NCBI GenBank assembly: GCA_963807635.1
Contig: CAWEDJ010000055.1
Location: forward strand, 1 to 52,625
Source: an uncultured cyanobacterium
GTDB lineage: Bacteria; Cyanobacteriota; Cyanobacteriia; Cyanobacteriales; Microcystaceae
Direction: 5' to 3'
DNA: 52,625 bases
This document shows positions 1 to 52,625 of the stretch, piece by piece. The notes below the pieces were generated by a model that was not told the DNA's origin, did no database searches, and saw only the letters and a program-made list of their open reading frames with translations. The translations under genes were made by a program, and so were the position numbers. Each line of letters opens with the position of its first letter. Within the stretch, counting starts at the first letter, position 1.

Positions 1-140
1 CTAGTGGGCGTATTCAACCACACCCTGACCTTTTGTTTGAGTGTCGCTTCAAAAGCCGCACCACAGGTAAGACCCACAAATAATCCCACAAAAATCAAAA
101 AATAAGGCGGCTCAGGGAAACAATACACAACTAAAGCCAT
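1..140 (-). CDS. Hypothetical membrane protein, partial (runs off window)
   Basis: Hand translation from ATG at 140: MALVVYCFPEPPYFLIFVGLFVGLTCGAAFEATLKQKV..., open to the window edge, with a hydrophobic segment. Confidence 0.6.
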   Translation of the reverse strand, partial: MALVVYCFPEPPYFLIFVGLFVGLTCGAAFEATLKQKVRVWLNTPT

Positions 141-266
141 TGATATGACGGAGATCATGCCGATGATATCAAATGCTTTGCCCCTAGCGTTGAGTTAATT
201 TTGCCGACAATCGCTGTTGCTCGTTAGACTGGTTTTGTCCTCGTAAAATCTTGTTAGCATAAAACT

Positions 267-1037
267 ATGAGCTTGAATCGTTATCCCCAGGGCATCAATG
301 TTTTGATTGTGGGGGCTTCGGGGGGAATTGGTCTAGCTTTTACTCGACAGTTGTTGGCAGAGGATAAGGTGGAGCGAGTGTTTGCCACCCATCGAGAATC
401 CAGTTCAATGACAGATTTAAGGGGACTAAAGCAGGAATATCCCGAAAAATTAGCACTTTTATCCCTAAATATTACCCAAGAAGCTCAGGTTTCTGCGATC
501 GCGAAGAAAATCGGTGAACAGGTGAAACGCCTCCATTTAGTGATTAATTGCGTGGGGATTTTGCATGACGGAGATTTTCAACCCGAAAAAAGTTTACGAC
601 AAATTCAGCCTGAAAATTTATTGAGATATTTTGAAATTAATAGTATTGGGGCAATTTTATTGGTTAAACATCTTATTCCTTTGTTAAAACACCCAGAAAG
701 AAGTATTTTGGCGACCATATCCTCAAAAATTGGCAGTATTGGGATAATCAGATCGGGGGAGGGTATGGTTATCGATCTTCAAAAGCGGCTCTAAATATGT
801 TTTTACGGACGGCGGCGATCGAATATAAACCGCACGTCTCCCCAGACCATTATGGTGATGCTCCATCCTGGGACGACAGATACCCAATTGTCTAAACCCT
901 TTCAGCGTAATGTTCCCCCTGAAAAATTGTTTGACCGCGATCGCACGGTCACGCAATTATTAGAAGTGTTAGACCAACTCACAGAAAAAGATAGCGGGAA
1001 ATTTTTCTCATGGGATGGTAGTCGGTTGCCTTGGTAA
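267..1037 (+). CDS. SDR family oxidoreductase (CsgA/C-factor-like), frameshifted near 740-830
   Basis: Rossmann GASGGIG motif, PEKSL, and C-terminal LHPGTTDT...SGKFFSWDG split across ORFs 267..794 and 852..1037; catalytic YRSSK lies in an intermediate frame. Confidence 0.85.
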
Positions 1038-1058
1038 ATGAATGTTAAAAAGGATTAA

Positions 1059-1093
1059 AAAAAGTTGGCTAATTTTCCATAGGGCCAACTTTT
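1059..1093. terminator. Probable bidirectional intrinsic terminator
   Basis: AAAAAGTTGGC...GCCAACTTTT inverted repeat between convergent genes. Confidence 0.45.
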
Positions 1094-1164
1094 GACAAAA
1101 AATAACTTTTTTAAAATTTTATAAAAATATCGTAACAATTATCTCAATTCAATAGAATTCTGTT

Positions 1165-1355
1165 TTAGTAAGAAATGTTGCTTAGATGAGCAATGCAGTT
1201 TCCCATCAAAAAGTAAACCACAAGATGGCCCGCTGCCGCCGCCACCAAAATCCCGCTAACATCAGGGAAAACTCCTGATCTTCCACTGCTTGTTGCATGA
1301 GATGGAGAGACCAAGCCACCAGAGCTACATCAAAAATGAGAATCGGAACTAACAT
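1165..1355 (-). CDS. Small cyanobacterial membrane protein (apparent frameshift)
   Basis: Hand translation MLVPILIFDVALVAWSLHLMQQAVEDQEFSLMLAG...MGNCIAHLSNISY; needs one frame change; not in the ORF track. Confidence 0.6.
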
Positions 1356-1450
1356 ATATTAAAAATTGTTAACTTTAATTCTATTTTAATACAACTTATG
1401 AACAATGCAAGGAAGACGAGCAGAGCTTAAGCTTTTCTTTGTATTGGATC

Positions 1451-2220
1451 TTAGGTTGGTCTGATGGGGACTTGGTTTTGCTGGAGGTAGGTTTTAACTT
1501 CCGCAATGCTTAACTGACCAAAATGCAACAAAGAGGCCAACAGGGCCGCTTCGGCTTTACCTTCTGTGAGAGCTTGATAAATATGTTCACAATTGCCTGC
1601 ACCACCAGAAGCAATGACGGGAATTTCTACTTGATCGGCGATCGCCTGGTTAGGGGTAAATCATAGCCCGCCTGGGTTCCGTCCGCATCCATACTGGTGA
1701 CCAGTAGTTCTCCTGCTCCCCGTTGCGCGAGTTCCCTCGCCCAGGCGATCGCATCAATGCCCGTATTTTCCCGACCGCCTCGTACATACACATCCCAGCC
1801 TGAATTTTGCGGATCATTCCGTTTTCTGGCATCGATCGCCACCACAATGCAGGAAGACCCAAAGCGATCGCTGGCTTGATTAATCAAATCAGGATTACGA
1901 ACGGCGGCAGAATTAATACTGACCTTATCGGCTCCTGCCCGTAACAAATTTTTAATATTTTCTAAGGATTGAATGCCACCGCCAACCGTCAGGGGAATAA
2001 AAACTTCTTCAGCCGTGCGATAAACCACATCAATCATGGTGTCCCGTCCTTCGTGGGTGGCAGTAATATCGAGAAACACCAACTCATCCGCCCCCGCCTC
2101 GTTATAAATCCGCGCTAATTCCACAGGATCGCCCGCATCCTTGAGATCGACAAAATTCACCCCTTTCACGACTCGGCCAGCATTCACATCCAAACAAGGC
2201 AAAATTCTTTTGGCTAACAT
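1451..2220 (-). CDS. hisF: Imidazole glycerol phosphate synthase cyclase subunit (frameshift ~1640)
   Basis: [31 protein letters not shown]-terminal [10 protein letters not shown]...LLASLLHFG continues in another frame to a stop at 1451. Confidence 0.95.
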
Positions 2221-2356
2221 AACAAGTTTTTTAAACGTTGGTCAATTTAAACGTAGGATTACAGCAATTTCTCTCAAATTTATCCACGAAAAGCGTGTTA
2301 AATTCAGATTGAATATAACATTAAATCGCCCGCTCCCTAAATCCTTCAATCTCTCA

Positions 2357-3780
2357 ATGACAGATAACTCTCCCAATCCTTTTTTATCTCTTCCCTACGA
2401 ACCAGCCTTAGAAAATTTAGGGAATGATTACTTTGATGCCGTCACTGCCGCCGACTTTCCCCAGCAAATCCTCCGCTTCCGTAATGATGCTTTATTACCT
2501 AAACTTAATTTAGAAAGCCAAGCGGTAACAAATGAGCATTTTATCGAGGCTTTTGGTAAATTTGAGAGCGTGACTCCCCTGTTGGCTCTTCGCTATCATG
2601 GCTATCAATTTGGAGAATATAACCCCTATTTGGGCGATGGTAGGGGTTTTTTATATGGTCAGGTGAGGGGAACTGATGGACAACTCTACGATTTTGGCAC
2701 CAAAGGATCGGGAAGAACGCCCTATTCTCGTAGTGCCGATGGAAGGTTAACGTTAAAAGGTGGTGTGAGAGAAGTTTTAGCCGCAGAAGCGTTGCATTCA
2801 TTAGGGGTAAACACTTCTCGTTGTTTGAGTTTAATTGAAACAGGGGAAGGACTCTGGCGCGGGGATGAACCGTCTCCTACGCGATCGTCGGTGATGATTC
2901 GGTTTAGCCGATCGCATATTCGGTTTGGAACTTTTGAACGGTTGTACTATATCAAACGCCCTGATCTGATTGAAAAATTATTAGATCATGTGATTGAGGT
3001 TTATTATCCCGAAGTGACGGGTCAGAATCCAGAGCGTTATCTTCGGTTTTATCGAGAATTGGTTAGGCGTGTCGCTCAATTGGCGGCTCAATGGATGGCG
3101 GCAGGCTTTTGTCATGGGGTTTTGAATACGGATAATATGTCGATTACGGGGAAAGTTTTGATTATGGCCCCTATGCGTTTATTCCTACCTATAATCCTGG
3201 TTTTACGGCGGCCTATTTCGACTATGGCGGACGATATTGCTATGCCAATCAACCGTTGATTTGTCGTCTGAATTTGGAATTATTGCAAGTTCCCCTAAGT
3301 ATGATTATTCCTGCCTCAGAATTAGATTCAGTATTAGCTAATTTTGAAGAAGATTATCAGAGTTATTATCAAATTTTGATGTTGCAAAAGTTAGGATTAT
3401 CGACCGCAGAGATTCCTAATGACCAAGATTTGCTCCAAAAAACGATTGAATTATTACAGGAAAGTCAGGTTGGTTATCATCAATTTTTTACGGAATTAAC
3501 GGAGAATTTTAATCTAGGCTGGCGAGAAGATCCGACTAAAATTTTAGAAAATACGGATTTAGGAAAGGCAGATTGGACTAGTTGGAAAGTTCTTTATCAT
3601 TTAGTTTTAATGTCTTTGCCAAAAGATGAGTTTATTCAAGTCGGCGATCGCCTAAAAAGTGCTAATCCTAAAACGGCTCTGTTACGTCCTTTGATTGAAG
3701 AGGTTTGGGATGCGATCGCGGATAATGATGATTGGCGATCGTTTGAAGAGTTAGTGCAACGTTTACAAACTAAAAATTAA
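2357..3780 (+). CDS. selO: Protein adenylyltransferase SelO/YdiU (frameshift ~3150)
   Basis: [41 protein letters not shown] motifs; C-terminal part in ORF 3256..3780. Confidence 0.9.
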
Positions 3781-3879
3781 TGCAGGACGTTTTTTTGCAG
3801 TTAATAAGTCGGAGTTCGGAAAGAGAACTAAAACTGTGTCACCTCTTTTAGGAGTTAGGTTTAATCGTGTCATAGTCAT
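3763..3879 (-). pseudogene. PemK/MazF-family toxin, N-terminal fragment
   Basis: [35 protein letters not shown] matches the RGDxVLVxFP...KxRPAL start of PemK/MazF toxins; truncated where it meets selO. Confidence 0.7.
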
Positions 3880-3887
3880 CATAAATA

Positions 3888-5537
3888 GAGCTTGCTGAAA
3901 AAAGCTGAAAGCCTTATAAGAAAAGAGATGAGGGGATTTAGAGAGCAAAAAAAGTGCAAAAAAAAGGTCTAAAATGAGTGAAAAGGCTTGCACCCCTCCC
4001 CTTCCAGAGCATTGAACGATGTACCCCAAAAAAGAATCCGAAAAATCGACTGTTGAAAACTTCAAAATACCAAGTGAGTGGAAGCCAAAAGAAGAAAATC
4101 GTTGGGTAATCATGTCAAAAATAATTCCGTGGGAGGAATTTGAAGAAGAATATGCAAAACAATTTTCAGAAAATAAAGGAGCGACAGCCAAACCATTTAG
4201 GATGGCATTAGGGTCATTAATAATAAAAGAAATATTGAGAATAAGTGACCGAGAAACAGTAGAACAAATAAAAGAAAACCCTTACTTACAATATTTTATA
4301 GGACTAGAAGTATATGAAAATGAGGAGGCATTTGATGCGTCACTGTTAGTACATTTCCGTCAAAGAATAGGAATGGACTTGGTGAATCAAATAAATAAAG
4401 CAATGGTAAAAAAAGAAGAAGAAATATTATCAGAAGTAAAAGAAAAAAGTGAAGGGGAAAATCAGAATAGAGGAAAGCTATTAATAGATGCAACCTGTGC
4501 ACCAGCAGACATCAAATATCCAACAGATATAGGAATCTTGAATGAGGCAAGAGAAAAAACCGAAAAAATAATAGACAACTTGTATAAAAAAACTAAAAAA
4601 AAAGGAAAAAAACCAAGAACCTATAGAATAAGAGCCAGAAAAGATTACTTAAAATTGTCAAAAAAACGCCGTCCGTCGAGAAAAGAAAGGAGAAAGGGCA
4701 TAAAAAAACAAATCCAATATATCAAAAGAAACCTTTCCCATATAGAAAAATTAAGAGAAGATAAAGAGGTCGCAAAATTAAGTAAAAAAGACGAAAAGAT
4801 ACTGTCGATAATACAAAAAGCCTATGAGCAACAAGTAGGAATGTATGAAAATAAAGAAAATAAGGTAGAAAATAGAATTGTGAGTTTGACTCAACCTCAT
4901 GTTCGTCCCATTGTTAGAGGAAAAGCGGGAACGCCAGTAGAGTTTGGTGCAAAACTATCAGCAAGTTATGTGAATGGATATCTTTATTTATACCGATTAA
5001 GTTGGGATAATTATAATGAATCAGGCGACTTCAAAGGACAAATAGAAGAGTTTAAACGTGAGACAGGCTACTATCCCCAGTCTGTTCATGCTGATGCAAT
5101 CTATCGCACAAGGGAAAATCGCGCTTTTTGTAAGGAGAAGGGAATTCGATTGAGTGGCCCACCCTTGGGAAGACGACCCACAAATATTAGTCCAGAAAAA
5201 AAGAAAGAAGCTCTTCAAGATGAAAGAGACCGTAATGCTATTGAAGGCAAATTTGGTCAAGCAAAGAGACGATTTAGCCTCAATCGAGTTATGACAAAAC
5301 TTCCTGATACCTCTGAAACCGCTATTGCTATCACCTTTTTAGTCATCAATCTTTTTGCCCTGCTTCGGCAGGTTTTACGTTTTTTTTGTCTTTTTCGGAA
5401 GAAGAGCTTATTTTTCTGCCCTCTTATTAGCCCAGCTTATGCTTTGTGTTGACAATTCATTTAACCCTTATGTTTTACTCGCCTTAAATTCATAAATTAA
5501 TCCCCTCTTCCTGTTTTTTGACTTTTTCAGCAAGCCC
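3888..5537 (+). mobile_element. IS5-family insertion sequence, apparently complete
   Basis: Terminal inverted repeats GAGCTTGCTGAAAAAAG (3888) and CTTTTTCAGCAAGCCC (to 5537); flanking TAAATA duplication at 3882-3887 and 5538-5543. Confidence 0.9.
4019..5452 (+). CDS. IS5-family DDE transposase
   Basis: ENPYLQYFIG, IDATCAPADI, IVRGKAGTPVEFGAK, ADAIY, RNAIEGKFGQAKRRF motifs. Confidence 0.92.
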   Translation: MYPKKESEKSTVENFKIPSEWKPKEENRWVIMSKIIPWEEFEEEYAKQFSENKGATAKPFRMALGSLIIKEILRISDRETVEQIKENPYLQYFIGLEVYENEEAFDASLLVHFRQRIGMDLVNQINKAMVKKEEEILSEVKEKSEGENQNRGKLLIDATCAPADIKYPTDIGILNEAREKTEKIIDNLYKKTKKKGKKPRTYRIRARKDYLKLSKKRRPSRKERRKGIKKQIQYIKRNLSHIEKLREDKEVAKLSKKDEKILSIIQKAYEQQVGMYENKENKVENRIVSLTQPHVRPIVRGKAGTPVEFGAKLSASYVNGYLYLYRLSWDNYNESGDFKGQIEEFKRETGYYPQSVHADAIYRTRENRAFCKEKGIRLSGPPLGRRPTNISPEKKKEALQDERDRNAIEGKFGQAKRRFSLNRVMTKLPDTSETAIAITFLVINLFALLRQVLRFFCLFRKKSLFFCPLISPAYALC

Positions 5538-5552
5538 TAAATACTTATTTTT

Positions 5553-5768
5553 TTACTTTACCAATAAATCCTGAATTTTATTTTGATTATCTTTGGTAAT
5601 AGTTATTAAAAAGCGGAGGGCTTGATTAACGGATTCTGCACTGGTAAAAATTTCGGCAACGTCCTCATCTAATTTAATAATTGTATCACCAAAGTTTTGG
5701 CGATTGGCTCCCATTTTTCTGACTTTTAATGTTTTTAAGTCGTATTCACTTCTAAGTTCATCTTCCAT
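5553..5768 (-). CDS. BrnA-like antitoxin
   Basis: MEDELRSEYDL...IKLDEDVAEIF...SVNQALR; lies directly downstream of a BrnT-like gene. Confidence 0.7.
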   Translation of the reverse strand: MEDELRSEYDLKTLKVRKMGANRQNFGDTIIKLDEDVAEIFTSAESVNQALRFLITITKDNQNKIQDLLVK

Positions 5769-5772
5769 GATT

Positions 5773-6045
5773 TTAACCTTCTTGATAAGCTTTAAGTTCT
5801 TGTTTTGTAACCTGTCTAGCACTGATAATCCTAATTATATTTCCTCTTTCGGTATAGGAAATTAATAAGATATTACCCACTGATGACGATTCCTATTATA
5901 ATATAACGATTTTCGTTTTCTGAGTGATCGGGGTCATAAAAGTCAACATAGAGAGGGTCATCAAAAACGGTTTGAGATTCCTCAAAGGGAATACCATGCT
6001 TTCACAGTTAGATCGTGCTTTTTGTTGATCCCATTCAAATTTCAT
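5773..6045 (-). pseudogene. BrnT-family toxin with several frameshifts
   Basis: MKFEWDQQKARSN..KHGIPFEESQTVFDDP..DPDHSENENRYIIIG..ISYTER..IRIISAR pieced together across frames. Confidence 0.8.
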
Positions 6046-6140
6046 AGATGGCAAAACTATCAATTTATTTTTAGTCGACATTGTAGCAGGTCGCCGATTA
6101 ATTGATAGTGATTAATTTGAAATGATCGCAATTCCATTTT

Positions 6141-6214
6141 GTAGGGATTTAACACTGTTAAATTCTTTGTTTTTGTAAGTTAAGTAAAAGGACTTAATGG
6201 TATTAAGTCCCTAC
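6141..6214. repeat. GTAG-type REP doublet (REPIN-like)
   Basis: GTAGGGATTTAACACTGTTAAATTCTT (6141-6167) and inverted AAGGACTTAATGGTATTAAGTCCCTAC (6188-6214); related singleton at 36350-36375. Confidence 0.7.
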
Positions 6215-6265
6215 AGATCGCGGATTAATTGATAGTGATTGATAATTGTCAATTGGGTTTGGGGG

Positions 6266-9200
6266 TTATTTTTTGAGATACCAGATCAGGAAAGTTAAGG
6301 CTAGGCCAGCGACGAAACAGACAAAAAAATTGGTTTTAAATTTTTGAAAGAAACGAATAGATAGAGAGATTAAAAAAACAATTCCATTAATAATATCCAT
6401 CAGCCAACCAAGCTTCTCTATTGACTGAATTAAAGCATCAGCCCAGTCTTCACCCTGAGCCTCTAATTGTCTTAAGCCACGTTTACTAAATTCTGGAATT
6501 GGAGTCGCATCAACAGGAAGTTTAAGTGATTGCCAAATTTGTACCGCCAAAACTTGATATTGTCGCACTTGGCGAATTTTTCCACTTTTTTGATAAAGAA
6601 CGCTAATATTCCATAAAGATTTTGCTTCTCCATTGCGATCACCAATCTCACGTTGAATCACTAAGGATTGCTGATGAAAATTGAGAGCCTCTTGGTACCT
6701 TCCTAACGAATTATACACATTTACCAGACCGTTTAAAGAATTTGCTTCTCCTTGGCGATCACCGATCTCACGTTTAATCTCTAAGGATTGCTGATAAAAA
6801 TTGAGAGCTTCTTGGTACTGCCCTAACGAATCATTCACAATCCCCAGATTACATAAAGAACTTGCTTCTCCATTACGATCGCCGATCTCACTTTGAATTG
6901 CTAAGGATTGCCGATAAAAATTGAGAGCTTCTTGGTACTTTCCTAACGAATAATAAACATTCCCCAGACCGTGTAAAGAATTTGCTTCTCCTTGGCGATC
7001 GCCGATCTCACATTGAATCGCTAAGGATTGCTGATAAAAATTGAGAACCTTTTCATGCTGTCCTAATGAAGAAAAAACACTTCCCAAGTTGTTTAAAGAA
7101 CGGGCTTCTCCATTGCGCTCGCCGATCTCATGGAAAGTCTTTAAGGACTCTTGATAAAAATTGAGAGCCTCTTGGTACTGTCCTAATAATCTATGCACAA
7201 CCCCCAGATTCATTAAAGAATTTGCTTCTCCTTGGCAATCGCCGATCACCCGTTGAATCTCTAAGGATTGCTGATAAAAATTGAGAGCTTCTTGGTACTG
7301 CCCTAACGAACAATAAACATTCCCCAGACCGTGTAAAGAACTTGCTTCTCCTTGAATACTGCCGATCTGACGTTGAATCTCTAAGGATTGCTGATAAAAA
7401 TTGAGAGCTTCTTGGTACTGCCCTAATAATCTATGCACAACCCCCAGATTTCCTAAAGAATTAGCTTCTCCATTGCGATCGCCGATCTGACGTTGAATCG
7501 CTAATGATTGCTGATAAAAATTGAGAGCCTCTTGGTACTTTCCTAACGAATAATACACATTCCCAAGACCATTTAAAGAACTTGCTTCTCCATCGCGATC
7601 GCCGATCTCAAGTTCAATCTCTAAAGATTGCTGATGAAAATTGAGAGCTTCTTGGTACTTTCCTAACGAATTATACAAACACCCCAGATTTCCTAAAGAA
7701 TTAGCTTCTCCTTTAATATCGCCGATCTCACGTTTAATCTCTAAAGATTGCTGATAAAAATTGAGAGCCTCTTGGTACTTTCCTAACAAATTATACACAT
7801 TCCCCAGATTCATTAAAGCTTTTGCTTCTTCGTTGCGATTGCTGATCTCGCGTTGAATCTCTAAAGATTGCTGATAAAGATTGAGAGCCTCTTCGTATTT
7901 TCCTAACGAAATATACACATTCCCCAGATTGCCTAAAGAAGCTGCTTCTCCTTGAATATCACTGATCTCACGTTGAATCTCTAAGGATTGCTGATGAAAA
8001 TTGAGAGCCTCTTGGTACTGTCCCAACGAATCATACACATTCCCCAGATTGTTACAAACATCTCCATAGTTTTGTCGTTCTTCGGTCGTGGGTTGCCAAT
8101 CTCGATGAAGTTGGCCATAAAGATTAGCTAAGGTTGGGTAATGCCCCCGCCTTGTAAAAAAATTGTGGCAGATCAATACCGTACTAAGAGCATCTCGATA
8201 ACGCCCTAATTGACACTGGTGATAAAAAGTTTCCTCGTACTCCGCAAATGCCGATAAAGGTGTGTCATTGGCAAATTCTATCTGAAGATGCTTCCAAAAA
8301 TAAATCATGGCTTGCTCATGGGCTGTCGTTAAATCCGCCGTTCGTGCTTTCACAAATTCCCGCAAACGGGGCTGAAACCGAAACTCCCCTGGACTCAGAT
8401 ATTGCAAAATAGACCGCCGCTCTAAATCCTCCAAAATCTCCATCGTCACCACTGCATCAGGTAACAACGCCTGGGCAAGCTCCAGCCCAAACGCCCCGCG
8501 CAACACCGACAACTGCGCCAATAACAAACGTTGCGTCTCCGTTAGACGGTCTAAACTCCACTGCAAAACCTGCTCAACCGTTAACTTTTCGCCACGATGG
8601 GAACCCACCAACTGCTGCCAACCTTCCAAAGACTGCAAAAAACGCTCACCTGGCCGAAAAGACACCCGCAACCAACCTGCTATCAACGACAACGCCAAGG
8701 GATTGCCCTGTACCTGCTCCGATGCCCGTTCCCGATTTTCCTGACTATCCTCCACTTCCAACGCCGCCAATAACGCCGCACCTTCAATATTCGTTAAACC
8801 TTGATCGAGCAGTTGCCAACGCGATCGCAGAAAACCCGTATAACGGGAAGGATATTCCCGACTCGCCAACAACAGCACACTTTCACTGCCAATATCCTGA
8901 AAACCCTGCCAAAACTGCTCATAACCACTCAGCCAGGCTCCCTCTGGGGTTAACACCGACTCCAAATTATCAATGGCCAACAAATAACGCCCCTGCTGAA
9001 GTAACCGCAATAAACGGGGAATGAGGTCTTTTTCCTCCATTTTTTCCACCTGTTCAGGCAAAACCCCAAATTCCTGTAAAGCCCTCGCCGCCAACACCGT
9101 CATCGAAGTCTGCGATCGCACATCTGCCCAAAATTTGCCCCTAAAATCGGGAGAATCGGCAAAGACCTGGGCCATCAACGTTGACTTCCCGATGCCGCCT

Positions 9201-9415
9201 TCCCCCCGCAATCCAATCAGAGAAACATTACGATCAGCCATCCAAGCGCGTAATTCCGTCTGTTGCTCCGTCCTACCCTGGAAAAAACGGCGATCGGGTA
9301 AAGGATCACTGTAAATCAGAGAAGTTTGTTGACCATTAATCGTGATGTTATTGGTCTGACCATAGACAGGAGCTTGGTTCAAGACCCCAATTTTTTCGGC
9401 TAATGGTTCGGTCAT
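6266..9415 (-). CDS. NLR-like STAND protein: N-terminal short motif + NB-ARC NTPase + ~12-13 TPR repeats + C-terminal hydrophobic helices
   Basis: FQGRTEQ, Walker A GEGGIGKS, Walker B LLAIDNLE, GNPLAL; 40-aa TPR repeats; likely start is MTEPLAEK at 9415 because the upstream extension is REP-derived. Confidence 0.9.
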   Translation of the reverse strand: MTEPLAEKIGVLNQAPVYGQTNNITINGQQTSLIYSDPLPDRRFFQGRTEQQTELRAWMADRNVSLIGLRGEGGIGKSTLMAQVFADSPDFRGKFWADVRSQTSMTVLAARALQEFGVLPEQVEKMEEKDLIPRLLRLLQQGRYLLAIDNLESVLTPEGAWLSGYEQFWQGFQDIGSESVLLLASREYPSRYTGFLRSRWQLLDQGLTNIEGAALLAALEVEDSQENRERASEQVQGNPLALSLIAGWLRVSFRPGERFLQSLEGWQQLVGSHRGEKLTVEQVLQWSLDRLTETQRLLLAQLSVLRGAFGLELAQALLPDAVVTMEILEDLERRSILQYLSPGEFRFQPRLREFVKARTADLTTAHEQAMIYFWKHLQIEFANDTPLSAFAEYEETFYHQCQLGRYRDALSTVLICHNFFTRRGHYPTLANLYGQLHRDWQPTTEERQNYGDVCNNLGNVYDSLGQYQEALNFHQQSLEIQREISDIQGEAASLGNLGNVYISLGKYEEALNLYQQSLEIQREISNRNEEAKALMNLGNVYNLLGKYQEALNFYQQSLEIKREIGDIKGEANSLGNLGCLYNSLGKYQEALNFHQQSLEIELEIGDRDGEASSLNGLGNVYYSLGKYQEALNFYQQSLAIQRQIGDRNGEANSLGNLGVVHRLLGQYQEALNFYQQSLEIQRQIGSIQGEASSLHGLGNVYCSLGQYQEALNFYQQSLEIQRVIGDCQGEANSLMNLGVVHRLLGQYQEALNFYQESLKTFHEIGERNGEARSLNNLGSVFSSLGQHEKVLNFYQQSLAIQCEIGDRQGEANSLHGLGNVYYSLGKYQEALNFYRQSLAIQSEIGDRNGEASSLCNLGIVNDSLGQYQEALNFYQQSLEIKREIGDRQGEANSLNGLVNVYNSLGRYQEALNFHQQSLVIQREIGDRNGEAKSLWNISVLYQKSGKIRQVRQYQVLAVQIWQSLKLPVDATPIPEFSKRGLRQLEAQGEDWADALIQSIEKLGWLMDIINGIVFLISLSIRFFQKFKTNFFVCFVAGLALTFLIWYLKK
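6590..8075 (-). repeat. Tandem 120-bp repeats encoding TPR units
   Basis: Sequence recurs every 120 nt (e.g. CTAAGGATTGCTGATAAAAATTGAGAGC) at high nucleotide identity, about 12 copies. Confidence 0.95.
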
Positions 9416-9443
9416 TCGTTTACCCAAATTCCGTTTAAATTCC

Positions 9444-9557
9444 GTAGGGGTTTGGTTTCCAAATCCATAAACCATAATGATTACAGACCAAATCCAAAAA
9501 TTCTATAGGGGGTTTTCCAAATCCAGAAACAATAGGACTTGGAGACCAAGCCCCTAC
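9444..9557. repeat. Second GTAG-type REP family, inverted pair
   Basis: GTAGGGGTTTGGTTTCCAAATCC (9444-9466) and GGACTTGGAGACCAAGCCCCTAC (9535-9557); further copies at 14902-14924, 15051-15073 and 43414-43436. Confidence 0.75.
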
Positions 9558-9961
9558 GACAGATTAATGGTGTTAGTTTGATCAATAATCGTTCCTTGAT
9601 TAACCACACCAATTTTTTCAGCTAATTTCGTCATGTTAACCACTGCCCCAGGTTGAGCTTGTACCGCCGTCTGGATTGCCTCGGTTAATTTTCGCAATTC
9701 CTTGTCATTATGTACCAAATTTTCAATTTTTTCAATCAAAGCTTGTTGACCGTAAACAGTTGGTTGCTGTTGGGCTAGTTCAGGTTGTTTGGCCACAACG
9801 GCGATCGCTTCAGCCGTTTTCGGGTCTTTTCGTTGCAAATGGGCTAAAAATTTCTCGACGGAGTTCCAAACGCTTTCTGTGAGTTTTTCCCCCGTTTTCT
9901 CAAAGGCTTTGGTGGCAATTAAAACAGCGATCGCACTGGCGGTTAAAGTTACAGGTTCCAT
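9554..9961 (-). CDS. Small helical Bell/HeLo-like effector with a C-terminal candidate amyloid signalling motif
   Basis: Hydrophobic N-terminal helix MEPVTLTASAIAVLIATKAFEKTGEKL; C-terminal LAEKIGVVNQGTIIDQTNTINLS is homologous to the NLR N-terminus. Confidence 0.75.
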   Translation of the reverse strand: MEPVTLTASAIAVLIATKAFEKTGEKLTESVWNSVEKFLAHLQRKDPKTAEAIAVVAKQPELAQQQPTVYGQQALIEKIENLVHNDKELRKLTEAIQTAVQAQPGAVVNMTKLAEKIGVVNQGTIIDQTNTINLS

Positions 9962-10064
9962 TGTTAGTCAATTCTCGATCTATTTTTCTCTATCATAAAC
10001 ACTTTCAGTACAAACAAAGGCGATCGCATTTTATCTTCACTTGTTAATTGAATTGAGGATTTTT

Positions 10065-10391
10065 TTAAGAAGCCAACTTATAACTAATATAACGATTAAG
10101 ACTCACATTTTCTTCCGCCGCTTCAATCACTAAACGACGGTGTAATTCTGGTGTAACTCTAACTTGAAACTTGCCACTATACTGTCTTTCTGAAATCGGT
10201 TCAGGCAAAAATTCCCCATTCGCTTTCATGTCTTCTACAACAGAGCGAACTAACTCAGTAATACCTTCAAGAGCTTGTAACCGATCCTCATGGAGATAGG
10301 ACAAACTGGGATATTCAGCACAAAGTCCCACATATTCTTGGTCTTCGACTGACCAAATAACCTTATAGACGTAGTGATCGGGATTAATCAT
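10065..10391 (-). CDS. hicB: HicB-family antitoxin
   Basis: WSVEDQEYVGLCAEYPSLS, YSGKFQVRVTPELHRRL..EAAEENVSLNRY. Confidence 0.88.
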   Translation of the reverse strand: MINPDHYVYKVIWSVEDQEYVGLCAEYPSLSYLHEDRLQALEGITELVRSVVEDMKANGEFLPEPISERQYSGKFQVRVTPELHRRLVIEAAEENVSLNRYISYKLAS

Positions 10392-10638
10392 TGCTCTGTG
10401 CCTCTAATTTTTCTATCGCAGATAAAATTTGCTTGACTTGATAGGGTTTCGCTTTGCCGTTTTTATTTTGGATATTAACGCGAGGATCGCCAGCCCAGGG
10501 CGTTTTATAAACACAGTGACTACTTCCTTGTTGTCTGGGTTCACCAAAGTAATGATTACAGACTTTAACTAGGTCTGCAAAACGCACATTTTGGGAGTTC
10601 TGTTGGAACTGGGCGACGAGTTTCGAGATAGACGTCAT
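10384..10638 (-). CDS. hicA: HicA-family toxin
   Basis: VRFADLVKVC..YFGEPRQQGSSH..KAKPYQVKQ; overlaps the hicB start. Confidence 0.85.
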   Translation of the reverse strand: MTSISKLVAQFQQNSQNVRFADLVKVCNHYFGEPRQQGSSHCVYKTPWAGDPRVNIQNKNGKAKPYQVKQILSAIEKLEAQSND

Positions 10639-11011
10639 AGAAAATTTATCTCAATTGTAGTGTCATTATTGATACTAGTCAACCGCGCTTTATCCCAGCG
10701 ATCGCAGTTGCCAATCCTGTTTTCAAGAGCGATCGCATTTTTAAGAAACAATTGACAATAGATAATTATTCCCGACTAACTATTAATTTATTGGCGATCG
10801 CTTCCATCCATTTCAATAAAAAATCAACGCCATCTATGAGCAAACCCTGACTAAAAAAATCCCAAAAAGATTCATAAGAGATAAAAATTATGATAGATTA
10901 ACGAATGTTAAAGAAATGATGATCTTTTTCTTAACAGAATTTAGCCTAGAACCGTAAGACTAAATCCCCCTACTCTTCATCTCACCTTGAATATCAGGAC
11001 TGGTTGCCCAA

Positions 11012-11224
11012 ATGTTCCTACTCTCTGTCGTCTCCCTTGCGATCGCGTCTGTTTCTGCATTTTTTAGCCTAAGTGTGCAAGAAGAAGTCGTAAAAGTCGC
11101 CCTAGCTTGTACTGCGGTTTTCGCCATTCTCCTAACCCTTATCTGTGCGCCCTGGTCTCTTAAGTTAACCCTAGTCGCCATTCCCTTCGTCATTGAGCGT
11201 GTTTATAGTCTTTCGCTTCGATAG
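11012..11224 (+). CDS. Small hypothetical membrane protein
   Basis: 70-aa ORF with two to three hydrophobic helices and an ATG start. Confidence 0.6.
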   Translation: MFLLSVVSLAIASVSAFFSLSVQEEVVKVALACTAVFAILLTLICAPWSLKLTLVAIPFVIERVYSLSLR

Positions 11225-11348
11225 GATTTTTCTATTCTCCATCTGATTTTTGGAATAGTCTCAGATATTTTGGGTTTATTAAACTTTTTTAGGCAAATAG
11301 CGGCTAATCTATTTAACTTCTTCCCTTACCTATTTGAGATAAGTTTTT

Positions 11349-11420
11349 GCCCCCCTAGCCCCCCAAGTTTGGGGGGAACCAATGCTTGGAAGTCCCCCAG
11401 AATTGGGGGATTTAGGGGGC
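11349..11420. repeat. Cyanobacterial GC-rich palindromic repeat (MITE/REP-like)
   Basis: GCCCCCCTAGCCCCCCAAGTTTGGGGGG...GTCCCCCAGAATTGGGGGATTTAGGGGGC nested inverted repeats. Confidence 0.75.
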
Positions 11421-11452
11421 GGTCACAACTCATAGAAATAATTCAGCAACGC

Positions 11453-12238
11453 CTAGTGTGTGTCTTCGGGAAAGCGTTTTTCTCTAACATCTGCTGAAAA
11501 TTGCTCAATTGCTCCATTAATCTCTGAGCGCAAGTTTAAGTAGGTTTTTGCAAAGGGCGGCGTTTTTTTGGATAATCCCAATAGATCCGCCGTTACCAAT
11601 ACCTGACCATCGCACCCCAATCCCGCTCCAATTCCAATGGTCGGAACAGGTAAACGCCGAGTGATAGTTGCCGCTAAGTCTGCGGGAATATGTTCCAATA
11701 CCAGGGCAAAGATCCCTGCTTCCGTTAAAGCGATCGCCTCTTGGAGGATTCGTTCTGCGGTATCGGCGGTTTTTCCCTGTTGACGGTAGCCCAATTGATT
11801 CACCGATTGCGGCGTTAGACCCACATGACCTATAACAGGAATACCGATTTCCACTAAACGAGCGACGGTTTCTATCATGCGGGGATGACCACCCTCTAGT
11901 TTGACTGCCTGAACTCCCGTTTCCTTGAGCATTCTCCCTGCTGAATGAATGGCTTGAGCAATACTTTCTTGATAACTCAAAAACGGTAAATCAGCCACAA
12001 TTAACGCTTTTTTTACCCCTCGACAAACGGCTTTTGTATGATGGATCATTTCATCAAGCGTAATCGGTAAGGTCGTGCTATGGCCCAAGGCAACCATTGC
12101 TAAAGAATCCCCCACCAGGATCACATCGACCCCCGCTTCATCAATTAAATTGGCGATCGCGTAATCCCAGGCAGTCAGGGCAACAATAGGGCGGTGTTGC
12201 TGTTTCCAATCAATTAATTGTTGGGGAGTAATAGGCAT
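11453..12238 (-). CDS. panB: 3-methyl-2-oxobutanoate hydroxymethyltransferase
   Basis: [41 protein letters not shown]. Confidence 0.96.
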
Positions 12239-12306
12239 TCAAAGGAGATCCCCCAGAATGGGGAAATGTAGAGGGCTAGGGGGATAATCGTATTGAGAAT
12301 TGCTGC

Positions 12307-12995
12307 TTAATTGCGGGTCGCTTCCAAAATCCGAGAATAATAGAAACTGGTGCTGGTCATGGCTTGACGTTGCACACTAAAACCATTATTTTGCAGAATT
12401 TGGATGATATCTTCTTCTTTGTGTTGGTAGGCACGGGTAGTTTTACTGGGCAAGGGAATAAACTGCCAATTTTCTTTAATATCGTTAAATAAAGAGTTTT
12501 CGGGGCAAAGCTCAGGATTAAGCGAGATTCCGCTAAAGAAGCCAGATGACTGATCATTGTCACCGCTTCATCACTGGGATAATGAATCAAAACATCTAAA
12601 CAAATGACCGTGTGATATTTTCCCCCCAATCCTTCTAGATCCTGCACCATAAATCGGGGTAAATTCTTGAATCTTAGGGATTCTTCCGCTCTTTTTTGGG
12701 CTTCTTCCACCATTTTTTCGGAAATGTCACTGCCATACATCAATGCACCTTCCAAAGCCAGGGGAATACTGAGGCTACCCACTCCACAGCCCGCATCACA
12801 AATCGAAAGTCCTGACAAATTATCATCCGCTTTTAGCCAATCCACGACGGTATCAATGGTCTGCTGATGGCCAATCCGAATATCTTTTTGGACTTTATTG
12901 ACTTCTCCATCCCCGTAAATCCTTCGCCAACGGTCGAATCCCGTCGCATTAAAATAATCTTTAACAATGGTTTTATCGTCAATTGCATTAGCCAT
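12307..12995 (-). CDS. chlM: Mg-protoporphyrin IX methyltransferase (frameshift ~12450)
   Basis: VKDYFNATGFDRWRRIYG, DAGCGVGSL, CLDVLIHYP; C-terminal MTSTSFYYSRILEA lies in another frame. Confidence 0.93.
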
Positions 12996-13044
12996 AGTAG
13001 GGAAAAGAATGGGGCGAGAAAATTTCAAAACATTACCTACTTTA

Positions 13045-13977
13045 TCAGGTATTGCGGGCTTCTGAGCTAGTCTTTTTGATGCCAACTTTTTGCAAAAGGG
13101 TGAGAGGGCCAATTTGTTTCAATTGTTCCATCTGCTCTGCATCACGGACTAATAAGGCTCCTGCAAAACCGAGGGAATTGATTGAAATATCCTGATAACT
13201 TTCCTTCGATCGCGGAATAACCATCATCCATTCACGGGTCATCAGCAGGTTATAGGGGGCTGGTTTACCCGATTTTTGGGGATCTAGGTCAGTTTTGGTC
13301 AGTAATTGTTGATATTTTTCTAATAAAATGGGGGCAATCTCTAAGGGATTGATGGAGAAAATATCGGGACAAGCGGCGATCGCCTGGACAAAGGGAAACT
13401 GGGGAATAGTATTAATTTCTTTTTTTAAACAAACATCGGTCATCCAAGGTGAAATGGGCAGAGATAAACCCTGGGGAACTAACGGCAGGGGAACTAACTG
13501 TAGATGCTTATGGCGTTGGCTCGCTCCCGCTAACTTACCACTATTATAAAAAACGAGACCCTCAATTTCCCTTAAGGTCAGGGCAACCGCTAAAAAATCT
13601 GCTAAATTTAACTGATTTTCCTGTTCTTCAAAGTCACGGGTAATCATTAATAAATGGTGATCCACCGCATTAAATTTATTCAATAAACAAAGATGGGTAT
13701 CGGTTAGATCACTCACAAATAAATCTTCTTCGTAGGGCAGAAAAGGATTAAAGTTTTTTCCAGAGGATTTTTCTCGTTTTTTTTGTTCTTTTTTAGCCTC
13801 GTTTTTGCGTTGTAAATTCACTAAAATACGCACTAAAAATTGGATATCTCCTACCTCCAGCAATTCGTAATTGGTGGCAATAGATTGTAATGCGCCACAG
13901 TCGAGGGCAAATTCAGTTTGATCAATCAGTCGTTGCCAGAGGGTGCCAGGTTCTAAGAGAATTTTATTGAGGGACAT
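13045..13977 (-). CDS. ATP adenylyltransferase / Ap4A phosphorylase II
   Basis: NPFLPYEEDLFV, LLNKFN, FYNSG..AGASQRHKHLQ, INSLGFAGALLV. Confidence 0.9.
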   Translation of the reverse strand: MSLNKILLEPGTLWQRLIDQTEFALDCGALQSIATNYELLEVGDIQFLVRILVNLQRKNEAKKEQKKREKSSGKNFNPFLPYEEDLFVSDLTDTHLCLLNKFNAVDHHLLMITRDFEEQENQLNLADFLAVALTLREIEGLVFYNSGKLAGASQRHKHLQLVPLPLVPQGLSLPISPWMTDVCLKKEINTIPQFPFVQAIAACPDIFSINPLEIAPILLEKYQQLLTKTDLDPQKSGKPAPYNLLMTREWMMVIPRSKESYQDISINSLGFAGALLVRDAEQMEQLKQIGPLTLLQKVGIKKTSSEARNT

Positions 13978-14716
13978 AATCGGAGGGATTTACCTTGAGA
14001 ATAACTTCATTATCTTTAAATTGAAGATCCTGTAGATTTAATTCGTCAACATTGAGGTTCAAACTGTGCTGGAGGCGAGTTGGATCAACCCCTAATCTTT
14101 GGGCAACTTCCGAGAGAGTAAAAGTTAGGTTTCCAATTTTCACTTGACTATTATTCGGCAGAGTCAACTGACCATTTTTTAACTTGGGCTGTCCTTCAAT
14201 GCCAATATAAATATCCTGATCCTTTAATTGGGGAAATTTGCTGACGACTCTTGCGACCATTGCCTGTTGCCGACGCGGTAAATCGAGGGTTTTTAATTTA
14301 GCAGGATTAATCACCGTTCCTAGTTCTAGATTATTATTTTCCAGATTCGTTTGAATACGGGGTAGAACAGGGGGAATTTTGCGAGACTGTAATTGATTAG
14401 AAATTTCTGCTTGGAGTAACTGATTAAAATCCTGGGCATTCAAACTCACTGCAATGTCCTCTGGGATTTGATTCATTCCCTGATCTTGGATCGCAGTTTG
14501 TACTTTTTGCTGAATTTTTTGCTTTGTGGACGCGATCGCAGGGGTTACATCCGTTGAAGGCAGGGTTAGTTGGGGCGGTTGTGCAAAGCTTTGGGGATCG
14601 GAGGATTGCCCCTGAAACCAACTGGGCAAAGCGGTTGCCTGTGTCCAAAAGTAATAGGCGATACCTGCTCCCCCTGTTCCCAAGAGAATGACACCAATTA
14701 ATAATTTTTTAAACAT
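13964..14716 (-). CDS. Hypothetical membrane-anchored protein
   Basis: 250-aa ORF with N-terminal TM segment (YYFWTQATALPSW); overlaps the downstream gene. Confidence 0.8.
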   Translation of the reverse strand: MFKKLLIGVILLGTGGAGIAYYFWTQATALPSWFQGQSSDPQSFAQPPQLTLPSTDVTPAIASTKQKIQQKVQTAIQDQGMNQIPEDIAVSLNAQDFNQLLQAEISNQLQSRKIPPVLPRIQTNLENNNLELGTVINPAKLKTLDLPRRQQAMVARVVSKFPQLKDQDIYIGIEGQPKLKNGQLTLPNNSQVKIGNLTFTLSEVAQRLGVDPTRLQHSLNLNVDELNLQDLQFKDNEVILKVNPSDYVPQ

Positions 14717-15089
14717 AGATGATAATGGACTTGCTGGGATATAAGAGATAATAACAAAAAAAAGAAAGTAATCGTTTCAAGAGAAATCAGAAATGAGAGA
14801 TAGTTAAGATAAAGTCAAAAAATGAAATTGATTTTCGACGCTAAATATTGGGGATTTAAGATATTCTGTATAATTCTTCTAATAATAGATATTTAATCCT
14901 CTTAGGGGTTTGATTTCCAAATTCATGAAAATGAATAATTGGGAATTTTAATATTTAAAAAAATTAAGATGCAAAATTGAAATCTATTATAACAAATGTA
15001 TGAAAATTAGGATGATTAAAAAAGGGTTTGAGGATCGTAGGGAATAAGACGGATTTGGAGACCAAAACCCTATGAAAAAAAGCAAATGA

Positions 15090-17726
15090 CTAAATATTCT
15101 GGGAAGAAACAACTCGAAAACCAATACCACTGAAACGGATACCAGCTTTTTCCCCTGCTCTATAAGCTGAGCGACAACGCTCGGAATTATACTCCCATGA
15201 ACCTCCTCGCACAACAACAAAATCATCATCATTAAACTCTAAATTGCTAGAATAATCTTTGTTATTATCCTTTGCATAGTTATTTTTCCATTTATCTGCA
15301 CACCATTCCCAAACGTTACCACTCATGTCATATATTTCCCAATTGTTAGGATTTTTTTGTCCAACCAAGTGAGTTATTCCCTTCGCATTATTCTTATACC
15401 AAGCATAATTTTCTAGTTGCGTTTCATCGTCACCAAAATAATAACGAGTTTGGGTTCCCGCTCGACAAGCGTATTCCCATTCAGCCTCAGTTGGCAAACG
15501 ATAAATCTGACCTGACAATTGAGTTAATTTTTGACAAAATAACTGAGCATCATTCCAATTAACGTTCTCTACTGGATTTTTGGGATTCCCTTTAAAAGAG
15601 GACGGATTACTTTTCATTACAATTTCATATTGTTCTTGGGTAATGGGGTATTTGCCGATTTTAAACGCATTAACAAATACTTTATGGATCGGCTTTTCTC
15701 TGGTATTCTCATCCGATCCCATCATAAAGTTACCCGCAGGAATATCCACCATTTCTATATTAAAATCCGCAGACAAACCTGTTATTTGAACTTGAGCAGT
15801 TCGCGTTTGTTGATCTAGGTTAGTATTTTGTCGCACAACCTTTGGCGATACTTGTAACAACTTTTTGACGTTTACTTCTTTTAAACTAAATTTCCAATCA
15901 AGTATTGAATTATCAAGTCCTACTTCAAAATAACCACCATAAGCTAATAATTCTCTAAATTTGTCTTGATTAAGCCAATACAAGAGAGTGTTGCGATCCC
16001 TGTCAATAAACATTTCTTTTATACTTTGGTTGCAATCGTGTTGGGTTCTAAGTTGACATTTAAAACACTTTTCAAACAACTGATTGTCCGAATCTAACTC
16101 GAATAAAAATAAAGGCCATTTTAAGCTGATCGCTATAAATTTACCTAACTGTTCAAAGGTTAGGTGATCCTCAATAACATTACCGCCCCTACCTAATTCA
16201 TCAAATAGTCCTGTCTTTGAAGCAATAGAAACTTTGAGGCGAAACAGATTAAGAAATTGCTTAATGCGTCGCGGATTATAATCCAGTGCAGGAGCTACCA
16301 TCATTACTACATTACGCACGGTCTGAGAATCAGAATCAAAACTTAACTGAATTATTTCTGAGCGTTTGATTTCTATGGCTTGCTGTTGAACTTCTGCTGT
16401 TAGCTCCAAATTGGCTGTTATAGTCTCAGTTTGCTGAGTATTAGATGAAGGAATCTCCCCCATCTTCCCAGTCTTTTCTATTTTTCCTTTGAAAGGTTTT
16501 AGCATTCCTTGGAAAGGCTGTAGAATCCCCCCCAGCAACCCTTTGAAAGGGGGGAGAAGATTATGTTGGGTTTGAGAAATGGGATTTTTGTCGGATTCTG
16601 AAGTTTTGGAAGTGCCGAGTTGAATAATAAATTGCTTGAAATTATCTGGGGACGGTTGGGGAATTTGAAAAGGGAGTTGAACAAATTTTTCAATAAAAGT
16701 ATAACCGTAAGCTAAACCCTTATTTGTTGAATATCGCTCTAAAATATCAGGATCAATGTCACTATTTTCTGAGGGTAAATAACGAAAAATACTTTCATAT
16801 TTCACCGCTAAACTGGCCGCTACTTTTTCTCGATCCATTCCCAAAATAAAGACGACAGAGGGATCATCGGCAATCATCAAATTCATTGCTTGCATTAAAT
16901 CGGCAGATTTGGGATGTTCACAACGGTCTAGATCATCAATAAAAACATAAACCCGACTTTCACCAATATAAGCCTTCACAATTTTAGCAAAATCTTCATG
17001 AAATTCTTCAATAAAAGCCGATTGTTTTTTATAATCTGGAGCTTCTAGATATTTAATCAGGTTATTCTTCGGACTGACGAGTAATTTTTGAAAATTCCCG
17101 AATAAACTTCTGATACCCGCAATCAGTCCCGTTCCCGATAACGTTAAACCACCAACGGCAAATAGGAGATTAAAAGCCGCTCCAATTTGTTTCCATAAAT
17201 CGTCTTGAGAGGTTGTCACCCTAACCAGTTCATTAATCCCCTTCACTCCATAAATAGCCAGAATAAAGGGAATGGCGATCGCGGTACAAATCACAAAAAG
17301 AATTAATGGTAAGGCTTTTATTACCTCAAACAGGCCTTTTTCTCTGTTAAAACGCAAGTATTGTAATTTGCAATAACCTTTGATCGCTCTAGGTAAATCT
17401 TTGTAACCTTGAGGAGTAGAAATTTGCTTAATAAACGACAAGGCAAAGGCCGCCCAAACCGCTTCTGCTTTATCATGTCGCCAAGCATTGAACCAAACCG
17501 TGCGTTGTTTTCCCTTTTCCCGTAGATATTTCTCCAACTGCTTCATAAACGAAGACTTGCCACTGCCCCACTCTCCTTCAATCGAAAGCGTTAACGGGGG
17601 CTTAGTCTCTGGATTTAATAAAAATTCCGCGATCGCAATAACATAAGGCTCAAATCCAAGGGCATCAACATTAGCTGCCTGATCACCAACGCTAGTATTA
17701 CGAACAGATTCGGGAGAATAGGACAT
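15090..17726 (-). CDS. KAP-family P-loop NTPase fused to a C-terminal FGE-sulfatase (CLec-fold) domain
   Basis: GEWGSGKSS, WFNAW, two TM helices after Walker A, FIDDLDRC, NPRRIKQFLN; C-terminal RLPTEAEWEYACRAG, DMSGNVWEWC, RGGSW, GFRVV. Confidence 0.9.
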   Translation of the reverse strand: MSYSPESVRNTSVGDQAANVDALGFEPYVIAIAEFLLNPETKPPLTLSIEGEWGSGKSSFMKQLEKYLREKGKQRTVWFNAWRHDKAEAVWAAFALSFIKQISTPQGYKDLPRAIKGYCKLQYLRFNREKGLFEVIKALPLILFVICTAIAIPFILAIYGVKGINELVRVTTSQDDLWKQIGAAFNLLFAVGGLTLSGTGLIAGIRSLFGNFQKLLVSPKNNLIKYLEAPDYKKQSAFIEEFHEDFAKIVKAYIGESRVYVFIDDLDRCEHPKSADLMQAMNLMIADDPSVVFILGMDREKVAASLAVKYESIFRYLPSENSDIDPDILERYSTNKGLAYGYTFIEKFVQLPFQIPQPSPDNFKQFIIQLGTSKTSESDKNPISQTQHNLLPPFKGLLGGILQPFQGMLKPFKGKIEKTGKMGEIPSSNTQQTETITANLELTAEVQQQAIEIKRSEIIQLSFDSDSQTVRNVVMMVAPALDYNPRRIKQFLNLFRLKVSIASKTGLFDELGRGGNVIEDHLTFEQLGKFIAISLKWPLFLFELDSDNQLFEKCFKCQLRTQHDCNQSIKEMFIDRDRNTLLYWLNQDKFRELLAYGGYFEVGLDNSILDWKFSLKEVNVKKLLQVSPKVVRQNTNLDQQTRTAQVQITGLSADFNIEMVDIPAGNFMMGSDENTREKPIHKVFVNAFKIGKYPITQEQYEIVMKSNPSSFKGNPKNPVENVNWNDAQLFCQKLTQLSGQIYRLPTEAEWEYACRAGTQTRYYFGDDETQLENYAWYKNNAKGITHLVGQKNPNNWEIYDMSGNVWEWCADKWKNNYAKDNNKDYSSNLEFNDDDFVVVRGGSWEYNSERCRSAYRAGEKAGIRFSGIGFRVVSSQNI

Positions 17727-17820
17727 TTGCTAATTCTTGCATCTTTCTATGGTCATATTATTGATGATTTCAGTTGGTTTTGTCAATCATTAGCCCATTT
17801 ATCGGGGGAGAGGCGATTTC

Positions 17821-17848
17821 AAAAAAAAGCTCCCTATTGCTAGAGAGC
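17821..17848 (-). terminator. Intrinsic terminator after tkt
   Basis: Minus strand GCTCTCTA-GCAA-TAGGGAGC followed by T8. Confidence 0.75.
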
Positions 17849-17883
17849 CATACTGATTTCAGAATTTATTAACCTGAATCCAA

Positions 17884-19893
17884 TTAACCTAATAAAGCCT
17901 TAGCTTTAGCCAAAACATTATCTACTGTGAAACCAAATTTTTCTAAACAGGTTCCACCAGGAGCAGACGCACCAAAGGTATCAATACTGACCGTATCGCC
18001 TTCGGTTCCGACGTATTTGTGCCAACCAAAACTGCAAGCCGCTTCTACAGATAAACGTTTAGTAACCGCTTTCGGGAGAACAGACTCTTTATAATCCGCC
18101 GTTTGGGCTTCAAACAAATCCCAAGAAGGCATAGAAATCACCCGAACTTTCTTACCTTCAGCCGTAAGCTTTTCAGCCGCAGTGACACAAAGACTGACTT
18201 CTGAACCCGTTCCAATCAAGATTAGGTCAGGGGTTCCTTGGCTATCCACTAAAACATAGGCTCCTTTGCTGACTCCTTCAATGGAAGTTCCCGCTAAGTT
18301 AGGAACATTTTGACGGGTGAAAGCTAAAAGAGAAGGTTTGTTCGCCTTAGAATTTGCGATCGCGACTTTGTAAGCTCCAGAGGTTTCCGTACCATCACAG
18401 GGACGAATCACCGTGAGGTTAGGAATAGCTCGTAAAGACGCGATCGTTTCAATGGGTTGGTGGGTGGGGCCATCTTCGCCCTGACCGATGGAATCGTGGG
18501 TCATTACCCAAATGGAACCTGCTTGCGAAAGTGCGGATAAACGGATTGCAGCCCGCATATAATCGGTGAAAATCAAGAAAGTCGCACCGTAGGGAATTAA
18601 ACCCGAATTATGTAAGGCCATGCCGTTACAAATCGCGCCCATTGCGTGTTCCCGTACCCCGAAGTGGATATTACGGTTTTCATAATGGCCTTTTTGGAAG
18701 TCGCCTGAAGATTTAATTTCCGTCAAGTTGGAGTGGGTCAAATCGGCAGAACCACCAATTAATTCGGGAAGAACTGCCGCTAATTTGTTGAGGCAATTTT
18801 CAGAATGTTTACGGGTGGGTAAGCCTTTATCTTCGGGGGTATAGGTCGGTAAGACTTGATCCCAACCGTCGGGTAATTTGCCACTTAATAAACGCTCAAA
18901 TTCGGCGGCTTCGGCGGCATATTTCGCTTTATATTGGGCAAAAGCTTGATTCCATTCGGCTTCGTAGTTGGCTCCCCGTTCGACGGCTTTACGGGTATGT
19001 TTGAGGACATCATCAGGAATTTCAAAGGGGCCGTAGCTCCAACCCAAGCTTTCACGGGTTAGGGCGGTTTCGTCTGCACCCAAGGCCGCACCATGAACGC
19101 CTGCGGTATCAGCTTTGTTGGGGGAACCATAACCAATGGTAGTGGTGACTTTGATCATGGTCGGTTTATCGGTAACCGCTTTGGCTTCTTCGATCGCTTT
19201 GGCGATCGCGGCTAAATCCGTATTTCCATCTTTCACATGAAGAACGTGCCAACCGTAGGACTCAAAGCGTTTACTCACATCTTCGGTAAAAGCAACATCG
19301 GTAGAACCATCAATCGAGATGTGATTATCGTCGTAGAGAGCAATTAATTTGCCTAATCCCCAATGACCTGCAATGGAAGCCGCTTCCCCAGAAATCCCTT
19401 CCATGTTGCAACCATCACCCAAAATCACATAGGTATAATGGTCAACAATGGTGGCATCGGGTTTGTTGTATTTAGCGGCTAAATGGGCTTCAGCGAGGGC
19501 TAAACCGACACCGTTGGCAATCCCTTGCCAGGGGCCCGTGGTAACTTCTACTCCAGGAGTTTCAAAATTCTCAGGATGTCCTGGCGTTTTAGCACCCCAC
19601 TGACGAAATTGTTTAATATCTTCAATGGAAACGCTATCGTAGCCCGTTAGATAAAGTAAGGCATACTGCAACATGGAGCCGTGACCCGCCGACAACACAA
19701 AGCGATCGCGGTTAAACCACTGGGGATTTTTGGGGTTATAGCGCATGAATTTATCCCAGAGGACAAATCCCATTGGAGCGGCTCCCATCGGTAAGCCAGG
19801 ATGACCAGAGTTAGATTTATTAATCGCATCAACCGCCAAAAAACGGATGGAATTAATGCAAAGTTCTTCAAGGGACTGGGTAGCAACAACCAT
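17884..19893 (-). CDS. tkt: Transketolase
   Basis: [49 protein letters not shown]. Confidence 0.97.
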
Positions 19894-20001
19894 AATGAAT
19901 TAGGGAATGAATTTTAAAGATAGGACAGTTGGTTAAATTTAAGGTCGAGGGGTCGCTAGGAGACTAAAGTTTGACTCTATCTTCCCACCATAGGGGATTC
20001 G

Positions 20002-21251
20002 TTAACGATATTTTTTAAAGGCTAACGTTACGTTATGACCGCCAAAGCCAAAGGAGTTGGACAAGGCTACTTCGACGGGTAAAGCGCGACTAACATGGGG
20101 AACGTAATCTAAATCACATTCGGCATCGGGATTTTCTAAATTAATCGTCGGTGGAACCTGATCATTGGCGATCGCCATCACGGTGGCAACGGCTTCAATC
20201 CCGCCCGATCCGCCCAAAAGATGGCCCGTCATTGATTTAGTCGAACTGACCACCAGATTATGGGCATGACTTCCCAGGGCTTTTTTGATGGCATTGGTTT
20301 CTGTCACATCATTGGCAGGGGTGCTAGTTCCATGAGCATTGATATAACTCACTTCTTCTGGTGATAAACCCGCATCTTGGAGAGCCAACTCGATCGCCCT
20401 GGTCGCACCTTGGCCGCCTGGGACAGGCAAAGTCATGTGGTAAGCATCACAGGTCATACCATAACCCACCATTTCTGCATAAATTTTTGCCCCTCTTGCT
20501 AAGGCATGGTCGAGTTCTTCGAGTAATAAAATTCCCGCGCCTTCTCCCATGACAAAACCATCTCGGTCTTTATCAAAGGGACGACAGGCATGGAGCGGAT
20601 CGTCATTACGGAAAGACAACGCCCTAGCTGAAGCGAATCCTGCTACGGAAATATGAGTCACCGCCGCTTCCGTCCCACCACAGATCATGGCTTTGGCATA
20701 GCCGCCTTGGACTAAACGAAAGGCATCTCCAACGGCATTTGCTCCTGCGGCACAGGCGGTTACCGTACAGGAATTAGGGCCTTTGGCTCCGAGATTAATA
20801 GCCGTCAAACCAGCGGCCATGTTGGCGATCATCATGGGAATCATGAAGGGACTACAACGACTAGGGCCTTTCGTGAGGTAGATTTCTTCTTGATCTTCTA
20901 AGACTTTGATGCCCCCAATCCCCGTGCCAATCAAAACACCGATCTGATCTGCATTGAGGTCATTGATGACAAATTGGGCATCCGCGATCGCCTGTTGACT
21001 GGCCACCACCCCAAATTGAGAAAAGCGATCCATCCGCTTGGCTTCCTTGCGGTCTAGAAATTGAGTGGGATCAAATCCCTTCACTTCCCCTGCAAACCGA
21101 CAGGCGTGCTTAGATGCGTCAAAATGGGTAATCGGCCAATGCCATTGGCTCCTGCCAATAATCCCTGCCAGTATTCCTCTAGGGTGTTACCGATGGGCGT
21201 AATTGAGCCTAAGCCTGTGACAACCACTCGTTTTTTGGCTAAATTTGTCAT
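20002..21251 (-). CDS. fabF: Beta-ketoacyl-ACP synthase II (frameshift ~21090-21130)
   Basis: RVVVTGLG in ORF 21081..21284; [31 protein letters not shown] in ORF 20002..21084. Confidence 0.95.
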
Positions 21252-21339
21252 GATCCTCGTTCGTATTGGGGCTGATTGACCCAAAATGCAGATAAAAAAG
21301 GTGAAGTTAAGACGTTAGGAGGTAAAAATTGAGATGAAT

Positions 21340-21579
21340 TTAGGAAATAGCTTCTTCGATATGCTTAACCGCCTTTTCAACGGTATCAATTTGTTCAGCG
21401 ACTTCATCGGGAATTTCGATATCAAAAGCTTCTTCCAAGGCCATGACCAGTTCAACGGTATCGAGGGAATCGGCTCCGAGATCATTGGCAAAACTCGCTT
21501 CAGGCTTCACAGCTTCGGCTTCAACGTCTAATTGTTCGACAACAATTGTTTTTACTTTATCAAAAATATCTTGGTTCAT
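21340..21579 (-). CDS. acpP: Acyl carrier protein
   Basis: [18 protein letters not shown]. Confidence 0.97.
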
Positions 21580-22361
21580 TGATACCTATTATATGTAACC
21601 GCTAAAAACCCTATGTACTTTAGAGTACCAGGGGGAAGCAGGGCGGGGATTACTACTTCCGTTAGATTATAAATTTGCAATTGTCAGCATTCTCTATCTT
21701 ATCGGAAGAGGCATACTCTACATAAATTTTCTCTGAATTTTGGCGATCGCGTTTTGCAAAAAAGTCGAAACCAGTGGACAGAATGAAAAATCGCCGATCA
21801 AAGGTGCAACTGACCGAAATTTTTCTCCCAAAAATCTGTTAAAGTCAGTTGATTGTTGTAATGACGCAGGGTTTTCATCAACAACTGCCAAACTTCACCC
21901 GCACTAACCCCATTGATTCTTCTAAAATAATGAACTTGAAATTATTTTATGCTTAATTTTTATTTGCTAATTCTTCAATTTATGACGGAAAGAGAGTGTA
22001 AAAGTCATGATCCCGAACAAGGTCAAAATTGCGATCACGAATAGGCATGGTTTATTTCTGAGAAAAAATCCTGACTAGCCCCGTAAAGCAAGCTCATGGC
22101 AGATTCATCAAAAATAAAAGAGCGATCGCCACCTAAAACCTGAGGTCAAGAACGGGGGATCGCCTATTCCAAAAGATGATCCCGATCTTTTCGATAAAAA
22201 AATCCCTTTAGCCTTGGAATATGAATCATCTTTACTAAAAAAAGAAGGGAACAAAATTATCATCAAAAACCGACATAACCTTTATCATTAGACATGATAG
22301 TTTTTAATGACCTATCAATTATGCTATTTTCACCACCATTTTTTGAACGATTAACAACGCC

Positions 22362-22865
22362 ATGACTGCCCTGCCTAAAGCATTTCCTCGCTCTCTACCG
22401 TCCCAAACCCGCCATACCAGCAAAAACAACCCGCGTTTAGTCTCTCGGAGAAACCGTTCCCAATCTCCTAACGCTGAACCGATTGACCTGACCCAACAGC
22501 CCTTGCCCACAGGATTACAGTTTTTGCTCCGTTTTCAGCAGGCAACTTCGATCGCGACCTTGGGATTAGTCGGTATTGCCTTGGCTGTGTATGGTTGGAC
22601 AGTCTATACTCCCAGAGCTTGGAGTCACGAGTTTAAAAAATTGCGGACTCTCCAAAGTCATGAACGTCAGCTAGTCGCGACCAATGAAATGTTGAAAAAT
22701 CAACTAGCTAAACAAGCAGAAAAACCGAATTCAGGTTTAATCCGCCCCAATCCCAATTACAATGTTTTTCTACCTAGTAGTCAGTCCATGGCCCCTGTGA
22801 CCCAGAAAACCTCAGATAATCCGTCTTCTAAACTGATGGTGAGTACCAAGCCCATCGCCTATTAA
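22362..22865 (+). CDS. FtsL-like cell division protein
   Basis: Single TM plus coiled coil, directly upstream of ftsI. Confidence 0.65.
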   Translation: MTALPKAFPRSLPSQTRHTSKNNPRLVSRRNRSQSPNAEPIDLTQQPLPTGLQFLLRFQQATSIATLGLVGIALAVYGWTVYTPRAWSHEFKKLRTLQSHERQLVATNEMLKNQLAKQAEKPNSGLIRPNPNYNVFLPSSQSMAPVTQKTSDNPSSKLMVSTKPIAY

Positions 22866-22970
22866 GGAACTATTTTTCCTAATTCCCCTAAATTTTAGTT
22901 TTCTACCATTGATGACATTTCGGATAACTAAACACCATGAATAATTGCACAACGGTTGTTGTTCCCCAGT

Positions 22971-24852
22971 ATGGCTTCCTCCCACTTTAAATCCACCCCC
23001 GCCCCAGGTAACCCTCGCCCCAGCCGTCAGTCCAAGGTCACTAAGTTGAAGCCCTCATCTGCTAAGACGAAAACGACCCCATCGACTCGCGATCGCAAAC
23101 TCAAATCAACGCCTTTACCGAAAACGAGATTATTGTCGGTCTGGGTGATTTTACTGGCAGGAATTTTGGGATTGGGCTACAAACTCTACCAGTTGCAAGT
23201 GATTCAAGGGGCTTCTTTACAGAAAAAAGCGCGTTCCCAGCAAACCACCAATCTGAAACCCTACATTCCCCGTCGTAGCATTATTGATAGCCTGGGGAAT
23301 GTGTTGGCAACGGACAACTTGATGTTTACCTTGTATGTTCATCCCAAGTTATTTAAAATTCCTCAAGCGGAGATGGCGGACAAATTAGCATTGATTCTGT
23401 CCAATGAAACACCCGATCGCTTAGTGAAGAAATTTCAAAAGCAAAAAAGTGGTATTAAACTCGCCACCCGTTTAAGTGAATCCCAAGCGACTAAGATTCA
23501 GGATCTGAAATTAGATGGATTAGAGCTAGAACAGCAGTATGCTCGTTTTTATCCCCAGGATGAAATGGCGGCAGAAGTGGTGGGATATGCCGATAACGAT
23601 CACCGAGGTCAAGCGGGAGTTGAATTAAGTCAACAGGAATTGTTAGAACGCAACGCCCTCAGTTTATATATCCGCCGTTCAGGACAGGGAACCATTTTAC
23701 CTGCATTTTTGCCCCAGGATTTGCTCCAGTCTAATGATTGGCAAGTTAAATTAACCCTAGATATGCGCTTACAGCGAGCCGCGAGGGAGTCCCTGAAGGA
23801 ACAATTAAAGGCCTTCAAAGCTAAACGGGGAACGGTGATGATCATGGATGCAATGGATGGAGCTATCCTCGCAATGGTCAATGAACCGACTTTTAATCCG
23901 AATCAATATAGTCAGGCCAAGGTTGAGTTATTCAAAAACTGGTCAGTCAGTGACCTCTATGAGCCAGGTTCGACCCTCAAGCCCGTCAATGTCGCGATCG
24001 CGCTCAACGCTAAAGCCATTACCCCCGAAACAACGGTTAATGATGGGGGTTCAGTCAGAGTCGGCCCCTGGACAATTTCCAATGCCGACAAATCTGGGGG
24101 AGGAACCGTTGATGTTGCTCATATCATCCAATATTCTAGTAATGTCGGTATGGTCGGTTTGATGAGTCACCTCAAACCAGATGACTATTACACACGCTTA
24201 CAGGCAGTTGGTTTAGATAGTAAAACGGGAATTGATTTACCAGGAGAAGTCGCCAGCTACCTGAAACCCCGCGAAGAATTTGTGAATCAACCCATTGAAC
24301 CTGCGACTACCTCTTTTGGCCAAGGACTTTCTCTCACCCCCGTTAAATTACTACAACTCCACGCGGCCCTCGCTAACGGAGGACGATTAGTGACTCCCCA
24401 TGTTGTCAGAGGCTTAGTCGATGCGGGCGGAACCCTCCACTGGAAACCGAACTATCCAGAGAAAAATATTTTCACCCCCCAAGATTCCTATCGAGTGGTA
24501 CAGATGATGGAAAATGTCGTCACCAAAGGAACCGCAAAAGCCGCTCGTATTGACGGTTATCGCATTGGGGGTAAAACAGGAACCGCCGAAAAAGCTGCCC
24601 AGGGGAGGATATTCTGCGACGGCGAAAATTACCAGTTTTATCGCAATTTTACCCGTTGAAAAACCCCGTTATGTTGTCCTTGCGGTTGTAGATGAACCCC
24701 AGGGCGGAAATACTTTCGGGGGAACCGTTGCGGCTCCGATTGTTAAAAAAGTGATGGAAGCCTTAATTGCAATTAAAGGGATTCCACCTTCTTCTGCGGC
24801 GGCGATCAACCATTTAGATCCTGTCACCGACAAGGAAACTAAGCCCCAGTAA
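22971..24852 (+). CDS. ftsI: Penicillin-binding protein FtsI/PBP3 (frameshift ~24600)
   Basis: YEPGSTLK (SxxK), SSNVG (SxN), GGKTGTA (KTG); C-terminus in ORF 24514..24852. Confidence 0.9.
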
Positions 24853-24958
24853 GTCTTTTGGATTAAAATAAATCATCAGCCAATTAAAAACGCTCAATCT
24901 TTTCCTTAAAGAGGATTTATGGTGGTATTCATATAAGTAAAGTATGACCAAACCTTAA

Positions 24959-24986
24959 TTAACAAGGGGCTTAAGCCCCTTGCCTA
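24959..24986. repeat. Palindromic REP TTAACAAGGGGCTTAAGCCCCTTGCCT
   Basis: Perfect 20-bp palindrome CAAGGGGCTTAAGCCCCTTG, identical at 32561, 33347, 34802 and 52567. Confidence 0.9.
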
Positions 24987-25009
24987 GACCTTGATACAAC
25001 TGCACACCG

Positions 25010-25954
25010 CTATAAAATAACCTGAATTCCCTTATTCGTTAATTGAGTTACCCAAAAATCTAAAGTTGGATCGCCTATTTCAGATTCCGCTTGATGGCGA
25101 ATTTGTTGGGCTTCGGATTCCGATTGACAAAGGGTAAAAACCGTTGGCCCTGAGCCTGACATCATCGTTCCTAAACCACCTGCTTCGGCTAAAATTTTTC
25201 TTAACTTAGCAACTGATTCATATTCGGGTAAAACCACTTTTTCGAGGTCATTGTAGAGTAATTGACCAATTTTTTGAGGATTTTTATGAACAATGGCAGA
25301 AACCAACGGCCCTGAATGAATTTCTGATGTGCGAGACTGGATGTCACTGTTTTCTTGTAAATAATTAGTCTTAAATTGCTGACGATAGGTTTGATAGGCC
25401 CAGGGCGTTGAAACGGCAATATTTCGATATTTAGCTAACACAATCCAGAGGTTATCTAAATCTTTGATCGGGTCTAATTTTTCCCCTCGACCTGTGGCGA
25501 TCGCGGTTCCGCCAGCAATACAAAACGGCACATCCGATCCCAGTTGAGCCGCTAGGGTTTGTAATTCGGGTTGAGTCAAGCCCAATTGCCAGAGTAAATC
25601 CAGTCCAACGAGAACTGCCGCCGCATCCGTTGAACCTCCCGCGAGTCCAGCCGCAATGGGAATGCGTTTGTCGAGGGTAATATCCATTCCACCTAAATTC
25701 GCGTAAATTTTAGGGAAATTTTCAGTCATTAATTTAGCGGCACGATAGGCCAAATTACTTTCATCTAGAGGCACATCGGGATGAGGACAAAAGAGACGAA
25801 TTTTTTCTGTTCCATTGGCTCGTACTTCTATCTGATCCGCGACTTCAATACTCTGTAAAATCATGATCAATTCATGATAACCATCGGGGCGATCGCCTAA
25901 AATTTCTAAATAAAGATTAATTTTTGCTGGGGCTAAAAGAGTATAGGAGCGCAT
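25010..25954 (-). CDS. ispE: 4-(cytidine 5'-diphospho)-2-C-methyl-D-erythritol kinase
   Basis: [43 protein letters not shown]. Confidence 0.96.
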
Positions 25955-25993
25955 AATAATTAATGATCAGAGTTAAATTTAATTCAAATTAAT

Positions 25994-26815
25994 TCAAAGC
26001 AAAGTTTCTAATAAATTACTCAGCTCGATCCAGTGTCGCAAACTGAGTTCTTCCGCCCTTGCTTGGGGTTCGATGCCCAGTTGTTCTAAAATAGTCGAGA
26101 CGCGATCGCTGTCTAAAAGACTTTTTAAATTATTGCGTAACATCTTACGACGAGTAGCAAAGCCTAATTTAACTAATTGGTCTAAAAAACGAGGATTACT
26201 CGCAGGATTTTCGATCTGGTAGGGAGAAAGACGAACAATGGCTGAATCAACTTTCGGGGGTGGTTCAAAGGCAGTTCTGGGGACATCGGCAATCCAATCA
26301 CATTGGGCTAAATATTGCACCCGAACCGATAATGCTCCATAGGCTTTTGTGCCAGGTTGACCGACTAATCTTTCTGCGACTTCTTTTTGCATTAATAATA
26401 CCATCTGTTCATAGGCTGGTTGATGGGGTTGGGCAATTGTCCCTAAAAGCTTTTCTAAAATGGGGCCTGTGATATTGTAGGGGATATTAGCGACAACTTT
26501 ATTGAGGGGTTGAAACTGGGGAAATTCTCTTAATTGCGCTATTAAATCTAATTCTAAAATATCTCCTTGTAACAGCAAAAAATTCTCTTTTTGTCCAAAA
26601 CTTTTTACTAATCTTTGGCACAAATCGCGGTCGATTTCGACGGAAACTAATGATGCAATCTGGGGTAATAAACGACGGGTCAGAATGCCTGTGCCTGGCC
26701 CAATTTCTAGTAGGCGATCGCCCTTGCTTAACTCAGCCGCTGTAACAATTTGAGAGAGGGCTTTTTCACTCCGTAACCAGTGTTGGCCAAAACGTTTGCG
26801 GGGACGAAAATTCAT
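25994..26815 (-). CDS. rsmA: 16S rRNA m6,2A dimethyltransferase
   Basis: KRFGQHWL, LEIGPGTG, VANIPYNIT, PPPKVDS. Confidence 0.96.
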   Translation of the reverse strand: MNFRPRKRFGQHWLRSEKALSQIVTAAELSKGDRLLEIGPGTGILTRRLLPQIASLVSVEIDRDLCQRLVKSFGQKENFLLLQGDILELDLIAQLREFPQFQPLNKVVANIPYNITGPILEKLLGTIAQPHQPAYEQMVLLMQKEVAERLVGQPGTKAYGALSVRVQYLAQCDWIADVPRTAFEPPPKVDSAIVRLSPYQIENPASNPRFLDQLVKLGFATRRKMLRNNLKSLLDSDRVSTILEQLGIEPQARAEELSLRHWIELSNLLETLL

Positions 26816-26908
26816 GGATTAAGCTCAGTGCAGAAAATCAGGCCAATTTGCGCCTAGACTATCATAGAGGTTTTGGGGAATTCCTAGATAGGAGGATTGA
26901 AGTGACCT

Positions 26909-27307
26909 ATGTTATTTCTAAGTAAATCTTTTGACGGCACTTTGGCCATCACTGGCTTGATTTTGACCGCGATCGCCGTTATGCCCCAAACAATCAGAGC
27001 AGAAAGTGTTGGGGATAAAATTACCTTTGATTTGTCGGCGATTTCTCCCGCAGGATTAATCGGGAATCAGCAGAGCCTACAATCGGTCGGTTACGAATTT
27101 TGTATCCCCGCTCAAGCAGATAAGGTAAATGAGGTGAAAGAGATCGATCCGACGGTTCAATTTTCCCGTAGTCGAGGACGCATCGGTTGTCAGAGCAATC
27201 AATATCTCTGCATTGGTGAAACCCATCAACCAGGCTGGAAAACCGTTTTATTAAAATTAGCCGAGCTTGATTATGTGAAAAGAATTGATCAGTTTTGGGG
27301 AGAATAG
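26909..27307 (+). CDS. Hypothetical secreted protein
   Basis: Signal-like N-terminus; YEFCIP...SRGRIGC...YLCIG. Confidence 0.75.
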   Translation: MLFLSKSFDGTLAITGLILTAIAVMPQTIRAESVGDKITFDLSAISPAGLIGNQQSLQSVGYEFCIPAQADKVNEVKEIDPTVQFSRSRGRIGCQSNQYLCIGETHQPGWKTVLLKLAELDYVKRIDQFWGE

Positions 27308-27469
27308 CCCAGAAATTCTATTGTCAATGAAATCCCGCCGCCGCTGAACTTGGAATAGCGATCGCATTTTGGACGCTACAACGCCAGAGGAGACCGCCAT
27401 TACCTGCTAGGATAAGCCCTAAAATAGGTTAGATTATAGCAAAATTAAGTTATTGAGACTTTTAACAAA

Positions 27470-28543
27470 ATGAATATTAAACACAAAAATAGTAAAGTTA
27501 ATTTGTTACTCCTCGTCATTGCCGCGATCGGCATCATGGGCGGTATCTCCTGGGGAATTCTTCAGGTATTGGGGGGTAATATCAAACCCGTTACCTCGGA
27601 AACGAAACAAAATAATCCCTCTGTTCCTATCAATTTGAATAATGCCGCTAATCTGGATTCTGCCCAATCCTTTGAAAATGTTATCAATGTCCCCAATGGT
27701 CTATTTAGTAATGGGGGAAGTACCACCTGGGCGGTCATTAGAGCAACTGTTAATCCCGTGATCGCCAAAGCTTGGCCCCAATTTCAAATTCGTTATACTG
27801 ACCCGCCGACGGGTTCGCCTGGTTCAAGCCAGGGGATTAAAATGCTTTTGCAAGATCAACTTTCCTTTGCCGAATCTTCCCGCTCTTTAACTATTGAAGA
27901 ATATCAAAATGCCGTTGAACGGGGCTTTAAATTAAAACAAATTCCCGTTGCCATTGATGGCCTGGCGATCGCCGTCAATCCAGACTTAAGCCTCAAAGGA
28001 ATCACCCTGAATCAATTAAAAGAGATTTATACAGGCAAAATCACCAATTGGAGACAACTGGGCGGCCCTAACTTACCGATTACAGCCTATTCCCGCTCTC
28101 CAGAGACGGGGGGAACCATCGATTTTTTTCAGGAAAATATTTTACAAAGTCAGCCCTTGGGTAACCAGATTCAATTTGTTCGTGATACCACCGAAGGATT
28201 GAGAAATGTGGGGAGAAATCGGGGCGGAATTTACTACGCTTCAGCCTCCGCCGTCGTTCCCCAATGTACGGTTAAAGCTATTCCCCTGGGACGGACTCTG
28301 ACTAGCCTAATTTCTGCCTACAAAGAACCCGCCATTCCTGCCTCTCAATGTCCCACCCAGCGCAATCAAGTGAATCAGCAAGATTTTAAAACGGGTAAAT
28401 ATCCCATTACTCGCCGTTTATTCGTTATCGTTAAAGAAAATGGACAGCCAGATGAACAAGCTGGAAATGCCTACGCTACCCTTCTCTTAACCAACGAGGG
28501 GCAAGATCTGATTCAACAAGCGGGATTTGTGAAAATTCGTTAG
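27470..28543 (+). CDS. PstS-like phosphate-binding (PBP2) protein
   Basis: GGSTT, GSSQGI, PVAIDGLAIAVNP, IYTGKITNW, YPITRRLF. Confidence 0.85.
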   Translation: MNIKHKNSKVNLLLLVIAAIGIMGGISWGILQVLGGNIKPVTSETKQNNPSVPINLNNAANLDSAQSFENVINVPNGLFSNGGSTTWAVIRATVNPVIAKAWPQFQIRYTDPPTGSPGSSQGIKMLLQDQLSFAESSRSLTIEEYQNAVERGFKLKQIPVAIDGLAIAVNPDLSLKGITLNQLKEIYTGKITNWRQLGGPNLPITAYSRSPETGGTIDFFQENILQSQPLGNQIQFVRDTTEGLRNVGRNRGGIYYASASAVVPQCTVKAIPLGRTLTSLISAYKEPAIPASQCPTQRNQVNQQDFKTGKYPITRRLFVIVKENGQPDEQAGNAYATLLLTNEGQDLIQQAGFVKIR

Positions 28544-28564
28544 TTCAATAGAAAAGATAATTCT

Positions 28565-29470
28565 ATGTCTCAATCCAAAGAAACTGGCATTTTAGTGCTT
28601 TCCCTCCTGATTACAGGGGCAATTTTGGGCGGAGGAGTCTGGTTTTTTACCCGTAATGCGAATGTCTCTTCCCAACCCCAATCTTCTCCATCTCTGCCTT
28701 CTCCTCCTAAGCCGACGGATGTGAGTGTTTTAGGGGAACCGACCCAGGTTGCTAAGGGGACTCAAATTAAAATTGATGGCTCAACCAGTATGGTAGGCAT
28801 TAACGAAGCTCTAAAAAATAACTTTGAGCAAAAGTTTCCAGGTACGTTGATCCAGACCGATGCCAAGGGAACCGATAAGGGAATTTTAGGACTATTAACG
28901 GGAGCGATCGATATTGCGGCAATTTCCCGTCCTCTGACTGCCCAGGAACAGGCCCAGGGTTTAGCGGCTATTCCCATTGCCAAGGATGCGATCGCGATCA
29001 TGGTAGGTCAAGACAACCTCTTTAGGAAGGGATTAACCCAGGAACAAATTAAAGATATTTTTCAGGGAAAAATCACCAATTGGTCACAGGTGGGCGGCAA
29101 GGATGCTCCCATTAAAGTGATTAATCGCCCCCCGATTAGCGGAACCTATCAAACGTTTCAAGCCCTAGTATTAGGCGGAGAAAATTTTGGGAATACCCCC
29201 AACTTTATTAACCTAGAACGAGATGCCACAACCCCTATTTTGCAAGCCTTGGGAAAAGACGGCATTAGTTACGCGACCTACGCCCAAATTATTAATCAGC
29301 AAACTGTCCGTGCGATCGCGATAGAAGGACTCACTCCTGAAGCGAACAATTATCCCTACGTCCGCACCCTCTACTACGCCTATAAAAATCCCCTCAAATC
29401 CTCCGTCAAAGATTTTTTGGGTTACGCCACCTCTCCCACAGGACAAGACGCAGTGAATAGTGTTGAATAA
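28565..29470 (+). CDS. PstS-like phosphate-binding (PBP2) protein
   Basis: IDGSTSM, DIAAISR, DAIAI, IFQGKITNW, SGTYQTF. Confidence 0.85.
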   Translation: MSQSKETGILVLSLLITGAILGGGVWFFTRNANVSSQPQSSPSLPSPPKPTDVSVLGEPTQVAKGTQIKIDGSTSMVGINEALKNNFEQKFPGTLIQTDAKGTDKGILGLLTGAIDIAAISRPLTAQEQAQGLAAIPIAKDAIAIMVGQDNLFRKGLTQEQIKDIFQGKITNWSQVGGKDAPIKVINRPPISGTYQTFQALVLGGENFGNTPNFINLERDATTPILQALGKDGISYATYAQIINQQTVRAIAIEGLTPEANNYPYVRTLYYAYKNPLKSSVKDFLGYATSPTGQDAVNSVE

Positions 29471-29483
29471 AATCCCAATTCAA

Positions 29484-29768
29484 TTAACTCCAATCCTCTG
29501 GTTCATCCCCTTTTTTGGGTTGATAGGCCTGGCCCGTTGCATATAATTGGCGCGTTTGTTCAAATAAGGTTTCTTCTGTTAGCTGCCAATTCTGGAGAAC
29601 CCTTTGCAAATTTTTTTGAATTTCCCTAGCCCCAGGAAAATTGTTATAACGAATCAACAAACGAGCAAGATCTGCCAAGTTTTTCGGCTCAGGCGGACTC
29701 TCTAATAAGCGATTAACCACTTCACCATCTTTTCTAGCTTGCGGATGGGTTTGATCAAGACCTACCAT
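29484..29768 (-). CDS. Conserved cyanobacterial hypothetical protein (DUF3288-like)
   Basis: DQTHPQ..LARLLIRY..FPGAREIQ..W.LTEE.LF. Confidence 0.75.
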   Translation of the reverse strand: MVGLDQTHPQARKDGEVVNRLLESPPEPKNLADLARLLIRYNNFPGAREIQKNLQRVLQNWQLTEETLFEQTRQLYATGQAYQPKKGDEPEDWS

Positions 29769-29791
29769 GATTAAAATACCTCCTTTTATTC

Positions 29792-30703
29792 CTAAACATA
29801 AAGAGCTACTTTCTGTAAAAATTCCTCTGCAAATTTCAAGAAAGCCTTAGATCCCTGACTATTGGGCATGGCCGAAACAACGGGCATAAAACTATCCACC
29901 GCTTTTGCTACATTTACATCCATTGGAATATTATTATTAAATAATTGATAGGGTTGGAAATCTTCTTTTACTCTCCGCATGACTTGATTATAATAACGAC
30001 TCAACAAACCCCCTCCCGACATAATAAAAACTACGCCAACTAAGTTTATCTTTAAAGGATATTCCGAATTTTTATGACTTTCTTTTAGCTTGACAATTCT
30101 TCTTTCTAATAACTGAATTCCGACAATAGATAAGGGTTCAGGACGCGCAGGTAATAAATAAAAATTACTAGCCGCGATCGCGCTCCGAGTTAAGAGATTG
30201 TAACCAGGGGCGCAGTCCATAATCACAAAATCATACTCATCCATCACGGGATCTAAAATCTTTTTAATTAAAACCGATTCAAATTTATTCCAAACTGATT
30301 CAAAATTTATGCCTTCATTTAACTGAGCTTCTTTGTGGAGCATTTCCGACACTAAATATTCATCGTATAACTCAATATCACCAGGCAATAATTCCAAACC
30401 TTCAATATCACAAACCGCAGGACAAATAATATCAAATACATCCAACTTACTGTGGGGATTGGGTTGAATAATATTATCAATTAAATAACTCAGGGTTTTA
30501 CGTTTTTTACGGGTTTGGGCAAATTCATGGGGAGACATCAAACTCAATGTCGCACTAATTTGAGCATCTAAATCTAAGACTAAAACTCGTTTTTGATGAT
30601 ATTTTGCCAAACAAGTTGCCAGGTTAACCGTTAGGGTTGTTTTTCCCACGCCGCCTTTCATATTGACGGTGCTAATCACTAAGGCCATTGAGCGCATCCC
30701 CAA
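29792..30703 (-). CDS. parA: ParA-family ATPase
   Basis: Deviant Walker A KGGVGKTT, DLDAQ, DCAPG. Confidence 0.85.
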   Translation of the reverse strand: MGMRSMALVISTVNMKGGVGKTTLTVNLATCLAKYHQKRVLVLDLDAQISATLSLMSPHEFAQTRKKRKTLSYLIDNIIQPNPHSKLDVFDIICPAVCDIEGLELLPGDIELYDEYLVSEMLHKEAQLNEGINFESVWNKFESVLIKKILDPVMDEYDFVIMDCAPGYNLLTRSAIAASNFYLLPARPEPLSIVGIQLLERRIVKLKESHKNSEYPLKINLVGVVFIMSGGGLLSRYYNQVMRRVKEDFQPYQLFNNNIPMDVNVAKAVDSFMPVVSAMPNSQGSKAFLKFAEEFLQKVALYV

Positions 30704-30754
30704 AAATGTCTTCAGTCAGTTTATCAGACTATTGTTAAAATATATTTTTGCGAA

Positions 30755-31726
30755 TTAGTACAGGCGACTTAAAACATAATCCGCTAACTCAAACAGCGAT
30801 CGCGACGCACCCGATGGCTTAAGACATTCAAGTTGCTTAACGGCGAGTTTAGCGTGGTAGCCCGCTAACTCCCTAGCTCGATCAATTCCCTGACTTTCAT
30901 TGACAATCTGCAACGCCTGTTCAATATCTCCTTTTTGCTTAAATTCGCGATCAATTAGGGTTACCAACTCAGGATTTTCTTCCATTGCAAACAACACAGG
31001 AGCGGTAATATTACCACTAATCAAATCAGAACCCGCAGGTTTTCCTAAAACTTCCGTTGGAGAAGTGAAATCTAGAATATCATCTACAATCTGGAACGCC
31101 AATCCTAAATCACGTCCATAGCCATATAATTGCTCGGCAGTTTCGTCTGACACATCACTCAAAACCCCCGCCGCTTTAGCACTATTGGCAATCAAAGAAG
31201 CGGTTTTATAATAGCTTTTTTCTAAATAGGATTCGAGGGAAATATCCACATCAAAACGATTAATACTCTGTAAAATTTCTCCTTCAGCAAAATCTCGAAT
31301 CACCTCTGAAAGTAACTTGACGACTTGTAAATTATCCAAATTAGCCAAATACCAAGAAGATTGAGCAAACAGAAAATCCCCTGCCAACACCGCAATGCGA
31401 TTATCAAATAAATTATTAACCGTCGGCACATTTCGCCGCAGATCTGCCTCGTCAACTACATCATCATGAACTAGGCTTGCTGTATGAATCATCTCCGTAA
31501 TTTCAGCCAAACGCCGATGACGGGGAGTAAGATCTTGATCCAGCATGGTCGCCCGCGACACCAACAACACAATCGCTGGACGCAGGCGTTTTCCCCCCGC
31601 CTCAAATAAATGTTCTGCCGCCGCCCCTAGAATCGGGTGACGCGCACTAATAAGCTGCTTAAGATTGTCCGTCAAGAGACGCAAATCAAGTTCCACAGGG
31701 TCAAAGAGGGAGGTGCTGGAAATCAT
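30755..31726 (-). CDS. sds: Solanesyl diphosphate synthase
   Basis: GGKRLRP, HDDVVD and QIVDDILD aspartate-rich motifs. Confidence 0.92.
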   Translation of the reverse strand: MISSTSLFDPVELDLRLLTDNLKQLISARHPILGAAAEHLFEAGGKRLRPAIVLLVSRATMLDQDLTPRHRRLAEITEMIHTASLVHDDVVDEADLRRNVPTVNNLFDNRIAVLAGDFLFAQSSWYLANLDNLQVVKLLSEVIRDFAEGEILQSINRFDVDISLESYLEKSYYKTASLIANSAKAAGVLSDVSDETAEQLYGYGRDLGLAFQIVDDILDFTSPTEVLGKPAGSDLISGNITAPVLFAMEENPELVTLIDREFKQKGDIEQALQIVNESQGIDRARELAGYHAKLAVKQLECLKPSGASRSLFELADYVLSRLY

Positions 31727-32283
31727 CGGTTAGCCAGGTCTGGCAGATTTTAGTTACGAAAGTTTACATAGATTAATACTTATTTTAAGATAACCTTTCC
31801 AGTCCCGAAAATGTCGATTCTCCTTTTTTGGATTTGTCGGAGTTGGAATCTGCCCTGAAAAAGATTTCCCTATGGGTAAATTTTATTGACAGGCCACGTT
31901 TCTGTGTTAGTCTGTAGGTAGGGATTTGAAGAGCTTTACGTTTTTCTGAAAGTTCCCAAAAAGTCTTTTGGCTTTGAGGGTTTGCAAGTTAGGGCGTGAG
32001 TCTAGCATTTTTGCCTGATATCCGCAAATAAGAGAAATTCTTTCTGTCGGTTGAGTTGGCTCAGGACATGGACGAGTAGAACATTTTCTAGGGCTACCGC
32101 TCCATAGCAAGGAACGGTTAAAAATCTTAACAGGGTATGAAGAGCTAAGTCATTTGATTAGCTTGTTTTTCGCACTCGTTATTGTTGAACATAGGGAACA
32201 AACAAGCAAGTCTTTATAAGGATTTGTTGGTTTCCTTTTGTTTATTATTGTTGAACTTATAAATACTTACTAGGAACAAGGAA

Positions 32284-32391
32284 ATGATTGTAGTCCAAAT
32301 TTTGGCATTGGCTGCCGCTTATTTATTGATTGTTTATGTTTCGTTGGTTATTGCTAAACGATTAAAAAATACCAAACAAGGTCAATATTAA
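32284..32391 (+). CDS. 35-aa single-TM small protein
   Basis: MIVVQILALAAAYLLIVYVSLVIAKRLKNTKQGQY; purine-rich sequence upstream; TM followed by basic residues. Confidence 0.5.
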   Translation: MIVVQILALAAAYLLIVYVSLVIAKRLKNTKQGQY

Positions 32392-32556
32392 TTATTTTAG
32401 TATTGGCATTTGAGTATAGTTTGTTGATCAATGGTTAAAGATTCTACGGTATCTAGGGCTTCTTGAAAAGTGGGATAAGTTTTGAGGAGTTCAGGAAACA
32501 AGTCAGATTTAAGCAGGATAGGCAAAAACGTCAACCGCGATCGCCTTCTGGATTAA

Positions 32557-32584
32557 TAGGCAAGGGGCTTAAGCCCCTTGTTAA
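32557..32584. repeat. Palindromic REP (reverse orientation), abutting the RAYT stop codon
   Basis: TAGGCAAGGGGCTTAAGCCCCTTGTTAA. Confidence 0.9.
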
Positions 32585-33282
32585 ATTAGGGTAAACAGAT
32601 TATTAATAGAGGTGCAGCTTTCTTTTATAATCGCTTTTAACGATTTTAGATTTTTTTCAGGTAGTCCTTTTTCCCAGGTCGTAATTAATTCTGTTCCCCA
32701 ACGTTCAGTATGTTTGATATGATTCTCTGAAATATACTTGATGATATTGCTTAGAGAATTTTCGTCTTCAATAGGTTTTCGATTAAATTTCTGTCCCCAA
32801 ACAGATTGTCCTTTTTCCCAATTACGCGATCGCTGAAACTCAAAAGAGGTAAAACCTTTAATTTTTCGGATGTATTCTCCTAATTCTTTTTCAGCTTTTG
32901 CTAGAATGACTAAGTGAACATGATCAGGAAGAACATTGAAAGTAATGACAGATAAGCTATATTTTTTGATTGCTTCTGCTATTTTCTCTGCGATAAAGAG
33001 TTGATCTTCTGCTGAAAAAATAAGAGGTTCACCTGTTGCGACTCCATAGACAACCATTCTTTCGGAAATACGAGAGTTATGGGTTACGAAAGTTATAAAC
33101 CAGAGTCTCTTTTCTTCAAAAATATCAGTTTTTAAAATTTTATCCTGTGTGTTTAACAAGGGTCTTAAACTATTTGCCTGTTGTGAATGCTCAATTTGGG
33201 AGTCATTGGGTAGGCTTTTAGAAATGTTTGATAAGACAGTTTTAGCAGTCATTTCAAAGTTTTTAATTGAAAATTTCAGCAA
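32581..33282 (-). CDS. REP-associated HUH tyrosine transposase (RAYT / IS200-like Y1)
   Basis: WFITFVTH, VLPDHVHLV (HUH), KIKGFTS, VWGQKF, KYISEN (catalytic Tyr); flanked by inverted REP copies. Confidence 0.85.
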   Translation of the reverse strand: MLKFSIKNFEMTAKTVLSNISKSLPNDSQIEHSQQANSLRPLLNTQDKILKTDIFEEKRLWFITFVTHNSRISERMVVYGVATGEPLIFSAEDQLFIAEKIAEAIKKYSLSVITFNVLPDHVHLVILAKAEKELGEYIRKIKGFTSFEFQRSRNWEKGQSVWGQKFNRKPIEDENSLSNIIKYISENHIKHTERWGTELITTWEKGLPEKNLKSLKAIIKESCTSINNLFTLI

Positions 33283-33342
33283 CCATTCTGTAAAGAACTA
33301 ATTTTGAAGTTGTAGTTGAAGGTTATTGGTTTAGTTTTTAGT

Positions 33343-33370
33343 TTAACAAGGGGCTTAAGCCCCTTGCCTG
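33343..33370. repeat. Palindromic REP
   Basis: TTAACAAGGGGCTTAAGCCCCTTGCCTG. Confidence 0.9.
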
Positions 33371-33404
33371 AGATTTGATGGTGGTTTACGCTTTTTAAAC
33401 CAAA

Positions 33405-34760
33405 CTATGAACTGCTTCTATCAGTATTACTATTTCCTGCCAATTCAACTTCCTCGATTAACGAATGGAGGGTATTAAATAGCTCCCACTGAAAATTCAT
33501 GGTTAGAGACTCGAAGTTACGCCTATCCTCTTTTTCCATTGTAGATTGTACCCATATAATTCTAAAAAATTGATCATATTTCAATGCTTCTAAAATATCA
33601 ATACAAGAGAAACGACAAGAGCTTTCTTGATAATATTTTTTTGTAATACGATTCCGTTGTTCCCGAAAATATTCTTCTTGATCAGATGAATCTTTTAAAA
33701 TTTTATGAGCATAATCTTTAGAAAAGTCTGGAAAAAGATTTAGAAAAATATCAGTTTTAAAGTTGTATAAGTCTGTTATCTCTGACGTAGGCATTGATCT
33801 TTTAGATCCACAATTTTGAACAAGTTCAAGCATTTTTAAGCGTTTTCTCTCAGATTTGAATCCAAGATTTTGATGACTCAGTGTTTCCCAAAGTTTATTG
33901 ATGATAATGATTTCCTGAATAAACTGATAATCTACCACTTGTAAGACATAATCTTTAAAAGAAGACTTAAGGTTTTCAAACAAAAATTCTAATTCTGAAA
34001 AGCGTATATTTGCTCTCCAGCCATTATAAAAAAAACTAAGCAAACCCATTCGGTCTAATTTTTCTTTTGAGAGTAAATCATCTTGTTTATGTTTCAGCTT
34101 TTCACCAAGATAAAAATAAAGCTGATGAAGATAGAACTCGTACAACGAACCATAGAAATCACACCCAGAAATGTGTTCATACGGAGAATTATCAAGAAAA
34201 ACCCACCTCCGACGCCAATCATTTTCTGAAAAAAAATCATAGAGGTTATCGGAATTTTGTGCATAAAAATACTCTTCAAAGCTGTATTCTTTTTGTATTA
34301 TATTTTTTTCTTCTCCGTTTTCATCATATTTAATTTCGTTAAAAATTACGTTAGAACTTGTTTGCTGTTGTAAATCTTTAATCAAATTCTCAGTATTTTC
34401 AACTACCATTGAGCGAATAATTGACAAAGATTCTTGCTTTGCTTTCTCCCAATCCCCCATAACCAGATAATTCTTAAGACGAGTATAATCAATTCCTCTT
34501 CTCGACAAAATTGAGTTGTCAATTTTTGTACTTTTTTGCTGTAAAATTTGCTCAATTATCTCAAATTTCTCATTAAGTAAAGTTTCAATCTTTTCTGGAT
34601 TTAATGAATCAATAATTTTCTGTAAGCTCTTATCTATCTTTTCTGAGTAATCCCGAAACTGATTTTCAACATCCTGAGCCAAATCAATCTGGGCTTCAGC
34701 TTGATCAAGAATTGCCTGTTTATATTGCTCTAAAGATTGTGAGAATTGTGAAGTATTCAT
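33405..34760 (-). CDS. AT-rich hypothetical protein with coiled coil and divergent GUN4-like segment
   Basis: SRRGIDYTRLKNYLVMGDWEKAKQES resembles the start of a GUN4 domain; later INKLW...LGF. Confidence 0.7.
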   Translation of the reverse strand: MNTSQFSQSLEQYKQAILDQAEAQIDLAQDVENQFRDYSEKIDKSLQKIIDSLNPEKIETLLNEKFEIIEQILQQKSTKIDNSILSRRGIDYTRLKNYLVMGDWEKAKQESLSIIRSMVVENTENLIKDLQQQTSSNVIFNEIKYDENGEEKNIIQKEYSFEEYFYAQNSDNLYDFFSENDWRRRWVFLDNSPYEHISGCDFYGSLYEFYLHQLYFYLGEKLKHKQDDLLSKEKLDRMGLLSFFYNGWRANIRFSELEFLFENLKSSFKDYVLQVVDYQFIQEIIIINKLWETLSHQNLGFKSERKRLKMLELVQNCGSKRSMPTSEITDLYNFKTDIFLNLFPDFSKDYAHKILKDSSDQEEYFREQRNRITKKYYQESSCRFSCIDILEALKYDQFFRIIWVQSTMEKEDRRNFESLTMNFQWELFNTLHSLIEEVELAGNSNTDRSSS

Positions 34761-34797
34761 TACAAATTTTCAAAAGTCTATTGGCATCAGCAATAAA

Positions 34798-34825
34798 ATA
34801 ACAAGGGGCTTAAGCCCCTTGCCTG
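34798..34825. repeat. Palindromic REP
   Basis: ATAACAAGGGGCTTAAGCCCCTTGCCTG. Confidence 0.9.
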
Positions 34826-34857
34826 TGAACAAACTAGATTTTAGTAAGAGGTCATTA

Positions 34858-36081
34858 TTAAGGAGCTAAAGCATTACCCCGTAACAAACTCCCAATCGTT
34901 TTCGCCGTAATCTTCATTTGCACCAACGGATTAGCTGGAACAACCGTCTTATACAGATAACTATCAAACGTTAAACGTTGAACATCAATATCCGCACACA
35001 TTTCCACAAAAGCCTCTCTCGTCGCATCCGTGCGATAGAAAACCCGTTGCAGAATATCGAGAACCAAATAGGTTATGCCATAACGCTTATCCCATTCCTT
35101 GATGTAGGTTTTGAGATCCGCTTCCGTGGGAACCCGTTGACCATTATTACTGGTCGCGACAATCGTTTCTGCACACATCCGCGCCGATTTTGCCGCAAAA
35201 TAGATACCTTCCCCCGAAGACTTGGTGACAGTTCCCGCCGCATCACCGACTAGGGCAACACGACCAACTACACGCCGAGGTCTGGGATGTTCAGGAATGG
35301 GGTGCGCTTCAACCTTGATGATTTCGCCACCTTCTAATTTTTTGGCCGCACGGGCGCGAATTCCTGCCTGTAAATCTTTGATTTTCGCTTTGTTGACCTT
35401 CATGGTTCCCGTTCCCACCGCAACGTGGTCGTATTTAGGGAAGACCCAAGCATAAAAATCAGGGGAAACATCATCACCGACATACATTTCAGCCAAATCT
35501 TCGTAGTAGGCCATTTTGTCGTCGGGAAGACGAATTCTTTCCTGGAAGGCGATCGCGTAATTGTAATCTCCTGCATCAATGGCTTTAGCCACACGGGAAT
35601 TTGCACCGTCTGCACCAATGACGAGATCGACCTGGAGGGTTTTCATTTCTCCGACTGCTTGCCCATTGGCATGATCGGCATAGTGGAGCGTGTAGGGATC
35701 GGTATTATTTTGGGGAATATCTAACTGATACATCGTACCGTTAATGAGGTTGGCTCCACATTTAACAGCGCGATCGCGGAGGAAACCGTCTAAAACTTCC
35801 CGACGACACATCCCAATATATTCGTCATCATTGAGCGTATGACCGATATTGACCTCAATATTAGAAGGCGAAATCATCTTCATTTTGCGAACCCGACGAT
35901 CAATAATTTCGGGGGGCAAATCAAACTCACTCACCATACAGAGGGGAATCGCACCGCCACAGGGCTTGACGTTATCCAGCTTACGCTCAAATAAATAGGT
36001 TTCAATACCCGCTTTTGCCAGTGTCTCGGCTGCGGATGCACCAGCCGGGCCTGAACCCACAACAGCAACCCGTAATACCAA
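34858..36081 (-). CDS. chlP: Geranylgeranyl reductase
   Basis: VAVVGSGPAG, KPCGGAIPLCM, GADGANSRVA, SGEGIYFAAKS. Confidence 0.96.
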   Translation of the reverse strand: MVLRVAVVGSGPAGASAAETLAKAGIETYLFERKLDNVKPCGGAIPLCMVSEFDLPPEIIDRRVRKMKMISPSNIEVNIGHTLNDDEYIGMCRREVLDGFLRDRAVKCGANLINGTMYQLDIPQNNTDPYTLHYADHANGQAVGEMKTLQVDLVIGADGANSRVAKAIDAGDYNYAIAFQERIRLPDDKMAYYEDLAEMYVGDDVSPDFYAWVFPKYDHVAVGTGTMKVNKAKIKDLQAGIRARAAKKLEGGEIIKVEAHPIPEHPRPRRVVGRVALVGDAAGTVTKSSGEGIYFAAKSARMCAETIVATSNNGQRVPTEADLKTYIKEWDKRYGITYLVLDILQRVFYRTDATREAFVEMCADIDVQRLTFDSYLYKTVVPANPLVQMKITAKTIGSLLRGNALAP

Positions 36082-36427
36082 AGCTTTATCTCCTAAAATT
36101 TATCTAAAACGAAAAATTGCAATGTGCTACGAATCGAATCCTATCACAGCTTTCTAGATAAAAGAAAGGCGATCGCGCCTTGGGCGAGAAAGTTGCAATA
36201 GAGCTTAACAACTGCGTTACATAAGTTTACAAATGCGCCATTTAGGATAGATTAATTTGAATTATTACGATTGAATTGTTTCTATTGCGTAATCTGTTGA
36301 GAGAATAAGGCTTTGTGATTGAATTGTTGACGAGGTAAAAAAATAATTTAAGGACGTAATATAATATGTCCCTACGAAGATTTTTTATGTTCGTAAAATA
36401 CAATTTTTGTTAAAAATTTAGAGAAAA

Positions 36428-37789
36428 TTAAGATGATTCCTGATTGCGACTAGCGATATTAATGCGATCGCTGAGTTCAGATAAGGTCTGACTTAATTCC
36501 CAATCTTTTTGTTGGAGTTGATTAATCTTATCGCAACTATACATCACCGTTGTATGGTCTTTTCCACCAAAGGCTTCTCCAATTCTGGGTAAACTCAGAT
36601 CCGTATGTTGACGCATTAAATACATCCCAATTTGTCGGGCCACACTGATTTCTCTACGACGAGAAGTTCCTTTCAAATCTTCTACAGAAACATGATAGGA
36701 TTCGGCGATCGTTTTTAAAATAATGTCAGGAGAAGCGGCAATTTTTTCGACGGGAGGATTTAAAACTGGCACAATATTTTGCAGGGTCATTGTTACCCCT
36801 GAAATCGAAGTATAGGCGATCGCCCGAATTAATGCGCCTTCTAATTCCCGAATATTAGAGGTGTAATGAACGGCAATATATTCAATCACTTCCTTGGGTA
36901 AACGCATATTTTCATATTCTGCTTTTTTTTGCAAAATTGCCATGCGGGTTTCTAAATCGGGAATTTGAATATCCGCAATTAAACCCATTGAAAAGCGAGA
37001 AATTAATCGATCTTGTAAACTAGGGATGCGTTTAGGGGGGCGATCTGACGCTAAAACGACTTGTTTTCCTGCTTCATGGAGTGTATTAAAGGTATGAAAT
37101 AATTCTTCCTGAGTGTATTCTTTGCCTTCAATAAATTGCACATCATCTATTAATAAAAAATCGGCTTTTCGATAGTGATCTCTAAATTTTTCCATACTAT
37201 CTTGACGGATAGCGGTAATTAAATCATTGGTAAATTGTTCCGTTGAAATATAAAAAACCTTGGCATCAGGAAACATTTCTAAACGATAATGGGCGATCGC
37301 CTGCATTAAATGAGTTTTTCCTAAGCCCACGCCACCACAGAGAAAGAGAGGATTAAATTCTCGACCAGGAGATTCGGCCACCGCCAAAGAAGCCGCGTGA
37401 GCCATGCGATTCGTGGGGCCGACGACAAACCGCGAAAAATTATATTTAGAATTTAATTGGGGATTTTTTGGCGTTGTTTCCCGTAAATCTTCTTTTTGTA
37501 AAGGATTAAGAATAGAAAAAATTTCGCCTTCTGTTGTCGTTAATTGAACTTCCAAAGGAAAACCTAAAATTTCGGTAATAACGTTACTAATAATCGGCAA
37601 ATAATGTTTTTGTAAATGATTTAAAATAAAAGGATTTTCTGCCCGAATGACTACATAACTGTCCGTTACTTCCTGTAGAACAGCCGTTTTAATCCAAGTT
37701 TCAAAAGCAGGACGAGTTAATTGTAACTGGAGTCTTTCTAATACTTGATTCCAGAGATCTTGAGAAGAGATAGCCACCAATTGATTCAA
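36428..37789 (-). CDS. dnaA: Chromosomal replication initiator DnaA
   Basis: [43 protein letters not shown]. Confidence 0.97.
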
Positions 37790-37983
37790 CTCCTAAGTAA
37801 CTAGTTCTAATTAAATTTAGGATAAATTTTACACTGAACTTCCCCTGTTGGCCTTGACAAGGGAAATCTGATGAATTTCAAAGATAAAAAAAAGCCTCTA
37901 ATTCTTTGGGCTACTAATTAATACCGTATTATCTTTAAAATATAATTAAAAATAGTATAGTTGTTAACAAGTCGCAATACTAA

Positions 37984-38532
37984 ATGGATTCTACTAGTAT
38001 GACTCAAATTTTAGAAATTGCCCAACGGCATCAGCCGATTTTGTCGCAAATAGCCCGCCCTGTTGCGGATATAAAGGAAGATTCGGTTCAAACTTTAATT
38101 GATTCTTTGATTTTCACTGCCGAGCAAGCTAATGGGGTCGGGATCGCGGCTCCTCAAGTGTATCAGTCCCAGCGTTTGTTTATTGTGGCTTCTCGTCCCA
38201 ATTTGCGTTATCCCCAAGCTCCCTTAATGGAACCGATCGCGATGATTAATCCCCGCATTCTCGATCGCTCAACGGAAATGGTGAAGGACTGGGAAGGTTG
38301 TTTAAGTGTGGCAGGTTGGCGTGGGTTAGTTCCTCGTTATCGGTTGATCGCGGTGGAGTATTATGATCGATGGGGACAATTACAAAAACAAGAATTTACC
38401 GATTTTGTCGCCAGAATTTTTCAACATGAATTAGATCATTTGAATGGTGTCCTTTTTGTTGATCGCGTAGAATCTCCCTACGATCTTTACACAGAAGCGG
38501 CTTATCAAGCAATACATTCCTTGGCTGATTAA
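37984..38532 (+). CDS. def: Peptide deformylase
   Basis: GVGIAAPQ, EGCLS, QHELDHLNG. Confidence 0.95.
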   Translation: MDSTSMTQILEIAQRHQPILSQIARPVADIKEDSVQTLIDSLIFTAEQANGVGIAAPQVYQSQRLFIVASRPNLRYPQAPLMEPIAMINPRILDRSTEMVKDWEGCLSVAGWRGLVPRYRLIAVEYYDRWGQLQKQEFTDFVARIFQHELDHLNGVLFVDRVESPYDLYTEAAYQAIHSLAD

Positions 38533-38633
38533 TAATAGTGGATGATGCCATTAGACGCGATCGCCAGGATAGCTATTTGCTTAAGTATTCCCCTAACTCT
38601 CTAACTTTATTAAATCTTTATTTCTGATTAATC

Positions 38634-39461
38634 ATGAACCTTTCCGAACAAGAATTTGAGCTTTTTTCATCAGTTTTCGTGTCAGTTTTACTATATGTTA
38701 ATCAAAAATTTGAACTGTTTCCATCCATCAATTCTACAAAGCTTTTTCTGGGTTTAAATCCAGAGCAAAGATTTTCAGTACACAGAAAACTTTATGATAA
38801 TATTAAGATTATTGATACATTTCTAGTTGATAATCCAGACCAATTAACTCCAGAACAACTTACTATTGCTTCTCAATTTAAACGATTTGTCAGGGGCGAT
38901 TTTTTTGTTGAACGTTTTTTGACTAAATATACAATTTTTATTGATGAAAAAAATAATGTTTATGGTGTTCTAGGTCTTACCGAGCCTCTCAATGAAATGA
39001 TTGATAAAAGCTATTTACCTCTGAATATTTACACGACTTTATTGCCCTTCAAAGATAAAATTATTTATGATGGAATTTTTAAAAGTCGCAATATTTTTTT
39101 TGGAAGCGGAATTAAAGGGGAGCTTAAGGAAATTTATATGGCCGCCAAGCAATGTAATCGAATTATTGAAACTTTAGCAAGACCCTCTTCTTCCACTAGA
39201 AGAAAAAAACAAACTTCAAATAAGGAATTGGCTCCTGTTATTAATGAATTAAAAAAATCTATCTCAAAAATAAGTCTGTCCAGTGATGATCCAGCTATTT
39301 TGAAACCGACTCTTTCAATGCTCAAATCAAGTTTGATGTTACTAGAAATTGCGACAGATTCACCCAATAATTGGGCAGAAATAGATAAAATATCCAGAAA
39401 AGTTTTAAATTCTCTTAAGCAAGTTGAGAAGGTTATTGAACGCGGACAACGTTATGAGTAA
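38634..39461 (+). CDS. AT-rich hypothetical protein
   Basis: 275-aa ORF with VYGVLGL...LLPFKDKIIYDG motif; function not recognised. Confidence 0.75.
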   Translation: MNLSEQEFELFSSVFVSVLLYVNQKFELFPSINSTKLFLGLNPEQRFSVHRKLYDNIKIIDTFLVDNPDQLTPEQLTIASQFKRFVRGDFFVERFLTKYTIFIDEKNNVYGVLGLTEPLNEMIDKSYLPLNIYTTLLPFKDKIIYDGIFKSRNIFFGSGIKGELKEIYMAAKQCNRIIETLARPSSSTRRKKQTSNKELAPVINELKKSISKISLSSDDPAILKPTLSMLKSSLMLLEIATDSPNNWAEIDKISRKVLNSLKQVEKVIERGQRYE

Positions 39462-39491
39462 TTTAGCGTTTAATCTGAGTTACATCTTTTT

Positions 39492-40157
39492 TTAAGGTAG
39501 TAAACGAAAAGAATTAAAAAAGTTAATAACATCTTGAGAAACGCTTTCTACATTATTTTGTCCTGCCGCTAAAACATAAACTTTTTGATTAATTACCATC
39601 ACCTGAAACGTAATCAATTCATTATTCCCGTTCAACGTAAACTGAATTCCCTGATTTCCCTGTACTGCGATCGCATTTTCTTGGATTAACTGAAACTGAG
39701 TTTTATTAATAATGCCATCCCGAATTGTTTTTAAAAGGGACTGATTATCCGTCGTCGGAAAAGATTGCTCTGAATAGGCGGTAATAAAACGAGAATTAGC
39801 GGGATGGGTCGCAAAAACGTCAAACATGATCGCTCCCAAGGGAGTCGTTAAGGTAACGATTTCTTGGCTTTGTATCCCCTCTGGCATCCAGACCGAGAAA
39901 CCCGCCGAACGAAAAATAGACTTTTGCCAACGTAAAACCCCCGTATCAATTGTCAATAATTGGGACGGATGTTCAACATCTTGAATTTGTTGAATTTGTT
40001 GTTGTTGTAAACGGTTAATTTCCTGCTGCATTAACACTTGCCCATCTTGAAAAAAACTGGGTTGGTTTAATCGACCCTGGGCAAGTCCTGCGGGCGTAAA
40101 TGGAAATAAAAACAATAGAATCGTTAACCAAGAAAATTTCATTAATTTTATCTCCAA
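39492..40157 (-). CDS. Hypothetical secreted/periplasmic protein
   Basis: Signal peptide; GFSVWMP...FFNSFRLL pattern. Confidence 0.75.
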   Translation of the reverse strand: MEIKLMKFSWLTILLFLFPFTPAGLAQGRLNQPSFFQDGQVLMQQEINRLQQQQIQQIQDVEHPSQLLTIDTGVLRWQKSIFRSAGFSVWMPEGIQSQEIVTLTTPLGAIMFDVFATHPANSRFITAYSEQSFPTTDNQSLLKTIRDGIINKTQFQLIQENAIAVQGNQGIQFTLNGNNELITFQVMVINQKVYVLAAGQNNVESVSQDVINFFNSFRLLP

Positions 40158-40204
40158 TTAACAGAATTCTTCACTTTTTAAAAGTCTATCTTTTCTAAAA
40201 CTCT

Positions 40205-40798
40205 TTAAATCTGACATTCAAAAAGTCGTGTAAAGAAAAAAGTAACCATTTTTAGTCCATAGGGAGACTTCCACCAAATCGCTGGGAAAGTACCACGAGG
40301 AGCATTTAAAGAAAAATCCCATTCATCATAGACCTCAAAACGCAGTTCTCCTTCCACTAACCAGCCGACTTCGGTAGCAAACATTCCCATGACTTTACGA
40401 TCTTGGGTTCGTAGGGTATCCAAACCTCCCCCTCCCTTTTTATAAATTTCTAACTGGACACTGAACCCAAAACGATCCTGACTGTGGATACGCCAGAGGC
40501 GATCAATCACAAAAAGTACATTACAGGGGAATTTTTTCATCACTTCGGGGGCCAGATCGTCCCGTTTCATGGCAACCGTTTCTAAAATAATATTAGTCGT
40601 TTCCAGATCTGCTTCCTTAAACTGGCCTGCTATCAAAAATTTCTGGAGTTTGTTATAACGTTCGATGTCGGGAATCAACATTAATTTGGCTTCTAAATCG
40701 TTCACGCGATCGGTTAAAGTTGCCAATTGTTCAGCGATCGCGGCCAATTGCTGAGTAGTTTCTTCAGAAATAGAATCGGGGATTGGTTGGTCGGTCAT
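40205..40798 (-). CDS. GUN4-domain protein (paralogue)
   Basis: YNKLQKFL..QFKEADLET, FPC..L..IDRLW..S..RFGFSVQ, APRGTFP. Confidence 0.85.
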   Translation of the reverse strand: MTDQPIPDSISEETTQQLAAIAEQLATLTDRVNDLEAKLMLIPDIERYNKLQKFLIAGQFKEADLETTNIILETVAMKRDDLAPEVMKKFPCNVLFVIDRLWRIHSQDRFGFSVQLEIYKKGGGGLDTLRTQDRKVMGMFATEVGWLVEGELRFEVYDEWDFSLNAPRGTFPAIWWKSPYGLKMVTFFFTRLFECQI

Positions 40799-40943
40799 AA
40801 ACGATACCTTATCGCAAAAGTAATAGGAAAGTGTTTGAGGATCTCTTTTAGAAACGTGTCGGCAAATACGATTTCTCCTATTTTACCGTGAGCCGTCCGA
40901 TCAGGGAATACATTTTTTAAAAAAATTATCTTATCTAATAAAA

Positions 40944-43370
40944 ATGAAAGATTTTATTATCATTGATACTGAGGGAAAAGATTATATTAGGGAAATTGCA
41001 GTCATCAATCAACAGGGAGAATTAATTTACGAAGCATTTACAAAAGAACATTTTAAAAATAACGAAGTCAAGCAAAATCTAAAGCCTTTAAAGCAAATTA
41101 TTTTGGATTTTCTGCAAATTGCCGAAGATAAGTTAATTATTTGTCATTTTGCTCAACACGATAGGAAGGTTTTGAATCAAAGTTGTTTAAAAGTACAAAT
41201 CAAACAACCTAAGCTAAAATTTGATTGTAGTGTTAAATTATCCCAGCAATATTATCCCCATTTACAGAGTTATTCCCTGGCTTATCTGAGCAAAAAACTA
41301 GGACTCAAAGTTAATCAAAAATTTTTTAATCCTGAGCAAGCCCACACTGCTCGTTACGATGCCCAATTTACCTATCAGCTTTATTGTAAAATATTGGAGA
41401 GCAAAGCCATGAATTCAGCCTCAGTATCCATCAATCCCTTTTCATCCAGTCGAGTCGATAATCCGTTCCAGGATCATCTCGATTTAAAATCGATTCATCA
41501 AGATCAGTTTGAACGATTGAAATGGATTATTACTGACATCAAACAAGATAAAAATCATCAATCCAAGGGAACTGTTGTTATCGGAGAACCAGGCAGTGGT
41601 AAAACCCATTTAATGATGCGATTAGCGAAGGAATTATTAAAAATTAATCGGCTTTTGTTTATTCGTTGTCCCAATAATCGAGATTCTGTTTTGTTCCATA
41701 TCTACAGTCGAATTTTAGAATCTTTTGTCGAAAGAATTCCAGAAACAGGCTATACCCAACTAGAAACTCTTTTAGCCCATAGTTTTGTTAAATTAATTAG
41801 TCAAACGGGGTTTATTAGTTTAACGCAAAAAGATCAAGAGATTATTACTATTTTAAAATCTAATCCTTTAGATATTTACGAAAAATTAGGTGCAGAAGGA
41901 AGTGGTAAAAAGTTAGATTATTGGCGACATATCGAAAAGCGAACCGATGATTGGTGGATGAGTGAATATGGTTTAGCGGGCTATGCTTCCCAAATTATTA
42001 AGGGAATTATTAAATATTGCAGTTATAGTAAACCCCACCTTAAAAAATTAGTGGCTCGTTGGTTAGCCGCAGAGGAATTAAGCAATGTTGAATTAGAGGC
42101 GATCGGTTTAGAAAACTGGAATGAAGAAATGAGCAAAGAAGCCTTTTCTTTAGAAGCAATTTCCGTTTTTAGTAAATTGTCTTTATTGGATGAGCCTTTG
42201 ATTATTATTTTTGATCAATTAGAAGCCTTGGGATTAAAACATCATGAGCAACTATTATTGGCTTTTGGAGAAGCTATCAAAGAAATTTTTACCCATGTGC
42301 CTAATAGTTTGGTAATCCTCAATCTTTTTCCCGATCGCTGGGAACAGTTTAAATCAATGTTTGATGGTGCAATTATTGATAGAGTTTCCCAAAATCAACT
42401 TTATTTACAACGTCCATCGGATGAATATTTAACTGAGATTTTAAACGCTAAGATCGAGTCAGTCGGATTATCCACCGAAAAAATATTTTCACCGATAGAG
42501 TTAGAGACAATCTTAAACCATAGTTCTATTCGAGCAATTTTAAATAGTGCCTCTGATCACTATCACCACAAAATTCATGGTGTACCTCTGCCAGAAAAAG
42601 AAAAATTAGTTAAACGAGATCAGAATGAATTAAAAGAAACTAAGGAGCAATCATTAACATTAGAAACAAGAATCACTAATCTAGAAAATAATTTACAGCA
42701 ATTTACGACTCTTTTTCAAAAAATTGGTCAAGCTTTATTAGAGTTTGATTTTGATCGGGAATCTGACAATATAGAAACTTTTGAAGAAAAAAGAGATCAA
42801 GAAATACAGGAAACAAAGATAGAAAAATTTATTCGGCAAAATCGTCCTCTATTGGAGCAAGAGTATGATAAATTACAGATTATTAACGATAGTGATGATC
42901 TCGGTAAATTTTTAGAAATTGCTGAAGCGTTTAGAAATAAATCAGATTATATTATTGATTACTTACACTTAGGAAGAAAAAAAATTCCTCCAAATTGTGT
43001 TATCCAATATGCTGATTGGAGTTTTGCCATAGCTTTTTTAGAATTAGATGGTTCAACTTTTACCAATCGGATTAAAAATTTTAATGAATTAGTGATTAAT
43101 CATCGAGAAATTCATTTCCAACTCTGGAGAGATGCCAGAAAAAATAATATTACAGGCAAAGTAGGAAAAGACGAAATTGAAAAATTAAATAATTCCCATC
43201 ATGGTCGTTTTCTGATAATGGAAAAGGGCGATCGCATTGATTTTGAGTTAATTTATAAATTAATAACCGATGTTCACAATAGAGATTTAGAAATTGAACT
43301 TGATGAAGTTTTATCTAGTATAATTTCATTATTTAAAGATTGTTGGATTATCAAAATATTAACGGCTTAA
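40944..43370 (+). CDS. DEDDh 3'-5' exonuclease fused to a P-loop (AAA-like) ATPase
   Basis: ExoI IIDTEG, ExoII HFAQHD, ExoIII HTARYD; Walker A GEPGSGKT, Walker B IIIFDQLE. Confidence 0.85.
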   Translation: MKDFIIIDTEGKDYIREIAVINQQGELIYEAFTKEHFKNNEVKQNLKPLKQIILDFLQIAEDKLIICHFAQHDRKVLNQSCLKVQIKQPKLKFDCSVKLSQQYYPHLQSYSLAYLSKKLGLKVNQKFFNPEQAHTARYDAQFTYQLYCKILESKAMNSASVSINPFSSSRVDNPFQDHLDLKSIHQDQFERLKWIITDIKQDKNHQSKGTVVIGEPGSGKTHLMMRLAKELLKINRLLFIRCPNNRDSVLFHIYSRILESFVERIPETGYTQLETLLAHSFVKLISQTGFISLTQKDQEIITILKSNPLDIYEKLGAEGSGKKLDYWRHIEKRTDDWWMSEYGLAGYASQIIKGIIKYCSYSKPHLKKLVARWLAAEELSNVELEAIGLENWNEEMSKEAFSLEAISVFSKLSLLDEPLIIIFDQLEALGLKHHEQLLLAFGEAIKEIFTHVPNSLVILNLFPDRWEQFKSMFDGAIIDRVSQNQLYLQRPSDEYLTEILNAKIESVGLSTEKIFSPIELETILNHSSIRAILNSASDHYHHKIHGVPLPEKEKLVKRDQNELKETKEQSLTLETRITNLENNLQQFTTLFQKIGQALLEFDFDRESDNIETFEEKRDQEIQETKIEKFIRQNRPLLEQEYDKLQIINDSDDLGKFLEIAEAFRNKSDYIIDYLHLGRKKIPPNCVIQYADWSFAIAFLELDGSTFTNRIKNFNELVINHREIHFQLWRDARKNNITGKVGKDEIEKLNNSHHGRFLIMEKGDRIDFELIYKLITDVHNRDLEIELDEVLSSIISLFKDCWIIKILTA

Positions 43371-43502
43371 TCAATAGGAAAATAAAATCTTTCCCAAATA
43401 TTCTTTATACTGGGTAGGGGTTTGGTTTCTAAATCTATCTTAAATTGAATTTCTTTTCATCTATACTTTAAGAATTAATCATAAACCTTAATTTTTAGCC
43501 TA

Positions 43503-43964
43503 ATGATTGCTGATGATAAGTTACCCCAAGAAGGGGAAACCCTAGCAAAATATGTACGACGTATCCGTAAAAAATTAAAATTGAGCCAGGGAGAACTTGC
43601 CCAACGAGCCGAATTACATAGCCAAAGTATCGGTAAAATTGAGTTGGGAAAAACAGAACGACTCAATAGTAAAACTCTGACAAGTTTAGCGAAAACCCTA
43701 GCAATTCCAGAGGATTATCTGATTGCGGTTTGTCGTGGCATTGCGGTTTCGGAGACTGAATCTTTAAAGCTTTGTTTTGAATGTTGGCAACCTGGCTCAG
43801 AAGCCGAAGATTATTGGTTAGACCGTCGATCGCGTTTTTGTTTTCTCTGTGGTACGGGTTTAAGCGATCGCTGTTTGAGTTGTGACGCACCGATCCAGTC
43901 CTTAAAATTTCGTTTTTGTCCGTTTTGTGGTCAATCCTATAAAAAATCAGCGAAACCAGAATAA
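43503..43964 (+). CDS. XRE helix-turn-helix regulator with double zinc ribbon
   Basis: LSQGELAQRAEL..SIGKIELGK; four CxxC pairs (CFEC, CFLC, CLSC, CPFC). Confidence 0.85.
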   Translation: MIADDKLPQEGETLAKYVRRIRKKLKLSQGELAQRAELHSQSIGKIELGKTERLNSKTLTSLAKTLAIPEDYLIAVCRGIAVSETESLKLCFECWQPGSEAEDYWLDRRSRFCFLCGTGLSDRCLSCDAPIQSLKFRFCPFCGQSYKKSAKPE

Positions 43965-44001
43965 TTTTTTGATGACAAGTCATTTAGACTTCATTCAAAA
44001 A

Positions 44002-44558
44002 TCATACAGCTAATTTTTCTAAACCCATAAATAAAGCAGAAATCGTTCCTGCCACTTGAATGGTTCCTGAAAGAATATGAGCTTTTATCTCCGTTAAAGG
44101 AATTAAAATAACTTCTATTTCTTCGGTCGTATCCAAATTTTGTTTACCTGTTAAGGTCACGTCGATCGCCATAAAAAGATGAATTAACGTCTTGTCTTTA
44201 ACGGGATTATCGTAAATCTTGCCAAAGGAATTAATTCAGGAGCCTGATAGCCTGTTTCTTCTTCCAACTCACGATGGGCGGCATCTAGGCTGTTCTCCTG
44301 TTGAGGATCAAAGGTTCCCGCAGGTAACTCGATGAGAATTTTTTCGACTCCATGACGATATTGACGGACTAAAACCACTTCTTGATTTTGAGTGATGGGT
44401 AAAATCAAAACAATTTCGGGGCGAATATTAACAAAATAATCATCAACAATTAAACCATTGGGGAGTTGTACTTTATCTTGTTTTACCCGACACCATTGAT
44501 TATCAATTACGAACCTAGATTCGAGAATTTTCCATTTTTTAATCTCAGGCTTAGTCAT
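44002..44558 (-). CDS. Nudix hydrolase (ADP-ribose pyrophosphatase-like), frameshift ~44215
   Basis: LVRQYRHG..IELPAG, AAHRELEEETGY Nudix box; C-terminus continues in another frame to a stop at 44002. Confidence 0.88.
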
Positions 44559-44667
44559 TGGAGTTTATAAATATCGAAAATACCTGGCTCATAGGACAAT
44601 GCGATCGCTAATATCCAAAGTGTCGTAGGGAAATAATCTATTATGTCTTTTGATCATTTCTTGAAAA

Positions 44668-44961
44668 CTATGATTTACCCGTTTCCGCGTTAGCCTCTGT
44701 ATTCTGTTTTTCTTGAGCAAACTGTTTTTCTTGAGAATATTGTTTTTCTTGAGCAAACTGTTTTTCTTGAGAATATTGCTTTTCTTGAGCAAATTGTTTC
44801 TCTTGGGAATATTGTTTGCCTGGCGTAAACTGTTTCTCTTGGGAATATTGTTTTTCTTGAGAGTATTGTTTTTCCGCCTGGGCAGGGTAAGCGTAGGACA
44901 GCGTAAAACTAATAACCGTAAAACACACAAGGATAAAAGAAACAAAAAATTGACGAATCAT
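44668..44961 (-). CDS. Secreted small protein of ten QEKQ(Y/F)(S/A) hexapeptide repeats
   Basis: Signal peptide ending AQA; 18-bp tandem repeats at 44698-44877 with synonymous third-position variation. Confidence 0.75.
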   Translation of the reverse strand: MIRQFFVSFILVCFTVISFTLSYAYPAQAEKQYSQEKQYSQEKQFTPGKQYSQEKQFAQEKQYSQEKQFAQEKQYSQEKQFAQEKQNTEANAETGKS

Positions 44962-45160
44962 AACAATAATTTCTTAGAGGTTGATTTTTGACTTTTACAA
45001 AGTTTTTCTATCTTAGCTCTTTATAGCTTCTAAATTATTCCTGATGATGAAATATTTTTTATATCTAAGGACTAATTGATCCCTATTAACTAAGAAATAT
45101 GGGAGAGGGCGATCGCATCTTCGTCTAATTTTTTAAAACCGCGATCGCCTAAATTGAGAG

Positions 45161-46213
45161 TTAGAGAAATTGATCGACTTGTTTAGCCGTTTCAAAGAAA
45201 CAACGCACATTTTCTTCAGGAGTTCCCACCAAAACACCGTGGCCCAAATTTAAAATATGACCGCCTTTACCAGCTTTACGAACCGTATCAATAATGCGTT
45301 CCTTGATAAAAGCATGGGAACCAAATAAAACTCCTGGATCAATATTGCCCTGGACTTTCATTTGTCTTCCTAACCGTTGCCGCGCTTCAGCCATATCTAC
45401 TGTCCAATCCACGCTGACAATATCAACGCCTGATTTGCCCATGCGCTCTAGCACCCCTGCACTGCCGCTAATGTAAAGAATCAAAGGCGTGTCAGGATGG
45501 GTTTCTTTGACTTGACGCACGATTTGTTGTTGGTAGGGCAACGCAAAAATTTCATAATCTTGGGGGCTTAATTGGCCCGCCCAGGAATCGAACAGTTGAA
45601 CCACCTGGGCACCACAATCGATTTGATACCGCACATAAACCGCGATCGCGTCGGCAATCTTACTCAAAAAACTATGGAGCATGGCAGGCTGAGAAAAAGC
45701 CATCTCTTTGATCACTTTATAATCCTTAGAGCTTTTTCCTTCAATAGCATAGGCCGCCAACGTCCAGGGAGAACCCACAAAACCCAACACCGTCGATTGA
45801 TTACCCACTTCCAGCCGTAGGGTATTCAGGATTTTTTTAATAAACGGTAAAGACTCTTCAGGATTGAGGGGATGGAGTTTATCAATTTGTTCTTGAGTGC
45901 GGATCGGTGGATCAATAATCGGGCCACGGCTCTCGATAATATCAAAAGGAATCCCAATTCCAGGTAAAGGCGTAAGAATATCAGAAAACATAATCACCCC
46001 ATCAGGTTGAAATGCTCTCCAGGGTTGCAAAGAAATTTCGATCGCTAAATCTGGATTTTCTGACCGTTCACGGAAACTCGGATACTTATCCCGCAAATCC
46101 CGATAAATTTTCATATAACGTCCCGCTTGCCGCATCATCCACACGGGAGGACGGTCTACCACTTCTCCACGGGCGACTCGTAAAAGATAGGGAGTTTCCG
46201 ATACGTCTGTCAT
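45161..46213 (-). CDS. hemE: Uroporphyrinogen decarboxylase
   Basis: [33 protein letters not shown]. Confidence 0.97.
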
Positions 46214-46530
46214 AAATAGCTCCTATAGTAATTTTTATGCCTTTGTTAGCTTAACATTCAGGGTTAGACCTCCGATGAACTCCCCATTAATCCGTCACAT
46301 CGGTTCACAATCATTGAATTTTATCTAGCTTAAAAATATCCGATTTACCCCAAAAGTAGGTTTTCAGGAAAGATTGATTTCTCCCATTCCCTCACAATTG
46401 TTAAGAAAATTCATGAACTTTTTTAACGCTGAGGGACAAAATCACAGTGAAACCGACCTGGACTGCGTAAAATGTATCTTAAGTTTTGTCATAATTTCAC
46501 TCTACTAAACAAGAGGAGAACTCAATTACG

Positions 46531-47003
46531 ATGGCTGAATATACCCAAGTCGTCCAACCCTATAACAACGATCCGTTCACGGGCCATCTTTCTACCCCGA
46601 TTTCGGATTCTGGATTTACGAGAGCCTTGATCGGTAATCTCCCCGCCTATCGCAAAGGTCTTTCTCCCCTCATTCGGGGACTAGAGATTGGGATGGCTCA
46701 CGGTTACTTTCTTGTTGGGCCTGGACACTCCTCGGCCCCCTACGCGACTCAGATCATGCCTATCTCGGTGCTTTAATTTCGGCCTTGGCCCTAATTTTAG
46801 TAGCAACAGTAGCCCTGAGTAGCTACGGTTCGGTAACCTTCCAAGGCGGAGACAGCAGCACAGACTCCCTACAAACCGCAGACGGCTGGAGCCAATTTGC
46901 TTCTGGTTTCTTTGTGGGAGCTAGTGGTGGTGCGTGTGTTGCTTATTTTCTATTGGAAAATTTAAACGTGGTTGATGGAATTTTTCGGGGTGTTTTTAAC
47001 TAA
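46531..47003 (+). CDS. psaL: Photosystem I subunit XI (frameshift ~46720)
   Basis: [50 protein letters not shown] across two ORFs. Confidence 0.95.
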
Positions 47004-47093
47004 GGTTTAAACCAGAGTTATTACGATCCTCCTTTTTTTATCAATCTAAAAAGCCATTTTTTGTCATTACCCATCCTTTAGGAGATTTTAAAC

Positions 47094-47210
47094 ATGACTG
47101 GAGCTTATGCCGCGTCCTATTTACCTTGGATTCTAATTCCCGTTGTTGGTTGGTTATTTCCTGCTGTCACAATGGCTTTATTATTTATCCACATCGAAAG
47201 TGATGCGTAA
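47094..47210 (+). CDS. psaI: Photosystem I subunit VIII
   Basis: Hand translation [43 protein letters not shown] upstream; follows psaL. Confidence 0.95.
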
Positions 47211-47249
47211 TTAGGGCATTTTAGCCACAATTACTTTTCATTAATCTTG

Positions 47250-47279
47250 ATATCTGTCTTCGGGCAGGGTATTTTGTTT
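47250..47279 (+). terminator. Probable terminator after psaLI
   Basis: ATATCTGTC-TTCG-GGCAGGGTAT followed by TTTGTTT. Confidence 0.5.
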
Positions 47280-47328
47280 AGGAGAAAACTTAGAAGAATT
47301 GCAAAAAAATGAGTTTCTAGAAATGTTT

Positions 47329-47682
47329 TTAAAATGTATCACCATTCCAACCCCACATGGAACCCGTTGCATTATTAAATTCTATATAAATGCGATTTTT
47401 CGGAACTCCTAAAACAGCTTCAATGACACTACAAAAATCGTGGCTCATGGCTTTGGTTTGGGCAGGGGTCATTGTGCCAATATTTTTAATTTCGATATAG
47501 CAAGTCGGCTTAACCGTTCCGCCAAAAGTCATTTTGACATTAGGCTCAAAAATGGTCATCACGTAGGATTCGGGTTTACCGAAATGTTGGGCTAATTTGC
47601 CTGAAAGGGTTTGCAGAAGTCCCTGGACTTGAGTTGCGGGGTCATTAATAGCGGCGGAGGTTTGGACTTTGATTAATGGCAT
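47329..47682 (-). CDS. MIF/phenylpyruvate tautomerase family protein
   Basis: True start MPLIKVQTS (catalytic Pro1); GKPESYVM, MTFGG, RIYIEF, WGWNG. Confidence 0.88.
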   Translation of the reverse strand: MPLIKVQTSAAINDPATQVQGLLQTLSGKLAQHFGKPESYVMTIFEPNVKMTFGGTVKPTCYIEIKNIGTMTPAQTKAMSHDFCSVIEAVLGVPKNRIYIEFNNATGSMWGWNGDTF

Positions 47683-48095
47683 ACAGCACTTTGCGCTAGA
47701 ATAAAAGACAACAAAAAAGACGAAAAATAAACTTATGACAATATACTCACTAGACCTAAGAGAAAGGGCATTGGCGTTGTATATCGTAGAAAAGCTGTCG
47801 ATAAGAAAAATCGCCGAAAGATTATTGATTAATACAAGTACGGTCAATGAATGGCTGAAATTGTACCGAAAGCAAGGGAATGTAAAACCGAAACGAGTAG
47901 GTTCAACAAGAAAAAGTCAATTAGAAGACTACAAGGAAGAAGTAAAAAAGATGGTAGTAGAATATCCTAATTATACTTTAGCCGAGTATTGTGAGTATTG
48001 TCTGGAAAAGATGGGTGTGGGATTGAGTGAAAGCGCAATGTGCCGTTTTTTGCAAAAAGAAAACTTAACCCGAAAAAAAAAGACATATCGCCATC
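47682..48095 (+). mobile_element. Truncated IS630-family element (left end plus HTH ORF A 47735..~48095)
   Basis: Starts at TA-CAGCACTTTGCGCT; MTIYSLDLRERAL...LTRKKKT with an A9 slippery site at ~48073; no DDE domain follows. Confidence 0.8.
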
Positions 48096-48473
48096 CTGAC
48101 CGCCCTATTGGTCTTTTTAACAGGAGTTTTCCTTAACTATGACACAATCCAACTCAGAAACTACCAACTCATCATCCCCCAATGGACAGGACTCCTCCTC
48201 GCAGGGATGACTTTCACGGTTGTGGCAGTGGATCAATTCCTACGGGGGATTGTCCGACTTGAGGAGATACAACGCCAAACTGAGGAAGAACAACGAAGAG
48301 ATGAAGAGAGAAACCGAAGCCTTGAGAAAACAGAACGCGAGACTCGTCGAACTCGAATCGAAACTCGATATCGTGTTGCAGTCATCCGATTCCAACTTAA
48401 TCCCAACAGTCTCTACCGACGACAATTAACCGATATTTTAGCTCTTTTGGAAGAATATCGAGATACGCTCTAA
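48092..48473 (+). CDS. Hypothetical membrane/coiled-coil protein, probably 5'-truncated
   Basis: AILTALLVFLTGVFLNY...TM...EEEQRRDEERNR; begins abruptly at the IS630 junction. Confidence 0.55.
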
Positions 48474-48760
48474 TCAGGATGCGATCGCATCTTTGGGGAT
48501 TTTTTTCAGGATTTATCAGTAAAAATACAGATATTTTTTGGTTTATTTTAAAGTTAAATTCAGTAGTTTCTTTTAGGACTCGTTTTGGTTTTTAAGACCT
48601 TAGTTTTATTTTCTCAAACTGTGATCAAGATCACTGCGACATAGGATCTAGATCACAGAGTCAGGGCATGATTGACAATAAGATGAACAGATATCCTAAA
48701 GTTTTGGATTTATGTAAATATTTTATTATTTTTAAGTTAAGAGTCCTAGAGGTTGCTGTT

Positions 48761-50868
48761 ATGAGTACTCGCTTTAAGTTTTTTTTGATTAATTCTTTGA
48801 GTCGCTATCGGTTTTCCCGTGATTCGGGTTTTGCGTTACCCCTGGCGATCATGGTGGGTGGTTGTATTATGATTGTTGGTTTGGCGGTGGTGATTCAGGC
48901 GCAAGGGAATCAGTCTAAGGTTGTTTCACAAGATCTGACTGCCAAAGCCAATAGTATCGCGGAGGCAGGAGTCACCCAATATATAAACTTTCTTAACAGC
49001 AACCGTGCGCTCTTGACCTATCCTGACTGTAACGCCGACCGAGATGCCAGTGGAGCTTGTCCTGATAGTGGTACTACTATAAAAAGTTGGTCTTTAGCGT
49101 CTAATATTATTCCGTCAACGCGATTGGAAGGTGGTAATGCTTGTACTAATGCAACAGCAACAACCAGTAATGCTTCGTCTACCAGTGCGTCAACTGTTTC
49201 ATCAACTTGGGCAAATGCTAATAATACCAATGGCTGGAAAACACTAAACGGCGGGCAGTATAAGTTAGTAGGCTACAAATATACCCCTTCAGCAACGGCA
49301 AATACGGCTCCAGGGGTTGCCGTTTTGGGCATTCAGGGAACGGTTGGTGACGCTAATGGTAATCAAGGAAAAGCTCAAATACATTTAACAATGCAAGTCA
49401 ATACGATCGCAGGAGGACTTGCACCGATTCCTCAAACGAATACTCCAGGTCTTTGGGCAAGAAGTTTTAGTACTGCGGCCAATGTTCATGCGAATGTACT
49501 AGATAGTTCTGGCTGTACGAGCGGTAATACTGCTTTTCCTGCCAGTAAAGTGGCTTTGATTCCTATTCAACCCATCGGTGCCTTGCCCAATGGAAACAAA
49601 ACGCCTCCCTTATCAACTACAGTGGGAGTAGTAACAAAAGACACGAATGGAACGCCTTTTCCTCCTTTACCTTATTATCCCACTGTCACTGAATTTACGG
49701 GGATTCTGTCATCCAAAGTTAATACTTTATCTAGCTGTGCCAGTAAAACGGCTTACCCTGCGAATGGCGATAAGGACGCTGATGGTAATACCTATAACTC
49801 CGCATCTCCTCCCACGACTGCTAAAGTTTATAAATATCGTATCACTGGCGACTGTACTCTTCCTAGTGGTGTCACTTTTGGGACAAGTACAGGCCAAGAC
49901 CGCATTATTATGTACATTGATGCCAATTTAGATATTGGTAATAACGCCAAAATTGGTGTTAGCGGATCAAACAGCACAAAGGTTTCATGGTTGTTAAAAA
50001 CAGATGACCTTGATCTAGGAGGAAATTCCCAGATTGGTACAGCTGCCCCCGATGCTGCAACTTCAAAGAATTGGGCTTTCTTTCTCTATAACAGTAGTGG
50101 CGGTACGGTTAGCCTTCGTGGTACGCCTGATTATTATGGTTTTATTTTTGCGCCCTATGCCAATGCTGATTTGCGAGGAAACCCCAAGATTGCGGGAGCT
50201 TTATGGGTTAATAGTTATCAAACCAATGGGGCCCCCCTAAAGTTTTCCAGGCTATTTTTAAGAGCGATTTCAATACGCTATTTTCTGACCTCTACGCAGA
50301 TACGGGAACGGATGTTTCTTCCCTTGCGACCCCGAATCTTCTCGGTGATACCAAGAATTATAGTAAACAGTCCTTTGGATCTACTGTTGTTGCTTCGGCC
50401 AGCACCAATGCGGGTAGTGCAGTCACAATTGATACGAGTACCCCTCCTAGCTACAACACAACCGCAACTTGTACGGTTCCCGCTCTTACTGGTATCAGCA
50501 TTACAGATATTGCTTCAGTAAGTGCAGTGACTGCGGCGATCTCTGGGGCCCAATTATCGGAGGGAACAGTGACTGTTGCAACTAGCGGAAATAATGGAGT
50601 GCAGACTCAAAGTCCTGCGGCTGGTACTTCAGTGAATTGCGGTTCAAATGTTAACTATACTTATAAGCTGTCAACAACAACCGCAACTTGTACAGTTCCT
50701 AATCTGACTAACATGAGAATTGGTGCAGCTCAATCTGCATGGTTAGGGGCTTTATTTACGGGAACCCTCACGAATAGTATTACCGCAGCCAATGGCAAGG
50801 CTACAATCCAAAGCTTAACCGCAGGTAGTAATCAACCCTGTTCTTCCGCGATCACTTTACGCAATTAA
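48761..50868 (+). CDS. Large type IV pilin-like/PilX-type surface protein with C-terminal PASTA-like repeats (frameshifts ~50230-50460)
   Basis: Prepilin-like motif SG|FALPLAIMVGGCIMIVGLAVV; T/S/G/N-rich; GFIFAP...GALW; repeated TATCTVP(A/N)LT. Confidence 0.75.
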
Positions 50869-50990
50869 CTTGATTTTTTCTGTGCGATCTTTTGTTACTT
50901 TTTGATCAGTAGCGCGTAGCTTGTAGGGAGTATCCCGCGTACTACAAAAATCCTAAATCTTCTTCCTAAAAATTAATGATTAAATCTATT

Positions 50991-51016
50991 GGCAGACCTC
51001 GGTTTGCCTTTTTTAT
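50991..51016 (+). terminator. Intrinsic terminator, same family as the end of the 158-bp repeat
   Basis: GGCAGACC-TC-GGTTTGCC-TTTTTT. Confidence 0.7.
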
Positions 51017-51066
51017 TACCCCTCTTTCCCCCATGCTAAAATAAAACCATTGCCAACTCAAATACA

Positions 51067-51302
51067 ATGTCACCCACAGACCAACAACTAAAAAAACTGT
51101 ATGAACTAATCCAACTTAACTGGCGATTAGTAACCTGTTATATGATTTTGCTCCCGATCCCGATAGTATTTACCCAGGATACTACCTAGCAATTTTTGGT
51201 ACTCCTATTGATAACTCTGACTATAAATTATCAAAAGTTTACTATATTTATTCCGATGGCTACTTTCTTGATGAAGACGATTTTTTAGGAGACTCCCCAT
51301 GA
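51067..51302 (+). CDS. Small protein, DUF6888-like (one frameshift ~51122)
   Basis: MSPTDQQLKKLYEL...YYIYSDG; stop overlaps the next start (ATGA). Confidence 0.5.
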
Positions 51303-51460
51303 ATACAACAAACTTAGATCATCTAAACCGAGAAGAACTTGCCCGTTTTATTGTTGCCCATCGAGAAACCCCAGAAGGAATAGAAGCTCGTCGTCTTTAT
51401 ATTCGCCGCCTAGCGAAAAAAGTAGAAAACTGTGGAACCAAATTTTATCAACTTCAATAG
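51299..51460 (+). CDS. Small protein, DUF6887-like
   Basis: MNTTNLDHLNREELARFIVAHRETPEGIEARRLYIRRL; AGGAG upstream. Confidence 0.65.
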   Translation: MNTTNLDHLNREELARFIVAHRETPEGIEARRLYIRRLAKKVENCGTKFYQLQ

Positions 51461-51470
51461 CGATCGCGTC

Positions 51471-51628
51471 GGTTCAGTTGACGAAAGAAAGCCCAAAAAT
51501 CTCCAAACATCTTTCCTTGTAACTTAACCCTAAAAATAAACTCCTTGGCATCCCCTAACCCAACCAACCACTCCAAAAAACTAAACAACAACAAACCTGA
51601 CAGACCTCACTGGTTTGCTTTTTTTTTG
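51471..51628 (+). repeat. ~158-bp direct repeat, copy A
   Basis: GGTTCAGTTGACGAAAGAAAGCCCAAAAA...CAGACC...GGTTTGC.TTTTTT, nearly identical to 52220-52379. Confidence 0.95.
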
Positions 51629-51705
51629 TCGTTATTCTCCTTTAAAACTCATGCTACAATAAAAATATTCTTACTATTGACTCCCTCGCATTTTTACTTC
51701 AAAAT

Positions 51706-51930
51706 ATGACAACAATTAATTTATCTATTCCATTTGAATCCCTAACCCAAGCCATTCAATCCCTTGGTTGGGAAGAACAGCAAAAATTATTAGAAATTCT
51801 AGAAAAGCAAAACCTTGATTCGGAAGAAGCCTGGGAAAATAGTCCAGAAATTCTGGCAGAAGTTGAAGAAGCAAGACAAGCCTATCAATCAGGAGATTAT
51901 CAAACATTAGAAGAATTTCTGTCTAATTAA
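51706..51930 (+). CDS. Putative antitoxin
   Basis: 74-aa acidic protein ending ARQAYQSGDYQTLEEF, directly upstream of a RelE-like gene. Confidence 0.75.
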   Translation: MTTINLSIPFESLTQAIQSLGWEEQQKLLEILEKQNLDSEEAWENSPEILAEVEEARQAYQSGDYQTLEEFLSN

Positions 51931-51935
51931 AAAAC

Positions 51936-52202
51936 ATGAGTTATCAAATTATTATTCCGAAACCGTCACAAAAACAATTAAAACAATTAACACCAGAAAT
52001 TTATAAAAGAATTATCGAAAAAATCGGACAATTAGCGAATGAACCTCGTCCCACAGGAACTAAAAAACTACAAGGATTTGACTAAGAATACCGAGTTAGA
52101 ATAGGCGATTACCGAGTGCGTTATGAAATTGATGATAAAACACTAACTGTTATTATTCTCAGTTGTCGTCATCGCAGAGAAGCCTACAAAGATCAACACT
52201 AA
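51936..52202 (+). pseudogene. relE: RelE/ParE-family toxin with an in-frame stop at 52083
   Basis: MSYQIIIPKPSQKQLKQL..LANEPRPTGTKKLQGFD*EYRVRIGDYRVRYEIDD..HRREAY. Confidence 0.85.
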
Positions 52203-52219
52203 AAAATTTTAGGTCTGTA

Positions 52220-52379
52220 GGTTCAGTTGACGAAAGAAAGCCCAAAAAGCTCCAAACATCTTTCCTTGTAACTTAACCCTAAAAATAAACGCGATCGCAT
52301 CCCCTAACCCAACCCAACTACTCCAAAAAACTAAACAACAACTAACCTGGCAGACCTTTGTGGTTTGCCTTTTTTATTG
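52220..52379 (+). repeat. ~158-bp direct repeat, copy B
   Basis: Matches 51471-51628; preceded by GTA to give a GTAG start; contains a HIP1 site where copy A differs. Confidence 0.95.
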
Positions 52380-52471
52380 CTTATCTCCCATCCTCAACTT
52401 ATAGATTATGCTAAGGTCTAGTAGTATATTATTTATAAACACCTTAATTAAATATGCAAAAACAATTAAAT

Positions 52472-52546
52472 ATGCAAAAACAAGAATTTTATGTCGTTAT
52501 CGAACAAGACGAAGATGGTATTTATATTAGAGAAGTAAGCTGTTAA
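52472..52546 (+). pseudogene. HicB-family antitoxin, N-terminal fragment
   Basis: MQKQEFYVVIEQDEDGIYIREV then stop; 18-bp tandem duplication over the start (52446-52481). Confidence 0.65.
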
Positions 52547-52562
52547 TGATCTAAATTGCATA

Positions 52563-52589
52563 AAGGCAAGGGGCTTAAGCCCCTTGTTA
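52563..52589. repeat. Palindromic REP (reverse orientation)
   Basis: AGGCAAGGGGCTTAAGCCCCTTGTTA. Confidence 0.9.
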
Positions 52590-52625
52590 CAGAGCTTTCA
52601 AAAGATGGCTACGCAATCTAAATGG

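Follow-up and report, generated by a model that had tools for sequence, protein, structure and literature searches.

A Bell/BASS5-NLR gene pair in an uncultured cyanobacterium and a candidate UGA readthrough element in related loci

Composition of the locus and identity of the shared motif

Two adjacent minus-strand genes were analysed in a 52,625-nt contig of an uncultured cyanobacterium of the Microcystaceae (i.e. CAWEDJ010000055.1, termed the window). Both open reading frames, for an effector (9554-9961; 135 aa) and an NLR (6266-9475; 1069 aa from the first ATG), were present, and their parts are listed in Table 1. Pfam assigned NB-ARC (E 1e-13) and TPRs to the NLR and no further N-terminal domain, in agreement with the original prediction. 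The end of the effector (nt 9625-9566) was realigned to the start of the NLR (nt 9403-9344) and the predicted gapless match was reproduced with the same count of 13 identities in 20 residues. As a chance control, the last 35 residues were scored against the first 60 residues for 1771 pairs of neighbouring same-strand ORFs in the window genome. The effector-NLR pair scored 67 (median 18, 99th percentile 35) and was tied second; the remaining five pairs in the top six resemble split repeat genes or genes with a duplicated domain.

Table 1. Features of the effector-NLR locus (window coordinates)
Feature	Position	Strand	Remarks
Bell-domain effector, 135 aa	9554..9961	-	N-terminal helix hydrophobic; Glu2; BASS5 at C-terminus; stop is TAG
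BASS5 effector copy, 20-residue core	9566..9625	-	25/35 tail residues shared with published entry A0A2T1E3J8 (hand count)
Dispersed genomic repeat forming the intergenic stretch	9416..9553		Missing in close relatives L002 and L017
NLR-like protein, 1049 aa from probable start	6266..9415	-	Order: BASS5, NB-ARC, TPR array, hydrophobic C-terminal tail; longest ORF from 9475
BASS5 NLR copy	9344..9403	-	Residues 5-24 counted from 9415
NB-ARC Walker A, intact	9179..9205	-	Residue 71; Walker-B-like stretch from residue 145
TPR repeats, 12 x 40 residues	6626..8065 (approximate)	-	Mean pairwise identity 69%
C-terminal hydrophobic segment, 19 residues	6275..6331	-	Mean hydropathy 2.0; present in most NLRs of the clade

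The true start of the NLR is probably the ATG at 9415, four residues ahead of the motif. This start was favoured over the disfavoured ATG at 9475 because an ATG lies 70-71 codons upstream of Walker A in 15 of the 15 clade loci listed, whilst the upstream ATG is confined to three loci with a repeat insertion between the genes. Both candidate starts lie upstream of the motif, and a start downstream of it, which would have refuted the original prediction, was therefore not indicated. The hydrophobic segment at the other end of the NLR is a probable tail anchor.

The length of the effector, its Glu2 and a hydropathy of 1.7 over the first 15 residues agree with the description of Bell proteins (120-140 aa, helical, first helix hydrophobic, residue 2 or 3 acidic). 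An AlphaFold model was helical with a mean pLDDT of 80; residues 106-121, covering half of the motif, were modelled as helix and residues 120-134 had a pLDDT of <50. No name was obtained from Pfam, NCBIfam or PADLOC models. Comparison of the model with solved structures, made to look for a HeLo/MLKL/Babybell-like fold, gave a best Z of 5.2, to unrelated helical chains, and a Foldseek search gave 0 matches at E 0.001; no fold match to a solved Bab structure emerged, and a PDB sequence search was likewise without clear match. This lack of a match does not argue for a new fold. Scans for promoters and terminators yielded counts at the level of shuffled sequence.

The original prediction allowed that the motif may be a new family, an idea rejected on its matches to a published class. 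Judged by sequence, the motif is the BASS5 of Dyrka et al., listed as class C07 in a sequence set whose README equates the two (PMC8086366 supplement 1). By hand, the effector tail matched the class C07 entries A0A2T1E3J8 and A0A350YAQ3 at 25/35 and 21/35 residues, respectively, the assignment being made by reading the published set and not with the authors' profile HMMs. Over 126 residues the effector was also 61% identical to WP_015211565.1, and the 35-residue tail of that protein is identical to the published Bell-side BASS5 entry K9WPC7. The predicted Bell/BASS-NLR layout was borne out by the collinear adjacent genes, the Bell homology and the presence of BASS5 on both the effector C-terminus and the NLR N-terminus. 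Co-occurrence of the motif was conserved across homologous pairs and the motif type changes in both partners together, with a BASS7-type motif on both partners in L011, L019, L202 and L203.

The Bell/BASS5-NLR pairs of Dyrka et al. (bioRxiv 10.1101/2020.01.06.895854) share with the window pair a collinear order of Bell followed by NB-ARC/TPR, an effector of 120-140 aa and a motif on both proteins. The window pair differs from them in nothing essential, the NLR tail anchor and the intergenic repeat being extra, and taken by itself it is an ordinary cyanobacterial addition to a known family of putative suicide modules, one more BASS5 locus. Experiments in that preprint concerned BASS1 and BASS3 only. 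A role of the pair in programmed death or phage defence is plausible by analogy with Bab/Agp of E. coli (BASS11; bioRxiv 10.1101/2024.11.07.622273), in which a Bell-related effector with a MEP-type first helix is activated via an amyloid motif common to the adjacent gene product and phage defence was demonstrated. The Bab/Agp sensor is TPR-GreA/B-PIN with a BASS11 motif, whereas the window sensor is NB-ARC with BASS5.

Two layouts among related loci

Relatives were sampled as 232 Bell genes out of 254 loci. The window-type layout was present for 52 Bell genes. A second layout, termed layout B, has an NLR frame beginning right after a single Bell stop, no motif copy on the NLR and usually no start codon. 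It was present for 99 Bell genes with an in-frame P-loop ORF straight after one stop (95 TGA, 4 TAG), counts that are not independent because the loci are mutually related. Four misfiled loci (L135, L158, L197 and L204) were dropped from later counts. The Bell stops of the 52 window-type loci were 22 TAG, 21 TAA and 9 TGA. The two layouts were near exclusive and may be interchangeable ways of placing BASS ahead of NB-ARC. In an NB-ARC tree they were interleaved, with 23 changes of which at least 13 were forced, and the clade of the window NLR contained a layout B locus (L009).

Start codons were examined between the Bell stop and the P-loop. No ATG, GTG or TTG lay upstream of the conserved pre-Walker FxGR-type motif in 56 of 72 short-linker layout B loci, and a GTG or TTG did so in the other 16 (in one, an ATG-free GTG directly after the stop); some start codon was found at least 35 codons ahead of the P-loop in 21 of 23 long-linker loci. 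For the three BASS5 subtypes other than KIG, none of 42 loci was window-type and 39 carried the layout B signal described below; the 17 NLR-side BASS5 entries of the published set are all of the KIG subtype (PMC8086366).

A conserved nucleotide signal at the Bell stop

The proposed layout B signal would consist of UGA, CUA or CUG, an 8-nt spacer and a 5-bp hairpin. Among 77 non-redundant loci, the first codon past the stop was CTA or CTG in 61 (32 and 29, respectively), with AAG, ATA, CCA and GTA among the others, and the third was TCG or CCG in 72. Each of the codons CTA, CTG, TCG and CCG accounts for 10-12% of its own amino acid in the window genome. The 5-bp hairpin starts 8 nt past the stop, and its covariation was marked: 96% of cells were paired with 65 double changes (0/500 shuffles), slid controls were 16-42% paired, and RNAalifold recovered the same helix. 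A candidate second (pseudoknot) stem was 75% paired but was equalled by a one-base slide, and a swap control gave 34 observed against a mean of 26 (7/1000); the stem looked suggestive by eye but was weak in counts. No Rfam match was obtained over six loci (32 kb). The codon preceding the stop was TTT or TTC in 31/77 layout B loci and equally commonly in window-type loci (28/52). In prfB, a programmed +1 frameshift occurs at CUU-UGA-C. Both prfB and layout B have UGA-C after a mostly pyrimidine-rich codon, but the downstream ORF of layout B is in frame 0, and therefore no frameshift is required.

When loci were selected for this signal by nucleotides only, at least 100 in-frame codons were open in 103 of 111 signal loci as compared to 16 of 106 loci without the signal. 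The stop was TGA at 108 of the 111 and TAG at three, and only one of the 52 window-type loci carried the signal. A gene-blind DNA pattern, itself taken from this family of loci, gave 17 matches in 251 genomes and 0 for a reversed control; 16 of the 17 had a long in-frame P-loop ORF downstream and the remaining one (L276) was due to chance. A search of 201 genomes from one family gave 64 pattern matches, each with TGA although TGG, TGC, TAA, TAG and TAC were permitted, and all 30 that were fetched proved to be a Bell gene with an in-frame P-loop ORF. An RNA model search of 61 genomes scored ~97 candidates per genome and missed known sites, and therefore yields no prevalence figure. The element was searched for in cyanobacteria and viral contigs; five pattern matches in the latter, with short frames on either side, were taken as chance.

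The window genome has four signal sites, all on other contigs, one of them in the clade of the window NLR. Two of the four are either broken or have no in-frame NLR, the frame closing after 302 codons in C69 and after 97 codons in C42. Within the window itself the RNA model search gave no hit under E 1, and the Bell stop is a TAG followed by 16 open codons, with no signal and no in-frame NLR, so that the window pair lacks the arrangement on which readthrough is proposed. No paper on a readthrough layout in Bell/BASS loci was found in the literature, and neither readthrough nor stop codons are mentioned in the text of bioRxiv 10.1101/2020.01.06.895854.

Proposed mechanism and competing explanations

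It is likely that the window pair is a Bell/BASS5-NLR module whose layout B relatives produce a fusion by UGA readthrough. The anatomy, the BASS5 identity, the two layouts, the nucleotide-level conservation and the hairpin covariation are direct observations; from them we infer readthrough, the inserted residue, amyloid templating, killing and defence as follows. The TPR array would sense a ligand, upon which the NB-ARC domain would oligomerise. Brought together in clusters, the N-terminal BASS5 copies would then seed a cross-beta fold onto which the tail of Bell is templated, and the hydrophobic first helix of Bell would be freed into a membrane, resulting in cell death (i.e. abortive infection). 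In layout B, a fraction of ribosomes would insert an amino acid, probably Trp, at the UGA, and one mRNA would give much free Bell-BASS and little Bell-BASS-NLR fusion with identical motifs. Programmed UGA readthrough appears the best reading of the nucleotide pattern. An annotated fusion (P0271; WP_322655969.1, protein sequence only) carries Trp in the very position of the stop, with the same linker after it, and the RefSeq start of the NLR behind WP_015211565.1, an ATT 54 nt past the TGA, is likewise counted in favour of readthrough.

Alternatively, the layout B NLR could be translated separately, by re-initiation or from a CTG, ATT, GTG or TTG start, with the hairpin serving coupling, pausing or RNA processing and Bell-BASS being triggered in trans by other NLRs. 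The CTG in 29/77 loci, the GTG or TTG codons upstream of FxGR at some loci and one RefSeq-annotated start (an ATT 54 nt past the TGA, for the NLR behind WP_015211565.1) would suit this explanation, which is nevertheless unlikely: the post-stop codon is also CTA (32/77), AAG, ATA, CCA or GTA, and coupling needs no frame 0, yet in 103/111 signal loci the frame past the stop stays open for 100 or more codons. Separate translation also leaves unexplained the 108/111 TGA stops, the motif-less NLRs and the Trp fusion.

A second alternative, rated as quite improbable, concerns the motif, which could be a non-amyloid interaction segment (e.g. a helix packing on Bell) or a side effect of tandem duplication in a module that does not serve cell death. 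The modelled helix over half of the motif is consistent with packing, a linker remnant behind the motif in some window-type NLRs (L019, L043, L098 and L268) looks as if left after duplication, and the junction leads elsewhere into membrane PsbP-like or FGE-sulfatase-like domains. Against this, the motif family was defined together with tested amyloid motifs, BASS11 of Bab/Agp requires beta-structure for defence, and the two partners switch motif type jointly.

Layout B loci could also be fused Bell-NLR genes silenced by nonsense mutation, either as pseudogenes or in a reversible off state, with the conserved sequence acting as a recombination joint for module swapping. True Bell-NLR fusions occur (P0271, P0272 and L157), and a longer-homologue search gave at least three fusions among its best 8000 candidates; some layout B loci are broken downstream of the stop, and in RNA-library contigs a different upstream sequence joins at the base preceding the TGA of L020. 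Silencing is very unlikely, as the stop keeps its position and is almost always TGA in different NLR families and in hosts from at least 17 coded families, frames past the stop are open for hundreds of codons, and the 64 pattern matches included no sense codon.

A hairpin shortly after a UGA resembles the position of a bacterial SECIS. Recoding of the TGA by a dedicated route, by selenocysteine insertion or by editing of the RNA to give a sense codon, is nonetheless extremely unlikely given the TAG at three signal loci, the lack of an Rfam match over six loci, the lack of a SelB over the cut-off or a tRNA-Sec in the window genome with its four sites (an absence not proven because this genome is 93.7% complete; tRNA-Trp and tRNA-Cys were also not found), and the TGA of L020, which RNA-library contigs of three studies bridge with no letter changed (such contigs lose rare variants, may be DNA-derived and do not make strand, level or rare editing readable).

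PMC13517186 describes type II UGA-CUA signals of alphaviruses and a gammaretroviral pseudoknot at +12, listing a +12 structure for MoMLV, VEEV and CTFV; layout B has the same context and a structure from +12 (i.e. the 8-nt spacer). Unlike these viral signals, layout B is a candidate element by sequence, lies in cellular bacterial genes and has a stem of only 5 bp. For bacterial UGA readthrough, the same paper cites 3-5% for Q-beta, with no structure determined, and 1-6% for cat-86. In fungal HET-S/NWD2, which resembles the proposed system by layout, an N-terminal NLR motif templates a C-terminal effector motif, and both two-gene and all-in-one architectures exist; layout B would be a third, with both products from one frame. 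On balance, it is somewhat probable that a structure-stimulated UGA readthrough element, so far undescribed, is widespread in cyanobacteria and joins an amyloid-tailed effector (mostly Bell, one hydrolase-like) to an NLR or membrane sensor, a third amyloid-signalling architecture in which leakiness sets the receptor:effector ratio. In the boldest form of this proposal, regulation would act on readthrough itself, which would increase whenever termination is disturbed by infection or stress.

If true, the readthrough layout would explain why most published BASS5 effector subtypes are without a motif-bearing NLR partner, and many cyanobacterial NLRs would be annotated with wrong starts, their real N-terminus being Bell-BASS. 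The element would be a bacterial counterpart to the viral signals combining UGA-CUA with a +12 structure, and a compact (~30-nt), covariation-supported bacterial readthrough signal open to reporter assay at once, with bloom-forming and genetically tractable cyanobacteria among its hosts.

Composition and family of the window gene pair

The motif proposed to be shared by the effector tail and the start of the NLR was recovered as 13 identities over gapless 20-residue stretches, and the long protein was confirmed to carry NB-ARC and TPR domains. In a ranking of 1771 pairs of adjacent ORFs from its own genome, the window pair scored 67 (median 18; 99th percentile 35) and tied for second; the pairs ranking near it resemble split repeat genes. 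The NLR has an intact Walker A and twelve 40-residue repeats with a mean identity of 69%. The window NLR ends in a hydrophobic, Trp-rich tail, retained in most NLRs of the clade, and may therefore be membrane-anchored. Sequence comparison places the likely start of the NLR at 9415, since an ATG lies 70-71 codons ahead of Walker A in 15 of 15 clade loci listed and an extra upstream ATG is limited to three clade loci with a dispersed repeat between the genes. This intergenic repeat, which in the window includes a terminator-like hairpin right behind the Bell stop, is missing from two collected loci (L002 and L017). Snowella records are the closest named relatives (95% identity).

Features of the window and element sites on other contigs of its genome (G000)
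Feature	Location	Strand	Description
Effector ORF	9554-9961	minus	135 aa
NLR ORF, longest reading	6266-9475	minus	1069 aa
C-terminal segment of NLR	6275-6331	minus	hydrophobic, Trp-rich; recurs in most NLRs of clade
Dispersed repeat between effector and NLR genes	9416-9553		32 blastn rows in genome, self matches included
hicA/hicB-like toxin-antitoxin pair	10065-10638	minus	directly upstream of Bell gene; HicB E 3e-16, HicA weak
Two small ORFs downstream of NLR	5553-6081	minus	first apparently frameshifted
DDE transposase with DUF772	4019-5452	plus	
Gene split into two ORFs	2141-3780	plus	split at about 3200-3260
Element site	G000:C69:12493	plus	Bell-like gene, TGA, hairpin; closes after 302 open in-frame codons
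Element site	G000:C105:62954	minus	Bell-like gene, TGA, hairpin; 783 open in-frame codons
Element site	G000:C42:31195	plus	Bell-like gene, TGA, hairpin; closes after 97 open in-frame codons
Element site	G000:C50:43177	plus	Bell-like gene, TGA, hairpin, NB-ARC/TPR; 926 open in-frame codons

The original prediction held that the motif might define a new family; it instead falls in class C07 of supplement 1 of PMC8086366, which the README equates with BASS5. Counted by hand, the effector tail matches entry A0A2T1E3J8 at 25 of 35 residues and entry A0A350YAQ3 at 21 of 35. The effector is 61% identical over 126 residues to a named plasmid protein, WP_015211565.1, which carries the tail of entry K9WPC7. 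An AlphaFold model of the effector gave a helical bundle (mean pLDDT 80) with the tail not resolved, and no structure stood out in a comparison with solved folds. Co-occurrence of the motif was upheld in homologous pairs, in which the motif type switches in both partners together (e.g. to a BASS7 type in L011, L019, L202 and L203). The window pair is real and known in kind; the BASS5 motif, the Bell relative and the conserved motif pairing make it a further, new member of an established family. Any function would be assigned by analogy: the Dyrka 2020 preprint reports experiments on BASS1 and BASS3, and abortive infection has been demonstrated for Bab/Agp, a BASS11 system (Bab preprint).

Two layouts of Bell and NLR genes

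Elsewhere in G000, on contigs other than that of the window, two Bell-BASS5 paralogues end in TGA, and an NB-ARC/TPR frame lacking both a start codon and a motif copy continues directly behind. A total of 254 loci were gathered (13, 2, 70 and 90 from successive searches and 79 from metagenomes), the 70- and 90-locus sets being most but not all matches and picked mainly by E-value, not layout. Thirty hits were dropped (13 partial, 12 duplicate, 4 broken and 1 cut) and 232 Bell genes were kept. A separate NLR bearing a motif copy, as in the window (layout A), accompanied 52 of the 232, and in 99 a single stop separated the Bell gene from a P-loop ORF in the same frame (layout B); four of these 99 were misfiled (three with an early ATG, one a frameshifted A locus) and were excluded from the tree and structure alignment. 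Of the remaining genes, 12 had a separate NLR that lacked the motif, 54 had no P-loop ORF, 14 lay too close to the end of a contig and one was a fusion. Motif-copy scores were at most 29 in layout B, except for the misfiled L158, and at least 36 in layout A, the class rule itself demanding that B loci lack a strong motif copy with ATG. Stop codons were mixed in layout A (22 TAG, 21 TAA, 9 TGA) and almost uniform in layout B (95 TGA, 4 TAG), where 84 loci have C at +4.

A tree of 133 NB-ARC regions (86 from B loci, 47 from A loci), built by a quick method and with some long branches, requires 23 changes of layout, of which well-supported branches force at least 13; layout B is present in 17 coded families. 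One B locus, L009, is placed among A-type relatives of the window, and three others (L088, L180 and L181) have Bell genes that share 55-57% identity with the window effector. The putative readthrough layout lies outside the window coordinates and inside the window's genome and NLR clade. In some A-type NLRs (L019, L043, L098 and L268), the motif is still followed by the linker or hairpin, which suggests that some A loci may have derived from B through motif duplication.

A conserved element behind the Bell stop codon

Among 77 non-redundant B loci, 61 have CTA or CTG as the first codon behind the stop and 72 have TCG or CCG as the third, each such codon making up 10-12% of its amino acid's codons in the window's genome. 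A hairpin forms between nucleotides 9-13 and 22-26 behind the stop, with pairing in 96% of cells across 76 sequences as compared to 16-42% in slid controls. It showed 65 double changes across the same sequences, a level reached in 0 of 500 shuffles; 12:23 and 10:25 were the two highest mutual-information pairs of all columns, and RNAalifold recovered the same helix. A candidate second stem, pairing the loop with nucleotides 36-39, was weak, and no Rfam family matched six loci searched (32 kb). Defined from nucleotides alone, the signal followed 111 of 217 stops with room downstream, 108 of them TGA, and at least 100 open codons lay behind 103 of the 111 as compared to 16 of 106 stops without it. 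Among the 52 A loci it occurred once. In the available part of the PMC8086366 supplement, all 17 BASS5 entries from the NLR side are of the KIG subtype; the 42 loci of the three other subtypes collected here include no A locus, and 39 of them carry the signal. Three loci (L166, L168 and L170) have the element behind TAG.

Scanning with an element model found no site in the window and four elsewhere in G000 (see table), that on C50 being picked up by RNA alone. A gene-blind DNA pattern gave 17 matches in 251 genomes (reversed control, 0), of which 16 precede a long in-frame P-loop ORF, 15 of these behind a Bell-like ORF (E under 1e-6). With the stop codon left open, all 64 matches were TGA (201 genomes, one family), and each of the 30 that were fetched had a Bell gene and a P-loop ORF in frame with it. 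At L265, the element follows a protein with a BASS5-like tail that reads as hydrolase-like from its sequence, with no Pfam match on the part scanned. Other junctions lead elsewhere: the same TGA junction runs in frame into a membrane helix and a PsbP-like or FGE-sulfatase-like domain, with no NLR, in L023, L183, L321 (where annotation places the second gene's start behind the helix) and L215, and into an ORF of 124-156 codons that belongs to no Pfam family, then an overlapping long ORF in another frame, in L018, L086, L092, L136 and L151.

As to start codons, 56 of 72 short-linker B loci have no ATG, GTG or TTG ahead of the FxGR-type motif opening the NTPase domain, and in a named record (L322) RefSeq places the NLR start at an ATT, 54 nt past the TGA. 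A search of G000 (93.7% complete) gave neither SelB above the cut-off nor tRNA-Sec. The TGA of L020 is spanned by RNA-library contigs from three studies, with no letter changed. In contigs from freshwater RNA libraries, different sequence stands between the Bell start and the last base ahead of this TGA (L020:1505-1914), hinting at exchange of Bell-BASS alleles in front of one NLR. An annotated fusion, P0271, has, in its protein sequence, Trp at the position of the B-locus TGA and then the same linker. True fusions comprise P0270 (Bell-BASS5-CHAT), P0271 (Bell-BASS5-Trp-NB-ARC-CHAT) and P0272 (Bell-NB-ARC-repeat).

Proposed mechanism, novelty and neighbourhood

Both layouts would place a BASS motif ahead of the NB-ARC domain and also yield a free Bell-BASS protein. 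Two genes supply these products in layout A; for layout B the simplest reading would be near-cognate UGA readthrough, stimulated by the CUA/CUG context (context effects, PMC7026636) and by a stem at +12, a position in common with MoMLV, VEEV and CTFV readthrough as listed in PMC13517186. Receptor oligomerisation, amyloid templating and membrane attack would follow by analogy with HET-S/NWD2 and Bab/Agp. Several observations count against this readthrough/amyloid mechanism: some loci have alternative starts, some copies are broken, the sequences are related, and half of the motif is predicted to be helical. The probable family-level readthrough layout has strong comparative support.

The term 'readthrough' was not found by count in the Dyrka 2020 preprint, PMC8086366, PMC9815663, the Bab preprint or PMC8195603. 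PMC7918605 deals with bacterial in-frame stops, and none of its passages concerns cyanobacteria, NB-ARC or hairpins. Searches of titles and abstract starts, in literature with few subscription papers, gave nothing on a Bell-TGA-NLR arrangement. The putative readthrough layout would be a new variant at the family level.

The gene at 2141-3780 and several genes on other contigs are split, which suggests frameshift errors in the assembly; such an error may also account for the break in the C69 NLR. The small ORFs downstream of the window NLR resemble a BrnT/BrnA-type pair, with no match in Pfam. The hicA/hicB-like neighbour is in keeping with a defence neighbourhood.
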